From: an uncultured Methanosarcinaceae archaeon
GTDB taxonomy: Archaea > Halobacteriota > Methanosarcinia > Methanosarcinales > Methanosarcinaceae
NCBI GenBank assembly: GCA_963847185.1
Contig: CAWJYV010000008.1
Location: 1-64,000 of the forward strand
DNA: 64,000 bases
Reading direction: 5' to 3'
Part shown: one piece after another, positions 1 through 64,000 of the stretch
Layout: each line of letters opens with the position of its first letter
Numbering within the stretch: position 1 is the stretch's first letter
The notes under the pieces: model-generated
What the model was told of the DNA's origin: nothing
Databases searched by the model: none
The model's input: the letters and a program-made list of their open reading frames with translations, nothing else
Program-made: the position numbers and the translations under genes

Positions 1-174
1 CAAAGGAAATTATAGTTTCCATAATTTATAATTATTCTATTATATATTTTTAATATTTAGCCGGTTCCTGAAAGCTTATTAGTTCTACTTTTAATTCTAT
101 CTTCTAATTATTATAAATTTTGTCTAAAATTGTTAAATATCATGAAGTCTTTTATTATTTGCGGAGGATTATGT

Positions 175-543
175 ATGAGTGATTCTAATAGTGGAGAGAT
201 ATTTGACCTTAAAATTAGTAAATGGGTTCTGGGTATAGATGAGTGTGCTTTTGAGAATCTTAGTGCCATCGGGAAAAATAAATCTACGCGTCAATACCTG
301 ATCGAGTCGGTTGATAGCTGGGTAAACAAAGAAGAAGTAATTTTAACGGACAAATTCATTTCTGAAATATGTGACTTTATTAAAAGTGAAAATGAAGAAC
401 TTTATGATCGTTTGATAAAGAAATGCGCTCTAAAAGGAATTAGTGTAGGTGAAGGTATATTTGAAGCGCTAAATTTGTTGAACTGTAGAATGTTAAATGA
501 GCAACAGTGTAAGCCGGCTGGCGATGACGTCTGTGATAGATAA
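175..543 (+). CDS. hypothetical protein (~122 aa)
   Basis: ORF 130..543; GGAGGA at 163-168 precedes in-frame ATG 175; no recognisable motif. Confidence 0.6.
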   Translation: MSDSNSGEIFDLKISKWVLGIDECAFENLSAIGKNKSTRQYLIESVDSWVNKEEVILTDKFISEICDFIKSENEELYDRLIKKCALKGISVGEGIFEALNLLNCRMLNEQQCKPAGDDVCDR

Positions 544-710
544 TGTATTATAATGTATTCTGTCTACTTTAATACACTACAGTAGAGAATTTTAACAAAT
601 TTCATATTTCTTATTTTTTTGCAGTCTAAGCTTTCTTGTTATCTGAAAACAGGTTTCTTTTTTGATACATCTTTAAATAAGACTCATACATATTTTTTGT
701 TGGGATTATT

Positions 711-1280
711 ATGGACTATATCGAAATCTGGAAAGAAGTCATGCAAAGGCCTTCTGATTTTTACAGAAAGATGCCAACGACCGGTGGATATGTTGATCCG
801 CTTACCTTTGCAGCAATCAGCTATATAATATACGGGCTTTTAGCTGCACTTTTTAACCGTGGAATGATGGGAGGTATGTATGGATATGGTATGATGGGTG
901 GTGGAGGATTCAGCCTTTCCAATGCACTTATGGCTGTAATTATGATACCTATTGTAGGTATAGTCTCTATTTTTATCGGAGCTGCAATAATCCATATTAT
1001 TTATAAATTACTTGGCGGAACCGGAACTTATGAAGGCACTGTAAGGTTCGTATCTTATGCAACTGCGGTGTTGGTAATCTCCTGGATTCCTATCATTGGC
1101 TGGATTTTTGGGCTTTATGGAATATATCTTTATATCGTAGGCGGTATGTTTGTGCACAATGTAAGTATGGGAAAATCTGCAATAGCCATATTCCTGCCTA
1201 CAATACTGGTCTTCTTACTTGCCATGATTATTGCAGTTATTGTAGGAATATTCGCATCTTCCATGATTTTTTCCTCCTAA
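711..1280 (+). CDS. YIP1-family membrane protein
   Basis: about five hydrophobic segments; N-terminal 'WKEVMQRPSDFY' and 'GGTGTYEGTVR' typical of archaeal Yip1 proteins. Confidence 0.8.
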   Translation: MDYIEIWKEVMQRPSDFYRKMPTTGGYVDPLTFAAISYIIYGLLAALFNRGMMGGMYGYGMMGGGGFSLSNALMAVIMIPIVGIVSIFIGAAIIHIIYKLLGGTGTYEGTVRFVSYATAVLVISWIPIIGWIFGLYGIYLYIVGGMFVHNVSMGKSAIAIFLPTILVFLLAMIIAVIVGIFASSMIFSS

Positions 1281-1423
1281 TTCGATTATCTCCTTCTTGG
1301 AGATTATATCTCATTTTTTATATTCTGTCTATTAAGTTCTTTAGAACGCATTGCCTCAAGCTAAATATTTATATATGAGAAATTCCTTTAATTGATCTAC
1401 ACGACCAAGGCGTGATTAAGATT

Positions 1424-1495
1424 GCCAAGATGGCGGAGCGGCTACGCAATCGCCTGCAGAGCGATTCCATTCCGGTTCGAATCCGGATCTTGGCT
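1424..1495 (+). tRNA. tRNA-Cys(GCA), type I copy 1
   Basis: acceptor GCCAAGA/TCTTGGC, anticodon arm ATCGC-CTGCAGA-GCGAT, T arm TCCGG-TTCGAAT-CCGGA, U73; TTTATATA at 1368, T-run after. Confidence 0.97.
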
Positions 1496-1559
1496 TTTTT
1501 AAATACTCTATCAATCTAAAAATTTATATGCTATCAAACTCTATTAGAATATACAGACT

Positions 1560-1631
1560 GCCAAGATGGCGGAGCGGCTACGCAATCGCCTGCAGAGCGA
1601 TTCCATTCCGGTTCGAATCCGGATCTTGGCT
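1560..1631 (+). tRNA. tRNA-Cys(GCA), type I copy 2
   Basis: identical to 1424..1495; own TATA-like AATTTATATG about 30 nt upstream. Confidence 0.97.
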
Positions 1632-1712
1632 TTTCTATAAAAATATTAATCTTTTTTCGATTTTCTTTGTAGAACTTTTTGGCTCATTTCTTGTTTTATT
1701 TTTCAAATAACT

Positions 1713-1834
1713 TTAGTCCTTGAAAGAAGCATAACGCAATGAAATGGACTTCGTACCGTTGAGCTTATAGTGCAATTCCCGGAAAATCTTCAATTTCCTG
1801 TGATCCGGATCTGAACTCGATGAGTGAAACTTGG
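1713..1834 (+). repeat. REP/MITE-like palindromic repeat, degenerate long form (copy A)
   Basis: TTAGTCCTTGA...GGACTTCGT...GCAATTCCCGGAAAATCTTCAATTTCCTGTG aligns with copy C and, at its ends, with copies at 2106 and 61504. Confidence 0.65.
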
Positions 1835-1860
1835 AAAGCGTAATTAGGGAAGAACTTGAT

Positions 1861-1885
1861 TTCGGTTCTAGCCCAAATCCTGGTT
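1861..1885 (+). pseudogene. highly decayed tRNA-Cys 3' end
   Basis: TTCGGTTCTAGCCCAAATCCTGGTT matches 17/25 nt of the tRNA 3' end and follows a repeat copy, as the other fragments do. Confidence 0.45.
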
Positions 1886-1951
1886 TTCCACTTACAATTG
1901 ATCTATCTAAAAATTTATATATTATGTGCACTTTATTAGAATATGCAGACT

Positions 1952-2023
1952 GCCAAGGTGGCGGAGTGGTTACGCAATCGCCTGCAGAGCGATTTACTCC
2001 TGGTTCAAATCCGGATCTTGGCT
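1952..2023 (+). tRNA. tRNA-Cys(GCA), type II copy 1
   Basis: same anticodon arm; differs from type I in G7, D-loop, variable loop and T arm (CCTGG-TTCAAAT-CCGGA). Confidence 0.9.
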
Positions 2024-2105
2024 TCTTTAAAATTTCTTAATGTTTTAATCTTTTTACTTTTTTGTAGAATTTTTATCCATTGCCTTATCCAATTTCTTCA
2101 TCACC

Positions 2106-2170
2106 TTAGTCTGCTTGAGCGAAGCATAGCGTAGCGAAACAGACCTCGTGCTCCCGACTCGGAACTCGGG
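2106..2170 (+). repeat. REP/MITE-like palindromic repeat, short form (copy B)
   Basis: TTAGTCTGCTTGAGCGAAGC...CAGACCTCGTGCTCCCGACTCGGAACTCGGG; two hairpins; colinear with the reverse complement of 61504..61566. Confidence 0.8.
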
Positions 2171-2206
2171 AGCGACTTACTCCTGGTTCAAATCCGGATC
2201 TTGGCT
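2171..2206 (+). pseudogene. tRNA-Cys 3'-half fragment (nt 38-73)
   Basis: 35/36 identical to 1988..2023, followed by the same TCTTTAAAA trailer. Confidence 0.9.
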
Positions 2207-2445
2207 TCTTTAAAAAATTTAAATGATCTTTCTTCTTTTACAACTTTTTAATTCATTACTTTTTAACCTCTTCAGTTTTAGATTCCCTTATTAAAGTTTA
2301 ATACCAATGTTTCTCAATTTTAACATTTGCGGCTTTTAATAGCTTTCTCGAAAAGGGTATATTCAATCAATCTTGACTTTTCATCTATACTTGATCAATC
2401 TAAAGTTTTATATATTATTGAGTACTTTATTAGAATATGCAGACT

Positions 2446-2517
2446 GCCAAGGTGGCGGAGTGGTTACGCGATCGCCTGCAGAGCGATTTACTCCTGGTTC
2501 AAATCCGGATCTTGGCT
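2446..2517 (+). tRNA. tRNA-Cys(GCA), type II copy 2
   Basis: one substitution (A26G) relative to 1952..2023; homologous promoter TTTTATATA upstream. Confidence 0.9.
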
Positions 2518-2591
2518 TCTTTAAAATTTTTAAGAGTCTATCCCTTTTTCTGAACTTTTTATCCATGCTTTTATCCTATTTCTTCATCACT

Positions 2592-2702
2592 TTAGCTGCT
2601 TGAGCGAAGTACAGCGTAGCGAAGCGGACTTCGTGCTGTTACGATCACACCGCAATTCCCAGAAAATCTCCAATTTCCTGTGCTTCCGACTCGAAACTTG
2701 GG
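2592..2702 (+). repeat. REP/MITE-like palindromic repeat, long form (copy C)
   Basis: like copy B plus a ~47-nt internal segment bounded by GTGCT direct repeats (2633-2637, 2680-2684). Confidence 0.75.
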
Positions 2703-2738
2703 AACGACTTACTCCTGGCTCAAATCTGGATCCTGGCT
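2703..2738 (+). pseudogene. tRNA-Cys 3'-half fragment (decayed)
   Basis: 31/36 identical to the type II 3' half, same trailer. Confidence 0.85.
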
Positions 2739-2854
2739 TCTTTAAAATTTAAAATAATCTTTCTCTTTTTCGTAACTCCTCAATTCATTTTTTATTTCAG
2801 TTTTTATGGTTTTAGGGACTCGACTTTTATATTAGAGAAGACTAATTTTCCGAT

Positions 2855-3469
2855 ATGGACATCGATGAACTCATGCAGAGACTCTTTGAGCTTTATCCGG
2901 AAGGTTATACCGATGGCTTCAGGGAACCTTTTTTTGCGCTAATTTCTACTGTGATGTCCCACAGGACCCGGGATGACGTAACATATCCTGCAGCAAAAAG
3001 GCTTTTCGAAAAATTTTCAACTCCGGTAGACATGGTAAAAGCTGATGTTGGCGAAATTGAGGCTCTTATAAAAGATGTGGGATTTTACAGGGTCAAATCC
3101 GGAAGAATAAAGGAAATTTCTCGAATCCTTCTGGAGAAATACGATGGTAGGGTGCCTGATGATATGGATTCTCTTCTCGAACTGCCCGGAGTCGGCCGAA
3201 AAACAGCAAACTGTGTGCTTGCTCATGCCTTCTTTAAAGATGCTCTTGCGGTAGACACTCATGTTCATCGAATTTCAAACAGACTTGGACTGGTAGAGAC
3301 GAAAGATCCTGAAAAAACGGAGATTGAATTAAAAAAGATATTTCCACAGAAATACTGGAAACATATAAATCTCTTGCTTGTAAAACTAGGGCAAAATATC
3401 TGCAGACCTATTTCTCCAAGGTGTGAAGTGTGTGTCTTGAATGATATGTGTCCTAAAATTATTCTTTGA
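2855..3469 (+). CDS. nth: endonuclease III
   Basis: HhH motif LPGVGRKTA, AVDTHV, C-terminal C-x6-C-x2-C-x5-C [4Fe-4S] motif. Confidence 0.95.
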   Translation: MDIDELMQRLFELYPEGYTDGFREPFFALISTVMSHRTRDDVTYPAAKRLFEKFSTPVDMVKADVGEIEALIKDVGFYRVKSGRIKEISRILLEKYDGRVPDDMDSLLELPGVGRKTANCVLAHAFFKDALAVDTHVHRISNRLGLVETKDPEKTEIELKKIFPQKYWKHINLLLVKLGQNICRPISPRCEVCVLNDMCPKIIL

Positions 3470-3707
3470 CAGAGAGTTTCCGGTGGCCCAAAAAAACTTC
3501 GAAAACGAAATACTGAGACTTCTTTAGGGCTGGAAAAACCCTTAAGATAATACGAGATTATTTATATAAAGCTGGCATTTAGCAGGCAAAAGGGTTATGC
3601 GAATCCCTTCTACGGTGTAAATTAATTTCAAATATAAGTTATCTACAAATTATCAGTAATCTGACTAATATTTTCGTATATTACTCATCACATTTGCGAG
3701 GTCAAGT

Positions 3708-4886
3708 ATGTTTCAGATAGGAGAAGCATTAATGGGGCAGGGCGCAGAACTTGCCCATGTCGATTTGATGATAGGAGACAAGGGAGGTCCCGTAGGACAG
3801 GCTTTTGCAAACGGCCTGACTCAGCTTTCAGCAGGGCACACTCCGCTTCTGTCCGTTATCAGGCCAAACCTGCCGCCTAAACCTTCAACTCTCATTATCC
3901 CGAAGGTTACAGTAAAGAACATGGACCAGGCATCAAAAATTTTCGGGCCTGCCCAGTCAGCAGTTGCAAAGGCAGTGGCAGATTCAGTAGAAGAAGGTGT
4001 AATTTCGAAAGACCAGGTTGAAGACCTTGTCATTGTAGCAAGCGTCTTTATCCACCCTGATGCCCAGGACTACAACAAAATCTACAGATACAACTATGGT
4101 GCTACAAAACTTGCACTCAAGCGCGCTATGGAAGGCTTCCCTGACATCAACACAGTTCTCGAGGAAAGCAACAAATCCACTCATGCTATCATGGGCTTCA
4201 AAGTCATAAGACTCTGGGATCCACCCTACTTACAGATTGCTTTTGACAACCCTAACCTGGAGTTTGTGCTGTCTGCTATTTCCCAGATTCCTAACAGTGA
4301 CCATGTGATTATTGAAGCAGGCACACCTCTTATCAAACGCTATGGTGTGGATGTCATCTCGAAGATCAGGCAGGTCAGACCCGATGCCTTCATCGTGGCC
4401 GATTTAAAGACCCTTGATACCGGAAACCTTGAAGCAAGGATGGTTGCAGACGCTGCAGGCGATGCCATTGTAGTCTCTGCCCTCGCCCCGATTAACACTA
4501 TTGACAAGCTCATTGAAGAAGCTCATAAAACAGGTATCTATGCTGTCATGGACACTCTTAACCAGCATGACCCGGTTTCTGTTTTAAAGCAGCTTAAAAT
4601 CATGCCTGATGTCATCGAGCTCCACCGTGGAATTGATGTAGAAGGCACTGAACATTCCTGGGGCAATATTGCCGAGATAAAGAAGATTGCTCCAAAGGCT
4701 TTAGTTGCTGTTGCAGGTGGAGTCCGTCTCGACAAGGTGCCTGTAGCTCTGAAAGAAGGAGCTGACATTCTTGTAGTAGGACGTGCTATTACCAATGCAA
4801 AAGACGTCAGAGAGATGGCTGAGCAGTTCATTAACAGCCTTAACAAGCCTGAAATTGACCAGTTCAGAGTCATGACTGACTTCTGA
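3708..4886 (+). CDS. fae-hps: bifunctional formaldehyde-activating enzyme / 3-hexulose-6-phosphate synthase
   Basis: Fae N-terminus (IGEAL..AHVDL, FGPAQSAVAKAV) fused to HPS barrel (EAGTPLIK, ADLKTLDTG, VAGG, VGRAIT). Confidence 0.95.
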   Translation: MFQIGEALMGQGAELAHVDLMIGDKGGPVGQAFANGLTQLSAGHTPLLSVIRPNLPPKPSTLIIPKVTVKNMDQASKIFGPAQSAVAKAVADSVEEGVISKDQVEDLVIVASVFIHPDAQDYNKIYRYNYGATKLALKRAMEGFPDINTVLEESNKSTHAIMGFKVIRLWDPPYLQIAFDNPNLEFVLSAISQIPNSDHVIIEAGTPLIKRYGVDVISKIRQVRPDAFIVADLKTLDTGNLEARMVADAAGDAIVVSALAPINTIDKLIEEAHKTGIYAVMDTLNQHDPVSVLKQLKIMPDVIELHRGIDVEGTEHSWGNIAEIKKIAPKALVAVAGGVRLDKVPVALKEGADILVVGRAITNAKDVREMAEQFINSLNKPEIDQFRVMTDF

Positions 4887-5087
4887 GATGACTTAAAATT
4901 CCCTAAAAAGCTTGCCGGAAAAGATTGCCAAACAAGTTGCTAAAAAGTTTTCAATAAAATTGCTAAAAAATTGCAAGAAAATTGCAAGAAAATAAAGTTT
5001 TGCAAACCTTCCGGCAGCAATCTATCAGAAAGCGTTGAAATTCGCGCTTTCTCTTCATTTCTTTTTCATCTTTCAGGAGGGGATTTC

Positions 5088-5756
5088 TTGGGTTTACCAT
5101 TCATTTTACTGAATTGCAAGACTTATATTCAGGGCACAGGCCAGGGAGCAGTAGAAATTGCCAGGGCCTGCAGAGCCGTATCCGAAGAATCAGGTATCGA
5201 GATCGCAGTAGCTCCCCAGCTTCCGGATATTTACAGGGTAGCTTCTGAAGTTGAACTTCCGGTCTTTTCCCAGCATCTGGATGGAATAGGAGCAGGAAGT
5301 TTTACAGGCCATGTTTTCGGGAAATGCATAACAGAAGCGGGAGCTATCGGGACTCTTATCAACCATTCTGAAAGACGTCTGACTCTTGCAGAAATAGAGG
5401 CTTCTCTTGAGGCCGCAAAGAAATTTGGACTACGGACAGTTATCTGTACCAACAATGTTCCTACAACTGCAGCAGCTGCAGCCCTTGGTCCGGATTATGT
5501 TGCAATCGAACCTCCAGAGCTTATAGGTAGTGGAATTCCTGTCTCAAAAGCCGACCCTGAAGTTGTTAGCGGTTCAGTTGAAGTAGTTGCAAAAATTAAT
5601 CCCGGAGTAAAAGTGCTTTGCGGTGCTGGGATTTCGAAAGGAGAAGATCTCAGGGCAGCTCTTGATCTTGGCTCTCAAGGTGTACTTCTTGCATCCGGGA
5701 TCGTAAAAGCTAAAGACCCGAAGGATGCACTGGAAGATCTCATTCGCCTGGTTTAA
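5088..5756 (+). CDS. tpiA: archaeal triosephosphate isomerase
   Basis: LNCKTY, NHSERR, AIEPPELIG, CGAGI; GGAGG then TTG start at 5088. Confidence 0.95.
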   Translation: MGLPFILLNCKTYIQGTGQGAVEIARACRAVSEESGIEIAVAPQLPDIYRVASEVELPVFSQHLDGIGAGSFTGHVFGKCITEAGAIGTLINHSERRLTLAEIEASLEAAKKFGLRTVICTNNVPTTAAAAALGPDYVAIEPPELIGSGIPVSKADPEVVSGSVEVVAKINPGVKVLCGAGISKGEDLRAALDLGSQGVLLASGIVKAKDPKDALEDLIRLV

Positions 5757-5820
5757 GCCTCAGATTTTACTTCTAAAACACTGTAATCAGGAATAATAAT
5801 AAAATTGCGTAAAAAAGAAT

Positions 5821-5848
5821 GCGGCTTTTTCAGCCGCTTTTTTTCTTT
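5821..5848. terminator. hairpin plus T-tract between convergent genes
   Basis: GCGGCT-TTTTC-AGCCGC flanked by A-run upstream and T-run downstream. Confidence 0.55.
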
Positions 5849-5882
5849 GCAGTCTCTTTTAATTACTAGATACTCTTATAGC

Positions 5883-7436
5883 TCACTGATAAGCCTCAAT
5901 AAGAGGTTTGATAGCCTTTGGATCTCCTATTTCTATGAGAATTAAGGCGGTTTCATCCTTAGTTTTCTTATCCTCTGTTTTCAGCTTTTCTATCAGAGGA
6001 TCAACTGCCGGTTCCCCCATATCCTTCAGAGATTCCCTGGAACTGGCTCCATATTCCGTATCATTCATTTTTGCTACAAGAATTCCTGCAACTTCCTTAT
6101 TTTTGGTTTTGCCAAGTGCAAGAAAAGCTTGCTTTCTTATATTTGAATCTGTACTCTTGTCTTCAAGGACATTTTTAAGAGTCTCTACGGCTTTTTGGTC
6201 ACCTATCTTCCCCAGAGCTGAGGCAGCAGCTATTCTGACAGACAGTTTTTCCTCTTTATCGTTCAATATACCTATTAAAGTATCAGTTGCTTCAGAGCTT
6301 CTTATTTCGCCAAGTGCAAGAATAACGCTACTTCTAAGTTCCACGTTTGTGTTTACTGAATCTTTTGCTTTTCCTTCTATAATTTTTCCACTATTCAGGA
6401 CTTCTACCAGGGGCGCTACTGCTGTCTCGTTTCCTATTCTTCCGAGTGCAATGGCTGCGCTTCCTCTTACCCCGGCTTTGTTGTCTCTCAGTTTATTAAT
6501 AAGACCTGGTACAGCTTCTTCTTTTCCCATTTTTCCAAGGGCAATTGCAGCATTGCTTCTGATACTATCGGTTTCACCGTCTTTTATTTGTTGTAGCAGG
6601 ATCTCTACTGCCCTTTCGTCCCCAATTTCTCCAAGCGCAAAAGCTGCACTGCTCTGTACAGGAGGATAATCTCTGTCTAAAATGCCAATCAGTGGATCTA
6701 CTGCAGCCTTTTCTTTTCTTTCCGCAAGAGCCATTACTGCTGCAATTCTCATGCTCCCACTACTGCTTTTAAGGGCTGTGAGAAGTTTCTCAGTTTCGCT
6801 TCCTGTTTCTTCAGGCCCTAATTCTGAGAGTGCAACGGAATCGTAAACACTGGAGTTCTGTTCTTCTGCTTTAAGAGCTTCTTCAAGATCATCTGTTTCG
6901 TCTTTATAGTCCATATTAAGAGAACTTGCAAGGCTTTTTCTCATTGCCGTATCTTTTGCTTCTATAGCCTGCATAATATCTTCCGAGATATCACTTTGCG
7001 TCTGTCCTTCAATATTATTCCAGGCTGTAGTATTGTTTGAAGCTCCCTTCTTTGCAAAATTTTCTAGAAAGGTTTTTTCTACTCTTTCATCTCCAGTTTC
7101 TAGGAGGGCAAGAAGCATATAATTATTTAACTCTTCTGAACTCGAATTATTGGTTTCTATTCGCTCAATGAGAGCATTAGCTGCCGGTGTTCCTGATTTG
7201 CCAAGTTTGGCTGCAGCATCCAGTCTTGCTCCATGAGTACCGTTCGCAAGCTGATTTATTAGATCTGCTATCGCATTTCCTTTTGAAGAGTTGGTTCCTA
7301 TATGGAGAGCTTGACTACCATTACCACTCCCGATACTCTCACTAATCGTGTCCTTACTTAAGGAAATTGAAACAAATATAGAGAGAGTAATAAGGACAAA
7401 TAAAAAAGAAACTTTCCATCTAACATCTGGCATCAT
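5883..7436 (-). CDS. PBS-lyase/HEAT-repeat protein with N-terminal membrane anchor
   Basis: many 'R..AA.ALG.IGD..AV..L' repeats; hydrophobic residues ~9-27. Confidence 0.85.
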   Translation of the reverse strand: MMPDVRWKVSFLFVLITLSIFVSISLSKDTISESIGSGNGSQALHIGTNSSKGNAIADLINQLANGTHGARLDAAAKLGKSGTPAANALIERIETNNSSSEELNNYMLLALLETGDERVEKTFLENFAKKGASNNTTAWNNIEGQTQSDISEDIMQAIEAKDTAMRKSLASSLNMDYKDETDDLEEALKAEEQNSSVYDSVALSELGPEETGSETEKLLTALKSSSGSMRIAAVMALAERKEKAAVDPLIGILDRDYPPVQSSAAFALGEIGDERAVEILLQQIKDGETDSIRSNAAIALGKMGKEEAVPGLINKLRDNKAGVRGSAAIALGRIGNETAVAPLVEVLNSGKIIEGKAKDSVNTNVELRSSVILALGEIRSSEATDTLIGILNDKEEKLSVRIAAASALGKIGDQKAVETLKNVLEDKSTDSNIRKQAFLALGKTKNKEVAGILVAKMNDTEYGASSRESLKDMGEPAVDPLIEKLKTEDKKTKDETALILIEIGDPKAIKPLIEAYQ

Positions 7437-7514
7437 ATTTTATATTTTTTTATTGTTCCCTGTTTATATCACTTTCTCTTTTTATTGGTACAGATCTCAA
7501 AAATATTGTTTTAT

Positions 7515-9023
7515 TTAATCTTTGAGCTTCAGGCTTTTCTTCCTTATTCGGCATCCGAGACCACAAAGGAGGGTTATGACCTCAGCTTCGACAGAGTTTG
7601 CATCACAATCCCCAAAAACAGTTATTCTGTATGTCACTCCAAGCCTCCCCATTTCCTTTATTTCTTTTTCAGCTTCTATCTCATCTATCTTATTAAACTC
7701 TCGGGTCTCTGCTCCATTAGATCCCTTATAAATATCACTGATCTCACAGACCGCAAGGTGTTTATTTATATTTATAGCATTAAGGATAGTTTCAGGGTTG
7801 GCGCTCTCGGGGATAAAAACCGAAACATCTCTTATTGAGTGCTCCAGTTTTTCTTTTCTCCATTCTCTCAATTCGGATTCTGAAAGAAGGCGAAGGTTTT
7901 CAAGTTTAAGTTTTATGAGTTTGTTTTTTATTTGAGGAGCAGTGCCTTTTGAAACCACTTTTGCAAGAACTACTTCATCAGGGCCTACCTTTTCCAGTAT
8001 GCCTACATGGGTTTTTCCGGAATAAAAATGGGAAAAGCCGCAGACTTTCCCGACCGAATTCAGGATAGTCTCGTATTCGGCTATTCTGGAATTAATTAAC
8101 TTATCCGACTTGCGCAGAGCATGAGCAGTATCTCCGTATTTTTGAGAAGCGGCTTTCATTTTTCTTACAAAACCCTCCTCATCATGGGCCTTCACCAGGC
8201 CGGAGAGCTCTTCACATTCCCTGATGAACGCTTCATGTACCTCCAGAACCCCAGGATTTTCCATCTGGATGAGGGCATAAAGGTAGGGGTTCTGGCCTAG
8301 AATCCTGCCTACGAAATCCAGCATTATATCATAAACGGGGCTTACGAATTTCCTGGATTTTTTTACGTCAAAATCTAATCTGTCAATGGTTGTACCTATG
8401 GTAATGTAAGCAAAATGAGTGAGACCCTGGACAACTGAAACAAGCCTGTCATGTTCGGCTGCAGTGGTAATCTCAACGTGAGCTCCGCTTTCCTCAAAGA
8501 GTTCTCTTATTACCGGAAACCATTTTTCCGAACGCCCTTTTACAGGGACAAGGATTACGGTCTGCCCCCTAATAGTACGAATACTTGGGCCGAACATTGG
8601 ATGGGTGCCCAGAATCTCCACATCAGAAGGGGCAAATTTCCTCATGGCTTCCACAGGCTTTACTTTGATGGAAGTAAAGTCCATAAGAAGACTTCCAGCT
8701 TTCATCTTTGGGGCAATTTCTACAATAGTCTCCTCAGTTACGTCGATAGGTACAGAGACTATCACTATATCACTTTCAGGAATGGTTGCTTCAAGATTAG
8801 AAGCAAAAGGAACCTCCAGTTTCCTGGCAATCTCAGTTTTACCCCCTTTTCCCCAGACTGTAACTTGATAGTTTCTTTCTTTGAAAAAACGGGTAAACCA
8901 CTGCCCCATCTCTCCGGTCCCGCCGAGAATCAGAACTCTTATTTTTTCAGAGCTTTCTTTCTGCTGGATCTGGTTTTGAGCCTGACTTTGCTGGAAATGG
9001 TACTTATTTTCTTCTGTTTTCAT
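7515..9023 (-). CDS. tyrA: prephenate dehydrogenase with long C-terminal extension
   Basis: GGTGEMG, DFTSIK, HPMFGP, EHDRLVSVVQGLTH; last gene of the aro operon. Confidence 0.92.
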   Translation of the reverse strand: MKTEENKYHFQQSQAQNQIQQKESSEKIRVLILGGTGEMGQWFTRFFKERNYQVTVWGKGGKTEIARKLEVPFASNLEATIPESDIVIVSVPIDVTEETIVEIAPKMKAGSLLMDFTSIKVKPVEAMRKFAPSDVEILGTHPMFGPSIRTIRGQTVILVPVKGRSEKWFPVIRELFEESGAHVEITTAAEHDRLVSVVQGLTHFAYITIGTTIDRLDFDVKKSRKFVSPVYDIMLDFVGRILGQNPYLYALIQMENPGVLEVHEAFIRECEELSGLVKAHDEEGFVRKMKAASQKYGDTAHALRKSDKLINSRIAEYETILNSVGKVCGFSHFYSGKTHVGILEKVGPDEVVLAKVVSKGTAPQIKNKLIKLKLENLRLLSESELREWRKEKLEHSIRDVSVFIPESANPETILNAININKHLAVCEISDIYKGSNGAETREFNKIDEIEAEKEIKEMGRLGVTYRITVFGDCDANSVEAEVITLLCGLGCRIRKKSLKLKD

Positions 9024-9044
9024 TCTCGGTCTCCAGGTTCATGT

Positions 9045-9887
9045 TCAAGCCTGTAGAGCCTCCAAAACAACTTTTTTCATTAGTTCTACTGGAGGTTCCG
9101 TTCCTGTCCAGAGCTTGAAAGCTTCTGCTCCCTGGTAGACAAGCATCAAGACTCCACTTACGGTTTTTGCACCTGCGGCTTTTGCTTCTTTTAAAAGTCT
9201 GGTTTCCAGGGGGTTGTAGACAATATCAAAAACAGTAAGGTCAGGGTGAAGATCTTCTGCTGTAGCAATAGTGGCTTCTGTATTAGGGTGCATTCCCAGA
9301 GTCGTAGTGTTAACAAAAACATCTGCCTCCTTCAGAAGGCCTTTTAATTCTGAGAGTCCAGTTCCCTTTATCTTTCCTGAAAGAGCTACACCAGAGATAT
9401 CCTTTGCAAGTTCAATTGCTCTCTCTTCGGTTCTATTTATTATTGTGATATCAGCACCATAGGCTGCAAGCTGGAAAGCAATCGCTCTTGATGCTCCACC
9501 TGCTCCTGCAACAACTATATTAGACCCCTCGATTTCCACTCCAGCATCAAGGAGTGCCTGTTTTGCTCCCAATCCATCAGTATTATGTCCCGTAATTTCT
9601 CCGTTTTTCCAGAAAGCAATGGTATTGATGGCTCCTATCTTTTCTGCCAGCAGATCAGGTTTGATACAATCCAGTTTCAAAGCTGTCTCTTTTAAGGGTA
9701 CGGTCAGATTTAGCCCTCCAAATCCCATGGCTTCAGCTCCAAGAATTGCTTTTTCCAGCTTTTCCGGCCTGACCCTGAAAGCATGGTAGACGCAGTCCAT
9801 CCCAAGAGCTGAAAATGCAGCATTATGCATTGCCGGGGAAAGGGAATGGCTTATAGGATCTCCAAATACTCCAAAAACTTGTTTCAT
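9045..9887 (-). CDS. aroE: shikimate dehydrogenase
   Basis: HSLSPAMHN, NLTVPLK, NTDG, GAGGA, DIVYNP. Confidence 0.96.
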   Translation of the reverse strand: MKQVFGVFGDPISHSLSPAMHNAAFSALGMDCVYHAFRVRPEKLEKAILGAEAMGFGGLNLTVPLKETALKLDCIKPDLLAEKIGAINTIAFWKNGEITGHNTDGLGAKQALLDAGVEIEGSNIVVAGAGGASRAIAFQLAAYGADITIINRTEERAIELAKDISGVALSGKIKGTGLSELKGLLKEADVFVNTTTLGMHPNTEATIATAEDLHPDLTVFDIVYNPLETRLLKEAKAAGAKTVSGVLMLVYQGAEAFKLWTGTEPPVELMKKVVLEALQA

Positions 9888-10612
9888 TCGAGCAGCTCCA
9901 TTATCTTCTTTACTTCATTTATCGGAAGCTGGCCAGGAGCTGCAGACATTGTACTTTCAATAGAAGCATAAGTCAGGACAGAACCGTAAAAAGGAGCAAT
10001 TACCCGTGTATGTTTTCCGGTCTTTCCCATCGCGATTGTGCATACTGCCTCTCCTGCTTCCCTGGCATCCAGTGTAAGTTTTAGAAGGTCAAGTACATTC
10101 CTCATCGAATGAGACATGACTGCAAGTTTGGCAATATCTGCTCCTGCCAGAAATGCCTCTTTGAGAGTTGTTTTCATTTCCTCAAAATAAGGAGTTTTTA
10201 AAAAATCATGGGAGGAAACGATTACGGATTTTCCATGGATCTTTGCCGCTTTTACTACCCTGTCTCTCTCTTCTTTACCTGCAGAGAGTTCAATATCAAC
10301 TGCTTCCGGTCCGTTTTTAAGGGAAAGAAGGTCTGTAAGAAGTCCGATCCTTTCTGCTTCTTCTCCCTCCCACTTTCCTCCTTCTATGCTTGAACGATTT
10401 GTGACTATCACCGGAAGCCTTGTCTCGGATTTTATTGTCCTGATTGTTTCTGCAGCTATTTCCAGATTTTTAATTCCCAGTAAATCCAGTCGGATTTCCA
10501 GAATATCGGCTCCCATTTCGGCTGCCTTTTTTGAAGTTTCAAGGGGCTTTTCAAGGACCACTGCAACAACTGCAGCCTTTTTTTCAAGGTCAAGGGGGCC
10601 AATATGAATCAT
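9884..10612 (-). CDS. aroD: type I 3-dehydroquinate dehydratase
   Basis: EIRLD, EGG, SSHDF, DIAKLAV, APGQ. Confidence 0.95.
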   Translation of the reverse strand: MIHIGPLDLEKKAAVVAVVLEKPLETSKKAAEMGADILEIRLDLLGIKNLEIAAETIRTIKSETRLPVIVTNRSSIEGGKWEGEEAERIGLLTDLLSLKNGPEAVDIELSAGKEERDRVVKAAKIHGKSVIVSSHDFLKTPYFEEMKTTLKEAFLAGADIAKLAVMSHSMRNVLDLLKLTLDAREAGEAVCTIAMGKTGKHTRVIAPFYGSVLTYASIESTMSAAPGQLPINEVKKIMELLE

Positions 10613-10642
10613 TGCTGCTCCTGATTTCTTTTCCAGCTGACA

Positions 10643-10756
10643 GGTACTTCTTTATCTGATAGCTATTTCTTTATCTGATAGCTACTTCTTTATCTGATAG
10701 CTACTTCTTTATCTGATAGCTACTTCTTTATCTGATGGCTATTTCTTTATCTGACA
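10643..10756. repeat. 6 x 19-bp tandem repeat (GCTACTTCTTTATCTGATA)
   Basis: six contiguous near-identical units with no spacers, between aroB' and aroD. Confidence 0.95.
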
Positions 10757-10758
10757 GG

Positions 10759-11901
10759 TTACTTTTCTATAATCGTTTCTTCAATCTTCTTGCCAAAATG
10801 CCTGGCTCCTTCTTCCAGGTGAACCAGTACTTCGTCATCTTTCTTAAGTTTTGCAACTGAGATCGGAGTCCCGTCTTTTCCTACCAGCTTGATAGTTTCT
10901 GCATTTTGCAGGATTGCGGTTACGGTCCTGTCTCTGGTTTTTGCTTCAATAAGCATAAGAGGCCGGCTTTCGATCTTGACTCTGCCAACAATTCCTTCTC
11001 TCTGTTTTCCTCTTGAATCTATAATAGTTACCGTATCCCCAGTATGGAGTTCCGAAAGGTAGCGAGTTTTATCTCCTATTTTTATGTAGGAATGAACAGC
11101 ACCTGCATTTACCCTGAAGGGGCGAGCTGCCACGTAAGGGCTTTCATCGGATTCGGAATTTACCAGGAACATTCCGCTTGCCTGTGAGCCTATAAGCATT
11201 CCTTCTCCTCTCTGCATGAGGTTGCATGTGTCCACGCAGACTCTATCCCCCATTCCAAGGGTTTCGACTCTTGTCACAACTGCAGGCTCGAGCTCTACAC
11301 TTTCACTTTCCAGTTCTCTTGCAGTCTGAATCGTGTCTTTTATCTCCTGGATATTTCCACTGTCAAGAAGAACACCATCTGCTCCGATTTCAAGGGTCTG
11401 GAAAGCCAGTCTTGCTTCTTCTGCACTCCTCACTCCGAAAATGATCCTAACATTATGGCTCTGAAGCTCAGCTATCAGGTTTTCGAGAGGGATAACTTTC
11501 CAGTCAGTACCTGTTACAAGCAGGTAATCGCAGACTTTTCCCAGTTCCGCTGCAAAATGCTCATAACGTTTGTCCCTTATGACAACATATCCGCCAACCG
11601 GGATTCCTTTGTCCCTAAGGAGGGTTGCTGCGTTTACATCAAGAGAACCCGGAATTTCAAGAGGCAGGGGTTTTGTTCCGTCGCCTTCTCCTCTCTTCCC
11701 AACGACCACAATGTCAGCCCCGGACTTAGTGTCACGGGCAAAGGTTGCTACTGTAATATTTCCCAGTTCCTTAACCTTGTCTACATTTGCTGCGTTTACA
11801 AGGACGCAGTCAGCTCCTGATTCAAGGCCTGCTGTGATCCTGTCTTTCTGTTCTTCCCATCCGCCTTCATCGGCTTTTATCCAGACACTTTTCTTTTTCA
11901 A
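10759..11901 (-). CDS. aroB': 3-dehydroquinate synthase II
   Basis: DWKVIPLENLIA, GDRVCVDTC, RPFRVNAG, LQNAETI, RHFG. Confidence 0.95.
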   Translation of the reverse strand: MKKKSVWIKADEGGWEEQKDRITAGLESGADCVLVNAANVDKVKELGNITVATFARDTKSGADIVVVGKRGEGDGTKPLPLEIPGSLDVNAATLLRDKGIPVGGYVVIRDKRYEHFAAELGKVCDYLLVTGTDWKVIPLENLIAELQSHNVRIIFGVRSAEEARLAFQTLEIGADGVLLDSGNIQEIKDTIQTARELESESVELEPAVVTRVETLGMGDRVCVDTCNLMQRGEGMLIGSQASGMFLVNSESDESPYVAARPFRVNAGAVHSYIKIGDKTRYLSELHTGDTVTIIDSRGKQREGIVGRVKIESRPLMLIEAKTRDRTVTAILQNAETIKLVGKDGTPISVAKLKKDDEVLVHLEEGARHFGKKIEETIIEK

Positions 11902-11989
11902 GGCTTCAACCCCGATATATTTTTTAATTCCGGTCTTTTCCCTTTATCGTTTTTTTCGGGCCCTTATTTTGTTTATCAATATCTCGTTT

Positions 11990-12793
11990 TCATTTCAACT
12001 GCTCAAGGGCTTCTTCCACAGGCCTCCTATTATGCACGATTTCGCAGATAGCCCGGGTTAACCTCACAGGATCCTTGTGTTGGAAAACGTTTCTTCCGAT
12101 TGCAGCTCCTCTGGCTCCAGATTCCATTGCTCCGTCAATCATTTCCAGAAGTCCGCGGTCAGTTGAGGTTTTTGGTCCTCCTGCAATAACTACAGGGACA
12201 GGACAGCCCCTGACCACATCTCTGAAACTGTCAGGATCTCCGGTGTATACGGTTTTTACAACATCAGCCCCAAGTTCGGCTCCGATCCTTGCGGCATGTG
12301 CTACATGTACAGGGTCATGGGGATTGGTTATTTTCTTGCCTCTTGGGTACATCATGGCAAGAAGAGGCATACCCCATTCTGTACAGTCTCTGGAGATTGT
12401 TCCTAACTGTCCAAGCTGGTCTGCTTCTGTTTCAGATCCGACATTAATATGCATGGAAACGGCATCAGCTCCCATTTTAATTACTTCTTCCACTGTACAG
12501 ACCTGGACCTTGGCGTTTGGGTCAGGGCTCAGGGAAGAAGAACCACTGATATGCACTATGAGCCCGATATCATGGCCGTATCCTCTGTGGCCATATTTTA
12601 CCATGCCTTTCTGCATGAGAACTGCATTTGCTCCACCTTCGGCAACCCTATTAACTGTATCGGTGATATTGATTAGACCTTCAATAGGCCCGTCTGAGAT
12701 CCCATGATCCATGGGAATAATGACCATGTTTCTGCTTTCCCGATTCATCAGCCTTTCGATACGTATTTTTTTTCCAATTTCTGACATTTTCAT
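11990..12793 (-). CDS. aroA': 2-amino-3,7-dideoxy-D-threo-hept-6-ulosonate synthase
   Basis: DhnA-type aldolase ([29 protein letters not shown]) next to aroB'. Confidence 0.93.
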
Positions 12794-12854
12794 TCCCCTA
12801 AATTCTCAATTATTTTAGTTGATGTATGCAATTATAGTTATTACAGTTAACTTG

Positions 12855-12896
12855 CGTGCTAGTATGTAGCATACTAACACGTTACACATATTTATA
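12855..12896 (-). promoter_or_regulatory. aro operon promoter with inverted repeat
   Basis: minus-strand TATAAATA at 12889-12896; CGTGCTAGTATG-TAG-CATACTAACACG (11/12 dyad) at 12855-12881. Confidence 0.55.
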
Positions 12897-13205
12897 GATA
12901 TTCCATTAAACTGTGACTTCAGTTATACTCTAATTCTAATGAATAGCTTTGAACTTTTCTGTACAATAATGATCTTTGATGATCACAATTTTCAGTCTTT
13001 TTTATATTTGTCGTCTCTTATCTGAAAAATCTGAAAATATAATCTGTTTTGCAGGAATTAAATTCTGATTTAAAGTCTCTAGCTTTCGAAACATGGTACA
13101 GACTTCGATCAGGAAAAGATACAAGAATTAAAATAGGATAAGATTGGCTAATACAATAAACTCATAGCTTTAGAATACTAATACTAAACAGAAGCGGACG
13201 GAATT

Positions 13206-13778
13206 ATGAGAGAACTGAAAATTCTTGTTGTTAACAACTACGGACAATTCTGCCATCTTATTCACCGGGCTGTTCGGGATCTTGACATGGATACAAAGAT
13301 TATTCCCAACACAACGCCTATCGAGGATATTCTGGCAGAAGAGCCTGATGGGCTGATCCTGAGCGGAGGGCCAGAAATGGATCGTGCAGGCTTATGTTTT
13401 GACTATGCCCGGGAAATTGACCTTCCTATCCTTGGAATCTGCCTCGGGCATCAGGCAATTGCCCTGGCTTATGGAGGGCATGTGCATGCCGGGTTAAAAG
13501 GAGGGTATGCAGAAGTTGAGATAGAGGTGCTTGAGGAAGATGATATCCTCCGTGGGCTCGGTCCAAAAACAACGGTATGGGCCTCGCATGCGGATGAGGT
13601 TGCCATCCTTCCTGAAGGTTTTATTCACCTTGCCCGCTCGGATATCTGTGAGATTGAATCTATGCGCCATCCTACAAAACCAATTTATGGCGTTCAGTGG
13701 CATCCCGAGGTTTCGCACACTGAAAAGGGCGAAGAACTGCTTATGAACTTCTTTGAGGTTTGTGGTCAGTATAAATAA
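13206..13778 (+). CDS. guaAA: GMP synthase glutaminase subunit A
   Basis: SGGP, GICLGHQ, SHADEV, QWHPEV. Confidence 0.95.
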
Positions 13779-13800
13779 TTCAAAATAATTTCGGGATGGA

Positions 13801-15132
13801 TTACATCCCCATTTTTTTCTTCATCATCTTCTGAATATTGAATTTTCCACCTCTGAACCCCTTCAAGGCTGTCTGCATGGTTTTGTGGTATTTCAGAAGT
13901 TCTCTTACTTCCTCAGGGCTGCAGCCAGAACCTCTTGATATCCTTTTAATCCGTGAACCTCCAATGAGCTTGGGATCAGTCAGTTCCTCTTCTGTCATTG
14001 AGTCCATGATGACCTTATAATTTTTCATCTTGTCACTGGTAGCCTGGAACATTTCGTCTGAGAGTTTCATACCTCCCATACCTCCCATTCCCATAGGCAG
14101 CATTGACATTATCTGTTTGAGAGGTCCCATCTTGTTCATAGCTTCAAGCTGCTTGTACATGTCCTTGAGGGTGAAGCGGCCCTGCATGAGAGCATCCACA
14201 TTTACGTCTTCTTCGCTCAGGCTCTCTTCAGCCTTTTCGATCAGGCTTTTAATATCTCCCATGCCAAGGAGTCTTGAAATGAACCTATCGGCTTCGAACT
14301 TTTCCAAATCTTCAGGAGTTTCTCCAACGCCAATAAAAGCTATAGGAGCTTTTGTTTCTGAAACAGCTGAAAGGGCTCCACCGCCTTTTGCCGTACCATC
14401 CAGCTTCGTTATAATAACGCCTGTAATTCCTACTGAATCATTGAAAGCATGAGCCTGCTGGCTTGCCTGCTGTCCTATACCCGCATCAAGAACCATGAAC
14501 TTATGGTCTGGCTTTGCAACAGCATGGATTCTCTCCATCTCGTCTATCAGGTCTGCTTCAAGGGCGTGTCTGCCTGCAGTGTCCACTATTTTTATATCGT
14601 ATTTTTCAAGGGCTTTAAGCCCGTTTCTGGTAATCTCAACAGCATCAGGATTTCCTTCTTCCCCATAAAAAGCGACATTGAGTTTTTCACAAAGAGTTTT
14701 AAGCTGGTGGTAAGCTCCAGGACGGAAAGTATCTGCAGCAATAACTCCTGCCTTGAGTCCTTTTCTCTGGAAGTAACGGGCAAGTTTTGCAGTACTTGTA
14801 GTTTTTCCGCTTCCCTGCAACCCTACCATCATAATTGTCTGGGGTTTGAGCTGGATCTCGGCTCCCTTTCCGATAATCTCCATCAGTTCCTGATAAACAA
14901 TGCGGATTACGTGCTCCCTTGGATTCATACCTGCAGGAGGGTCTTCTTTCATTGCACGTTCTTTAATTCTCTGGGACATTCCCATTACAAGTTTTACATT
15001 CACGTCGGCCTGGAGCAGGGCCCGCTGGATATCTTTTACTACTTCGTTGACCGTGCGCTCATCAATTCTCCCCGCGCCGATCAGCTTCTTGAGTGCCCCC
15101 TGTAAGGAGTCTCCTAGTTTTTCCATTACCAT
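13801..15132 (-). CDS. srp54: signal recognition particle protein Srp54
   Basis: [19 protein letters not shown], Met-rich M domain. Confidence 0.98.
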
Positions 15133-15461
15133 ATAATGATCTTCCTGCTGAGTTTTGAGGATGGATAAAAAGATAATTTATACTTCTTTGATAATCTGTA
15201 CTTTTTCTAATTCTGTCACCTGATGCAAGAATATAATACTTTTCTTGAATTATTTTAACCTTCTATAAGAAAGTGATCTTTGCTTAATAAGCCTTTGAGT
15301 TTCTCTACTTAAAAATATAAAGCGGATTGAGTTAGGTGAATTAGAATTCTCTGGATATAAGTGAATTGAATATAAAAAGGGCAAAATCCAAAACTGAGAC
15401 AACATATAATTATAAATATGGAGATAAATCATTGAAACCGATTCAAAAGCAGATTTCTTGA

Positions 15462-15536
15462 TAGCGGGGGATGGATTCGAACCATCGGTCTACGGGTTAT
15501 GAGCCCGTCGGGATCTCCTGGCTACCCCACCCCGCT
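15462..15536 (-). tRNA. initiator tRNA-Met(CAT) copy 2
   Basis: A1-U72, anticodon arm ACGGG-CTCATAA-CCCGT with three G-C pairs, TTCGAAT loop. Confidence 0.96.
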
Positions 15537-15583
15537 AAAGCGTTGACGTACTAATTGAGAAAACTGATCTAAAAAAGTTTTCA

Positions 15584-15658
15584 TAGCGGGGGATGGATTC
15601 GAACCATCGGTCTACGGGTTATGAGCCCGTCGGGATCTCCTGGCTACCCCACCCCGCT
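15584..15658 (-). tRNA. initiator tRNA-Met(CAT) copy 1
   Basis: identical to 15462..15536; GAAAAGTATATAAAC promoter near 15720-15734 on the minus strand. Confidence 0.96.
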
Positions 15659-15901
15659 ACAGGGTCTTTATAGATCAGGCCTCTTTGCCTGAGACAGCTA
15701 TCAGAACATGATAACGATAGTTTATATACTTTTCGCCATGTCTTTTATTCTCTAGCATTAAGGAAATTAAAAATTTATTAATAGAGTTCATTAACTTTAT
15801 TATAATTTGTCAGATTTTTTTGCTATCTTTCATATCTGTTATTTTCCCAGCTTAGTAGTTTTCAGGAAATTTATTTGAAATCCTGAGTCTTAAAGCATAT
15901 T

Positions 15902-16093
15902 ATGACAAAATGTTTATTTTGCGGAGCTTACTGTGAAGTGGAGTGTGGAGCTTACTGCGAAGGTTACCCTGAAAGCCGGGGAGAAAAAGAAAGAAAAGAA
16001 AATGCAGAGATTCTTGGATGTACACAAATTGGCACATCCTATATCTGCGATAACTGCCTTAAAGACCTTAAAGAAGCTCTGAGCACCCGTTAA
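15902..16093 (+). CDS. small Cys-rich putative zinc-finger protein
   Basis: 63 aa, N-terminal CxxC and C-terminal CxxC, CGAYCE twice. Confidence 0.65.
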   Translation: MTKCLFCGAYCEVECGAYCEGYPESRGEKERKENAEILGCTQIGTSYICDNCLKDLKEALSTR

Positions 16094-16124
16094 ACACCGA
16101 AAAGCTCCTTCTGAGATGTAAGTT

Positions 16125-16964
16125 TCAGGCAACTTCAATGTTCAGTGTAAAATTGTCTTCCGTGCCGGTTATATTTTCCCAGGATCTCTTGTATATTCCT
16201 GTTATCTGCTGGCTGCCTTCAGCCACGGCTTTTATTTCCCACAAACGAACTCCTCCGGCACCGACAAGAGGCTGTTCATTTTCGTTTGATTCAGGCGGGT
16301 GATACTCATCAGAGAGCAGACTGAGGCCCTTGCTCAGGTTGAGTTGCCAGGAATATCCTGTAGTCGGGTTTTCCTTAAGCCTCAGGTAGAAAGTTTCCTC
16401 GTTTTCGAGGTTTATGGTTGTTCCGTTGTTGACTTCTGTTATTACCTGTTGTCTGGGTGGCATAGAACTGGGGGAATCATTTAATGCATTATCAACCGCA
16501 AGTTCGAATGATCCTGTGATTCCGTTAACATTTACTGTGTAGTTTCCAGCTTTAAGCCCCTGCACATCAAGGGGTATTGTTTCGCTGAAAGGTACTATCG
16601 CCTCTGTACAAATTGCATCTTTTGGGCGCCTGGTGCTAATATTAACATTAAAGGTATTTCCTTCTCTTTTAGTAGTTATCTCATCAATTTCAGTGCATCC
16701 GTCAGGCAGGTAACCTTCTGTTACTACCCGTATCTGTACAGGAAAAGATTCCAGTGTCATAATCTGGATACTTTCTACTGTTGCAGTGCTGTATGTATAT
16801 TCCTTCCCGTCCGTTCCCTGACTGTCGGTTGTATTATTTACAGGCTCGGTATCCGTATTGTTCTGTCCCTTATCCACGCATCCGGAAAGGGCAACTATCC
16901 AGGTCAGAAACAGGACTGCTGCGATTTTTATACATTTAATTGACTTATTTGATGCTCTTTTCAT
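16125..16964 (-). CDS. lipoprotein with C-terminal chagasin/I42 protease-inhibitor domain
   Basis: lipobox ALSGC; ENPTTGYSW, VGAGG, YKRSWE loops. Confidence 0.9.
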   Translation of the reverse strand: MKRASNKSIKCIKIAAVLFLTWIVALSGCVDKGQNNTDTEPVNNTTDSQGTDGKEYTYSTATVESIQIMTLESFPVQIRVVTEGYLPDGCTEIDEITTKREGNTFNVNISTRRPKDAICTEAIVPFSETIPLDVQGLKAGNYTVNVNGITGSFELAVDNALNDSPSSMPPRQQVITEVNNGTTINLENEETFYLRLKENPTTGYSWQLNLSKGLSLLSDEYHPPESNENEQPLVGAGGVRLWEIKAVAEGSQQITGIYKRSWENITGTEDNFTLNIEVA

Positions 16965-17135
16965 TTGGTTACCTCTAACTCCTTCTATTATATTAAGAAA
17001 AATATTTATGAAAAGATATGCCTGTTTGGATTTATCCTTTACTTAAACTTCGGTTCTGTTCGCAGTTTTGAAGAACAAGAAAGCGCTTTGTACGAATTCG
17101 CAATAGTCCGACGTAACTAATTTAGAATTAAATGT

Positions 17136-17171
17136 GAAAATGTCGAAAATGTCGAAAATGTCGAAAATGTC
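17136..17171. repeat. 4 x 9-bp tandem repeat (GAAAATGTC)
   Basis: read directly. Confidence 0.9.
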
Positions 17172-17504
17172 GAAATTAACCTTCTATTCTCATCAGAATT
17201 CGAGGTTAATCAATATATATTAGTATTTTATATTTATTTGTAGCAGCGTTAACTCCCTATCTATTATTCGTAGCTAATGTTCGTAGTCAACACTCGCGGT
17301 ATGTGATTTGTGCTCTATTAAAAAAGATCCCTCTTTCCAGGTAACCGTTGCATATTGAGTTAACTATAAAGAGTTATTTTATGGAGACTTCAATTTGAAT
17401 TCACCGATGATTGCTAAAATAGGCTCAATATATAGGTTAATAAAAGTGCGTGGTCCAGATTTTTTTATTGTTTTATCTCAAGCACGGGCTCTGATGGGAT
17501 TCTA

Positions 17505-18461
17505 TTGAGAGTTTTAGTCATTACACAGGCCATCTCTCACATTCTTGAATTCATTTTAGAATCAGGCCATGAAGTAGTGGGAATTGTTGAATCCTCTCCA
17601 TCACATGAACCAAACTCTCTCCTGAAAACATCAGGAAGGTTTCTTACCAGCCTTTACTATTCATTTACTAAAAATCCTTTGAATTTGAGACTTTTTTCCA
17701 AAAAAATCGGAATACCTTATTATTATTTTAAAAAAGGAGATCATGAGGGTCTGGAGGCGTGGGTAAAAAGTTTAGATCCTGACCTGATTCTCGTCTACTC
17801 TATGTCTCATCTCTTAAAGGAAAATGTTTTCAGCATTCCTAAGTTTGGAACTGTTAATCTACATTACTCGTATCTGCCGGAATATCGAGGCCCAGCTCCG
17901 CTTTTCTGGGAGTATTATGATTATGTTCTCAATCCAGGAGTAACTCTAAATTATATGGGTAAAGGAGAAGATACCGGCGATATCATTTACCAGGAACGGT
18001 TTCTCATAAACTCAGGGGAGAAAATTGAGGAGGTAAATCAAAAGCTATCTTTTATGGGTTCAAAATTGATTTCAAAGATGATGGAGAATCTTGAGACAGG
18101 AAATGTCCCGAGAATAAAGCAACCCTTTTCCATCCCAACTATTAGAGCCAGAAAAATCAAACCTGAAGAATATTCTGGACTTATAAGATGGGGTGAATGG
18201 GATATTGAGAGAGTATTTCATTTTTTAAACGGCAGTTCAAAGTATCATTCCTCTCTACTGAATGAAAGTGGGTTTTATAAATTTATGTTCAGAATCAAAA
18301 TTCTGGACAGAGAAAAGTGTAACACATCAGGATACAAAATCGGGGCTCTTTACAGAGAAGATTCAAAATATTTTTTTGCTTGTAAAGATGGAAAGATCCA
18401 TGTTGATATCAGACCCTCTGCTGAGAATTTCGTTGAATGGCTTTGTCCTTTATTCTCTTAG
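17505..18461 (+). CDS. formyltransferase-family protein (Fmt-like)
   Basis: NLHYSYLPEYRGPAP and EDTGDI catalytic motifs; TTG start. Confidence 0.88.
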   Translation: MRVLVITQAISHILEFILESGHEVVGIVESSPSHEPNSLLKTSGRFLTSLYYSFTKNPLNLRLFSKKIGIPYYYFKKGDHEGLEAWVKSLDPDLILVYSMSHLLKENVFSIPKFGTVNLHYSYLPEYRGPAPLFWEYYDYVLNPGVTLNYMGKGEDTGDIIYQERFLINSGEKIEEVNQKLSFMGSKLISKMMENLETGNVPRIKQPFSIPTIRARKIKPEEYSGLIRWGEWDIERVFHFLNGSSKYHSSLLNESGFYKFMFRIKILDREKCNTSGYKIGALYREDSKYFFACKDGKIHVDIRPSAENFVEWLCPLFS

Positions 18462-18483
18462 CCTTGCCCCTATATTCTCTGAG

Positions 18484-19260
18484 TTATACTTTCTGAGCTT
18501 TATTTTTGTAATAAAGGATAAGATCTTCAGCCCATTTCATGGGTATAAGGTCAAAACCTATAATTGTCTCCTGGTCAAAGGCTCCTTTCGAAGTAAGAAA
18601 GTTAACGCTCATGAATAACTCGGTTTTAATCAGCATGGATATTTTTATCTCATCAACACAGATAAAAAGTCGCTTTTTTTCTTTTGTCAGATAATGTTTC
18701 AGCTCTCTCTCGAAATCGGTTTTCAATCTGTCGTAAATTTTTTGTGTCACTATCAGGGTTATTTCAGTGTCATCGTCTTCATTATCTAAAAACAGCTCGG
18801 GAAATACAGGATGAAATATTGATGAAAAAGTGAGGATACTCCTTGATTTTCTCATGTTTTCCAGAAATAAGGTTGGAGGTTCAAAAATGTTACCCGGGTC
18901 AGGTTTAATCAAAGAACAGGATTTTAACTCATTAAGCCTTTCAAGGAAAGATGCAGGCAAATCACTAAGGTCGCGTTCCTGCCAATAATATGGGTTTTCC
19001 TCAATAACCTTAAGAGTGTCGAGCAAAGGCTCCATTTTTTCTACAAGAATTTCCGCAAGAGGGGTAAGTCTGTATTCTTTATCTTCCTGAATAACCAGAT
19101 GTTCCTCCTTCAATTTTTTGATTTGAGGAAGCATTCCTGTAGGTTTTACATCCAGAATATTTACAATTTCTTCTATTGTTCTCCCTCCACTTTTAAGCAG
19201 GAGCAAAAGGTCTTTTCTTTTCTGGGACATAAAAAGAAGGTCTATCAGAGCTTTGTCCAT
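18484..19260 (-). CDS. winged-helix transcriptional regulator (ArsR-like N-terminus, Methanosarcina-expanded family)
   Basis: 'SQKRKDLLLLL...PQIKKLKE..L..Y.LT' wHTH followed by a probable sensor domain. Confidence 0.85.
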   Translation of the reverse strand: MDKALIDLLFMSQKRKDLLLLLKSGGRTIEEIVNILDVKPTGMLPQIKKLKEEHLVIQEDKEYRLTPLAEILVEKMEPLLDTLKVIEENPYYWQERDLSDLPASFLERLNELKSCSLIKPDPGNIFEPPTLFLENMRKSRSILTFSSIFHPVFPELFLDNEDDDTEITLIVTQKIYDRLKTDFERELKHYLTKEKKRLFICVDEIKISMLIKTELFMSVNFLTSKGAFDQETIIGFDLIPMKWAEDLILYYKNKAQKV

Positions 19261-19555
19261 TGATCTCACTTTCCGGGTTTCACATTAATATGGGGATTTG
19301 TTTTTCTATATTTTCAGGAAGAATTCTTAAAGAGCCTCTATTTCTGAGGTAGTAACTTGATGATTTTAAAAACTTTACTTTAATTGCATTAACAAGAATA
19401 CTTATATTTTCACTGTACAATTTAAATATCTCTCCTTTTATCTTTTCCTATGTATTCTTTTACAAAAAGAAACCTTAAAGTCTATGGTCTAAGTTATATT
19501 GCTCGAAAATGAAGTCTGGAAAATGCATGCTCCTGAAAAGTGAGGGTCCTGCCAT

Positions 19556-20281
19556 ATGAGCCAAATTCCGGATCAGGGAGGAATTTGCATAGAATCATTC
19601 AAATGTGTGCTTACGAACTGGGATTATATTTATAATTTGTGCCGAAATATATCAAATGAAATAAAACGTTCGGGTTATGAACCGGATGTGATTATCGCTC
19701 TTGCCAGAGGAGGTTGGTTTGCAGGGCGTGTGCTTTGTGACTTTCTGGGGCTGGATGATCTCTCCAGTCTGAAAATCGAACATTATATAGGAACAATAGC
19801 TATCGACAGTGGTGAGCCTTATATCAGATATCCCCTCTCAGACAGTGTGATGGAAGGAAAAAAAGTGCTTATCGTGGATGATATTGTAGATACCGGAGAG
19901 AGTATGCTGAGTGCTAAGGCTTATGTGGAAGGTCGGAATCCCATAGAGGTCAGAACTGCCTCACTGCAGTATCTGGGAAGTTCAAAAATTGATCCAGATT
20001 ACGTGGGAGAACGACTTGAGGATTGGGCATGGATTGTCTACCCCTGGAATTTTATGGAAGATATGATCAGCATCTTGACCAAATGCATGAGAAAAGATTC
20101 AAAAAAACGCTGGAGCCTTGAAGATCTCAAACACAGCCTTTACATAAATCATGCCCTTGACCCTGTTGTCTTTGAAATTACCCAACCGGGAAGGCTTCCA
20201 GAAGTTCTCGAAGAAATGGAAAGAGTACGCAGGATCAGTTCCGAGACTATTGACGAAAAAAAGTACTGGAAACTTTTATAA
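19556..20281 (+). CDS. type I phosphoribosyltransferase
   Basis: LARGG, VLIVDDIVDTGES PRPP motif, WIVYPW. Confidence 0.92.
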   Translation: MSQIPDQGGICIESFKCVLTNWDYIYNLCRNISNEIKRSGYEPDVIIALARGGWFAGRVLCDFLGLDDLSSLKIEHYIGTIAIDSGEPYIRYPLSDSVMEGKKVLIVDDIVDTGESMLSAKAYVEGRNPIEVRTASLQYLGSSKIDPDYVGERLEDWAWIVYPWNFMEDMISILTKCMRKDSKKRWSLEDLKHSLYINHALDPVVFEITQPGRLPEVLEEMERVRRISSETIDEKKYWKLL

Positions 20282-20631
20282 AAAGAAATTTCTATTGTAA
20301 ATTTGCGGTTCTTGAGCGAGATTACTTACATATACTTTCTTTAACCAGAAGAGATTTGAACATAAAGTGCTCTTGCCTTACTGGTTGTTGATTATGGCCC
20401 TCTCGTCTAAAAGCAAATATTAAACAGTAAATACAATATACATCTATTCAGAGTATCTTAAGGTATCATTCAGAGTATAGATTTAAGATACATTACTTAG
20501 AGTATCTAACTTTGGTATCCGTAAGATATCGTTGTATTGTCAGTCAGGATATAAATTACCTTTTTAAGGTACAGACTATATGCTTGGATTATTCTCGACA
20601 AACTAAGTTCATATTTATTATCGGTGAATTC

Positions 20632-21090
20632 ATGCCCCACAGATGCACCAGATGCGGAACTATTTTTGAAGACGGAGATTCTGTCGTTCTAAGCGGCTGC
20701 CCGAACTGCGGCTGGAATAAATTCCTTTATGTGAAAAAGGAATCCGAAGGTTCGGAAAATCAGGGAAGGCCCGTTCTTGAAGAGCAGAAACTGGATCTGG
20801 AGTCTTCTCTGGAAGAAGTTGTCAGGAACATTGATGAAGCTCTTGCTTCTGAACAGGAAAACATAAAACAGGAGCCGGACGTTGAGGAGAAAACCGAAGG
20901 CGAGAGAGTGGAATCTGTAAGAATTCTTGGACCTGGTTCTTACGAACTTAATCTTGATTCCCTCCTTGAGAGAAAGGAGCTTGTAATGGCAATCAGAGAA
21001 GAAGGTTCTTATGCTCTGCATTTGCCTTCAGTTTTTAACCAGCAAAAGGAAAGGCACAAAGAGAGAGCAAAACCAAAAAAGCAGAAATGA
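20632..21090 (+). CDS. OapC/ArvC-family Zn-ribbon protein
   Basis: MPHRCTRCG...GCPNCGWNKFLY, ESVRILGPGSYELNL. Confidence 0.85.
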   Translation: MPHRCTRCGTIFEDGDSVVLSGCPNCGWNKFLYVKKESEGSENQGRPVLEEQKLDLESSLEEVVRNIDEALASEQENIKQEPDVEEKTEGERVESVRILGPGSYELNLDSLLERKELVMAIREEGSYALHLPSVFNQQKERHKERAKPKKQK

Positions 21091-21794
21091 TCGAGATCTT
21101 TCCGTAAGATTTTCCGGAAACTCCTTGCTAGGCGTTTTTTAAAATTTAATCGGTTAGTCCCTGTATTATTTTTTCCTGTAGTTTTTCTCTACTTTTTATT
21201 TTCTAGCTCTTCAATTTTTTTGAGTAATTTTTCCTATCTCCGTGGATTTTCTTTAATATATTGTTTTAATTCTAAATTTTTGCTTTTGCTGTTGATCTCT
21301 GATCTTCAATTCTTCTCTCTAATTATCGTGATAATTTATAATTCAGAACTATATATTTATATTAAAAAAGTTTTTCTAGAAAAAGTATAAGTTTATATTT
21401 CATCGAAGAGTTTGTTATCTGTTATTTATCAATTAAGAGATTCAAGTATAAGTCAGCAATTGAAATGCAAACTACTATCTTCACTTCCTTTCCGTTTGCT
21501 GATTTTCGGAAACTCTCACTTTAATTGCTAATGATAAGAAAGATAATATTTCCAAAGATTCTGATATGTATTTATTGAAATATTTTCTTTGCAGCTCGTA
21601 AAGAGCCTTTCAGCTCTGTGAGAATATATAATTAAAAAGATAACTCTTTAGACTAAAGTTCAGGGTAGAAAGTACTTTGAAAGTCTCGAAGTGGAAGTTG
21701 AAAAGATCCAGAAATTTGCTGTAAATGGGATAATCAATATCAGACTGTTTGATTGGAGTCGGAATTAAATCTGCTTGAGGAGCTTGAGAGGTTC

Positions 21795-22430
21795 ATGCAG
21801 GGAAAAACAAAATTCATAATTGCAATAGTTATTGTCCTGGCAGTATTCTATTATTGTTTGCCTCTATTTTATGAGACTCTCAATTACTCTCCTTCCGTTG
21901 GAGAGAACCAGTCTTACAGTAGAAGTGAATTGGTGTGGAATGCTCTTAAAAATCAGAGGGTAACCTTAAATGCTGAGATTCCTTCATTGCCTGCAGGTCC
22001 ATTTCCGATTTATAAAGGCAAATATTCTTCAAACTCCCTGAATGTCAACTTTACTTCTTCAGTTGAATCTTACAATAATTGTACTGAAGATGTCTGTTTC
22101 CTTGTCAAAAATAATGAGATTATAGAAAGCAAAGTTAAGTCAATGGATGGTCAAACAGTTTTCCAGCCTGTAAATTTGATAGATCTGAATACTTCAGGTA
22201 GCTACATAATTCAACAGGTAAAGGACAAGAATTTCCTTGCACTTGATAGTTATTTTCCGATGGTATCCCTGGGAAGAACCAGAATTGTTGAAATTAATTT
22301 TGTTTATTTTAATGGCTTTGATTCATATCCTTACAGGTACGCAGGCAAAACTACATATTACCCGGCATGGAAACTTACTGTTGAAACTTCAAACTATGGA
22401 ATTAAGGAGCTAATCATTAAAGCATATTAA
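21795..22430 (+). CDS. hypothetical membrane-anchored/secreted protein
   Basis: GAGG then ATG 21795; N-terminal hydrophobic helix; YPAW near C-terminus. Confidence 0.65.
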   Translation: MQGKTKFIIAIVIVLAVFYYCLPLFYETLNYSPSVGENQSYSRSELVWNALKNQRVTLNAEIPSLPAGPFPIYKGKYSSNSLNVNFTSSVESYNNCTEDVCFLVKNNEIIESKVKSMDGQTVFQPVNLIDLNTSGSYIIQQVKDKNFLALDSYFPMVSLGRTRIVEINFVYFNGFDSYPYRYAGKTTYYPAWKLTVETSNYGIKELIIKAY

Positions 22431-22835
22431 TCAGAAGCTAGATGCGTAGTTTTTTATTTTTTAATTTTTATGAATCCTCAGCGATTTAGCTCAATACAAA
22501 ATTCTTCTTTTAATTAATTCTACTGATACGTGAATTTATTTTCATCTAACTTTATATATGTTACAATCTTATTTCGATATGTTTTCTATTTTCTATTTCA
22601 TTCCTTTTCAATACTTTATCTGGCTCTTCGCTGTTTCGAGTGGGTAACTTACGTTCATTTCCTAAATGTGGAAGTAACATGTATAAAATTAGAAACATTT
22701 ATTGTTAAAAATAACATGCAGGCTTGATGTTTCTCTTTTTGACTTGACTACTTTCTAACTAGGTAATTATTTTCAACCCACACAAAACAGCGAAGAGCCC
22801 TTTATCTATTTTGCAATAAAATAGCTATGCAAATG

Positions 22836-22866
22836 TTTATATATTATTAATGATAACTAATGGTTA
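22836..22866 (+). promoter_or_regulatory. heat-shock operon promoter with HSR-type operator
   Basis: TTTATATA 22836-22843 then TAAC-N5-GTTA 22854-22866, resembling the CTAAC-N5-GTTAG site of Archaeoglobus HSR1. Confidence 0.65.
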
Positions 22867-23050
22867 CTATCTCTTACATACTTATTAACAGTTAGTCTCC
22901 TGAACAACTTTCCTGGCAGGAATTTTTTTCTTTAACCTATTAGAAGTAGCTCAGGGGAGTGACGAATAATAATTCCGTAGACATGAACATAAAAATCTGG
23001 AGTTATTATCTCAATGCTCCACAGATTAAGGAGAATATTGAGGGGGAAGA

Positions 23051-26017
<2,967 letters not shown>

Positions 26018-26174
26018 ACCTGCTGTTTGAAGGGTCGACAAAATACGACTGACCCTTTTAATTTCTTAAAGCTGGGGAAATATTTTAAGAATAATCGTTA
26101 TTTGATTAAGTCCTTATTTGATTGTTATATGACAGTGAAAACTAAAATAGATAGCCTAATAATGGAGTGGTAAG

Positions 26175-26699
26175 ATGGACAGAGACAGGAGAAGAAAAAG
26201 CTTTTTCGATGAAATATTCGGAATCGATTCCCTTCAGGACATGGATGAGATTTTTGATCGCCTCGGCAGAGCAATGGGTATGAGCATGGAAAATTTCGGG
26301 CAGCATCCTTTTGTTTATGGATTTTCCGTAACTCAGCGGCCAGGAGAAGATCCCGAAATCCGCGAATTTGGAAATATCCCTATGTTTGAACAGAGAGAAA
26401 CCGGAGAAAAGCGTTATCTTGACATCAGAAAACCCCTTATTGATGTTCTGGAAGCTGATGACACGTTACATGTTATTGCTGAGATGCCTGGCATTGAGAA
26501 ACAAAACATACAACTGAACGCAACTGATTTAATACTTGACATCGAAACAATAGATGGGAATCCAAAATATTCCGAACGTGTGGAACTGCCCATAAAGGTG
26601 GACCCCCAGAGTGCGAAAGCCACATACAAAAATGGTGTGCTGGAAGTTACCTTTAAGCGGCTGGAATCCAGTTCCCGAACCTCAATCAATGTTGAGTGA
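26175..26699 (+). CDS. hsp20: small heat-shock protein Hsp20
   Basis: PFVYGFS, AEMPG, AKATYKNGVLEV. Confidence 0.93.
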   Translation: MDRDRRRKSFFDEIFGIDSLQDMDEIFDRLGRAMGMSMENFGQHPFVYGFSVTQRPGEDPEIREFGNIPMFEQRETGEKRYLDIRKPLIDVLEADDTLHVIAEMPGIEKQNIQLNATDLILDIETIDGNPKYSERVELPIKVDPQSAKATYKNGVLEVTFKRLESSSRTSINVE

Positions 26700-26730
26700 T
26701 TTTCGGGCGCGAGGAAAAGCAGAGGTAATA

Positions 26731-27228
26731 ATGGTGGGCATAAGAAAAAAGAAGGATTTCTTTGAAGATTTTGGATCTGAACTATTTGACAATCTGGAAG
26801 AAATGATCGAAGCTCTCCTGGAAGAAATGGGAGAATCCGTTCCTTTCGTTTACGGATTTTCTATCATTCACCGCCCAGGGGAAGATCCAGAACTCCGGGA
26901 GTTCGGAAACGTTCCGGAATATTCTCAAAATGAAGAGAATCTCTTTCCCTCTGAAATAAAAGATCCACTAATTGACATCTTTGAAAGCGAAGAATTGGTA
27001 CATGTACTTGCAGAGTTCTCTGAGGTTGAAAAGGAAAACCTTCTTCTGCACGCGACCGCCCAAAACCTTGAAATCAGGGTTCTCGGCTCTCCCGAATATT
27101 TGGAAGATGTAGAGCTTCCGGTCCGTGTGGATCCGAAGAGTGCAAAAGCCAGCTACAAAAACGGAGTTCTTGAAGTTACTTTCAGACGTTGCCCTGAAGA
27201 AAAGCCTGTTGAAATAGAAATTAACTGA
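26731..27228 (+). CDS. hsp20: small heat-shock protein Hsp20 paralogue
   Basis: GAGGT then ATG 26731; PFVYGFS, AKASYKNGVLEV, C-terminal IEI. Confidence 0.92.
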   Translation: MVGIRKKKDFFEDFGSELFDNLEEMIEALLEEMGESVPFVYGFSIIHRPGEDPELREFGNVPEYSQNEENLFPSEIKDPLIDIFESEELVHVLAEFSEVEKENLLLHATAQNLEIRVLGSPEYLEDVELPVRVDPKSAKASYKNGVLEVTFRRCPEEKPVEIEIN

Positions 27229-27759
27229 TATGAAACAGTTTGAAGACTACAGTATTCAGGAATAGAAGTAAGAAAGTAATCTAAGGGCTGAAGGCTTGAC
27301 GATTTTGTTTGAAACTCTGAATGAAAACACACGTTGAATAGCATAAAATAGATTGTATAACTGAATTTTGCAGAGTTAACTTTTTCTCTGTCAAAATACA
27401 AATTTGACTTTTTTGTTTGTTATGTGTCTAAATTATGTACGTTTTTGCATATTTTTTAAACCATTCTTTGTAATGTAATTATATTCTATCCAGTGCTATT
27501 TTTTCTTATTCATGGCTAATATGTTTGTGCCATGGATAAGGGTAACTTATATTGTTTTGTCAATTCTCTAATAAATTATTTTGTTATCTGAATAATTTTT
27601 CTTCTGAAAAGGTTTTGAATTAACTTTTTGAACGAAGCTTTCTAGAAAACTATCTTTAATATACTCTTTTTCTTTTGGGGAATCTATTTTGGCAATGATT
27701 TCCTTTTTTAGACAAGTTTACTGGCAGTTTACTGAAAATATTGTTAAACATATGATTGA

Positions 27760-27795
<36 letters not shown>

Positions 27796-28766
27796 CTTTA
27801 TCTTTCTTTTTTCACCACACACCTAAAAAGCTCTGGCTGCTTCATGTTAGTAACAAACACTGGCAAGCCTGTTTCATTTCTTTTTCTTTATATTATCCTT
27901 TCTTGTTTGTGGTAGAAATTACGGCTTTCGTTGTTTCAAGAAGTTTATCAACCAAACAATTTGTATATAATATATTTGAGGATACACTTTTTATTTATTA
28001 TTAAAGTTATGGTCGAGTTATCAACTGATCACTAATTGATAATAGCGGTTTATTGAAAAAATTCTTAGATTTCTTTATAAATATCTGTTTTTTGAAATAA
28101 AATTTTTAAAAAGAATATATAAAAACTATTTGATTCAATTTGAAAAAACTCAAAGAGATGCATTTGTTCTTATTATAACATCTCTAGTTATGAACTTTTA
28201 TGCTAGTTACTTTACTTTTGATAAAAACAAAAACACAAAATATATACGTATGGTCGTTTAACAGAAAATCTGTAGTCCCAAAATAAAAGAAGTATGTGTG
28301 GTCTAGATCAATAACTCAAAATATGCATGTCGGTTGGAGAATTATTAAAATCCGATAAAACACATCAGCAAAACGATTTTTAAAGTTTGAATTAAAGGTG
28401 CACTCTGAATAGCCGGAAAATGCATTTTGAGACTTGCTTCCCTTGAGAAGAACTCAATTTCTTCTCAAAGCGCTTGAAGGTCCAATTGATCTATTAGAGA
28501 ATATCGTAGCATATCTTTATAAGGCCAAATCATTCGGGACTTTATAGAGTTCAATAGTAAATAAGTTCTTCAGGTACTTTCATAATCTACAGTGTTCACG
28601 ATTATAATTGTGCTTCATAACTAAACAATATATTATTACAATGCTGATTCGGTTATTACATACCTCAATAAATTACACTATCATGAGGGATCAAATTCTA
28701 CAGTTTATAAAATGTATCTTTAGTGTGAACGCTATAGAGTAAATAAGTTTAAGGAGGAAAAAATTA

Positions 28767-29880
28767 ATGGCTCTTGAACCAGGAATTTTAGCTGGATTTC
28801 TTGTAATATTCTTGGCCGTATTGCTCGGTCCTTTTAAAATACAAAATTATTGAGGAAAATCTGGAAGTATTCCTTTTCATCTGCGGAGTAGCGGCAATGA
28901 CAATTGCAGGTTTTGTCGAAATTCCAGGCGCAGAGACAGGCTGGAGAATGGAAATAATCGAAGAAGCATTGACTTCTCCGCTGGCTTCTTTACATATTGG
29001 CGGTATTCCAATAGGCATATTCCAGATAGTGCTGATTGTCGGTTTAATTATCTTTAAATGGCATGAACCTATCCATAAAGCAATCAGGAAAATGGCTCAT
29101 GCACTTTCTCTTAAGATTATGGCTTTTATCCTTATTGCCGTCCTTGGTCTATTTTCCAGTGTAATGTCCGCCATTCTTGCGGCAATAATTCTCGTTGAAA
29201 TGGTTAATGCACTGCCTCTCTCACGAAAATCCAAGATCGACCTGACAGTTATTGCATGTTTCTCAATTGGACTTGGCGCTGCGCTTACTCCTCTTGGAGA
29301 ACCTCTTTCAACAATTGCTATCTCAAAACTCTCCGGTGAGCCTTACAATGCCGATTTCATGTTCTTATTTAATATGCTGGGTAAATATATACTTCCAGGC
29401 ATCCTTGTTTACGGTATTGTTGGAATGTTCTTCCTTGGAAAAGTTGATATGAAAGACCCTGGAATGAAAGCCGAAGAGTATAACGAGACTCTGAAAGATG
29501 TCATTATGAGGGCTGTCAAGGTCTACGTGTTTATCATGGCTCTGACATTTCTCGGAGATGGTTTCAAGCCCATCATATTCGAATATTTTGCACAAATACC
29601 TTCCACGGTACTCTTCTGGGTTAACATGGTCTCGGCTATCCTGGATAACGCTACTCTGGCAGCCGCTGAGATAGGACCTACGATGAGTGAATTACAGATA
29701 AAGAGTATCCTTATGGGACTTTTAATTGCAGGTGGAATGCTGATCCCTGGAAATATCCCGAACATCATCTCTGCAGGCAAACTGGGTATAACCAGCAAAG
29801 AATGGGCAAGGCTCGGAGTACCTATGGGACTTGTCTCGATGGGTATCTATTTCGTAATTATTTTCGTGCTTAAAATTTAA
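28767..29880 (+). pseudogene. DUF1646-family membrane protein copy 1, frameshifted near 5' end
   Basis: AGGAGG then ATG 28767; one extra base at 28843-28846 gives TGA at codon 29; remainder near-identical to copy 2. Confidence 0.85.
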
Positions 29881-30648
29881 GCTCAAAATATGCCCATCGA
29901 ACTTGATATGATTAAGTTTCAGAATCTGGCGAGGAAAATAAAATAAGAAATCATTGGATTTTGGAACAAATTTTGATACATCCACCAAATAATAAGGCAC
30001 GTTGCAGTTTTTACTACATCCTCTTCAATTTTTATGAGAAAACAAATTTGGAGAGAGGTTTTTTTCCTTTTTAATGTTCCTTTAAGCTTCAATATATAGA
30101 AGAAATATGCTTAAAATCCAAAATTTAGGATATTTCATATTTATGCGACATTTGCTATCGTCTATAAATGAATTCTACTGATTTTCAAATTCCTGATTGC
30201 TACAGTTATTGAATATTGAAATCATTATAACTTTACAATCCAACAAAATATTACAAAGCTTCTTATTTTTTTATTTTTTCTGTGGATAATATTCTCAATT
30301 TAAATGTCTGTATTTAATGTCAACAATCATCCATAAAATAATTTCAAATTTTCACTTAATCTTGAGAAAGTATCTCCACAAAATGAGTCAATTGGATATA
30401 TATCATAAACGCTTTCTATTAACGCCATAATCTCTATTTTTTGTAAGTCCTTGAGTGGGAGGAAAATTAAAGATCTTCCATACTTCATGGGGATTGAATT
30501 GCATTTCTAGGGAAAATATATTATGGAAGAATATATAATAACTCAGGCTTTCATAATGCAAAATAATTTAGGATTCAAAGTGCTCAACACTACGTGAGTT
30601 TTACAGGCGTTAATTCTCTAGAATAATAGTTTAAGGAGGAAAAAATTA

Positions 30649-31761
30649 ATGGGTCTTGAACCAGGAATTTTAGCTGGATTTCTTGTAATATTCTTGGCCG
30701 TATTGCTCGGTCCTTTTAAAATACACTCTATTGAGGAAAATTTGGAAGTTTTCCTGTTTATCTGCGGAATTGCTGCAATGACCATTTCGGGTTTTGTTGA
30801 AATTCCAGGCGCAGAGACAGGCTGGAGAATGGAAATAATCGAAGAAGCATTGACTTCTCCGCTGGCTTCTTTACATATTGGCGGTATTCCAATAGGCATA
30901 TTCCAGATAGTGCTGGTCGTTGGCTTGATTATCTTTAAATGGCATGAACCTATCCATAAAGCAATCAGGAAAATGGCAAATGCACTTTCTCTTAAGATTA
31001 TGGCTTTTATCCTTATTGCCGTCCTTGGTCTCTTTTCCAGTGTAATGTCAGCTATTCTTGCGGCAATAATTCTCGTTGAAATGGTTAATGCATTGCCTCT
31101 CTCACGAAAATCCAAGATCGACCTGACAGTTATTGCATGTTTCTCAATTGGACTTGGCGCTGCTCTCACTCCTCTTGGAGAGCCTCTTTCAACGATCGCT
31201 ATCTCAAAACTCTCCGGTGCGCCTTACCATGCCGATTTCATGTTCTTATTTAATATGCTGGGTAAATATATTCTTCCAGGCATCCTTGTTTACGGTATTG
31301 TTGGAATGTTCTTCCTTGGGAAAGTTGATATGAAAGACTCTGGAATGAAAGCCGAGGATTATAACGAGACTTTGAAAGATGTCATAATGAGAGCTGTCAA
31401 GGTCTATCTGTTTATCATGGCTCTGACATTTCTCGGAGATGGTTTCAAGCCTATTATATTCGAATACTTTACGCAAATTCCTTCCACTGTACTCTACTGG
31501 GTAAACATGGTCTCTGCTATTCTGGATAACGCCACCCTTGCAGCCGCTGAGATAGGACCTGCTATGAGTGAGCTACAGATAAAGAGTATACTTATGGGGC
31601 TTTTAATTGCAGGTGGAATGCTGATCCCGGGAAATATCCCGAACATTATCTCTGCAGGCAAACTGGGTATAACCAGCAAAGAATGGGCAAGGCTCGGAGT
31701 ACCAATGGGACTTGTCTCGATGGCTATCTACTTCGTCATTATTTTTGTGCTTAAGATTTAA
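30649..31761 (+). CDS. DUF1646-family membrane protein (putative cation transporter) copy 2
   Basis: polytopic; GAALTPLGEPLSTI, SAILDNATLAAAE, GGMLIPGNIPNII. Confidence 0.88.
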   Translation: MGLEPGILAGFLVIFLAVLLGPFKIHSIEENLEVFLFICGIAAMTISGFVEIPGAETGWRMEIIEEALTSPLASLHIGGIPIGIFQIVLVVGLIIFKWHEPIHKAIRKMANALSLKIMAFILIAVLGLFSSVMSAILAAIILVEMVNALPLSRKSKIDLTVIACFSIGLGAALTPLGEPLSTIAISKLSGAPYHADFMFLFNMLGKYILPGILVYGIVGMFFLGKVDMKDSGMKAEDYNETLKDVIMRAVKVYLFIMALTFLGDGFKPIIFEYFTQIPSTVLYWVNMVSAILDNATLAAAEIGPAMSELQIKSILMGLLIAGGMLIPGNIPNIISAGKLGITSKEWARLGVPMGLVSMAIYFVIIFVLKI

Positions 31762-31793
31762 GCTCAAAACGACAGTTTAGTTTGATACAGTCC

Positions 31794-31866
31794 GCCAAAG
31801 TATCTTCTTCAGATAATGTGGGAGATTCTCCTCTAATTTGAAGAAGGCACTTTCTGGCTCTTTTTC
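31794..31866 (+). terminator. long stem-loop plus T-tract after DUF1646 copy 2
   Basis: CTTCTTCAGA...TTTGAAGAAG core with outer GCCA/TGGC pairing, then TCTTTTT. Confidence 0.45.
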
Positions 31867-32047
31867 ATTTAAAACATGTCAACTCAAACTCTGTCCATAT
31901 TCTTGTTTTCCTATGAAATATATAGATAATTTGTTTTTAGTTTACTTTGTTTCATGTATATAGGCTAAATCGAATAACTATATATCCCTTCTGAGTAATT
32001 TTAATTCTGAAAAGTCAGAAATGTGAAAAGTAGACAGAGGAATTCAT

Positions 32048-32791
32048 ATAGTAAAAATTGTACATCTTTCAGACATTCATTTCTCAGAGGCTTACTATGT
32101 CCCTGAGATTGCAGATTCAATGCTTCAAAATATAAACCGGAGTTATCCTGATATTGTAATCATTACCGGCGACCTGACAGAGAATGGACTTGCAGCAGAG
32201 TACAATGGGGCAAAGAACTTCATTGACAGAATAGAATGTAAAAACAAGGTAATAGTTCCGGGAAACCATGATTCCAAAAATGCCGGTTACCTTTTCTTTG
32301 AGGATATTTTCAAATCCAGATCGACCTTCGGGCACTTTGGTGAAGTAACTGTTGTAGGGCTTGATTCTTCTCAGCCTGATCTTGAAGAGGGACACATAGG
32401 AAGGGAAAATTATGACTGGATAGGGAAGGCTTTCTCAGGAAACGGTTTCAAAGTTTTTGCCCTGCACCATCATCTTATCCCGATTCCCAGGACTGGCAGA
32501 GGAAATAATGTACTTGTAGATGCAGGAGACGTTCTGGAACTTCTGGATCGCTCAGGTGTAAATCTCGTCCTTTGCGGGCACTGGCATATTCCATGGTTCT
32601 GGAGATTAAACAACATGCTTGTTGTCAGTGCGGGAACTGTCTGTTCTTCTAAAATCCGTGGAAAGACCTCTCAGTGTTACAACCTGATAGAACTTGATGC
32701 GCCAGAACCCGAATCTAAGCGCTGGCATATACGAATTCACAGAGTTTTCTCAAAAGGAGAAAAAGAACGGGTTGTCGATTGTATGATATGA
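32048..32791 (+). CDS. calcineurin-like metallophosphoesterase (Icc/CpdA-like)
   Basis: HLSDIH (upstream of first ATG 32120), TGDLT, PGNHD, HHH, GHWH; start inferred at ATA 32048. Confidence 0.88.
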   Translation: MVKIVHLSDIHFSEAYYVPEIADSMLQNINRSYPDIVIITGDLTENGLAAEYNGAKNFIDRIECKNKVIVPGNHDSKNAGYLFFEDIFKSRSTFGHFGEVTVVGLDSSQPDLEEGHIGRENYDWIGKAFSGNGFKVFALHHHLIPIPRTGRGNNVLVDAGDVLELLDRSGVNLVLCGHWHIPWFWRLNNMLVVSAGTVCSSKIRGKTSQCYNLIELDAPEPESKRWHIRIHRVFSKGEKERVVDCMI

Positions 32792-33119
32792 GCGCTTAGT
32801 TGATCGCATGATATAATACATATAAAAGATTAGTTCTGAAGAATGAATCAATTACTAAGAGGATCTTTTCAGGACATATTATCTACAGTAGTAAAAATAT
32901 GCAAATCAGCTAATTCTGGTGAAAATTAGAATTCCTTTCTTCTTTTTATTACTCATCTTCTTTTTGAAGACTATTTTCTTTTCGATTTAATTTTTCTTCA
33001 TCCAGTGAACAAGTTTTTATTTATGTTCAGTTACTTCCTTCAATCAGGATTATTATTTTTATCTAATACTATTCTATTCTGGGAATTGAATATTTAGTCA
33101 GGAGTAAGGAGTAAAGACA

Positions 33120-34406
33120 ATGCGAAGGGACTATATAGATATCGGCTACAGCCCGAAAGACACGGATCTGGTCTGTGAATTCCACATCGAACCGACAGCA
33201 GGAGTGAATTTTGAGGAAGCTGCAACTCATATGGCAGGAGAAAGCTCTATAGATTCCTGGACTGAAATTGCCACGCTGAGTCCAGAGCTTGCAGAGAAAC
33301 TGAAGCCTCATGTCTTTTACGTGGATGAAAACGCACAGACCGTAAGGGTAGCTTATTCAGAAGACCTTTTTGAGCTGGGCTCGGTTCCGCAGGTTCTCAG
33401 TGCAGTTGCAGGAAATATCCTGAGCATGAAAATCGTTGACAACCTCAGGCTTCAGGATATTGCTTTCCCGAAATCAATGCTTCGAGAGTTCAAAGGTCCC
33501 AAATTCGGTCTGTCGGGTATCAGAGAACTGGTTGGCGTGCAGGATAGGCCTCTTATAGGGACTATTGTAAAGCCGAAAGTTGGGTTAAATTCCGAAAAAC
33601 ATGCTGAAGTTGCTTACAATTCCTTTGCAGGCGGCTGCGACCTCGTTAAAGATGACGAAAACCTTACGGACCAGAAATTTAACAGCTTTGAAAAAAGAGC
33701 CGAACTGACTCTCAAGCTCGCAGAAAAGGCAGAGTCTGAAACAGGAGAGCGCAAAATGTACCTCTGCAACATTACAGCCGCTACATGTAAAGAGATGACC
33801 CGGCGCCTGAATGTTCTCAAAGATCTAGGTGCAAGTTATGCAATGATTGATGTTGTACCTGCAGGCTGGACTGCCCTTCAGACCCTTCGGGAAGAATCTG
33901 AGGATGCGGGACTGGTTCTTCATGCCCACCGTTGTATGCACTCAGCTTACACCCGAAATCCCCGTCATGGTATAAGTATGGTCGTTGTTGCCAAGCTCTG
34001 CAGACTCATCGGGCTTGACCAGCTCCATATAGGCACAGTTGTCGGAAAGATGCATGGAGAAAAGCATGAGGTTCTAACTCTTCGCGACGAGTGTGTGCTT
34101 GATAAAGTCCCTGCTGATGAAAGCCAGCACACCCTGTTCCAGGACTGGGGAGGATTAAAGCCTATGTTCCCGGTCGCATCCGGAGGACTTGCTCCCACAA
34201 TGATTCCTGACCTTTACTCTATCTTCGGAAAAGATGTTATTATGCAGTTCGGCGGCGGAATCCATGCTCATCCCATGGGTACGGCAGCCGGAGCCACTGC
34301 CTGCAGGCAGGCCCTTGATGCAACCCTTGAAGGAACCACTCTGCAAGACTACGCAAAAAACCACAAAGAACTTGAAGTTGCTCTTGGTAAATGGTTGAAG
34401 AAATAA
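33120..34406 (+). CDS. rbcL: form III RuBisCO
   Basis: GTIVKPKVG, GCDLVKDDE, HAHR, GKM, SGG, GGGIHAHP. Confidence 0.96.
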   Translation: MRRDYIDIGYSPKDTDLVCEFHIEPTAGVNFEEAATHMAGESSIDSWTEIATLSPELAEKLKPHVFYVDENAQTVRVAYSEDLFELGSVPQVLSAVAGNILSMKIVDNLRLQDIAFPKSMLREFKGPKFGLSGIRELVGVQDRPLIGTIVKPKVGLNSEKHAEVAYNSFAGGCDLVKDDENLTDQKFNSFEKRAELTLKLAEKAESETGERKMYLCNITAATCKEMTRRLNVLKDLGASYAMIDVVPAGWTALQTLREESEDAGLVLHAHRCMHSAYTRNPRHGISMVVVAKLCRLIGLDQLHIGTVVGKMHGEKHEVLTLRDECVLDKVPADESQHTLFQDWGGLKPMFPVASGGLAPTMIPDLYSIFGKDVIMQFGGGIHAHPMGTAAGATACRQALDATLEGTTLQDYAKNHKELEVALGKWLKK

Positions 34407-34503
34407 TGGCTTAAAACGGCTAAAAGTAGCTCAAAATGGTTGAAGAAATAAGCTACAAAAATCAGGAAAAAGAAAATAACAATCCTAAAGGGGTTCATCT
34501 CCA

Positions 34504-35595
34504 GTGCAGGCAGAAAACGGAAATAAGATAGAAACCAGGATTTTTCGGATTTCCGAAGAAAACTTTGAAGCCATTCTTAATGAGGCGGCAGCAATAATAA
34601 GGAGTGGCGGAACTGTAGCTTTTCCCACGGAAACCGTTTACGGGCTTGGAGCCAATGGCCTGAACCCCGAGACGGTCCGAAAAATTTTCGAGGCAAAAGA
34701 GCGTCCTCCGGGAAACCCTCTTAGTTTGCTTGTCCATTCCAGGGAAGACGTTGAGAAAGTTGCAAAAAATATCCCCGAGCAAGCTTTGAAGCTTATGGAA
34801 GCCTTCTGGCCAGGACCCCTTACAATTATTCTGGAGAAAAAAGATACTGTTCCTGAGATAACTTCAGGAAATCTGCAGTCAATAGGATTACGCATGCCTG
34901 ACCATTTAATTCCTCTTGAGCTTGTAAAAAGGGCAGGAACACCCCTTGCCACTCCAAGCGCAAACCTTTCAGGAAAGCCCAGTCCCAGCCTTGCAGCCCA
35001 TGTAATAGCTGACCTTGATGGCAGAATCGATGCAATTATTGACGGAGGGGAAGCAGTCATAGGACTTGAGTCAACTGTTATTGATATGACTGTCGAACCT
35101 CCTGTTGTGCTCAGACCGGGAGCTGTAGGGATTGAAGAACTTGAAAGAGTTATAGGGAAGATCAGGTCAGGATACAAACAAGGCAAAGCCGGTGCTGATG
35201 AAGTCCAGCTGGAAAAAAAGGCAGGTCAGAAATATGGGCACTATATTCCTGACACAAAGGTAGTACTTGTGGAAGGAGAAAATAAGGCAGTTTCGGAAAA
35301 GATTGTCGAGCTACTTGAAAAAAGCAGGAGTGAAGGGAAGAAAGTAGGACTCCTGCTTAGTGAAGAGACTGCAAGTCTTCTTGCTTTTAAAGGGCCTGGC
35401 GTAGAAGAATATTTTTTATTAGGATCCAGGGAAGAACCGAAAGTGGCTGCCAGAAAACTTTTTGAAGGGCTCAGGGATCTGGACATGAAAGGGTTGGATA
35501 TAATAATAGCTGATGGCTCTTTCAACCGTTCAGGACTTGGGGATGCGCTCATTAACAGGTTGAGAGAGGCATCGTCAATAAGATTTGTTGTTTAG
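34504..35595 (+). CDS. sua5: L-threonylcarbamoyladenylate synthase Sua5
   Basis: FPTETVYGLG, KERPPGNPL, FWPGPLT, PSANLSG, C-terminal SUA5 domain. Confidence 0.95.
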   Translation: MQAENGNKIETRIFRISEENFEAILNEAAAIIRSGGTVAFPTETVYGLGANGLNPETVRKIFEAKERPPGNPLSLLVHSREDVEKVAKNIPEQALKLMEAFWPGPLTIILEKKDTVPEITSGNLQSIGLRMPDHLIPLELVKRAGTPLATPSANLSGKPSPSLAAHVIADLDGRIDAIIDGGEAVIGLESTVIDMTVEPPVVLRPGAVGIEELERVIGKIRSGYKQGKAGADEVQLEKKAGQKYGHYIPDTKVVLVEGENKAVSEKIVELLEKSRSEGKKVGLLLSEETASLLAFKGPGVEEYFLLGSREEPKVAARKLFEGLRDLDMKGLDIIIADGSFNRSGLGDALINRLREASSIRFVV

Positions 35596-35641
35596 GTTTA
35601 ATGTAAAAAGTGAAGAAAGTTTGATCAAACACTTGAGAGGG

Positions 35642-35881
35642 ATGTTTTTGAAGGCAGAGAAAAAGGATAATATGGTAAAAATGAGAGCTTATAAAAAAGT
35701 CATTAACCAGAACAAGAGAATAAACAAAATTAATCTTGTAGTTCTGGCTGCAGGCCTACTTTTGATGGTTCTGGGCGTGGAAAAAGTAGGAAATTATCTT
35801 CTTTGGGTTGGCATGTTTGTCTTTTTCATAACTGCTCTCTCAGGTATCTTTGCCTCAGGATCTTTTCGCAAGCAAAGATAA
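35642..35881 (+). CDS. small two-helix membrane protein
   Basis: GAGGG then ATG; two hydrophobic segments. Confidence 0.65.
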   Translation: MFLKAEKKDNMVKMRAYKKVINQNKRINKINLVVLAAGLLLMVLGVEKVGNYLLWVGMFVFFITALSGIFASGSFRKQR

Positions 35882-35926
35882 TCAGGTTTTCTATTGTTTT
35901 ATTATTCTGTTAAAAGGGTCTTTTAA

Positions 35927-38900
35927 ATGGGCGAAACGATTGCAAGCAAGGAAATGCATGAATATTTCAATGAACTTGAAACAAGGCTCAAAGAGGCAAT
36001 TGAAATTGCAAACAGAGCTCGGGCTCGTGGAGGAGACCCAAAGCCTATTGTAGAAATCCCCCTTGCCAAGGATCTTGCAGATAGGGTTGAAAATCTCATA
36101 GGGGTGGAAGGAGTTGCTGTAAAGATCCGAGAACTTGAAACTAAGATGTCCAGGGAAGAAGCTGCTCTTGAGATCGGGCGTCTAATAGCTGAAGGAGAAG
36201 TAGGAAGCTTCAGCTCAAAAAAGGATGCGGTTGAGGCTGCAATCCGGGTTTCCATGGCTGTCATTACAGAAGGAGTGGTTGCAGCTCCTATTGAAGGAAT
36301 TGACAAGGTTGAACTGGGTAAAAACGACGACAGTTCTCAATATATCCGAATTTTCTATTCCGGGCCCATCCGGAGTGCAGGAGGGACCGCCCAGGCTCTC
36401 TCCGTGCTTGTTGGCGACTATGTAAGGCGTGGAATAGGGATTGACCGTTATAAACCAAGACCGGAAGAGGTAGAGCGTTATGTGGAAGAAATCCTGCTTT
36501 ACAAGAGAGTTGCAAGCCTGCAATACACTCCCTCTGAAGATGAAATCCGTTTGATAGTTCAGAATTGTCCTGTCTGCATAGATGGGGATCCTACTGAGGA
36601 AGCTGAGGTTGAAGGACATAGGGATCTGGAAAGAATCGGGACAAACCGTGTAAGAGGAGGAATGTGCCTTGTACTTGCTGAAGGGCTTGCCCTCAAAGCC
36701 CCCAAAGTAAAGAAACATGTTAACAAGCTGAAAATGGACGGTTGGGAGTGGCTGGAAACGCTTATAGGAGGGGCAAAAAGCGAAGGGGATGAGGAAAACG
36801 AGCAGAAAAACAAAATCAAGCCAAAGGATAAGTACATAAGAGACCTGATTGCAGGAAGGCCTGTTTTTTCCCATCCCTCCAGGCCTGGAGGATTCAGGCT
36901 TCGCTACGGACGCTCAAGAAATACATCTTTTGCGGCTGCAGGAGTCAATCCTTCTACCATGGTCTTGCTTGACGATTTTATTAGTAATGGAACTCAGCTC
37001 AAGGTTGAAAGACCTGGAAAAGCTGCAGCCATGTCTGCCGTTGATTCGATAGAGGGGCCGACTGTCCGCCTCTGTTCCGGAGATCTTGTCCGTGTAGATA
37101 ATATAAAGGAAGCCTACGAAATTCGCCCTCAAGTAGAAGCAATAGTGGATATCGGAGAAATCCTGATCAATTACGGGGATTTCCTTGAAAACAACCATCC
37201 TCTTATGCCTTCGCCTTATGTTTTTGAATGGTGGCATTATGATTATGAGGCAGCCTGCCCCGAGAAAATATCTGACCAGGAACTGAAAAACCCCTCACCA
37301 GCCCTGGCTCTCAGGCTTGCAGAGGAATTTAACGTGCCCTTGCATCCTAAATTTAACTATCTCTGGCATGATATAAACCGAAGCGAATTTGAGACTCTAA
37401 GGAAATTCGTAGCTGAGAACGGAAATTTTTCTACTGAGGATGGAATTCTCAGACTACCATTGGAAGCTTGCCTGAAAGAGGGTATCAAATATACACTTGA
37501 AAAACTCCTTGTACTGCACAGAGTAAAAGATGACACAATCTGTATAGGTGAGTCTCTACCTTTCATTTTCTGCCTTGGGCTTGATGCGAATCTGAAAGAA
37601 AAGGCTCAGATGCCTGATACTGATAATATGGTGGATGCTGCGGCTTTTCTCAGTGGGTTTAAGGTTTTTCCCAGGGCTCCTTCTAGAATAGGAGCAAGGA
37701 TGGGAAGGCCGGAAAAAGCTGACCTTCGAAAAATGACCCCTGCAGCTCAGGTTTTATTTCCTATTAACAATGCCGGGGGAATTACGCGTAACCTTGTATC
37801 AGCTTCCGAGTACACAGCTTCCATGAATGGAAAGATCGGAGAAATTGAAGTGGAAATGGGAGTCAGGGAATGTCCTGCGTGCAGGAAAGAAACTTACTTC
37901 TGGCGCTGTGAATGCGGAGAATATACTCAGCCCAAACTTTCCTGTCTCCGCTGCAAGATAGACGTAAGAGGAGCTGCGACCTGTCCCAAGTGCGGGAGAA
38001 AACCGACCTCAGTTGCAAATGTCAAACTGGATTTCCGTTCCATTTACAAGCATGCCTTTGAGAATGTAGGGGAAAGGGAAAAAATGAATTTGATCAAAGG
38101 TGTAAAAAGGCTCATGAACGGGCAGATGACTCCCGAACCTCTTGAAAAAGGAATCCTGCGAGCAAAACACGATGTTTATATTTTTAAGGATGGAACTATC
38201 CGCTATGATATGTCAGATATCCCACTTACTCATATAAGGGCTGATGAACTTGGGATTACGGCAGCCAAGCTCATGGAACTCGGCTATCTGGAAGATATTT
38301 ATGGTAATCCCCTCGAGAGGGATGATCAGGTTGTCTGCCTGAAGGTTCAGGATCTTGTGATTTCTTACGGCGGGGGAGAGTATATGCTGAGGACGGCAAA
38401 ATACGTGGACGATCTGCTTGTGAAGTATTATAAGGTTGAGCCTTATTACAACGCCGAAACAATTCAGGATCTGGTAGGTGTATTGCTCATAGGGCTTGCT
38501 CCTCATACCTCTGCAGGAGTACTCGGGCGTCTTATTGGGTTTACAAAAGCTTCAGTCGGTTATGCTCATCCTTTTTTCCATGCTTCAAAACGTAGGAACT
38601 GTGATGGAGATGAAGACTGCATAATGCTCCTTATGGATGGAATCCTTAATTTTTCGAGATCTTACCTTCCAGATAAAAGAGGAGGGAAAATGGATGCTCC
38701 TCTTGTACTCACAACCAGAATCGATCCCAAAGAAGTGGACAAGGAAGCGCATAATATAGATGTACCTGCAAGGTATCCTCTTGAGTTTTACAAGGCCACT
38801 CAGGAAATCAAAAACCCAACTGAACTTGAAAGTATTATGGATCTTGTCAGTGGTCGGCTTGGAACTCCGGAACAGTATGAGCATTTCATGTTCACACATG

Positions 38901-39367
38901 ACACCACTGATATCGCTGCAGGCCCTCTCAAATCCTCATACAAGACGTTGGGAAGTATGATTGATAAAATGGAAGCTCAGCTTTCCCTGGCTAACAAGAT
39001 AAGGGCTGTAGATGCTCCTGACGTTGCTGAAAGGGTCCTAAAATCTCATTTCCTTCCTGACCTTCTGGGAAACCTCCGTTCTTTTTCCAGACAGCGAATG
39101 CGCTGTATCAAATGCGGGGAGAAATTCAGGCGTCCCCCTTTAACCGGTGCTTGCCCTAAGTGCGGAGGTAATGTGGTGCTGACCGTGCACGAGGGAGCTG
39201 TTCGTAAGTATCTTGAAATTTCTAAAGAGATTGGGGAAAGATACGGAGTTTCCAGCTACACCAGACAGAGGATTGAACTTCTGGATAAAGATATATGCTC
39301 TCTCTTTGAAAACCACAAAATCAAGCAGATGGGACTTTCGGATTTCATGTCTGGATCTGCGCGCTGA
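35927..39367 (+). CDS. polC: DNA polymerase D large subunit DP2
   Basis: [22 protein letters not shown], catalytic RRNCDGDED, Zn fingers; no intein visible. Confidence 0.98.
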
Positions 39368-39727
39368 AAAAAATAAAAAAGAATATAAAGAGTCTCAAAA
39401 AAATTACTCTGAAGGGTGGAAAGTAGATAGGGCGTTTTGGAAGTCAAAATATAAGAATTATTTTTTATATATATTCTGAATTTTTCATTTAAAGCCTTAA
39501 TTTCCTTATGGAAAAGTAGCAATTCTAGTATGAACTTTCTCTAAAAGGCAAAACTTTCTCCTATCCAAATTAATAATTTTCTGTTTATTTTCCTTGGTAA
39601 TTATATAACCACACTCTTATTTATATGGTATCTGTTTGATTATCTGTATCTTTAGATAAATTAATTTTTTAATTAAGTTTGGGCTTTTTCAGCACTGTGC
39701 CTGAAATTTTTTGGTTATGGACTTATT

Positions 39728-40963
39728 TCATTCCAGAGGCAGTCCCAGTGAGTTGATTTGTTCTATCAATTCAGTAAAGTTTTCGATCTCGAGTTCCAGA
39801 ACTTCTTCTCTGGTCATGCCTATTGACATTTCTCCATCCACAGATAAACGTTCTGGGCCCCTGCGAACTAGCCTATCAATCCCATCTCTTTTAAGAGCTT
39901 CCTTAAGTTCCATATCATGGGCAAAGGCCCTTCCAGGAATGAAAACAGTTTCATCTACTTCTGAGAGGTCGAGTGTCTTAAAATCATCTATCGTTATGAG
40001 GCATCCAATATCTTTTTTAGGGGAAACAACATTTACAGAACCTCCAAGAGCATCAAAGATTTCCTTCATTCTTGGAGCTGCTACCTGGCCTGTGATAATA
40101 GTGGCCTTTTTTGTGATTTTTGGAAGCTTTGCAAGGGCTTCAGGAACGTTTCTGATTGCAAAAGGAGAGCCAATTAGGGGATCTTCAAGAGGAGTACCTG
40201 TGATCCTAAGGGAGGGATGCTTTGCTGCTGAACTGCGTACGAGCTCTGTGAATTCTTGAACGGTATGCGGAATTATTCCTGGAATTATTGGGGAATTATT
40301 CAGAATCAGTCCGTTTTCCGGAAAATTTGCAAATCTCATAAAGATAGCTCCTTTTGCACCCATAGTTTCCAGGTCATTAAGGGTTTTTTCAAGAGCTCCT
40401 CCATCATTTACTCCAGGGATTAGTACGATTGCTCCATAAACTTCACAATGGGTACAGAAATCTCGGAGAACCTGCAGAGAAGCTTCAGGCTCCGGATCTT
40501 TCATGTATTCAGCTCTTAAATCCGGATCAGTTGAAAAGACAGTAAAGCTTACTTCTGTTACTCCACGGTCTATATAGAAAAGAGCATCATCTGGCTTGCT
40601 AAAACCTTTTCCACTTGTATACCCCAGATGTATTGGAGTCTTGAACTGAGACAAAAAAGCAACAAGATTTTTCAGCTCGGGATAACAGCTTAAGTCGCCT
40701 CCTCCGCTGATAGTGAATTTGTCTATCTCTCCAGTTACAAAATAGAGTTTGTTTGCAGCTTCTTCAAGTACCGTTTGAATGGGCTTGAAACCTGAATATG
40801 ATTCCTTTACACTGCGGGTACAGTAGTCACATCCTTTTTTGAAAGGAAGACAATGCTTGCAGCCCAGAGGCTGAGTGTCTTTCACCCTTTTGAAATAGCA
40901 ATATTTACAAAAACCTCTGCAGTCTACCCCGGGGTTTCCACCTACATCGACAACTACTTCCAT
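39728..40963 (-). CDS. mmp10: methanogenesis marker 10, MCR arginine C-methyltransferase (radical SAM)
   Basis: [11 protein letters not shown], extra Cys loop (CKHC..GCDYC), HLGYTSGKG; divergent from mcrB. Confidence 0.95.
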
Positions 40964-41233
40964 ATTAAACTTTCGTATTATTTAGGATATTACTAAATCT
41001 TTTTGGTTTAATCTCATATCTGAAACTAACATTTAATAAAAATTACCTCCTTTTTCCGGTTTTCTCAGGAGAAAATTTCATTCAGTATTACTGTATATTT
41101 TTGACGTCTTTGAATATCCCCCAAATTCCATTTTTTCTATTGGTATTGTTTTTTAATATATTAATAAAAAAATAGATTTCACCTTAATAAATTATGTTTT
41201 AAAAAAATGTACCAATTCCTCTAGCGGAGAACA

Positions 41234-41248
41234 CAAAAGATTTAAGTA
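41234..41248 (+). promoter_or_regulatory. mcr operon promoter (BRE/TATA)
   Basis: CAAAAGA-TTTAAGTA about 135 nt upstream of mcrB, as recalled for Methanosarcina PmcrB. Confidence 0.7.
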
Positions 41249-41382
41249 CCTTCTAAACGAATGAGAATTCATTGGGAAAGTGGACACTGAAAAACAACGC
41301 GGTACTTGATTATTGAGTGCAAAAGCACTCGAGTAGGTGACCAGTCCCAAAATGATGTTAATAAATTAAGGAGGAAATTAAA

Positions 41383-42687
41383 GTGTCTGACACAGTAGAC
41401 ATCTACGACGACAGAGGAAAACTGCTTGAGAGCAATGTCGACATCATGAACCTTGCTCCAACAAGAAACGCAGCAATTAAAAAGATTATCATGGACACCA
41501 AAAGGTCCGTTGCAGTCTCCCTCGCAGGTATTCAGGGTGCACTTGCCAACGGCAAGATGGGCGGAAAAGGCCGTCAGATCTTAGGCCGTGGACTCAACTA
41601 CGATATTGTAGGAAACGCTGAAGCAATTGCAGAAAGCGTTAAGAATTATGTCCAGGTTGACGAAGGTGACGATACCGAAGTAAAAATCCTTAAGGGCGGA
41701 AAGAGCCTTCTCATTCAGGCTCCAGCATCCAGAATGATCGCTGGTGCTGACTTTATGGCCTCCAGCACTGTCGGTGCAGCAGCAGTTACTCAGACCATCA
41801 TTGACATGTTCAAAACCGACATGTATGATGCACCTATCGTAAAGGGTGCTGTCTGGGGAAGCTACCCACAGACAATGGATCTTATGGGTGGACAGGTTCA
41901 GAGCATTCTCAGCATCCCCCAGAACAACGAAGGTCTTGGTTTCTCCCTCAGAAACATCATGGCAAACCACGTTGCAGCAATTGCCAACAGGAATGCAATG
42001 AACGCATCAGCTCTCTCCTCTATCTATGAGCAGGCTGGTATCTTTGAGATGGGTGGCGCAGTCGGTATGTTCGAGAGGCATCAGCTCCTCGGTCTCGCAT
42101 GCCAGGGTCTCAACGCCAACAATGTGCTATACGATGTTGTAAAGGAAAATGGTAAAAACGGTACCATCGGAACTGTTATCGAATCTATCGTTAGCAGGGC
42201 AATTGAAGCTGGTGTCATTTCCGTTGACAAGACCGCTCCCTCTGGATACAAGTTCTATAAGGCAAACGACGTCCCCATGTGGAATGCCTTTACAGCAGTT
42301 GGTACCCTTGCAGCCACTCTCGTAAACTGTGGTGCAGGACGTGCAGCTCAGAACGTTTCCTCAACACTTCTCTACTTCAACGACATCCTTGAGAAGGAAA
42401 CCGGTCTCCCAGGATGCGACTACGGTAAAGTACAGGGTACCGCAGTAGGATTCTCATTCTTCAGCCACTCCATTTATGGTGGCGGTGGACCTGGTGTCTT
42501 CAACGGTAACCACGTCGTTACCAGGCACTCAAGAGGCTTTGCAATCCCCTGCGTTTGCGCAGCAGTAGCCCTTGATGCAGGCACCCAGATGTTCACAATC
42601 GAATCAACATCCGGTCTCATAGGCGACGTGTTCGGTTCAATACCAGAATTCCGCGAGCCGATTAAAGCAGTTGCAGGAGCGCTCTAA
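41383..42687 (+). CDS. mcrB: methyl-coenzyme M reductase beta subunit
   Basis: VWGSYPQT, FSFFSHSIYGGGGPG; AGGAGG and GTG start. Confidence 0.99.
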   Translation: MSDTVDIYDDRGKLLESNVDIMNLAPTRNAAIKKIIMDTKRSVAVSLAGIQGALANGKMGGKGRQILGRGLNYDIVGNAEAIAESVKNYVQVDEGDDTEVKILKGGKSLLIQAPASRMIAGADFMASSTVGAAAVTQTIIDMFKTDMYDAPIVKGAVWGSYPQTMDLMGGQVQSILSIPQNNEGLGFSLRNIMANHVAAIANRNAMNASALSSIYEQAGIFEMGGAVGMFERHQLLGLACQGLNANNVLYDVVKENGKNGTIGTVIESIVSRAIEAGVISVDKTAPSGYKFYKANDVPMWNAFTAVGTLAATLVNCGAGRAAQNVSSTLLYFNDILEKETGLPGCDYGKVQGTAVGFSFFSHSIYGGGGPGVFNGNHVVTRHSRGFAIPCVCAAVALDAGTQMFTIESTSGLIGDVFGSIPEFREPIKAVAGAL

Positions 42688-42711
42688 ACACATAAATTAA
42701 AAGGTCTAAAG

Positions 42712-43224
42712 ATGTCAGACTCTGCTTCAAATACAGAAGATTCAATTCAAATCGAAATCTTTCCCAGTAGAATCCTGTCCCCTGAAACAGCTCAGAAACT
42801 CATGGCTGAAATCTACAAGGTGGACGGGATAATCCGCGTTATGGTGCAGGGCAACAGACTGCCAGATAAGGTGGGTTACGGCCCTGGCACCGGGGAAAAA
42901 GTGGAACATCCGCTAAGGAAACCTATTCAGATCGGAGATCAGGTTATTGAACTGAAGATCAGCGTAGGCAGGATCAGGATTGAACTTTCAAACGCCGAAG
43001 CTAAAGAAAAAGTCAGGGAAGTATGTGAAAAAACGCTCCCATTCCCATTTGAATTCAGGGAAGGACATTTCCTCCGGAAAAAGCCTACTGTAACTGACTA
43101 TGCCAAACTTGGTCCTGAAGCAGATCCTCGCTTACTTGGTATGGTAGATCCTAAAGCCAAAATAGATCAAATCGTCTTTGTCGAGAAACAAGAGAAGAAA
43201 GAGAAAAAGGACGAAGATGAGTGA
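42712..43224 (+). CDS. mcrD: MCR operon protein D
   Basis: IEIFPSRIL, TVTDYAK; position. Confidence 0.96.
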   Translation: MSDSASNTEDSIQIEIFPSRILSPETAQKLMAEIYKVDGIIRVMVQGNRLPDKVGYGPGTGEKVEHPLRKPIQIGDQVIELKISVGRIRIELSNAEAKEKVREVCEKTLPFPFEFREGHFLRKKPTVTDYAKLGPEADPRLLGMVDPKAKIDQIVFVEKQEKKEKKDEDE

Positions 43225-43230
43225 AAAAGT

Positions 43231-43830
43231 ATGATGATCGATCGGGAAACGCAGGTAGTTGACTGCAGATGTGGTGCGGGACTTGGCAAAGGAGGAGGAC
43301 TTGCTCAGCGAGGTACTCTCTCGGAAGCTGGCCGTGCTGAGGTCGTAGCTATTGCCATGAGTCCCGGCCAGAGACATATCACAAAACCGGTATGTGAGAT
43401 CACATACGGCATGAGGAAGGAAAACATTCAGGTCAGTGTACTGGTGCTCTACTCAGGCTCTGGAATTCCAGAGTCAGGTATGAGGACAGGGTCTTTTGTA
43501 CTGAGTCCGGTAGAAGTCTCGCAGATTGAAATGCACAAGCTGGCTGTTATCCACCTCGGAAATATCAAGGACCATGTGATCAGGAAAGCTAGGGAAATCC
43601 TGAGTCAGGCTAATATTCCGGCGATTGTAGTTAGCCAGATCCCGGTAGATTTTGAAGATTTTGCAGAAGCAGGGATTAAGACGAGATTAGTGATGCCAAG
43701 GGATGAAAATATCCGTACAAAGGGAATTGTGATGGATATGGTAAGTGGAGTTACACGAGGTGACTCTTGTCCCAGGGATAAACTAAATTTGATCGTCAAA
43801 GAAGTCAAGACTACATTAGACCATTTATAA
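43231..43830 (+). CDS. mcrC: MCR operon protein C
   Basis: VDCRCGAGLGKGGGLAQRGT, HITKPVCEIT. Confidence 0.97.
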   Translation: MMIDRETQVVDCRCGAGLGKGGGLAQRGTLSEAGRAEVVAIAMSPGQRHITKPVCEITYGMRKENIQVSVLVLYSGSGIPESGMRTGSFVLSPVEVSQIEMHKLAVIHLGNIKDHVIRKAREILSQANIPAIVVSQIPVDFEDFAEAGIKTRLVMPRDENIRTKGIVMDMVSGVTRGDSCPRDKLNLIVKEVKTTLDHL

Positions 43831-43852
43831 AATCATAAAGGAGTTGCATGAG

Positions 43853-44599
43853 ATGGCTTACGAAGCACAATATTATCCAGGCGCAACATCAGTTGGCGTT
43901 AACAGAAGAAAGCATATGTCTGGAAAACTTGAGAAACTCAGGGAAATTTCAGACGAAGACTTAACTGCAGTCCTCGGACACCGTGCCCCAGGTAGCGACT
44001 ACCCAAGCACCCACCCACCACTCGCAGAGATGGGAGAGCCTGCATGCTCAACACGTGAAAACGTTGCAGCTACACCTGGTGCAGCAGCAGGAGACAGAGT
44101 CAGGTACGTTCAGTTCGCTGACTCCATGTACAACGCTCCTGCTACCCCATACTTCAGATCATACTTCGCAGCAATCAACTTCAGAGGTGTAGACCCAGGT
44201 ACCCTTTCCGGTCGTCAGATCGTTGAAGCCCGTGAAAGAGACATGGAACAGTGCGCAAAGGTCCAGATGGAAACCGAAATGACTGACCACGCACTCGCAG
44301 GAATGCGTGGTGCAACTGTGCACGGTCACTCTGTCCGTCTCCAGGAAGACGGTGTAATGTTCGACATGCTCGACAGGAGAAGACTCGAAGGTGGCGTCAT
44401 CATTCAGGACAAGGACCAGGTTGCAATCCCACTCGACAGGAAAGTAAACCTCGGCAAGCCTATGTCCAGCGAGGAAGCCGCAAAGAGAACCACCATCTAC
44501 CGTGTGGACAATGTAGCCTTCAGGGACGATGCAGAAGTCGTTGAATGGGTACAGAGAATATTCGATGAGAGAACAATTTACGGATTCCAGCCGAAATGA
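43853..44599 (+). CDS. mcrG: methyl-coenzyme M reductase gamma subunit
   Basis: [25 protein letters not shown]. Confidence 0.99.
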
Positions 44600-44609
44600 G
44601 GTGACCACA

Positions 44610-46325
44610 ATGGCAGCAGATATTTTCTCCAAATTCAAAAAATCAATGGAAGTCAAGTTCACACAGGAATTTGGTTCAAACCAGCAGAGTGGTGTAGACA
44701 TCACAGGCAAGACAGAAAAGTTCCTGAGACTTGGCCCTGAGCAGGATGCCAGGAAAGTCGAAATGATTAAAGCCGGAAAGGAGATCGCAGAAAAGAGAGG
44801 CATTGCATTCTACAACCCAATGATGCACATGGGTGCCCCACTCGGTCAGCGTGCAATTACACCTTACACCATCTCCGGAACTGACATTGTTGCAGAACCA
44901 GATGACCTGCACTACGTCAACAACGCAGCAATGCAGCAGATGTGGGACGACATCAGGAGAACCTGTATCGTCGGTCTTGACATGGCTCACGAGACACTCG
45001 AGAAGAGACTCGGTAAGGAAGTTACCCCTGAAACCATCAACCACTACCTTGAGGTTCTTAACCACGCTATGCCTGGTGCAGCAGTGGTTCAGGAAATGAT
45101 GGTCGAAACTCACCCTGCCCTTGTCGACGACTGTTACGTCAAGATCTTCACAGGTGACGACGAGCTTGCAGATGAAATTGACAACCAGTTTGTCATCAAC
45201 ATCAACAAGATGTTCAATGAGGAACAGGCAGCCCAGATTAAGGCCTCCATCGGCAAGACAACCTGGCAGGCAATCCACATCCCAACAATTGTCTCCAGAA
45301 CAACTGACGGTGCTCAGACCTCCAGATGGGCAGCCATGCAGATCGGTATGTCCTTCATCTCCGCATACGCAATGTGTGCTGGTGAAGCAGCAGTCGCTGA
45401 CCTGTCCTTCGCTGCAAAGCACGCAGCCCTTGTCTCCATGGGTGAAATGCTTCCAGCAAGGCGTGCACGTGGTCCAAACGAGCCTGGTGGACTGTCCTTC
45501 GGTCACATCTCAGACATCATCCAGACAAGCCGCACAGTGACTGACGACCCAGCAAAAGTTGCTCTTGAAGTCGTCGGCGCAGGCTGCATGCTCTACGACC
45601 AGATCTGGCTCGGATCCTACATGTCCGGTGGTGTCGGGTTCACCCAGTATGCAACAGCTGCATACACTGATGACATCCTCGACAACAACGTGTACTATGA
45701 CGTTGACTACATCAACGACAAGTACAACGGTGCTGCAACCATCGGCAAGGACAACAAAATAAAGGCAACCCTCGAAGTCGTAAAGGACATCGCAACCGAG
45801 TCCACAATCTACGGTATCGAGACCTACGAGAAATTCCCAACTGCCCTTGAAGACCACTTCGGTGGTTCCCAGAGAGCAACCGTTCTCGCAGCCGCAGCCG
45901 GTGTTGCATGTTCCCTTGCAACCGCAAACGCAAACGCTGGTCTTTCTGGCTGGTACCTCTCCATGTACCTGCACAAGGAAGCATGGGGCCGTCTCGGCTT
46001 CTTCGGATACGACCTGCAGGACCAGTGTGGTGCCACAAACGTTCTGTCCTACCAGGGCGACGAAGGTCTCCCAGACGAACTCCGTGGTCCAAACTACCCC
46101 AACTACGCAATGAACGTCGGTCACCAGGGTGGATACGCAGGTATCGCTCAGGCAGCCCACTCCGGACGTGGAGACGCATTCACCGTCAACCCACTCATCA
46201 AGGTCTGCTTCGCTGACGATCTCATGCCATTCAACTTCGCTGAGCCCAGAAGAGAGTTCGGCCGCGGTGCAATGAGAGAGTTCGTGCCTGCTGGTGAGAG
46301 AGCCCTCATCATCCCGGCAAAATAA
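44610..46325 (+). CDS. mcrA: methyl-coenzyme M reductase alpha subunit
   Basis: [43 protein letters not shown]; GAGGTGA then ATG 44610. Confidence 0.99.
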
Positions 46326-46351
46326 TCTCAATAAATTAAACACTTTAAAAC

Positions 46352-46390
46352 AGAGTAGGCCTTCGGGCCTGCTTTTTGTCTCTTTTTTCT
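46352..46390 (+). terminator. mcr operon terminator
   Basis: GTAGGCC-TTCG-GGCCTGC hairpin followed by T-tracts. Confidence 0.8.
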
Positions 46391-46507
46391 TACACTCGTT
46401 TTTCTTATTATTCTTCCAGAATTAAGCTGGACGTTAAGCTTCCTACTGGCGCTTTCATGAAAAAACGGACCAATAAAGCATTTATAATAAATAACTAAAT
46501 AAAATGT

Positions 46508-47502
46508 ATGGAAAGTTGTCCAGTAATCAAAGGTTATTACCTCGTGATTGGGGGAGGTAAGATCGGTACTGACTTTCTTCGATACGCTAAGAAGAATGAA
46601 TTTCCTTTTGTGCTGGTCATTGATAGAGACGAAAATGCACCTGCTTCAAGGGAAATAAAAGTTCTTAAAACTGAAAATGAGCTTGTAAATCTTCTGAGAA
46701 ATAAGGCATTATTGGCTCTTCCTGAAGAGAAGCCTGAAATTTCCAGGGTAGAAAAAGAAAATAAACGAAAAAATGAAGGAAAAATTGAAATAGAAAATAA
46801 AGAAAAAAATAATGACTTAGAAGCTTATTTTTACAAAATGAACATGCACAATGTTCCTTCTCTTTTCACTTCCGGAATTCCTGAATATATTATTCCTGCA
46901 GTGCCCTGTCATGCAGTTGCTTATATGCTCGCAGATTTTCTAAAGTTCTTTAATCAGGAACTCAGTGCAAACGAGGTTCATGAAGAAAAAAGCCCTGTGA
47001 AAGAGCTTTTCATAAAACCTGAAGATTCCCAACTCAGGTCTTTTTTTGAAGATATGCCGCTGCTTTTCCTGAAGATGTTATAGCAGGCCGCTATCCTGAA
47101 CAGGGTATGCTGTTTTTTTCTTATGCAAAGGAAGGAGAAATCTGTCCTGACGGCTGCCCTGGTCCAAGAGACCGCTGCCCGACCTTTGGGCGGAAAAAAC
47201 CGGAAACAATTACGGAATATACAGGGAAACTTGTAGATAAGTTCCCGGGCTGGGTTTTTGAGAGCCACCAAATGAAGCCTGGCATAGGAGGTCTGAAAGG
47301 AGAAGAGTTAAAGCAAAACTTGCTGGAAATCATGGAGTTTGTAAAAAAAGTTCAGGAAAATAAGAATGGAGATAAAGATAGAGATAAAAGTAGAACTGAA
47401 GATGATGGTGGAAATAAAGCTGAGAAAATAGGAGAAAGGGCTTTTTTCATTTCAACTACGTGCACCTGTCATGGAGTCTTGAATCTTTTTCATGTTACCT
47501 GA
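46508..47502 (+). pseudogene. uncharacterised Rossmann-fold, Cys/His-rich protein, frameshifted
   Basis: VIGGGKIG...VIDRD; ORF 47107..47502 frame is open back to 47050, so one missing base near 47053-47057 joins the halves; may be a sequencing error. Confidence 0.75.
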
Positions 47503-47761
47503 TGATATTTTTTGGATTGACTTTCCATTATAGTAATCCTATGTTTTGTGCATCAAAGCATGTTTACCATAACCTCACTGAATTGCAAAAAATATGACGT
47601 AATTTGAAAGCGGTTTTGAAATTAACATCAACCAACTAATAGTTCATGACTGGCTTTTTCATAATGGCATAAATTCCAGCATTGGATAATGGTTCCCATC
47701 TTTTAATTGGATGAGGGCCGTTAAACAATATTCCTCTCCATTCTAAGCTCATAATTCTTCT

Positions 47762-48742
47762 TCAAATCACGACAACTTTCTTGCCTAATTTGCCTGCGGC
47801 TTCCACAAATTCTGTTGTATCTACACCAGGAAATGCATCTATAATGCAAATATCAAATTTTTCATCTAAACAATTCACTAATTCTCTTATATCCATACTA
47901 TAAACTTCGAATTTATCTCCGGATGCTATTAATTCTTCTTCACTGTCTGAAAGTTTGACTGGAAATCCATTAGCTTCTAAATTAATCAAAGTAGCTTCTA
48001 TTGCAGGATTCCATATATCATTAAAAACAACTTTTCGCGCACCGGCTTTAAGGCATGCGATTCCTAAAGTCCCAGGACCACATGTACAATCAAGAACAGT
48101 AGGCCTCTCATACTCTTTCAAAGCTTTTTCAAGTATCTCTATTTTGGGCGATTCTATCTTTGGAAACTCTATATGAATTTCATGCTGATATTTACATATT
48201 CCTAAAGCACCGTAAGGAGTCTGTATAATATCACATCTTAAATCGCATCCAGCAAGAAGTTCATATACATGAGGATTAGAATCAGAATCTTTTATACCTA
48301 CAGTTTTTCTTATATCTCCCTTTAAAACTCCTTTAACTTCCCCCACTTCCTTTACAATTGTTTCAGCACATATTTTATCTACTTCATTAGATAATATTAC
48401 CAAAGAATCCTTAGGCAAATAGGGAATAGAATTAGTTGGATAGCCAGGAGTCACAAGAGGAACACATGCATTCCTTAAATTAGCTTTTTTATCTTTTATT
48501 CCTTCATCCATCATTACTTTTAGCACATGAGATATTACAGTATCAAGATGCCTCTTACCGCATTTACAACTTCCAAAATGGTTATCTATTTCATCTAAGT
48601 TAATCTGTTCTGCCAGAGGAGAGAATTTCTTTATTTTTTCTGCTTTGCAATCATTGCATGGTTTGTAGAACAATTCAATGTCTTTTAGTGCCTCCGAAAT
48701 AGGCCTTATGCACGTATCTCCACACCTGCACCTTATTTCCAT
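47762..48742 (-). CDS. mcmA: class I SAM methyltransferase, probable MCR S-methylcysteine methyltransferase
   Basis: VLDCTCGPGTLG, FNDI; Cys-rich N-terminus; located between mcrA and aroA as recalled for M. acetivorans mcmA. Confidence 0.72.
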   Translation of the reverse strand: MEIRCRCGDTCIRPISEALKDIELFYKPCNDCKAEKIKKFSPLAEQINLDEIDNHFGSCKCGKRHLDTVISHVLKVMMDEGIKDKKANLRNACVPLVTPGYPTNSIPYLPKDSLVILSNEVDKICAETIVKEVGEVKGVLKGDIRKTVGIKDSDSNPHVYELLAGCDLRCDIIQTPYGALGICKYQHEIHIEFPKIESPKIEILEKALKEYERPTVLDCTCGPGTLGIACLKAGARKVVFNDIWNPAIEATLINLEANGFPVKLSDSEEELIASGDKFEVYSMDIRELVNCLDEKFDICIIDAFPGVDTTEFVEAAGKLGKKVVVI

Positions 48743-48973
48743 AGGTTAAATATGGAATTTTGTGTTAAAGTACTATTCTATTTCTTTTTATTCCTGAATT
48801 TTTTCAGATTCGTTTAGACGGTAAATGATTTCTTTGATCGATTGGATGTTAGTTCAAAAAAGAAAATACTGAGAGTCTGAGGATTCATCTCATTATCAAT
48901 TATCAAAGCTAAATAAAATCTGTATTTAATCTGCATCTAATCTGCACTTAGAAATCCAGATTGTTTTTTCAAT

Positions 48974-50266
48974 TTATTCTTCTGAGATTGTTTCAATCTT
49001 TACCCCAAGCCTGGACATATCTTTAAAGAAGTCAGGGTAAGAGATTGCTACAGATTCAGTCGTGTCAACTGTCGTATTTCCTGCTATCATTCCTGCCAGT
49101 GCAAGGGACATGACAATTCTGTGGTCATCCCAGCCGTGAACTGCTGCTCCTTTCAGTTTTCCTCCAGTAATGGTCAGGCTGTCTTTCTCTTCTTTAAGCT
49201 GGACTCCAAGCTTTGGAAGTTCGGTTGCTAGGGCGCGAAGCCGATCAGTTTCTTTATATCGGACATGTTCGGCATTTTCTATCCTGCTTGTACCTTCAGC
49301 AACTGCAGCCAGGACAGCGACAGTAGGGACAAGATCAGGAGTTGCTCCGGCATCAAAGGTTATCGCTTTTAATTTTCTTCCTCCTCTGACAGTTACGATA
49401 CCGGCATCTCTGTCCCATACAATATCTGCTCCCATTTGCTTCAAAGTCTCAATGATAACTTTATCACCTTGCTCTGAAGGGAAGAGGTTTTTAACAGTAA
49501 CTTCGGATCCATCTGTTATAGCTGCAGCTGCGAGCAGGTAAGATGCAGAGGAAAAATCACCTGGAATAGTGTACTCTTTAAGATCGTATTTCTGTTTTCC
49601 AGGAATAATGAATTTGGTGCCGTTATTATCATCTGTATGGATTTTTACTCCTGCAAGTTCAAGCATCTCAATGGTTACGTCTACATAAGGTCTTGACTTC
49701 AGTTTTCCTATAATTGAAAGTATTGTGCTGTTCTCTGCAAGAGGGCAGGCTATAAGAAGGGCGGAAATAAACTGCGAACTGATGGACCCGTCAATGCTCA
49801 CTTCCTTTCCTTCAAGTCCTCCTTTAACAACAAGAGGAGCTTTCTCGTTTCCTCGGGTAGAACAGACACTTGCTCCCAACTGGTTGAGGACTTTGAGAAG
49901 AGGACCATTTGGCCGGGTTCGAAGGGAAGAATCTCCTGTAAGCACTGTAATCCCATCAGTAAGAGCTGCTATTGCAGTCATGAAGCGAAGGGTTGTTCCT
50001 GAGTTTGCAGCATCAATTACATTGTCAGGAACATAGGGTTTTCCGTTAACTCCGTGAACGATGAGCCTGTCTTCTTTACTTTCAATCGAAGCTCCGAATA
50101 GCTGGGAAGCCCGGATTGTAGCCAGAGTATCGGCTGAGAGCAGAGGGCGATAGATGATCGATTCTCTTGAAAGGGCTGCAAGGGTTATGGCCCTGTGGGT
50201 GTAACTTTTTGAAGGTGGGGCAAAGACTTCCCCTTTGACTGAGGATTTGCTAATAGAGACACGCAT
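48974..50266 (-). CDS. aroA: EPSP synthase
   Basis: PPSKSYTHR, NSGTTLR, SSQFISALL, KETDR, DHRIVM. Confidence 0.97.
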   Translation of the reverse strand: MRVSISKSSVKGEVFAPPSKSYTHRAITLAALSRESIIYRPLLSADTLATIRASQLFGASIESKEDRLIVHGVNGKPYVPDNVIDAANSGTTLRFMTAIAALTDGITVLTGDSSLRTRPNGPLLKVLNQLGASVCSTRGNEKAPLVVKGGLEGKEVSIDGSISSQFISALLIACPLAENSTILSIIGKLKSRPYVDVTIEMLELAGVKIHTDDNNGTKFIIPGKQKYDLKEYTIPGDFSSASYLLAAAAITDGSEVTVKNLFPSEQGDKVIIETLKQMGADIVWDRDAGIVTVRGGRKLKAITFDAGATPDLVPTVAVLAAVAEGTSRIENAEHVRYKETDRLRALATELPKLGVQLKEEKDSLTITGGKLKGAAVHGWDDHRIVMSLALAGMIAGNTTVDTTESVAISYPDFFKDMSRLGVKIETISEE

Positions 50267-50352
50267 GTGTATCAGAGCTCACTTATTTTTTATTTCTGGA
50301 CTCTTTTGTGGGGATCACTTACTTGCTTTTCGCTTTGCATAGTTAGAAGTAC

Positions 50353-51006
50353 TTAGTTCTTACCTCTTACAATATCTTCTACCATGTCCCAATCATGGTC
50401 ATAAACATGGGCTGAAATACTAATAGTAGTTATGGTTCCTGGTTTTTCGTCTATTCTATCGGCTACATATTCAAGGAGTTTTGAGAGCCCATAGAGATTT
50501 GCAGGGTAAGCTCCCCCAAAATCGTGGCTTCTGAAGAGAGTGGTGAGATGTACTTTCCCATCCCTGATCTTGAAATCGTCCAGCATCATGCAGGGAACCT
50601 CACCTACTTTCGTGTCTACAGGCGGGATCCAGGTGATGGCTATTGCTCGTCTGGAGGTGGGGTTTTCCTGCAATTTTTCGATTACGTACTCAATCTGGTC
50701 TACTTTTCCATTCCAGTTCCGAAGACGCTGTCCATACGTGTACTCGAAATCCTGTACGTTTTCTCCCGAGATCAGCTGTTTTGCGTACTCTTCAAGCCTT
50801 TCTTCATTCCAGGCAGTATCTTCGGGAATTCTGTTAGTAAAGGGATCCTCTATTACTACCATTAAGTCCATAAATTCCCTTATCTGGTTTCCTCTCTCAT
50901 CGGTAATTATCTGCCCGTGATTCCAGATTACGTTAAGCCCGCGGTACCACGCATCAGAAATATTCTTTGCCCTGATGATCCTGCCAATTTCGAACTTGCT
51001 TTCCAT
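50353..51006 (-). CDS. thyA: archaeal thymidylate synthase
   Basis: YTYGQRL, SRRA, VPCM, FRSHD..GAYPAN, SAHVY. Confidence 0.93.
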   Translation of the reverse strand: MESKFEIGRIIRAKNISDAWYRGLNVIWNHGQIITDERGNQIREFMDLMVVIEDPFTNRIPEDTAWNEERLEEYAKQLISGENVQDFEYTYGQRLRNWNGKVDQIEYVIEKLQENPTSRRAIAITWIPPVDTKVGEVPCMMLDDFKIRDGKVHLTTLFRSHDFGGAYPANLYGLSKLLEYVADRIDEKPGTITTISISAHVYDHDWDMVEDIVRGKN

Positions 51007-51399
51007 TGAAAATTTCCCCTCAAATTTAGGCCAGGTTATGGACAATTTATATCAGCTAATTTTTTTCTCCTGAGTCTATTTTTGTGCTTACTTTTTATCT
51101 ATTACTTTCTTTTATAAGTGTTCTCTCCAGCATAAGTATTAAACTTCTATGTTCATTGTTAGCATATAACACACTCCTTTAATATAATTTCGGATAAGGG
51201 TGAATCGTGTGAAGAGAACGGAGAAACACTTGGGATATAATATTAATAAAATTAATAAAAAGAGCCTGAAGAAACTAAATTTATTAAAAAAGGTTCAATA
51301 AAGTTAAATTCGCTAAAAAATTTCCATAATAAATTACTAAAAAAGCTTAACAAAGCAAAATTAAAGAGAAGTAAAGGAGTAATAGGTCTGAGAATATTC

Positions 51400-52260
51400 T
51401 CAGAACCTCATAGCCCTCAGGCGTTTGACTCTCTCCTCGGTTACCGGGTGAGTCCTGAAGAGAGACTGGATCGACCCTCCTTTGAGAGGGTTAACGATAA
51501 ACATGTGGGCACTGCTTTCCTTTGCCTGAACATCTGATATTTTTGGCTGATAGTGAGAGTTTCCATATTCGAGTTTTTCAAGAGCACTGGCAAGAGCCCA
51601 GGGTTTTCTACAAATCGCGGCTCCTTCTGCATCGGCTGCAAACTCTCTTGATCTTGAGATTGCAAGCTGGATAAGAGTTGCAGCGATAGGTGCTACAATG
51701 GCCATTGCAATAAGGCCTATAATTCCGCCATTATCATCATCTCTGCTGCCAAATCCACCAAAAATTGCAGCCCACTGAGCCATACTGGCCAGCATTGTGA
51801 CAACACCTGCAAGGGTTGCAGCTACAGCACTTATCAGGGTATCCCTGTTTTTTACGTGTGCAAGCTCGTGTGCCAGAACGCCTTCCATCTCTTCATAAGA
51901 GAGCAGCTCAAGAATTCCGGTTGTTGCAGCTACAGCTGCATGTTTTGGATCTCTGCCGGTTGCAAAGGCATTGGGCATCGCAGACTCTACAATATATACT
52001 TTGGGTTTAGGTATTCGTGCCTTCATAACGAGTCCATCAACGATCCTGTGCAGGTTTTGGGCTTCCGCAGGGGAAACTTCCTTTGCCCTGTACATCTTGA
52101 GGACTATTTTGTCACTGTACCAGTAACTTCCAAAGTTCAGAATTACTGCAAACAGGAATGCGATGATCATTCCACTTGGACCACCAATCTTGCCTCCTAT
52201 CAGAATCAGGAGACCTGTAAGGGCAGCAAGCAAAACTGTAGTTTTAAGCATGTTCTTCAT
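51400..52260 (-). CDS. htpX: zinc metalloprotease HtpX
   Basis: [26 protein letters not shown]. Confidence 0.96.
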
Positions 52261-52721
52261 GACTTCTCACGTGACGTCCTCCCAGGCTAACGTCTGGGTT
52301 TTCAGTCTTTGATTCTTATTTTTGGACTCATTTTTATAAATTAGACCGATTAGAATCAAATGTATATATCCGAAATACAGATATATATTTTTTCTCTTGC
52401 ATAAAGCAGGTTGGTACAATTGTGCCATTTCGATTTCCGTATTTACCTGTATCAACCTAAAATTCTACCAAAACGGAAATTTATTCTCAAATGGGAAAAT
52501 TTCATTCAAGAAATTCTATTTTTTTCCTCGAATATCTCCTTATTTAAGCTCCATCAATAACTAATATTTCTGTTTTGGTATATTTACATTTGCACATTTT
52601 AGTATTGATTTAGTTAGAAATCAAACTATTATTGTAACTTTAAGTATATCTATTTATTGAAAGACATCTCTCGTTGAGCTTGTTTATTTAGTAAATGAAG
52701 ACAGATGACTAAGAATGTAAT

Positions 52722-53633
52722 TTATATTGCTCCGTCGTCAAAATAATCCGTGTCCATCTTTTTAACATCGTAAGACTTTACTTTCGAAACTCCCACATCA
52801 TACTCAATCATCAGCCTTGCAAGCATTTCCCCATCAATCAAAACAATGTTTCCTGTGATATCGGCATATTCAATAGCTTCTTTCGAAAAATTCGAGGTCG
52901 TTATGAAAACTCCTTTTTTAGCCTTCTTTCCTATTAGAGCTCCAGCGAATTTCTGGATTTCAGGTCTCGTGACCGTACCTTCCCACCTTTTTGCTTGGAT
53001 ATAGATTACATCAAGTCCAAGTCTGTCTTCTTTTATGATACCGTCAATGCCACCATCGTGGCTTTTTCCGACTGCTTTTCCTGCATCTGTCCTTGAACCT
53101 CCATACCCCATTTTTGTCAGAACATCAACTACCAGTGATTCAAAGAAAATAGGAGAGCATTTTTTAGTGGTAGAAAGAATTTCTGAAACAAGCTCATTGT
53201 GAAGCTGCTGGTAGGAGAGTTCTAGATTTTCTCCTGGATCTAGCTCTTCATTTTTGTTGCCTTTTTCTAACTCGACAGGTTCAGCTTGTTTCCCTCGACG
53301 AAATTCGTTAAACTCTTCGTATCGCGTTAAAAAATTAACATCTATTGATATAATATCCTCTCTCAATACAGCCATTCCTTTTTGAGTAATGGAAAAGTAT
53401 CCCTTTTTTCCGGAATTAAGTAAACCAGCTTTTTTAAGATAAGTGCTAGCCCATCCTACTCTATTTTTAAAAACAGCTTGCTGACCGCTTGGCAGTAGTT
53501 CTTTTCTTTCTTCTTCACTTAGCCTGAATTCTTCAGCTAATTTTTCTACTGCATCACGTATTCTATGTTCTTTGCCGTCTCCTGCATATTTTAGCAAAGG
53601 AAACATTACGGATTGATAATCTGGAATTACCAT
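52722..53633 (-). CDS. mrr: Mrr-family (type IV) restriction endonuclease
   Basis: Mrr N-terminal wHTH (IPDYQ..M.PLL, NRVGWA..YLKKAGL) and DGGIDG...IQAKR catalytic motif. Confidence 0.93.
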   Translation of the reverse strand: MVIPDYQSVMFPLLKYAGDGKEHRIRDAVEKLAEEFRLSEEERKELLPSGQQAVFKNRVGWASTYLKKAGLLNSGKKGYFSITQKGMAVLREDIISIDVNFLTRYEEFNEFRRGKQAEPVELEKGNKNEELDPGENLELSYQQLHNELVSEILSTTKKCSPIFFESLVVDVLTKMGYGGSRTDAGKAVGKSHDGGIDGIIKEDRLGLDVIYIQAKRWEGTVTRPEIQKFAGALIGKKAKKGVFITTSNFSKEAIEYADITGNIVLIDGEMLARLMIEYDVGVSKVKSYDVKKMDTDYFDDGAI

Positions 53634-53708
53634 TAAATCACTCAAAATCTGGATTGACTATGTTAAGAACTTTGAGTGGCTTTCTTTTTATTGTTTACTA
53701 TTTTTACT

Positions 53709-54257
53709 CTATTGTTCTCCAACTTTATACTCCAACCTCACAAGCCCATTTTCATACCTTTCAACCCTTTCATTCCTGAGTTTAATCTCTTTTCCAATGT
53801 GATCAAACAAGGGAATTCCACTCCCAAGAATTATGGGAACAACAAAAACAATCATATCCTGCACAAGGTTTTCTTCGAGAAACGCCTTAATAAGCTGTGA
53901 GCCTCCGACGAGCCAGATATCCTTTTCAGTATTTTCCTTTAGCTGGCTCACAAATTCCCCTATGTTCCCGGAAATGAATTCTACGTTTTTTTCGCGCTGC
54001 AGGAGTTCTTTTTGTCTGGTAAATACGTATGCTTTTTTCTCGCCGTAGGGCCAGTCTCCGAACCCAAGAACCTGTTCATAGGTTTTTCTGCCCATAAGTA
54101 CTGTGCCGATTGATTCATAAAATTCTGAATAACCATAGTCTGTTTCAGGGTTATTTTCATATTGTGTTAACCAATCTATACTGCCGTCTTCTTGGGCTAT
54201 GAAGCAGTCGAGGCTGCAGGCGATGTAGAGCTTTATTCTGGGCGTGTCTTTTGTCAC
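53709..54257 (-). CDS. dihydrofolate-reductase/RibD C-terminal family protein
   Basis: IACSLDCFIA, LMGRKTYE, IWLVGG, PIILGSGIPLF. Confidence 0.9.
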   Translation of the reverse strand: MTKDTPRIKLYIACSLDCFIAQEDGSIDWLTQYENNPETDYGYSEFYESIGTVLMGRKTYEQVLGFGDWPYGEKKAYVFTRQKELLQREKNVEFISGNIGEFVSQLKENTEKDIWLVGGSQLIKAFLEENLVQDMIVFVVPIILGSGIPLFDHIGKEIKLRNERVERYENGLVRLEYKVGEQ

Positions 54258-54402
54258 TGTTTCACTCCCCTATTTAGTGATTATTTCATGTTTTTATCTG
54301 CTTTTTGCCTTTTTATGTTGATTTCGCTCTTATTTGTTATTTCGGTGTTTTATATTTCAGGCCTTTCGCAAGCGAACGGGACAGAGATCAAATACCCAAA
54401 GA

Positions 54403-55581
54403 ATGATCTCCTGCAAAGATGCTTTCCTGCAAAAATCAGCAGATCCAAACCTTTATACCTTTTCCATTCCCAAAAATCCGTCTATGTCCTCTCCGAGCAT
54501 TCCGGTTACCCTAAAAACCGAACACTCTATTAAAGATCGCCTTTACTGGAATTTCCTTAATTTTATCCCCTTTCTTATCGGTTCAATTGCAATTGCCAGA
54601 GATTCGCTCAAATGGGTATCAGTCTACATAGGAATAGCCCTCATTTTCTTTCTTGTTATTGAATTCCGCTTCGTTTGCACTCACTGCCTTTATTATATCC
54701 GGAGTAAGGGCTGCATAAGATGTATGATGCTTCCTGGGGTGCCAAAAATTTTTAAGAACAGGCCAGGTCCCCACAGCCCTTTTGAAAAAGCTATTGCAAC
54801 TCTTGGAGCTCTACCTGTGTTTCTTTTTCCGGTTTACTGGCTTGTCAGGGATCCAATGCTGCTGGGAGCTTATGCAGTTGCCTGGGCACTCTTCTTTTTG
54901 ACTGTCCAGAGATACGAATGCATCAGATGCATTAATTTCGAGTGTCCTGTAAACAGGGTGCCGGCTGAGAGAAGAATAGACTTTGAGAAAAGAAATAACT
55001 ATATTGATAACTTCGGTATTTCAGAAGGAAAATCTCGGGGATCATGTTTAAGCAAATGTGCTTCTCTTAAACTAAAACACGAATTTAAGGATTTTCTCTA
55101 CTGGAATTTTGTAACCCTGATTCTGCTATTCTCGGCTGGAATTTCAATTGGTATTTATTCAACAGGGTGGCTGCTTGCCTACATTTTCTTAGTCTTCTTT
55201 CACTTTAATATTCTGGAGCAGCGTTTTTTCTGCACTCACTGCCCTTACTATCCTAAGGAAGGGAAAAAACTGAGATGCATGATGAATTGGGGCTGGCCGA
55301 AGCATTTCAGACCCAGACCATACCCTCCAGGTAAATTTGATCTTGGAATTACTACTCTGGGGTTCATAGTTGTAATTCTCTTCCCTATTCCCTGGCTTTT
55401 GAAAGAGCCGTTTCTGCTGGGCGCTTATTTAGTTTCGATTTCGGTTTTCTTGCTAACTATATGGCGGTACGAGTGTTCCCATTGTATCTACTTTGGATGT
55501 CCTTTTAACAGGGTTCCGGTTGAAGTGAGGAAGGAATTTGAAGGGAAAAAGATAGTTGAATATGATTTTGGAGATAATTAA
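54403..55581 (+). CDS. uncharacterised internally duplicated Cys-rich membrane protein
   Basis: two homologous halves, each about four hydrophobic segments with CTHC..Y, C, and CxxC-x3-CP-NRVP; start uncertain (54403 or 54484). Confidence 0.75.
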   Translation: MISCKDAFLQKSADPNLYTFSIPKNPSMSSPSIPVTLKTEHSIKDRLYWNFLNFIPFLIGSIAIARDSLKWVSVYIGIALIFFLVIEFRFVCTHCLYYIRSKGCIRCMMLPGVPKIFKNRPGPHSPFEKAIATLGALPVFLFPVYWLVRDPMLLGAYAVAWALFFLTVQRYECIRCINFECPVNRVPAERRIDFEKRNNYIDNFGISEGKSRGSCLSKCASLKLKHEFKDFLYWNFVTLILLFSAGISIGIYSTGWLLAYIFLVFFHFNILEQRFFCTHCPYYPKEGKKLRCMMNWGWPKHFRPRPYPPGKFDLGITTLGFIVVILFPIPWLLKEPFLLGAYLVSISVFLLTIWRYECSHCIYFGCPFNRVPVEVRKEFEGKKIVEYDFGDN

Positions 55582-56632
55582 GGTTTGATTTTGGGAAGGT
55601 CAGAATGTAAATATAAGTTTGGGGAAAATTAAAATTAGTTTATTATCAAATTGATTTCTGTGTCAGTTAGGTAGGTCAGATAAAAATTGAAAAAAGAGAA
55701 ATTAACCTCTTAAATAATAATTGACTCTGTCTGAAAATGCTTTCCATACCGGTTTGTTCCTTTCTTTTTTTGAATAGGGCCATCTAATGTCTGCGTCTCT
55801 GTAAAAGTCTTTTTGGGTTAATTCATTTAATTCAAGCGAAACATTTTTATTCATATTTACGGTAATGAGTTTCCGTAGTTATCCTATTAAATAGGTGACT
55901 GAACTTCTGAAAAGGAGATCCAAGATATGAAAGAAACAACACTGGAGAAATCTCAAAAACCCATTTTACATGGATTTTTGTTAGGCAATGGAATTTGTCA
56001 CTCCCGCTGAAATGAGAGTAATGGGGAGTCTTGGAGTCATCCGCACAACAAAAATTTGAATTAGAAAAATGAACCGGAAAAGGGCATGATAAAAAGGTCA
56101 AAAGTCTGTCAAAGATGTCTTAAATAACCTCTCAAAATCCAACAAATAACCTCAATAAGCTCAAAAATCCAACAAATAACCTCCAACAATTAATAAAAAA
56201 CTGCAGAAAACTAGAGTGGTTATTACCCCTAATAATTCGTTCTAGAAGTTATTTCGCTCAAAAATAACTATAGAAGCCGAATCAATAGAATAAGAAAATA
56301 GCAGCAGATTAATAATTTGTGGATTAATAATTTGCTGAAAATTATTAATTGACCTTTAATCTTTGTGTCCTTTCTGTGTTCAAATTTTCAATTTCTCTTC
56401 TTTTTAGCAGGCACACCTGCAATTGTAATCTTTACATTGAATCGATTTGTGTCTTCTCAAAGAACAATGTCCCTTCTTTAAATGAATAATTGTTCTCTTT
56501 CTGAAATGTCCAATCCAGAATTTGTACTATTTAAAAATGCACTATACGAAACTTTAATCTAAAGTTAGAGAGTAGAACTGGGAGTAGAACTACTTTACAA
56601 AACAAAGTAACTTATATTCATTCAAGGTAAAA

Positions 56633-57442
56633 GTGACAACTATGAAAGCTGCCTGCATCCAGATGAATATCTCCCTTTGCTCAAAGAATGAAAACCTTGA
56701 ACGTGCCCTTATTCTGGCAGAAGAAGCGGTTTTGGAAGGAGCCGAATTACTCGTCTTTCCGGAAGTTTTCTCTACCGGTTTTTGTTATGAGCGAATTGAA
56801 GAAGTGGCTGAAACTGTCTATGGTCCTACCTTCGAAGCTCTTTGCGCCTTTTCAAAAGAACATGACTGTATTCTTGCAGGCTCAATGATTGAAAAAAGAG
56901 AATCAGACGTAATAAACACAGAAAAGCAAATTCCTTCTCAACTCAACCTTGGTTTTTGCATAGAATCCGGAAAAATTGCAGGCCTGCACAGAAAGACTCA
57001 CCTCTATGGTCCTGAAAAAGAACATTTTGCACATGGAGATCAAATAGCTCCTATCAAGCTCCAAAAATATGGACTTACTATAGGGCTCATGGTCTGTAAC
57101 GAACTCCGCTACCCTGAAGTTGCAAGAAAACTGGCTCTTGAAGGAGCTGATATTCTGGTTTCTGCTGCCGAAATCCCAGATTTTTTCATAAACTCCTGGA
57201 GGACTATCTCACTTGCCAGGGCAATTGAAAATGAAATTCCGCATATTGCCTGTAACCGTGTAGGAAGAGACAAGTATTCCACTTATCCCGGGTGTTCTTT
57301 TATCGCAGATGGCTGGGGCCGTATTCTGGCAGAAACCTGGAAAGGTGAATGCGCCCTTATAGGTGAAATTGATCTTGATGAAGCAAGAGAAATGAAGAAA
57401 ACTACTTCGATTTTTGAAGGTCGGAGACCTGAACTCTATTGA
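56633..57442 (+). CDS. carbon-nitrogen hydrolase (nitrilase family)
   Basis: Glu-Lys-Cys triad: FPE, RKTHL, VCNELRYPE; RAIEN. Confidence 0.93.
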   Translation: MTTMKAACIQMNISLCSKNENLERALILAEEAVLEGAELLVFPEVFSTGFCYERIEEVAETVYGPTFEALCAFSKEHDCILAGSMIEKRESDVINTEKQIPSQLNLGFCIESGKIAGLHRKTHLYGPEKEHFAHGDQIAPIKLQKYGLTIGLMVCNELRYPEVARKLALEGADILVSAAEIPDFFINSWRTISLARAIENEIPHIACNRVGRDKYSTYPGCSFIADGWGRILAETWKGECALIGEIDLDEAREMKKTTSIFEGRRPELY

Positions 57443-57632
57443 TTAATCTCTATTGGTGTATTTTATAGATCAGCTCGATCTACACAAAACCAGAGTGTAA
57501 AAAGTGTATCTTGAGAGCGCGAATTCCTGTTAGATAAGTGAAAAATAAATATGAAAAAAGTTTAATAAAGTCTAAAAAATTTATTAAAAAAGCAAACTAA
57601 GAAAAAAATTGAAAAAGGTGAACCCTGAAGGG

Positions 57633-59120
57633 TTATCCTTTCAATTCTTTCAAAATCAGTTCGCGTGCAGTTTTTGCATCTGCTGTGCCTTTTGTCTTCT
57701 GCATGACCTTGCCTACAAGGAAGTTCAGGGATTTTTCCGCACCTCCAAGGTAGTCCTGGACTGCTGCTGCATTTTCGGCTATTGCTTCGGCAACTGCTTT
57801 TGTTACCAGATCGTCTTCGGCTTTGAAAAGGCTTTTTTCTTCGATAATCTGGGATGGTGTATTTTCTTCCTTGCCGTCCAGAATACTGCGGATAACTTCA
57901 ACTGAAGCTCTGTCACTGATTTTACCTTCTGAAAAGAGGGTAACCAGTTCTACCATATCCGAGACTTTAAAGGAGTTTTCTATTTCCGGATCTTTAGTGT
58001 GGATAAAGCTGATCTTTTTCCCGTCATAAGAGGAAATCTCAAGGTCACGGTAATTTAACTCTCCGAGGAAGACATCAGCGGTCCAGGTAGCTGCAGTCTT
58101 TGGGTCAATACCTTCTGCGCAAACACTTTCGTAGAAATCAGCGAGCATGATCTTGGACGTGAGGGCTCTTGCATGCATATCCGTGATGCCGTACTGATCT
58201 ACGAAACGTGCACGCTTTGCATCCGGAAGTTCAGGCAAAGTCTCTCTAACTCCGGGAACCCATCCAGCTACACGCATTGGCATAAGATCCGGTTCGCGGA
58301 AGTAGCGGTAGTCTTCTGCCTCTTCTTTTGTCCTCATTGAGAGCGTTACTCCCCTGCCCTCGTCGAAGTGGCGTGTCTCCTGCACGATTTTTCCGCCGCG
58401 GCGTATCACGTTCTTCTGGCGCATGATCTCGTAGAGAAGAGCTCTTTCAACTCCTTTATGGGATGAGATATTTTTGATTTCAACACGAGTGCCCCAGTAA
58501 ACCGAGACGTTTGCATCCACACGCATTGCTCCCTCAAGATTGCCGTCAAAAACGTCAAGATATTCAAGAATATTCCTGAACTTGTCAAGGAAACGCCTTG
58601 CTTCCTTGGGGGTGCGCATATCAGGTTCCGTAACAGTTTCTATCAGGGACATGCCTGATCTGTTGTAATCTATAAGAACACCTTTGGACTTTTCAATGCT
58701 TCCAATGTGCACAAGTTTTCCAGGGTCTTCTTCCATATGGGCTCTTGTGATCCCTACAACGTGTTCCCCATCTTCTCCTTCAATCACTACTTTTCCCTTG
58801 CCTACTATGGGAAAATCATACTGGGTGACCTGGAAACCTTTGGGAAGGTCAGGATAGAAGTAGTTCTTTCTGTGGAACTGAGTCTCTTCTGCAATTTCCC
58901 CTTCAAGGGCAAGTCCGATCTTAATTGCAGCTTCCACAGCTTTTTTGTTCAGAACCGGAAGCGATCCAGGAAGGCCCAGACAAATCGGACAGGTGTGGGT
59001 ATTTGGAGCTGCGTTGTGGTAATCAGTAGAACATCCGCAAAACATCTTTGTCTTAAGTTTGTTAAGCTGGACGTGGATTTCAAGCCCTATCCTTATACCG
59101 TCAGGATTTTCATAGACCAT
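57633..59120 (-). CDS. gatB: Asp/Glu-tRNA amidotransferase subunit B
   Basis: IGLEIHVQL, RKNYFYPDLPKGFQ, DYRYFREPDL. Confidence 0.98.
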   Translation of the reverse strand: MVYENPDGIRIGLEIHVQLNKLKTKMFCGCSTDYHNAAPNTHTCPICLGLPGSLPVLNKKAVEAAIKIGLALEGEIAEETQFHRKNYFYPDLPKGFQVTQYDFPIVGKGKVVIEGEDGEHVVGITRAHMEEDPGKLVHIGSIEKSKGVLIDYNRSGMSLIETVTEPDMRTPKEARRFLDKFRNILEYLDVFDGNLEGAMRVDANVSVYWGTRVEIKNISSHKGVERALLYEIMRQKNVIRRGGKIVQETRHFDEGRGVTLSMRTKEEAEDYRYFREPDLMPMRVAGWVPGVRETLPELPDAKRARFVDQYGITDMHARALTSKIMLADFYESVCAEGIDPKTAATWTADVFLGELNYRDLEISSYDGKKISFIHTKDPEIENSFKVSDMVELVTLFSEGKISDRASVEVIRSILDGKEENTPSQIIEEKSLFKAEDDLVTKAVAEAIAENAAAVQDYLGGAEKSLNFLVGKVMQKTKGTADAKTARELILKELKG

Positions 59121-60548
59121 TTATTCCACCTCTGGGGGTCTCTTTGTGTGGTAATCGGTATTCTGCTCGAAAGTGTAGGCTGCACGAAGGACAGTTGGCT
59201 CGTCAAAGGGCTTGCCCATAATCTGCAGTCCTATCGGAAGGCCTTCAGTAAAGCCGCAGGGTACTGAAATTGAAGGTACGCCTGCAAGGTTTATGGGGCA
59301 GGTATTGACATCCGAGAGGTAAAGGGTGAGAGGATCTTCAATTTTCTCTCCTATTTTGAAAGCAGGATTTGGCATGGTCGGAGCCATGAGCATGTCAACT
59401 TTTGAAAGGGCTTTATCAAAGTCCTGTTTCACAAGGGTTCTTATTTTCAGGGCTTTTAAGTAGTATTTGTCGTGATAGCCTGCAGAAAGCGCATAAGTTC
59501 CCAGAAGAATTCTTCTTTTCACTTCCGTGCCGAACCCATCAGCTCTGATCTTTGAAACCATGGAATGCCAGTTTTCCCCGCTCTCTCTAAATCCATAACG
59601 AGTTCCGTCAAAACGGGCAAGGTTCGAGGACGCTTCACTCATTGCAATGATATAATATGAGGCAAGGGCGTACTTTATATGAGGCATGGAAACCTCTTCC
59701 CAGGTAGCTCCAAGACTTTCGCATTTGTGTATAGCGTTCCATACTGCTTTATCAACATCCGGGTGAATGCCTTCACCAAAGAATTCTTTCGGAACCCCTA
59801 TTTTCAGGCCTTTTACATCGTCAACCAGAGCTTTCTGGTATTCTATTTTACTGTCAATGGATGTGGAGTCTCTTTGGTCATATCCGGCTATAACATCCAT
59901 GAGTACTGCGATGTCTGTCACATTGTTTGCAAGAGGCCCTATCTGTTCAAGGGAGTTTGCGTAAGCTACCACCCCATATCTGGAAACTGCTCCATAAGTC
60001 GGTTTAAGCCCGACAACACCACAGAAAGCTGCAGGACAGCGTACGGACCCCCCGGTATCAGAACCAAGAGCAAAAGGAGCCTCTCCTGCTGCAACTACTG
60101 CAGCACTGCCTCCTGAAGACCCACCAGGTACTCTTTCAAGGTCCCAGGGATTTGCAGTAGGTCCAAAGTGGCTGGTTTCTGTTGACGATCCCATTGCAAA
60201 CTCATCCATGTTGGTTTTTCCAAGGATTACTGCGCCTGCAGCAAGAAGTTTCTCAATAACATGGGCATTGAATGGAGGAACATATCCCTCAAGGATCTTC
60301 GAACCGCAGCTGTTTGGAAGCCCTACTACAGAGATATTATCTTTAATTGCAATTGGCACTCCTGCAAGAGGACCTTTATGGCCTTCGGAATCGATTTTTT
60401 TAGCCCGCTCAAGGGATTTTTCAGAAACCGTTGTATAGCCATTTATTTTGCTCTTTCCTATAGCCTCAAGGTATTGAGCTGTTACTTCTTCGGCTGAGCT
60501 TTCTTCAATTTTCTGTTTTATCTGTGCAACACTCATCCACTTTGCCAT
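59121..60548 (-). CDS. gatA: Asp/Glu-tRNA amidotransferase subunit A
   Basis: [29 protein letters not shown]. Confidence 0.98.
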
Positions 60549-60559
60549 TTAAAATCCCC

Positions 60560-60841
60560 TCAGCCGATTTTCGGGACTCTGAAGTACCCGTCCTGTTTGT
60601 GTTCGGTATTTGCAAGAACAACTTCCTGCGGAAGAGATTCTTCCACCACATCCTCCCTGAACACGTTATAGATCTCAGCCACGTGATATGTGGGAGCCAC
60701 ATCTTCGGTAGGCAGCTCGTCAAGCTGTCCGAAGTACCCCAATACTGAATTAAGTTTTTCCATATATTCGACTGTCTCCTTTTCGCTAATCTCGATGCGA
60801 GCAAGCCAGCCGATATGTTCTACATCTTCTTTTGTGATCAT
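60560..60841 (-). CDS. gatC: Asp/Glu-tRNA amidotransferase subunit C
   Basis: ITKEDVEHIGWLARI...FRVPKI; operon position. Confidence 0.96.
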   Translation of the reverse strand: MITKEDVEHIGWLARIEISEKETVEYMEKLNSVLGYFGQLDELPTEDVAPTYHVAEIYNVFREDVVEESLPQEVVLANTEHKQDGYFRVPKIG

Positions 60842-61175
60842 GAGAATTCCTCAAAAATAGAATAATTCTGAGTTGAATGCCATTGGCAACTGCATAATAG
60901 AAGCAGGCTAATGAAATAAATATATATTCTTCTTATCTCTGTGAGAGGATAAGTTAGAAGGGGTTTTTAATACTATTTAATGTAGTATCTTCTTCATTTT
61001 ATATTGGACACTGGTGATATCTTTTAACCTTTTAAGTTTTATATTGGAGTGTCAACCTTGAATACAATTATCAATCTTTTTTAAAAGTTTCAAATGTTAT
61101 TGATAACTCAGCTATCTTTAATCTTAACCTGTTTTTCTAGTACATTCAATTCTGATCATTTTCACATTTAACTAA

Positions 61176-61460
61176 AAATATGTTTTTGCAACTACCTTCT
61201 CCAAATGGACTGCAATGGAAGGTATAGTACTCAATCAGTTTAAGATAAAGGTAAGAGCTGACATGAATCTAAGCGCGAGTTTTGGAATTTTTCAAGAACC
61301 TTCAATTCCTATTTACGGTTTTATTAGATTCGAGATTTTAGTTGATTCAGGAATGAGCATAGAAGAAATCCAGAAATTTAGTGAGATAACAAAGCAGCGA
61401 TGCTCGTGCTATTACTGTTTGACTACCGTAATTATTCTCGAAATCGTTTTACAGATGTAA
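61176..61460 (+). pseudogene. 5'-truncated OsmC-like gene remnant
   Basis: frame reads FATTFSKWTAMEGIVLNQFKIKVRAD...RCSCYYCL, like the C-terminal part of OsmC/Ohr proteins; in-frame TAA at 61173. Confidence 0.55.
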
Positions 61461-61503
61461 ATCAGGAAGTTTAAATCAGGTGTGTTTACTTATTTTTTCC
61501 TCA

Positions 61504-61566
61504 CCCGAGTTTCGCTTCGGGAGCACGAAGTCCTTTTCCCTCGCTTCGCTCGCTCAAGAGGACTAA
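61504..61566 (-). repeat. REP/MITE-like palindromic repeat (copy D)
   Basis: reverse complement TTAGTCCTCTTGAGCGAGCGAAGCGAGGGAAAAGGACTTCGTGCTCCCGAAGCGAAACTCGGG. Confidence 0.85.
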
Positions 61567-61686
61567 CTTCTGGCTTAGAGTCCTGTTCAGCTCTTTGAAC
61601 CGCTTTCGGGATCAGAGATTCTTTTCTCTGAGGAGGACGAATAGGCGCAGAAAATTATCGAGCTTCTATTATGCGGAGTAAAAAAG

Positions 61687-61725
61687 ATGAGCAAGAGACT
61701 TGAGAATAAATAATCTCTTGCTCAT
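61687..61725 (-). terminator. inverted repeat downstream of YHS-FrhB gene
   Basis: ATGAGCAAGAGA...TCTCTTGCTCAT, 12-bp perfect arms; T-run follows on the minus strand. Confidence 0.55.
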
Positions 61726-61757
61726 GAAAAATCTTTTTGTCTATTTTTTATTCTATC

Positions 61758-62921
61758 TTATGATTTCTCTCTTCTGTGGAGATCGTACATCTGGACTTTT
61801 TTCATTTTTGCCAGGTTGAGTACTCTTTCAAGTTCGTTGTCAGTAAGTTGACGGGCCTCAATGTAGCCGTTGTCTACGGCTTCGTTAAAGATTTCGTATC
61901 CTATGGATGAGCGGGTTAGAACTGTGGTCCAGCCCTTTGGGCTTCCAACTCCACCGAATGAGATGTCTGAGTTTTCGGCGGTGAGGTCAGTGCAGAAACG
62001 GCAGGAAGAGCTTCTGTATTCATCAAAGTCACTGAGTTCGAAGATGTGTTCTTTTCCGTCTTTGAGAGTGACTTCAAACTTTCCTTTCCGGATTTTCATA
62101 GCATCTACGTTTTCGAGTGTGATTCCATAGCTTTCAAGCACGGTTTTGATGCCTTCATATGAAAAGGTGTCCATGCAAAAGAGGCCCAGTTTGAGAACCC
62201 TTGCGCGCATAAAAAGGTGCAGGAAGCCATAGGAACTTTTCTGCATTTTTGTGACGGCATCTATGTTGCAGCTGGTTCCTACAAAGGCAATGCTGTTCAT
62301 TCCCTGTTTGACTGCGCTCATGAGGGCTTCAAGCGTCATTGAATGGGAATAGACGCTGCCGCTGCTTTCAAGAATCTCTTCCCTAGTTTTTGCTACAATT
62401 GGAACTGGTTTCCAGGGTTCTTCTTTTGAGCGGGTTGTAACTACAGCAGAGTCGATCAGTCCTTCATCCAGGCCATAAAGGAGGAGAGAGGTTACAACTC
62501 CCCCATCCTGACCCTTTATTTCAGGAATAGCTGATCTTGCAGCATATGCAAACCGGAAACTTCCAACGAGTCCCTCTTCTGTGGTGATGGTTCTTGGACA
62601 CTGGTAGTAACAGACTCCACAGGCTTTACAGGGGCCAACCAGTTTTGGTGCTCCATTCTCAATGGTTATGTACTCGCAGCTTGCTGCACAGGCTCCGCAG
62701 AGAGTGCAAATGCCTGGTTTTATAATATCTTTTTTAAGTTTTCCAAAGGAAATCTTTTCTTTTTCACTAAGGGTTCTTTTGAGTCGAATTACACTTTTCT
62801 CCAGTACATCGAATTTCTGTTTGCATTCGGGACTGCAGAAATAATATTTTTTTCCCCCGTAATCCGAAACGTATTCCGTATTGTTAGATATAATCTTCTT
62901 GCAAATGGGATCCAGTGGCAT
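61758..62921 (-). CDS. F420 hydrogenase/dehydrogenase beta (FrhB)-family protein with N-terminal YHS domain and 2[4Fe-4S]
   Basis: DPIC...YYFCSPECK; CxxCxxCxxxC twice; GQDGGVVT, GTSC, GLFC, CRFCTD. Confidence 0.88.
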   Translation of the reverse strand: MPLDPICKKIISNNTEYVSDYGGKKYYFCSPECKQKFDVLEKSVIRLKRTLSEKEKISFGKLKKDIIKPGICTLCGACAASCEYITIENGAPKLVGPCKACGVCYYQCPRTITTEEGLVGSFRFAYAARSAIPEIKGQDGGVVTSLLLYGLDEGLIDSAVVTTRSKEEPWKPVPIVAKTREEILESSGSVYSHSMTLEALMSAVKQGMNSIAFVGTSCNIDAVTKMQKSSYGFLHLFMRARVLKLGLFCMDTFSYEGIKTVLESYGITLENVDAMKIRKGKFEVTLKDGKEHIFELSDFDEYRSSSCRFCTDLTAENSDISFGGVGSPKGWTTVLTRSSIGYEIFNEAVDNGYIEARQLTDNELERVLNLAKMKKVQMYDLHRREKS

Positions 62922-63685
62922 TAAAGGCCTCCGATGCAGATTAAACGAAAACTTCAGAGATTATTACCGGATGAGATATTTTCAGAATGAATATGATGTC
63001 AGCCTTAAAGGGTTTTGAATATCTCTATCAAATGTATATACATCTTTTTATAGTTGTATTCTTTATAATTTATACTCTTATAATTATGTACTATAATTTA
63101 TCCTTATGGGTATTTATAGGGCTTCTTCTGGAAGTGATACTTTTGGGTAAACATTTCCCATAAAATAAACTTGAGCGTATGAAAAATGAGTGCTAAAGGC
63201 AGACCGATAAATTGAACCAGTAAATCTGAACTAAATAAAAAAAGTTATTTCAAATCTGAAAGTCTGATTCATTTTCGCTAGGCATGAGTATAATAACATA
63301 TGCAGAAAAAATATGTAAATGTTGTAAATAATGATAAAGATTAAAATATGAATCAAATTAAAATATGAATTAAATTAAAATCGATGTTAATTGCCTATTT
63401 GAAATATTTTAGCAAAGGTTAATTATAGGCTTTGCTAAATAGTTCCTTTAAACTTCTAATAAAATATCCTCTTGTCTGAACTTTTTTTAGAGTTCTTAAG
63501 AGATTGCCTCCCCCTAAACATTCCAATGTTCAAACATTAGTTCTTATGTAACAAAGCGGCTCACTCTGCTTACTTCAGCGTAGCCTGTAATTTTCAAATA
63601 GGCCTGAATATCTTCAGATTAAACTCATGAAATAATTCGTTTTAAAATTGAATTTTATATACAGATCCTCAGGAAGGAATTAAAA

Positions 63686-64000
63686 ATGGCTTTGAAACCT
63701 AGAATTACAGAATCTCCTCAGGTTCGTTTGATTGACCTTAAGTCAAAACCTTTCTTTATAGTAGCTTCCGTAGAAGTCGGAAATACTACTACTAAATCCA
63801 TCCTTACGGCTACAAACATGGATACCGGCAGGACCCATATTATTAATAAAGTCGTGAGGATGACCAGAGATGTTCGCCCTCCCAAGCCTGGAGAGATCGT
63901 ATTCGGAAAAACTCTTACGGGTGTGGAACTTACCCGCGAGGGTGTTGCGGAACTTGTGAGAAGCACCCTGACCGAATCAATGGAAAAAGCCAGTCTGGAC
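63686..64000 (+). CDS. methanogenesis marker 14 protein (partial, runs off window)
   Basis: manual translation MALKPRITESP...VASVEVGNTTTKSILTATNMDTG...RMTRDVRPPKPGE; absent from ORF track because no stop is in the window. Confidence 0.8.
   Translation, partial: MALKPRITESPQVRLIDLKSKPFFIVASVEVGNTTTKSILTATNMDTGRTHIINKVVRMTRDVRPPKPGEIVFGKTLTGVELTREGVAELVRSTLTESMEKASLD

Follow-up and report, generated by a model that had tools for sequence, protein, structure and literature searches.

A dispersed hairpin repeat joined to tRNA-Cys 3' pieces in a Methanosarcinaceae tRNA gene array, a probable by-product of array evolution

Introduction

Unequal crossing-over and gene conversion shape tandem arrays of tRNA genes and leave truncated pseudo-copies behind. 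The tRNA-Cys locus described here is like such arrays in its head-to-tail order, in a copy number that varies between close species (two to six genes), in the partial copies at its unit borders, and in the likeness of the copies within a genome. It is unlike them in that the unit border fuses tRNA sequence to an unrelated dispersed repeat, and this chimeric joint has long been carried across species.

Archaeal tyrosine integrases of the SSV1, pNOB8, and pT26-2 types give attL and attR sites that duplicate 3' parts of tRNA genes (PMC8371274), and our locus shares with these sites an intact gene accompanied by a 3' partial direct repeat from in or near the anticodon loop. However, it has neither an element nor an integrase, the spacing is <230 nt, and the homology runs into the trailers. 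For Caldiarchaeum, a mobile element is reported to scatter tRNA fragments, with a 5' piece 1.8 kb off and recombinase-coding DNA in between (PMC3293823); an orphan fragment lying close to a complete gene for its tRNA is also found here, but it is a 3' piece, and the gap of 183 to 221 nt is noncoding. The split tRNA genes known from Nanoarchaeum and Caldivirga (PMC3218864 and PMC4033280) resemble our locus in a 3' half nominally starting from 37/38 and in GC-rich, helix-capable sequence before it, whereas here a 5' half gene is lacking and intact genes of the same tRNA are present. The repeat itself, called R below, is similar to the bacterial REP/BIME/REPIN repeats (PMC3116915) in having dozens of dispersed modular hairpin copies, often in small arrays, but it differs in its archaeal host and in that no RAYT-like gene flanked by the repeats was found.

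Results

The window is the whole stretch of DNA analyzed, 64,000 nt from an uncultured Methanosarcinaceae archaeon. Four of the ten tRNA-Cys genes of the whole genome are located, intact, in an array at 1424-2517 (Table 1). In pairwise comparison, copies 1 and 2 showed no differences, and copies 3 and 4 differed at 1 of 72 positions. A first-pass annotation, made from the sequence alone, had described three modules, each with a spacer, a TTAG-led repeat, and a tRNA-Cys 3' piece, and ARAGORN, Rfam, repeat, and nhmmer searches confirmed them: copies 2, 3, and 4 are followed by a T-rich trailer (S), the hairpin repeat R, and a 3' piece, in that order. The repeat search gave a promoter-plus-tRNA family of 131 nt with four copies, the starts of which are spaced by 136, 392, and 494 nt, as well as an 81-nt family with five copies that begin at the tRNA sequence GAGCGA and represent three genes (1595, 1987, and 2481) and two orphan pieces (2170 and 2702). 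The units of the array are collinear, including their flanks, on the basis of repeat families D1 to D5, the six-module alignment (see below), and trailer homology. In other species, 20 of 20 singleton tRNA-Cys loci likewise have the TATA-like box of copy 2 upstream of the gene. The nth gene is the conserved right-hand neighbor of the array and was found at the orthologous locus in relatives. An ORF scan gave no ORF of >76 aa in 1500-2850, and tRNA was the sole Rfam family matched in 1-5000 (E values up to 1) and, at the gathering score, in the whole window.

Table 1. Features of the tRNA-Cys array and its right-hand neighbor
Feature	Positions	Strand	Evidence
TATA-like box, copy 1	1368-1375	+	Sequence reading, repeat family D6; putative promoter
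tRNA-Cys(GCA), type 1, copy 1 (T1a)	1424-1495	+	ARAGORN, Rfam (54.6 bits)
TATA-like box, copy 2	1523-1530	+	~37 nt before gene; repeat families D1/D3; putative promoter
tRNA-Cys(GCA), type 1, copy 2 (T1b)	1560-1631	+	ARAGORN, Rfam; same as copy 1
T-rich trailer S, module 2	1632-1711	+	Versus module 3 trailer, z 4.2, 0/200 shuffles; six-module alignment
R, module 2, long form carrying additional tail units	1712-1849	+	nhmmer (1714-1816)
Decayed 3' piece, module 2, type 1-like	1850-1887	+	Placed by module and piece alignments
TATA-like box, copy 3	1914-1921	+	Sequence reading, repeat family D1; putative function
tRNA-Cys(GCA), type 2, copy 3 (T2a)	1952-2023	+	ARAGORN, Rfam (53.8 bits)
Trailer S, module 3	2024-2105	+	Repeat family D5; trailer homology; six-module alignment
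R, short form, module 3	2106-2170	+	nhmmer (2106-2169); G2170 fits tRNA too
3' piece t3, gene positions 38-73	2171-2206	+	36/37 versus copy 3, counted from 2170
Second trailer S copy, behind t3	2207-2279	+	Versus intact-gene trailers, z 3.0 and 4.4; versus post-t4 trailer, z 6.9
Possible additional tRNA 3' end, decayed, ahead of copy 4 promoter	2362-2378	+	Position only; repeat family D3
TATA-like box, copy 4	2407-2414	+	Sequence reading, repeat family D1; putative function
tRNA-Cys(GCA), type 2, copy 4 (T2b)	2446-2517	+	ARAGORN, Rfam (53.5 bits)
Trailer S, module 4	2518-2590	+	Repeat family D5; trailer homology; six-module alignment
R, long form, module 4	2591-2702	+	nhmmer (2596-2702)
3' piece t4	2703-2738	+	31/36 by hand count; score 54; seven-piece alignment
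Trailer S behind t4	2739-2810	+	Versus copy 4 trailer, z 7.1
TTTAG and short repeat-like remnant	2811-2824	+	Downstream of post-t4 trailer, before nth TATA box; by eye
nth, endonuclease III gene	2855-3469	+	HhH-GPD, HHH, and EndIII_4Fe-2S domains

Trailer S is 80, 82, and 73 nt long in modules 2, 3, and 4, respectively, and contains a TATA-like block about 35 to 45 nt before the repeat that is conserved in many species. The trailer behind a piece was homologous to that behind a gene in five of six comparisons (z, 3.0 to 7.1; score reached in at most 1 of 200 shuffles), and the comparison of 2024-2105 with 2739-2830 was not significant (z, 1.6; score reached in 16 of 200 shuffles). Because the trailers of gene and piece are homologous, the duplicated unit consists of the 3' half, S, and R and is not an attachment core.

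R begins with TTAG or TTTAG at 1712, 2106, and 2591. The R of module 2 is collinear with that of module 4 over 108 nt (z, 28), and the R of module 3 has relatives at 86% to 91% on other contigs. The family is dispersed and genus-wide, with 64 loci in this genome according to nhmmer; its copies are modular, hairpin-forming, and often in small arrays, and the first hairpin occurs in three arm-compensated variants (GTCCT/AGGAC, GTCTG/CAGAC, and GTCCG/CGGAC). Three of the 64 loci adjoin a tRNA piece, all in this array; none of the 61 loci outside it does, and only one of these is within 200 nt of any tRNA. Six matches to the Y1 (RAYT-type) transposase family PF01797 were located at four places, none adjoining R and the nearest about 3 kb away. 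An Rfam search over five R loci on contig C9 gave only a sub-threshold match to sRNA162, outside the repeats, and a further, decayed repeat unit within 2270-2400 was unsupported (z, 0.7 and -0.9). Full-text literature searches found no published description of R, and as far as they reach, the family is apparently uncatalogued. The ends of R coincide with several rearrangement breakpoints.

The identities reported in the first-pass annotation for the two clear pieces, 35/36 and 31/36, were reproduced, and the third, 17/25, was recounted as 18/25. Counted from 2171, t3 has 35 of 36 positions in common with the 3' part of copy 3; t4 gave 32/37 when hand counted from 2702 and 27/30 over 2709-2738 in a sequence search. 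The T arm is intact in both, and a T-rich trailer is present behind both. On its own evidence, the module 2 piece is a weak match (1859-1883 to type 1 tRNA positions 46-70; 18/25; z, 2.8; score reached in 9 of 300 shuffles). At the orthologous position, however, a better-preserved piece is found in the genomes G040 and G002 (scores of 49 and 36; shuffle maximum, 30). R stands immediately 5' of each piece, and there is no promoter of its own directly in front. The possible tRNA end at 2362-2378 scored 15, no better than shuffled sequences. A tRNA remnant considered right before the nth TATA box was not supported, and the stretch appeared by eye to be more repeat-like. An orphan tRNA-Cys 5' half was not found in the genome (99.8% complete): the best orphan matches were 12 to 16 nt (E value, 4.6), and all 5'-half matches with E values below 1 lie within intact tRNA-Cys genes.

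In an alignment of seven modules from five genomes, position 43 is T in all five genes and C in six of the seven pieces, including t3 (base 2176) and t4 (base 2708), the exception being the G002 piece, which has T. The remainder of each piece carries gene-specific bases of the neighboring gene of its own genome. Module 2 pieces are type 1-like and t3 and t4 are type 2-like, and this mixture requires either later conversion or separate events. The module 2 pieces are decayed and differ between species; t3 and the pieces of G042 and G034 are one or two changes from the local gene, a closeness that either conversion or selection could explain.

In module 3, CTCCCGA (2151-2157) pairs with TCGGGAG (2166-2172), forming a terminal hairpin with an 8-bp stem in the predicted fold. 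The stem enters the tRNA-like part by 2 nt, as had been noted in the first-pass annotation for the last hairpin of the repeat, but the corresponding hairpin in module 4 is degenerate. A piece start at 37/38, the other boundary claim made there, stands only if G2170 is assigned to R. Since G2170 is compatible with both R and tRNA and AGCGA (2171-2175) is also like a tail unit of R, the breakpoint may lie anywhere from 36/37 to 42/43. AGCGA occurs on either side of the joint and may have guided its formation as a microhomology. Such microhomology is available, as (A)AGCG follows 13 of 93 repeat tail ends, but with so few such ends and a length of just 5 nt it would have been a weak guide. R and piece together folded no better than shuffled sequences in the three modules (z, -0.57, +0.52, and -0.48).

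At least four Methanosarcina species besides this one share the joint between R and the piece (five with the borderline G054), and the joint was seen only within one tRNA-Cys/nth array lineage. The scenario that the first-pass annotation had set against its own proposals, a fusion present only here, thus fails in that point, whereas its other part, a microhomology joint followed by tandem duplication, agrees with the relatives. When 59 genomes of the genus were searched with an 88-nt query across the joint, joint-spanning matches among the matches listed were limited to G000 (two), G034, and G042; G040 and G002 have decayed joints that show up in the locus comparison and in the six-module alignment. 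In the latter, the three modules of this genome and those of G040, G002, and G054 are collinear from trailer to repeat, joint, and piece. The G042 locus reads T1b-S-R-piece-S-R-nth and contains a 150-nt direct repeat with a period of 152 nt and 91% identity. Among singleton type 2 tRNA-Cys loci of other species, 7 of 20 have a same-strand R 86 to 153 nt downstream and no piece. The 30 orthologous loci (29 relatives and this genome) have two to six tRNA-Cys genes each, and G040 has four type 2 copies with a 137-nt period. A tree of the single gene nth, covering 32 of the 59 genomes, has five clear and four borderline joint carriers in one of its two main clades (17 rows), and the remaining 15 rows have no joint; this distribution fits one old origin.

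Discussion

The modules probably go back to one old illegitimate joint, possibly formed at the AGCGA microhomology, which unequal crossing-over and gene conversion then spread and kept renewing. In our best reading, the pieces are an ordinary by-product of gene-array evolution, neither a new mobile element nor a split tRNA. We infer what kind of event founded the modules, which direction it took, and that the modules lack function. The starting state, old in the genus, would have been a tRNA-Cys gene followed by the T-rich trailer S and a resident R. Once, in the ancestor of one Methanosarcina clade, illegitimate recombination would have fused the 3' end of R to tRNA-Cys at position ~37 to 42, in the simplest form by duplicating in tandem the ~150 nt that comprise the tRNA 3' half, S, and R, to yield gene-S-R-piece-S-R; a repair copy from a paralogous singleton locus, instead of duplication in place, could also have been the founding event. 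After a founding duplication, the array would have held three kinds of direct repeat (tRNA or piece, S, and R), and unequal homologous crossing-over and gene conversion may have multiplied, deleted, and reshuffled the units into three modules of promoter, tRNA, S, R, and piece, with most of each piece repeatedly overwritten by the sequence of the neighboring live gene. Such concerted evolution would explain why t3, despite the age of the joint, still matches the gene at 36 of 37 positions, but selection acting on the piece would leave much the same picture. The first-pass annotation had likewise suggested a later amplification of the fusion together with the gene, which is supported, and a lack of selection; the pieces may well be unselected, as the one in module 2 decays and differs between species.

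Mobile elements were also considered as the source of the pieces. It is very improbable that a tyrosine-integrase element entered the tRNA-Cys anticodon loop, was mostly deleted, and left the pieces as attR-type remnants, its scar being duplicated with the gene. The classical picture of such a scar is indeed an intact gene with a 3' partial direct repeat starting in the anticodon loop, and orphan tRNA-Leu 3' pieces starting at positions 33 to 36 exist in this genome; no integrase was found among seven ORFs scanned near the latter on contig C2, so they provide no clean att-scar control. The att scar put forward in the first-pass annotation is, however, largely refuted by the trailer homology beyond the tRNA on both sides, which an att core would not give, and there is no cargo between gene and piece, the gap being just 183 to 221 nt in a region devoid of ORFs of >76 aa. 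The "element" would consist of the trailer and a host repeat that trails tRNA-Cys without a piece in 7 of the 20 singleton loci of other species, and G042 has a plain 152-nt tandem repeat. Alternatively, R could be a mobile mini-element that repeatedly enters or recombines at tRNA anticodon loops, with the modules as independent captures. This would accommodate the breakpoints at repeat ends (the joint of R and piece, the X-R boundary on contig C9, where promoter, tRNA, and trailer are absent, and the split array of G034) and the type 1-like pieces in module 2 versus type 2-like ones in modules 3 and 4. We nevertheless regard it as highly unlikely: none of the 61 R loci beyond the array contacts a tRNA piece, contrary to the targeting or capture of tRNA halves suggested in the first-pass annotation, no tRNA besides tRNA-Cys is involved, and Y1 transposase genes are present but not beside an R locus. 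Moreover, all joints are collinear and six of seven have the nongene C43, whereas independent events would copy the T of the gene.

Expression and use of R and piece, as a split or trans-spliced tRNA-Cys 3' half, as a 3' exon behind a giant 37/38 "intron," or as a chimeric small RNA, would be in line with the nominal 37/38 position of the joint, the intact T arm and T-rich trailer kept in modules 3 and 4, the TATA-like block conserved in trailer S of many species, and the small divergence of pieces from the live gene in three genomes. It is most unlikely, nonetheless, as the orphan 5' half that the first-pass annotation had envisaged is absent from the genome, four intact genes lie alongside (ten genome-wide), and the fold of R and piece has no gain over shuffles. 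By hand reading, the four bases at 2165-2168, just ahead of a putative 3' bulge, can pair with tRNA positions 32-35 at only two of four positions, which makes a bulge-helix-bulge in cis unlikely, and for one in trans the genome offers no partner. C43 would create a mismatch in the anticodon stem, and the module 2 piece appears to decay freely, with 18/25 in this genome and another state in each species. We also give little credence to transcription of R and piece from the TATA-like block of trailer S into a chimeric RNA of repeat and tRNA-Cys 3' half that ends at the T-rich terminator of the tRNA, in which case use, and not only passive conversion, would explain why pieces have stayed close to the live gene in three species; such an RNA might, for example, regulate in the manner of tRNA fragments or serve as a decoy of enzymes that bind tRNA-Cys. 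The matching sequencing runs were metagenomes only, with a word share of 0.10 or less; in four of them, short contigs of related organisms cover the tRNA genes, with one spanning 1741-1996 and one a copy of the dispersed repeat.

A 3' half "at 37/38" beside a palindrome can pass for a split tRNA, a tRNA-capturing element, or the scar of an integrase and should be read with caution; here, one illegitimate joint and ordinary array dynamics would account for it. Under this single-joint origin, the array would also be an example of concerted evolution that halts at a nonhomologous border, with the joint-side base ancestral and the rest tracking the neighboring gene. Two by-products may be worth more, namely, the genus-wide hairpin repeat family and the unusually large set of ten tRNA-Cys genes.

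Organization of the tRNA-Cys array

The source genome (G000) is a Methanosarcina genome of 4.04 Mb in 10 contigs, and the window opens at G000:C8:1. The array of four tRNA-Cys(GCA) genes is flanked by a Yip1-domain membrane protein gene and nth, and no ORF longer than 76 amino acids was found at 1500-2850. Copies 1 and 2 (type 1) show no differences, and copies 3 and 4, one base apart, together form a second type (type 2). A TATA-like box is located ~37-39 nt upstream of copies 2, 3, and 4, within a 131-nt repeated block.

Features of the tRNA-Cys array in the window
Feature	Position	Remarks
Yip1-domain membrane protein gene	711-1280	one flank of the array
tRNA-Cys(GCA) copy 1	1424-1495	type 1
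tRNA-Cys(GCA) copy 2	1560-1631	type 1
tRNA-Cys 3' piece of module 2	~1850-1887	decayed; 18/25 over 1859-1883, z 2.8; score reached by 9/300 shuffles
tRNA-Cys(GCA) copy 3	1952-2023	type 2
tRNA-Cys 3' piece t3	2170-2206	36/37 versus copy 3
tRNA-Cys(GCA) copy 4	2446-2517	type 2
tRNA-Cys 3' piece t4	2702-2738	32/37 by hand count; score 54
nth (endonuclease III)	2855-3469	other flank; followed by fae-hps

Copies 2, 3, and 4 are each followed by a T-rich trailer (S; 80, 82, and 73 nt, respectively), a hairpin repeat (R) beginning with TTAG/TTTAG at 1712, 2106, and 2591, and a tRNA-Cys 3' piece (t). The promoter-tRNA-R-3' piece layout described in the first-pass annotation is borne out for modules 2, 3, and 4, the decayed piece of module 2 being persuasive only with its orthologues. 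Shuffle-tested comparisons revealed an additional copy of S 3' of both t3 and t4: 2207-2279 matched the trailers of copies 3 and 4 (z 3.0 and 4.4), 2739-2798 matched that of copy 4 (z 7.1), and the two post-piece trailers matched each other (z 6.9); the comparison of 2024-2105 with 2739-2830 was not significant (z 1.6). Because S recurs behind each piece, the duplicated unit is the 3' half together with S and R, not the bare tRNA core. R in module 2 aligns collinearly with R in module 4 along 108 nt (z 28), and module 3 has a short form. Folding of R plus the piece was no better than that of shuffled sequence (z -0.57, +0.52, and -0.48).

R is a dispersed repeat family

In G000, searching by BLAST and with an iterated nhmmer profile gave 92 to 93 matches to R; after merging, these represent 64 loci spread over 9 of the 10 contigs. 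Outside the array, the window also holds a copy at 61505-61566 on the minus strand. The copies are modular. A first hairpin is followed, in some copies, by a middle part containing two more hairpins, and then by a last short hairpin ending in CTCGGG. They are closed by 14-nt tail units in variable number, and small arrays are frequent. The first hairpin varies on both arms in step (GTCCT/AGGAC, GTCTG/CAGAC, and GTCCG/CGGAC). Query stretches containing R were matched in all 59 genus genomes. No Rfam family covers R, and no description of the family was found in the literature searched.

The locus in related genomes

The comparison covers 29 orthologous loci of relatives in their entirety, as well as those of G034 and G042. 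In 25 of the 29, nth is preceded by two type-1 genes only, without a same-strand R. Module 2 followed by type-2 genes is present in G040 (four copies), G002 (one), and G054 (one), and alignment showed the modules of these three genomes to be collinear with all three window modules across the joint between R and t. A search with 88 nt spanning the joint against 59 genomes added at least two species, G042 and G034, among the 150 of 643 matches listed. In G042, the order T1b-S-R-t-S-R-nth (T1a and T1b being the two type-1 genes) is a plain 150-nt tandem duplication with a period of 152 and 91% identity. In G034, R-t-S-nth and T1a-T1b-S-R occupy separate contigs. The G034 array is split between loci L061 (G034:C153) and L073 (G034:C222) with R copies at both breakpoints; the nth-side contig carries three R copies, the piece, and the trailer, and the T1a-T1b-trailer-R stretch adjoins genes read as putative gatC/gatA.

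Aligned at the joint, six of seven pieces have C in place of T43, whereas T43 is present in all five genes compared. Past position 43, the pieces carry the bases of the neighboring gene of their own genome, type-1b-like in G042 and G034 and type-2-like in window modules 3 and 4. In a tree built from nth alone, with 32 loci, all carriers (five clear and four borderline) fall within one of two main clades, and the other 15 rows contain no carriers.

Another 20 species carry the type-2 gene as a singleton at a different locus. In 7 of them a same-strand R, but no piece, follows 86 to 153 nt downstream; some of the remaining loci have, by eye, a repeat-like start only. At G000:C9:1740-1960 and 4000-4300 (locus L059), a segment X abuts R directly, and at the corresponding site other species have a singleton type-2 promoter-tRNA-trailer between X and R. 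X plus R is itself a multicopy composite in G054 and G040, and the tRNA unit therefore falls precisely on a border between modules of a larger repeat.

Origin of the modules

The first-pass annotation had proposed that R targets or captures tRNA 3' halves, that the pieces are att scars, or that they are a source of chimeric RNAs joining the repeat to a tRNA half. Recurrent targeting fails on two counts, the absence of other R-tRNA joints in G000 and the C43 shared by six of the seven pieces. Three of the 64 R loci, all in this array, follow a tRNA at a distance of 90 nt or less, and one further locus is 190 nt from a tRNA-Ile. When all 64 tRNAs were compared with the genome, 11 partial matches fell outside tRNA genes, and 2170-2206 alone contacts R; the remainder, mostly tRNA-Leu 3' pieces, are >6 kb from any R. 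(At the word size of this search t4 was absent; it was recovered in the tRNA-Cys search.) Set against the defining features of integrase att sites at tRNA genes, as given in PMC8371274, the att-scar explanation also fails: no element is present between gene and piece, and the homology of the trailers behind both extends past the tRNA. A split tRNA or giant intron fails as well, since neither tRNA-Cys type has an orphan 5' half in G000, where all matches with E <1 lie inside intact genes, and hand reading found no bulge-helix-bulge. A less likely reading is that R plus the piece would give rise to a chimeric small RNA. S holds a conserved TATA-like block, which could be a terminator region or a promoter for R. 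It occurs in tRNA-Cys trailers of many species, ~35 to 45 nt upstream of R, as the run TTTGAATAAGTTTTTAAT in loci L032, L034, and L038 and partly altered in others, including window 2060-2080.

The modules are partial gene copies bordering tandemly duplicated tRNA units, an already known phenomenon, and most probably behave as any duplication scar does, unlike att sites, split tRNAs, or MITE insertions. Their distinguishing feature is a border that joins tRNA sequence to a dispersed repeat, a fusion carried in several species. Directly established are a single joint type, collinear units, homology beyond the tRNA, a two-unit form, varying unit counts, and a non-gene base near the joint. We infer that one illegitimate event fused the end of R to about position 37 to 42 of a tRNA-Cys copy. 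AGCGA occurs on both sides of the joint (tRNA positions 38 to 42), so that the breakpoint is not assignable to 37/38, where it had been placed; (A)AGCG continues 13 of 93 repeat tail ends. The founding joint would fit microhomology at AGCGA. Alternatively, a gene break could have been repaired by copying a paralogous gene-S-R locus, with return at microhomology; such a repair copy and in-place duplication are equally possible.

After the fusion, unequal crossing-over and conversion, whether of a gene with a piece, among trailers, or among repeats, would account for the three window modules, the four 137-nt type-2 units of G040, and module loss in some relatives. Conversion would refresh a piece up to, but never across, the nonhomologous border, leaving C43 in place and producing the graded decay. 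In G040, the four type-2 genes (L002, 2157-2639) have a 137-nt period with no R between them, and a 136-nt environmental contig repeats the G040 gene-13 nt-promoter-gene joint.

Other tRNA genes and repeats

The orphan tRNA-Leu pieces, far from any R, look like true att-type remnants. Those at G000:C2:4260-4310, C2:8989-9062, C6:16065-16115, and C1:197667-197704 begin at tRNA positions 33 to 36, and one of them, at 51 nt, shows 100% identity to its gene; a scan of seven ORFs in C2:1-14000 turned up no integrase. Ten of the 64 tRNAs of G000 are tRNA-Cys(GCA) genes, and sites outside the array include G000:C1:147043-148817 (L074), C1:218650, and C2:49490. Immediately downstream of a cluster of four divergent tRNA-Cys genes lies a gene scoring as SepCysS (TIGR02539, 413 bits), and an O-acetylhomoserine sulfhydrylase-like gene comes next. 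On the minus strand of the window, at 15460-15659, tRNA-Met(CAT) genes form a tandem pair separated by 46 nt. A second intergenic repeat, in which a G-rich run containing GGGG blocks precedes A/T-rich sequence and a TATA-like box, is present at G000:C9:1990-2100, 2370-2490, and 4350-4480, and several other species have this GGGG-block unit downstream of their singleton tRNA-Cys.
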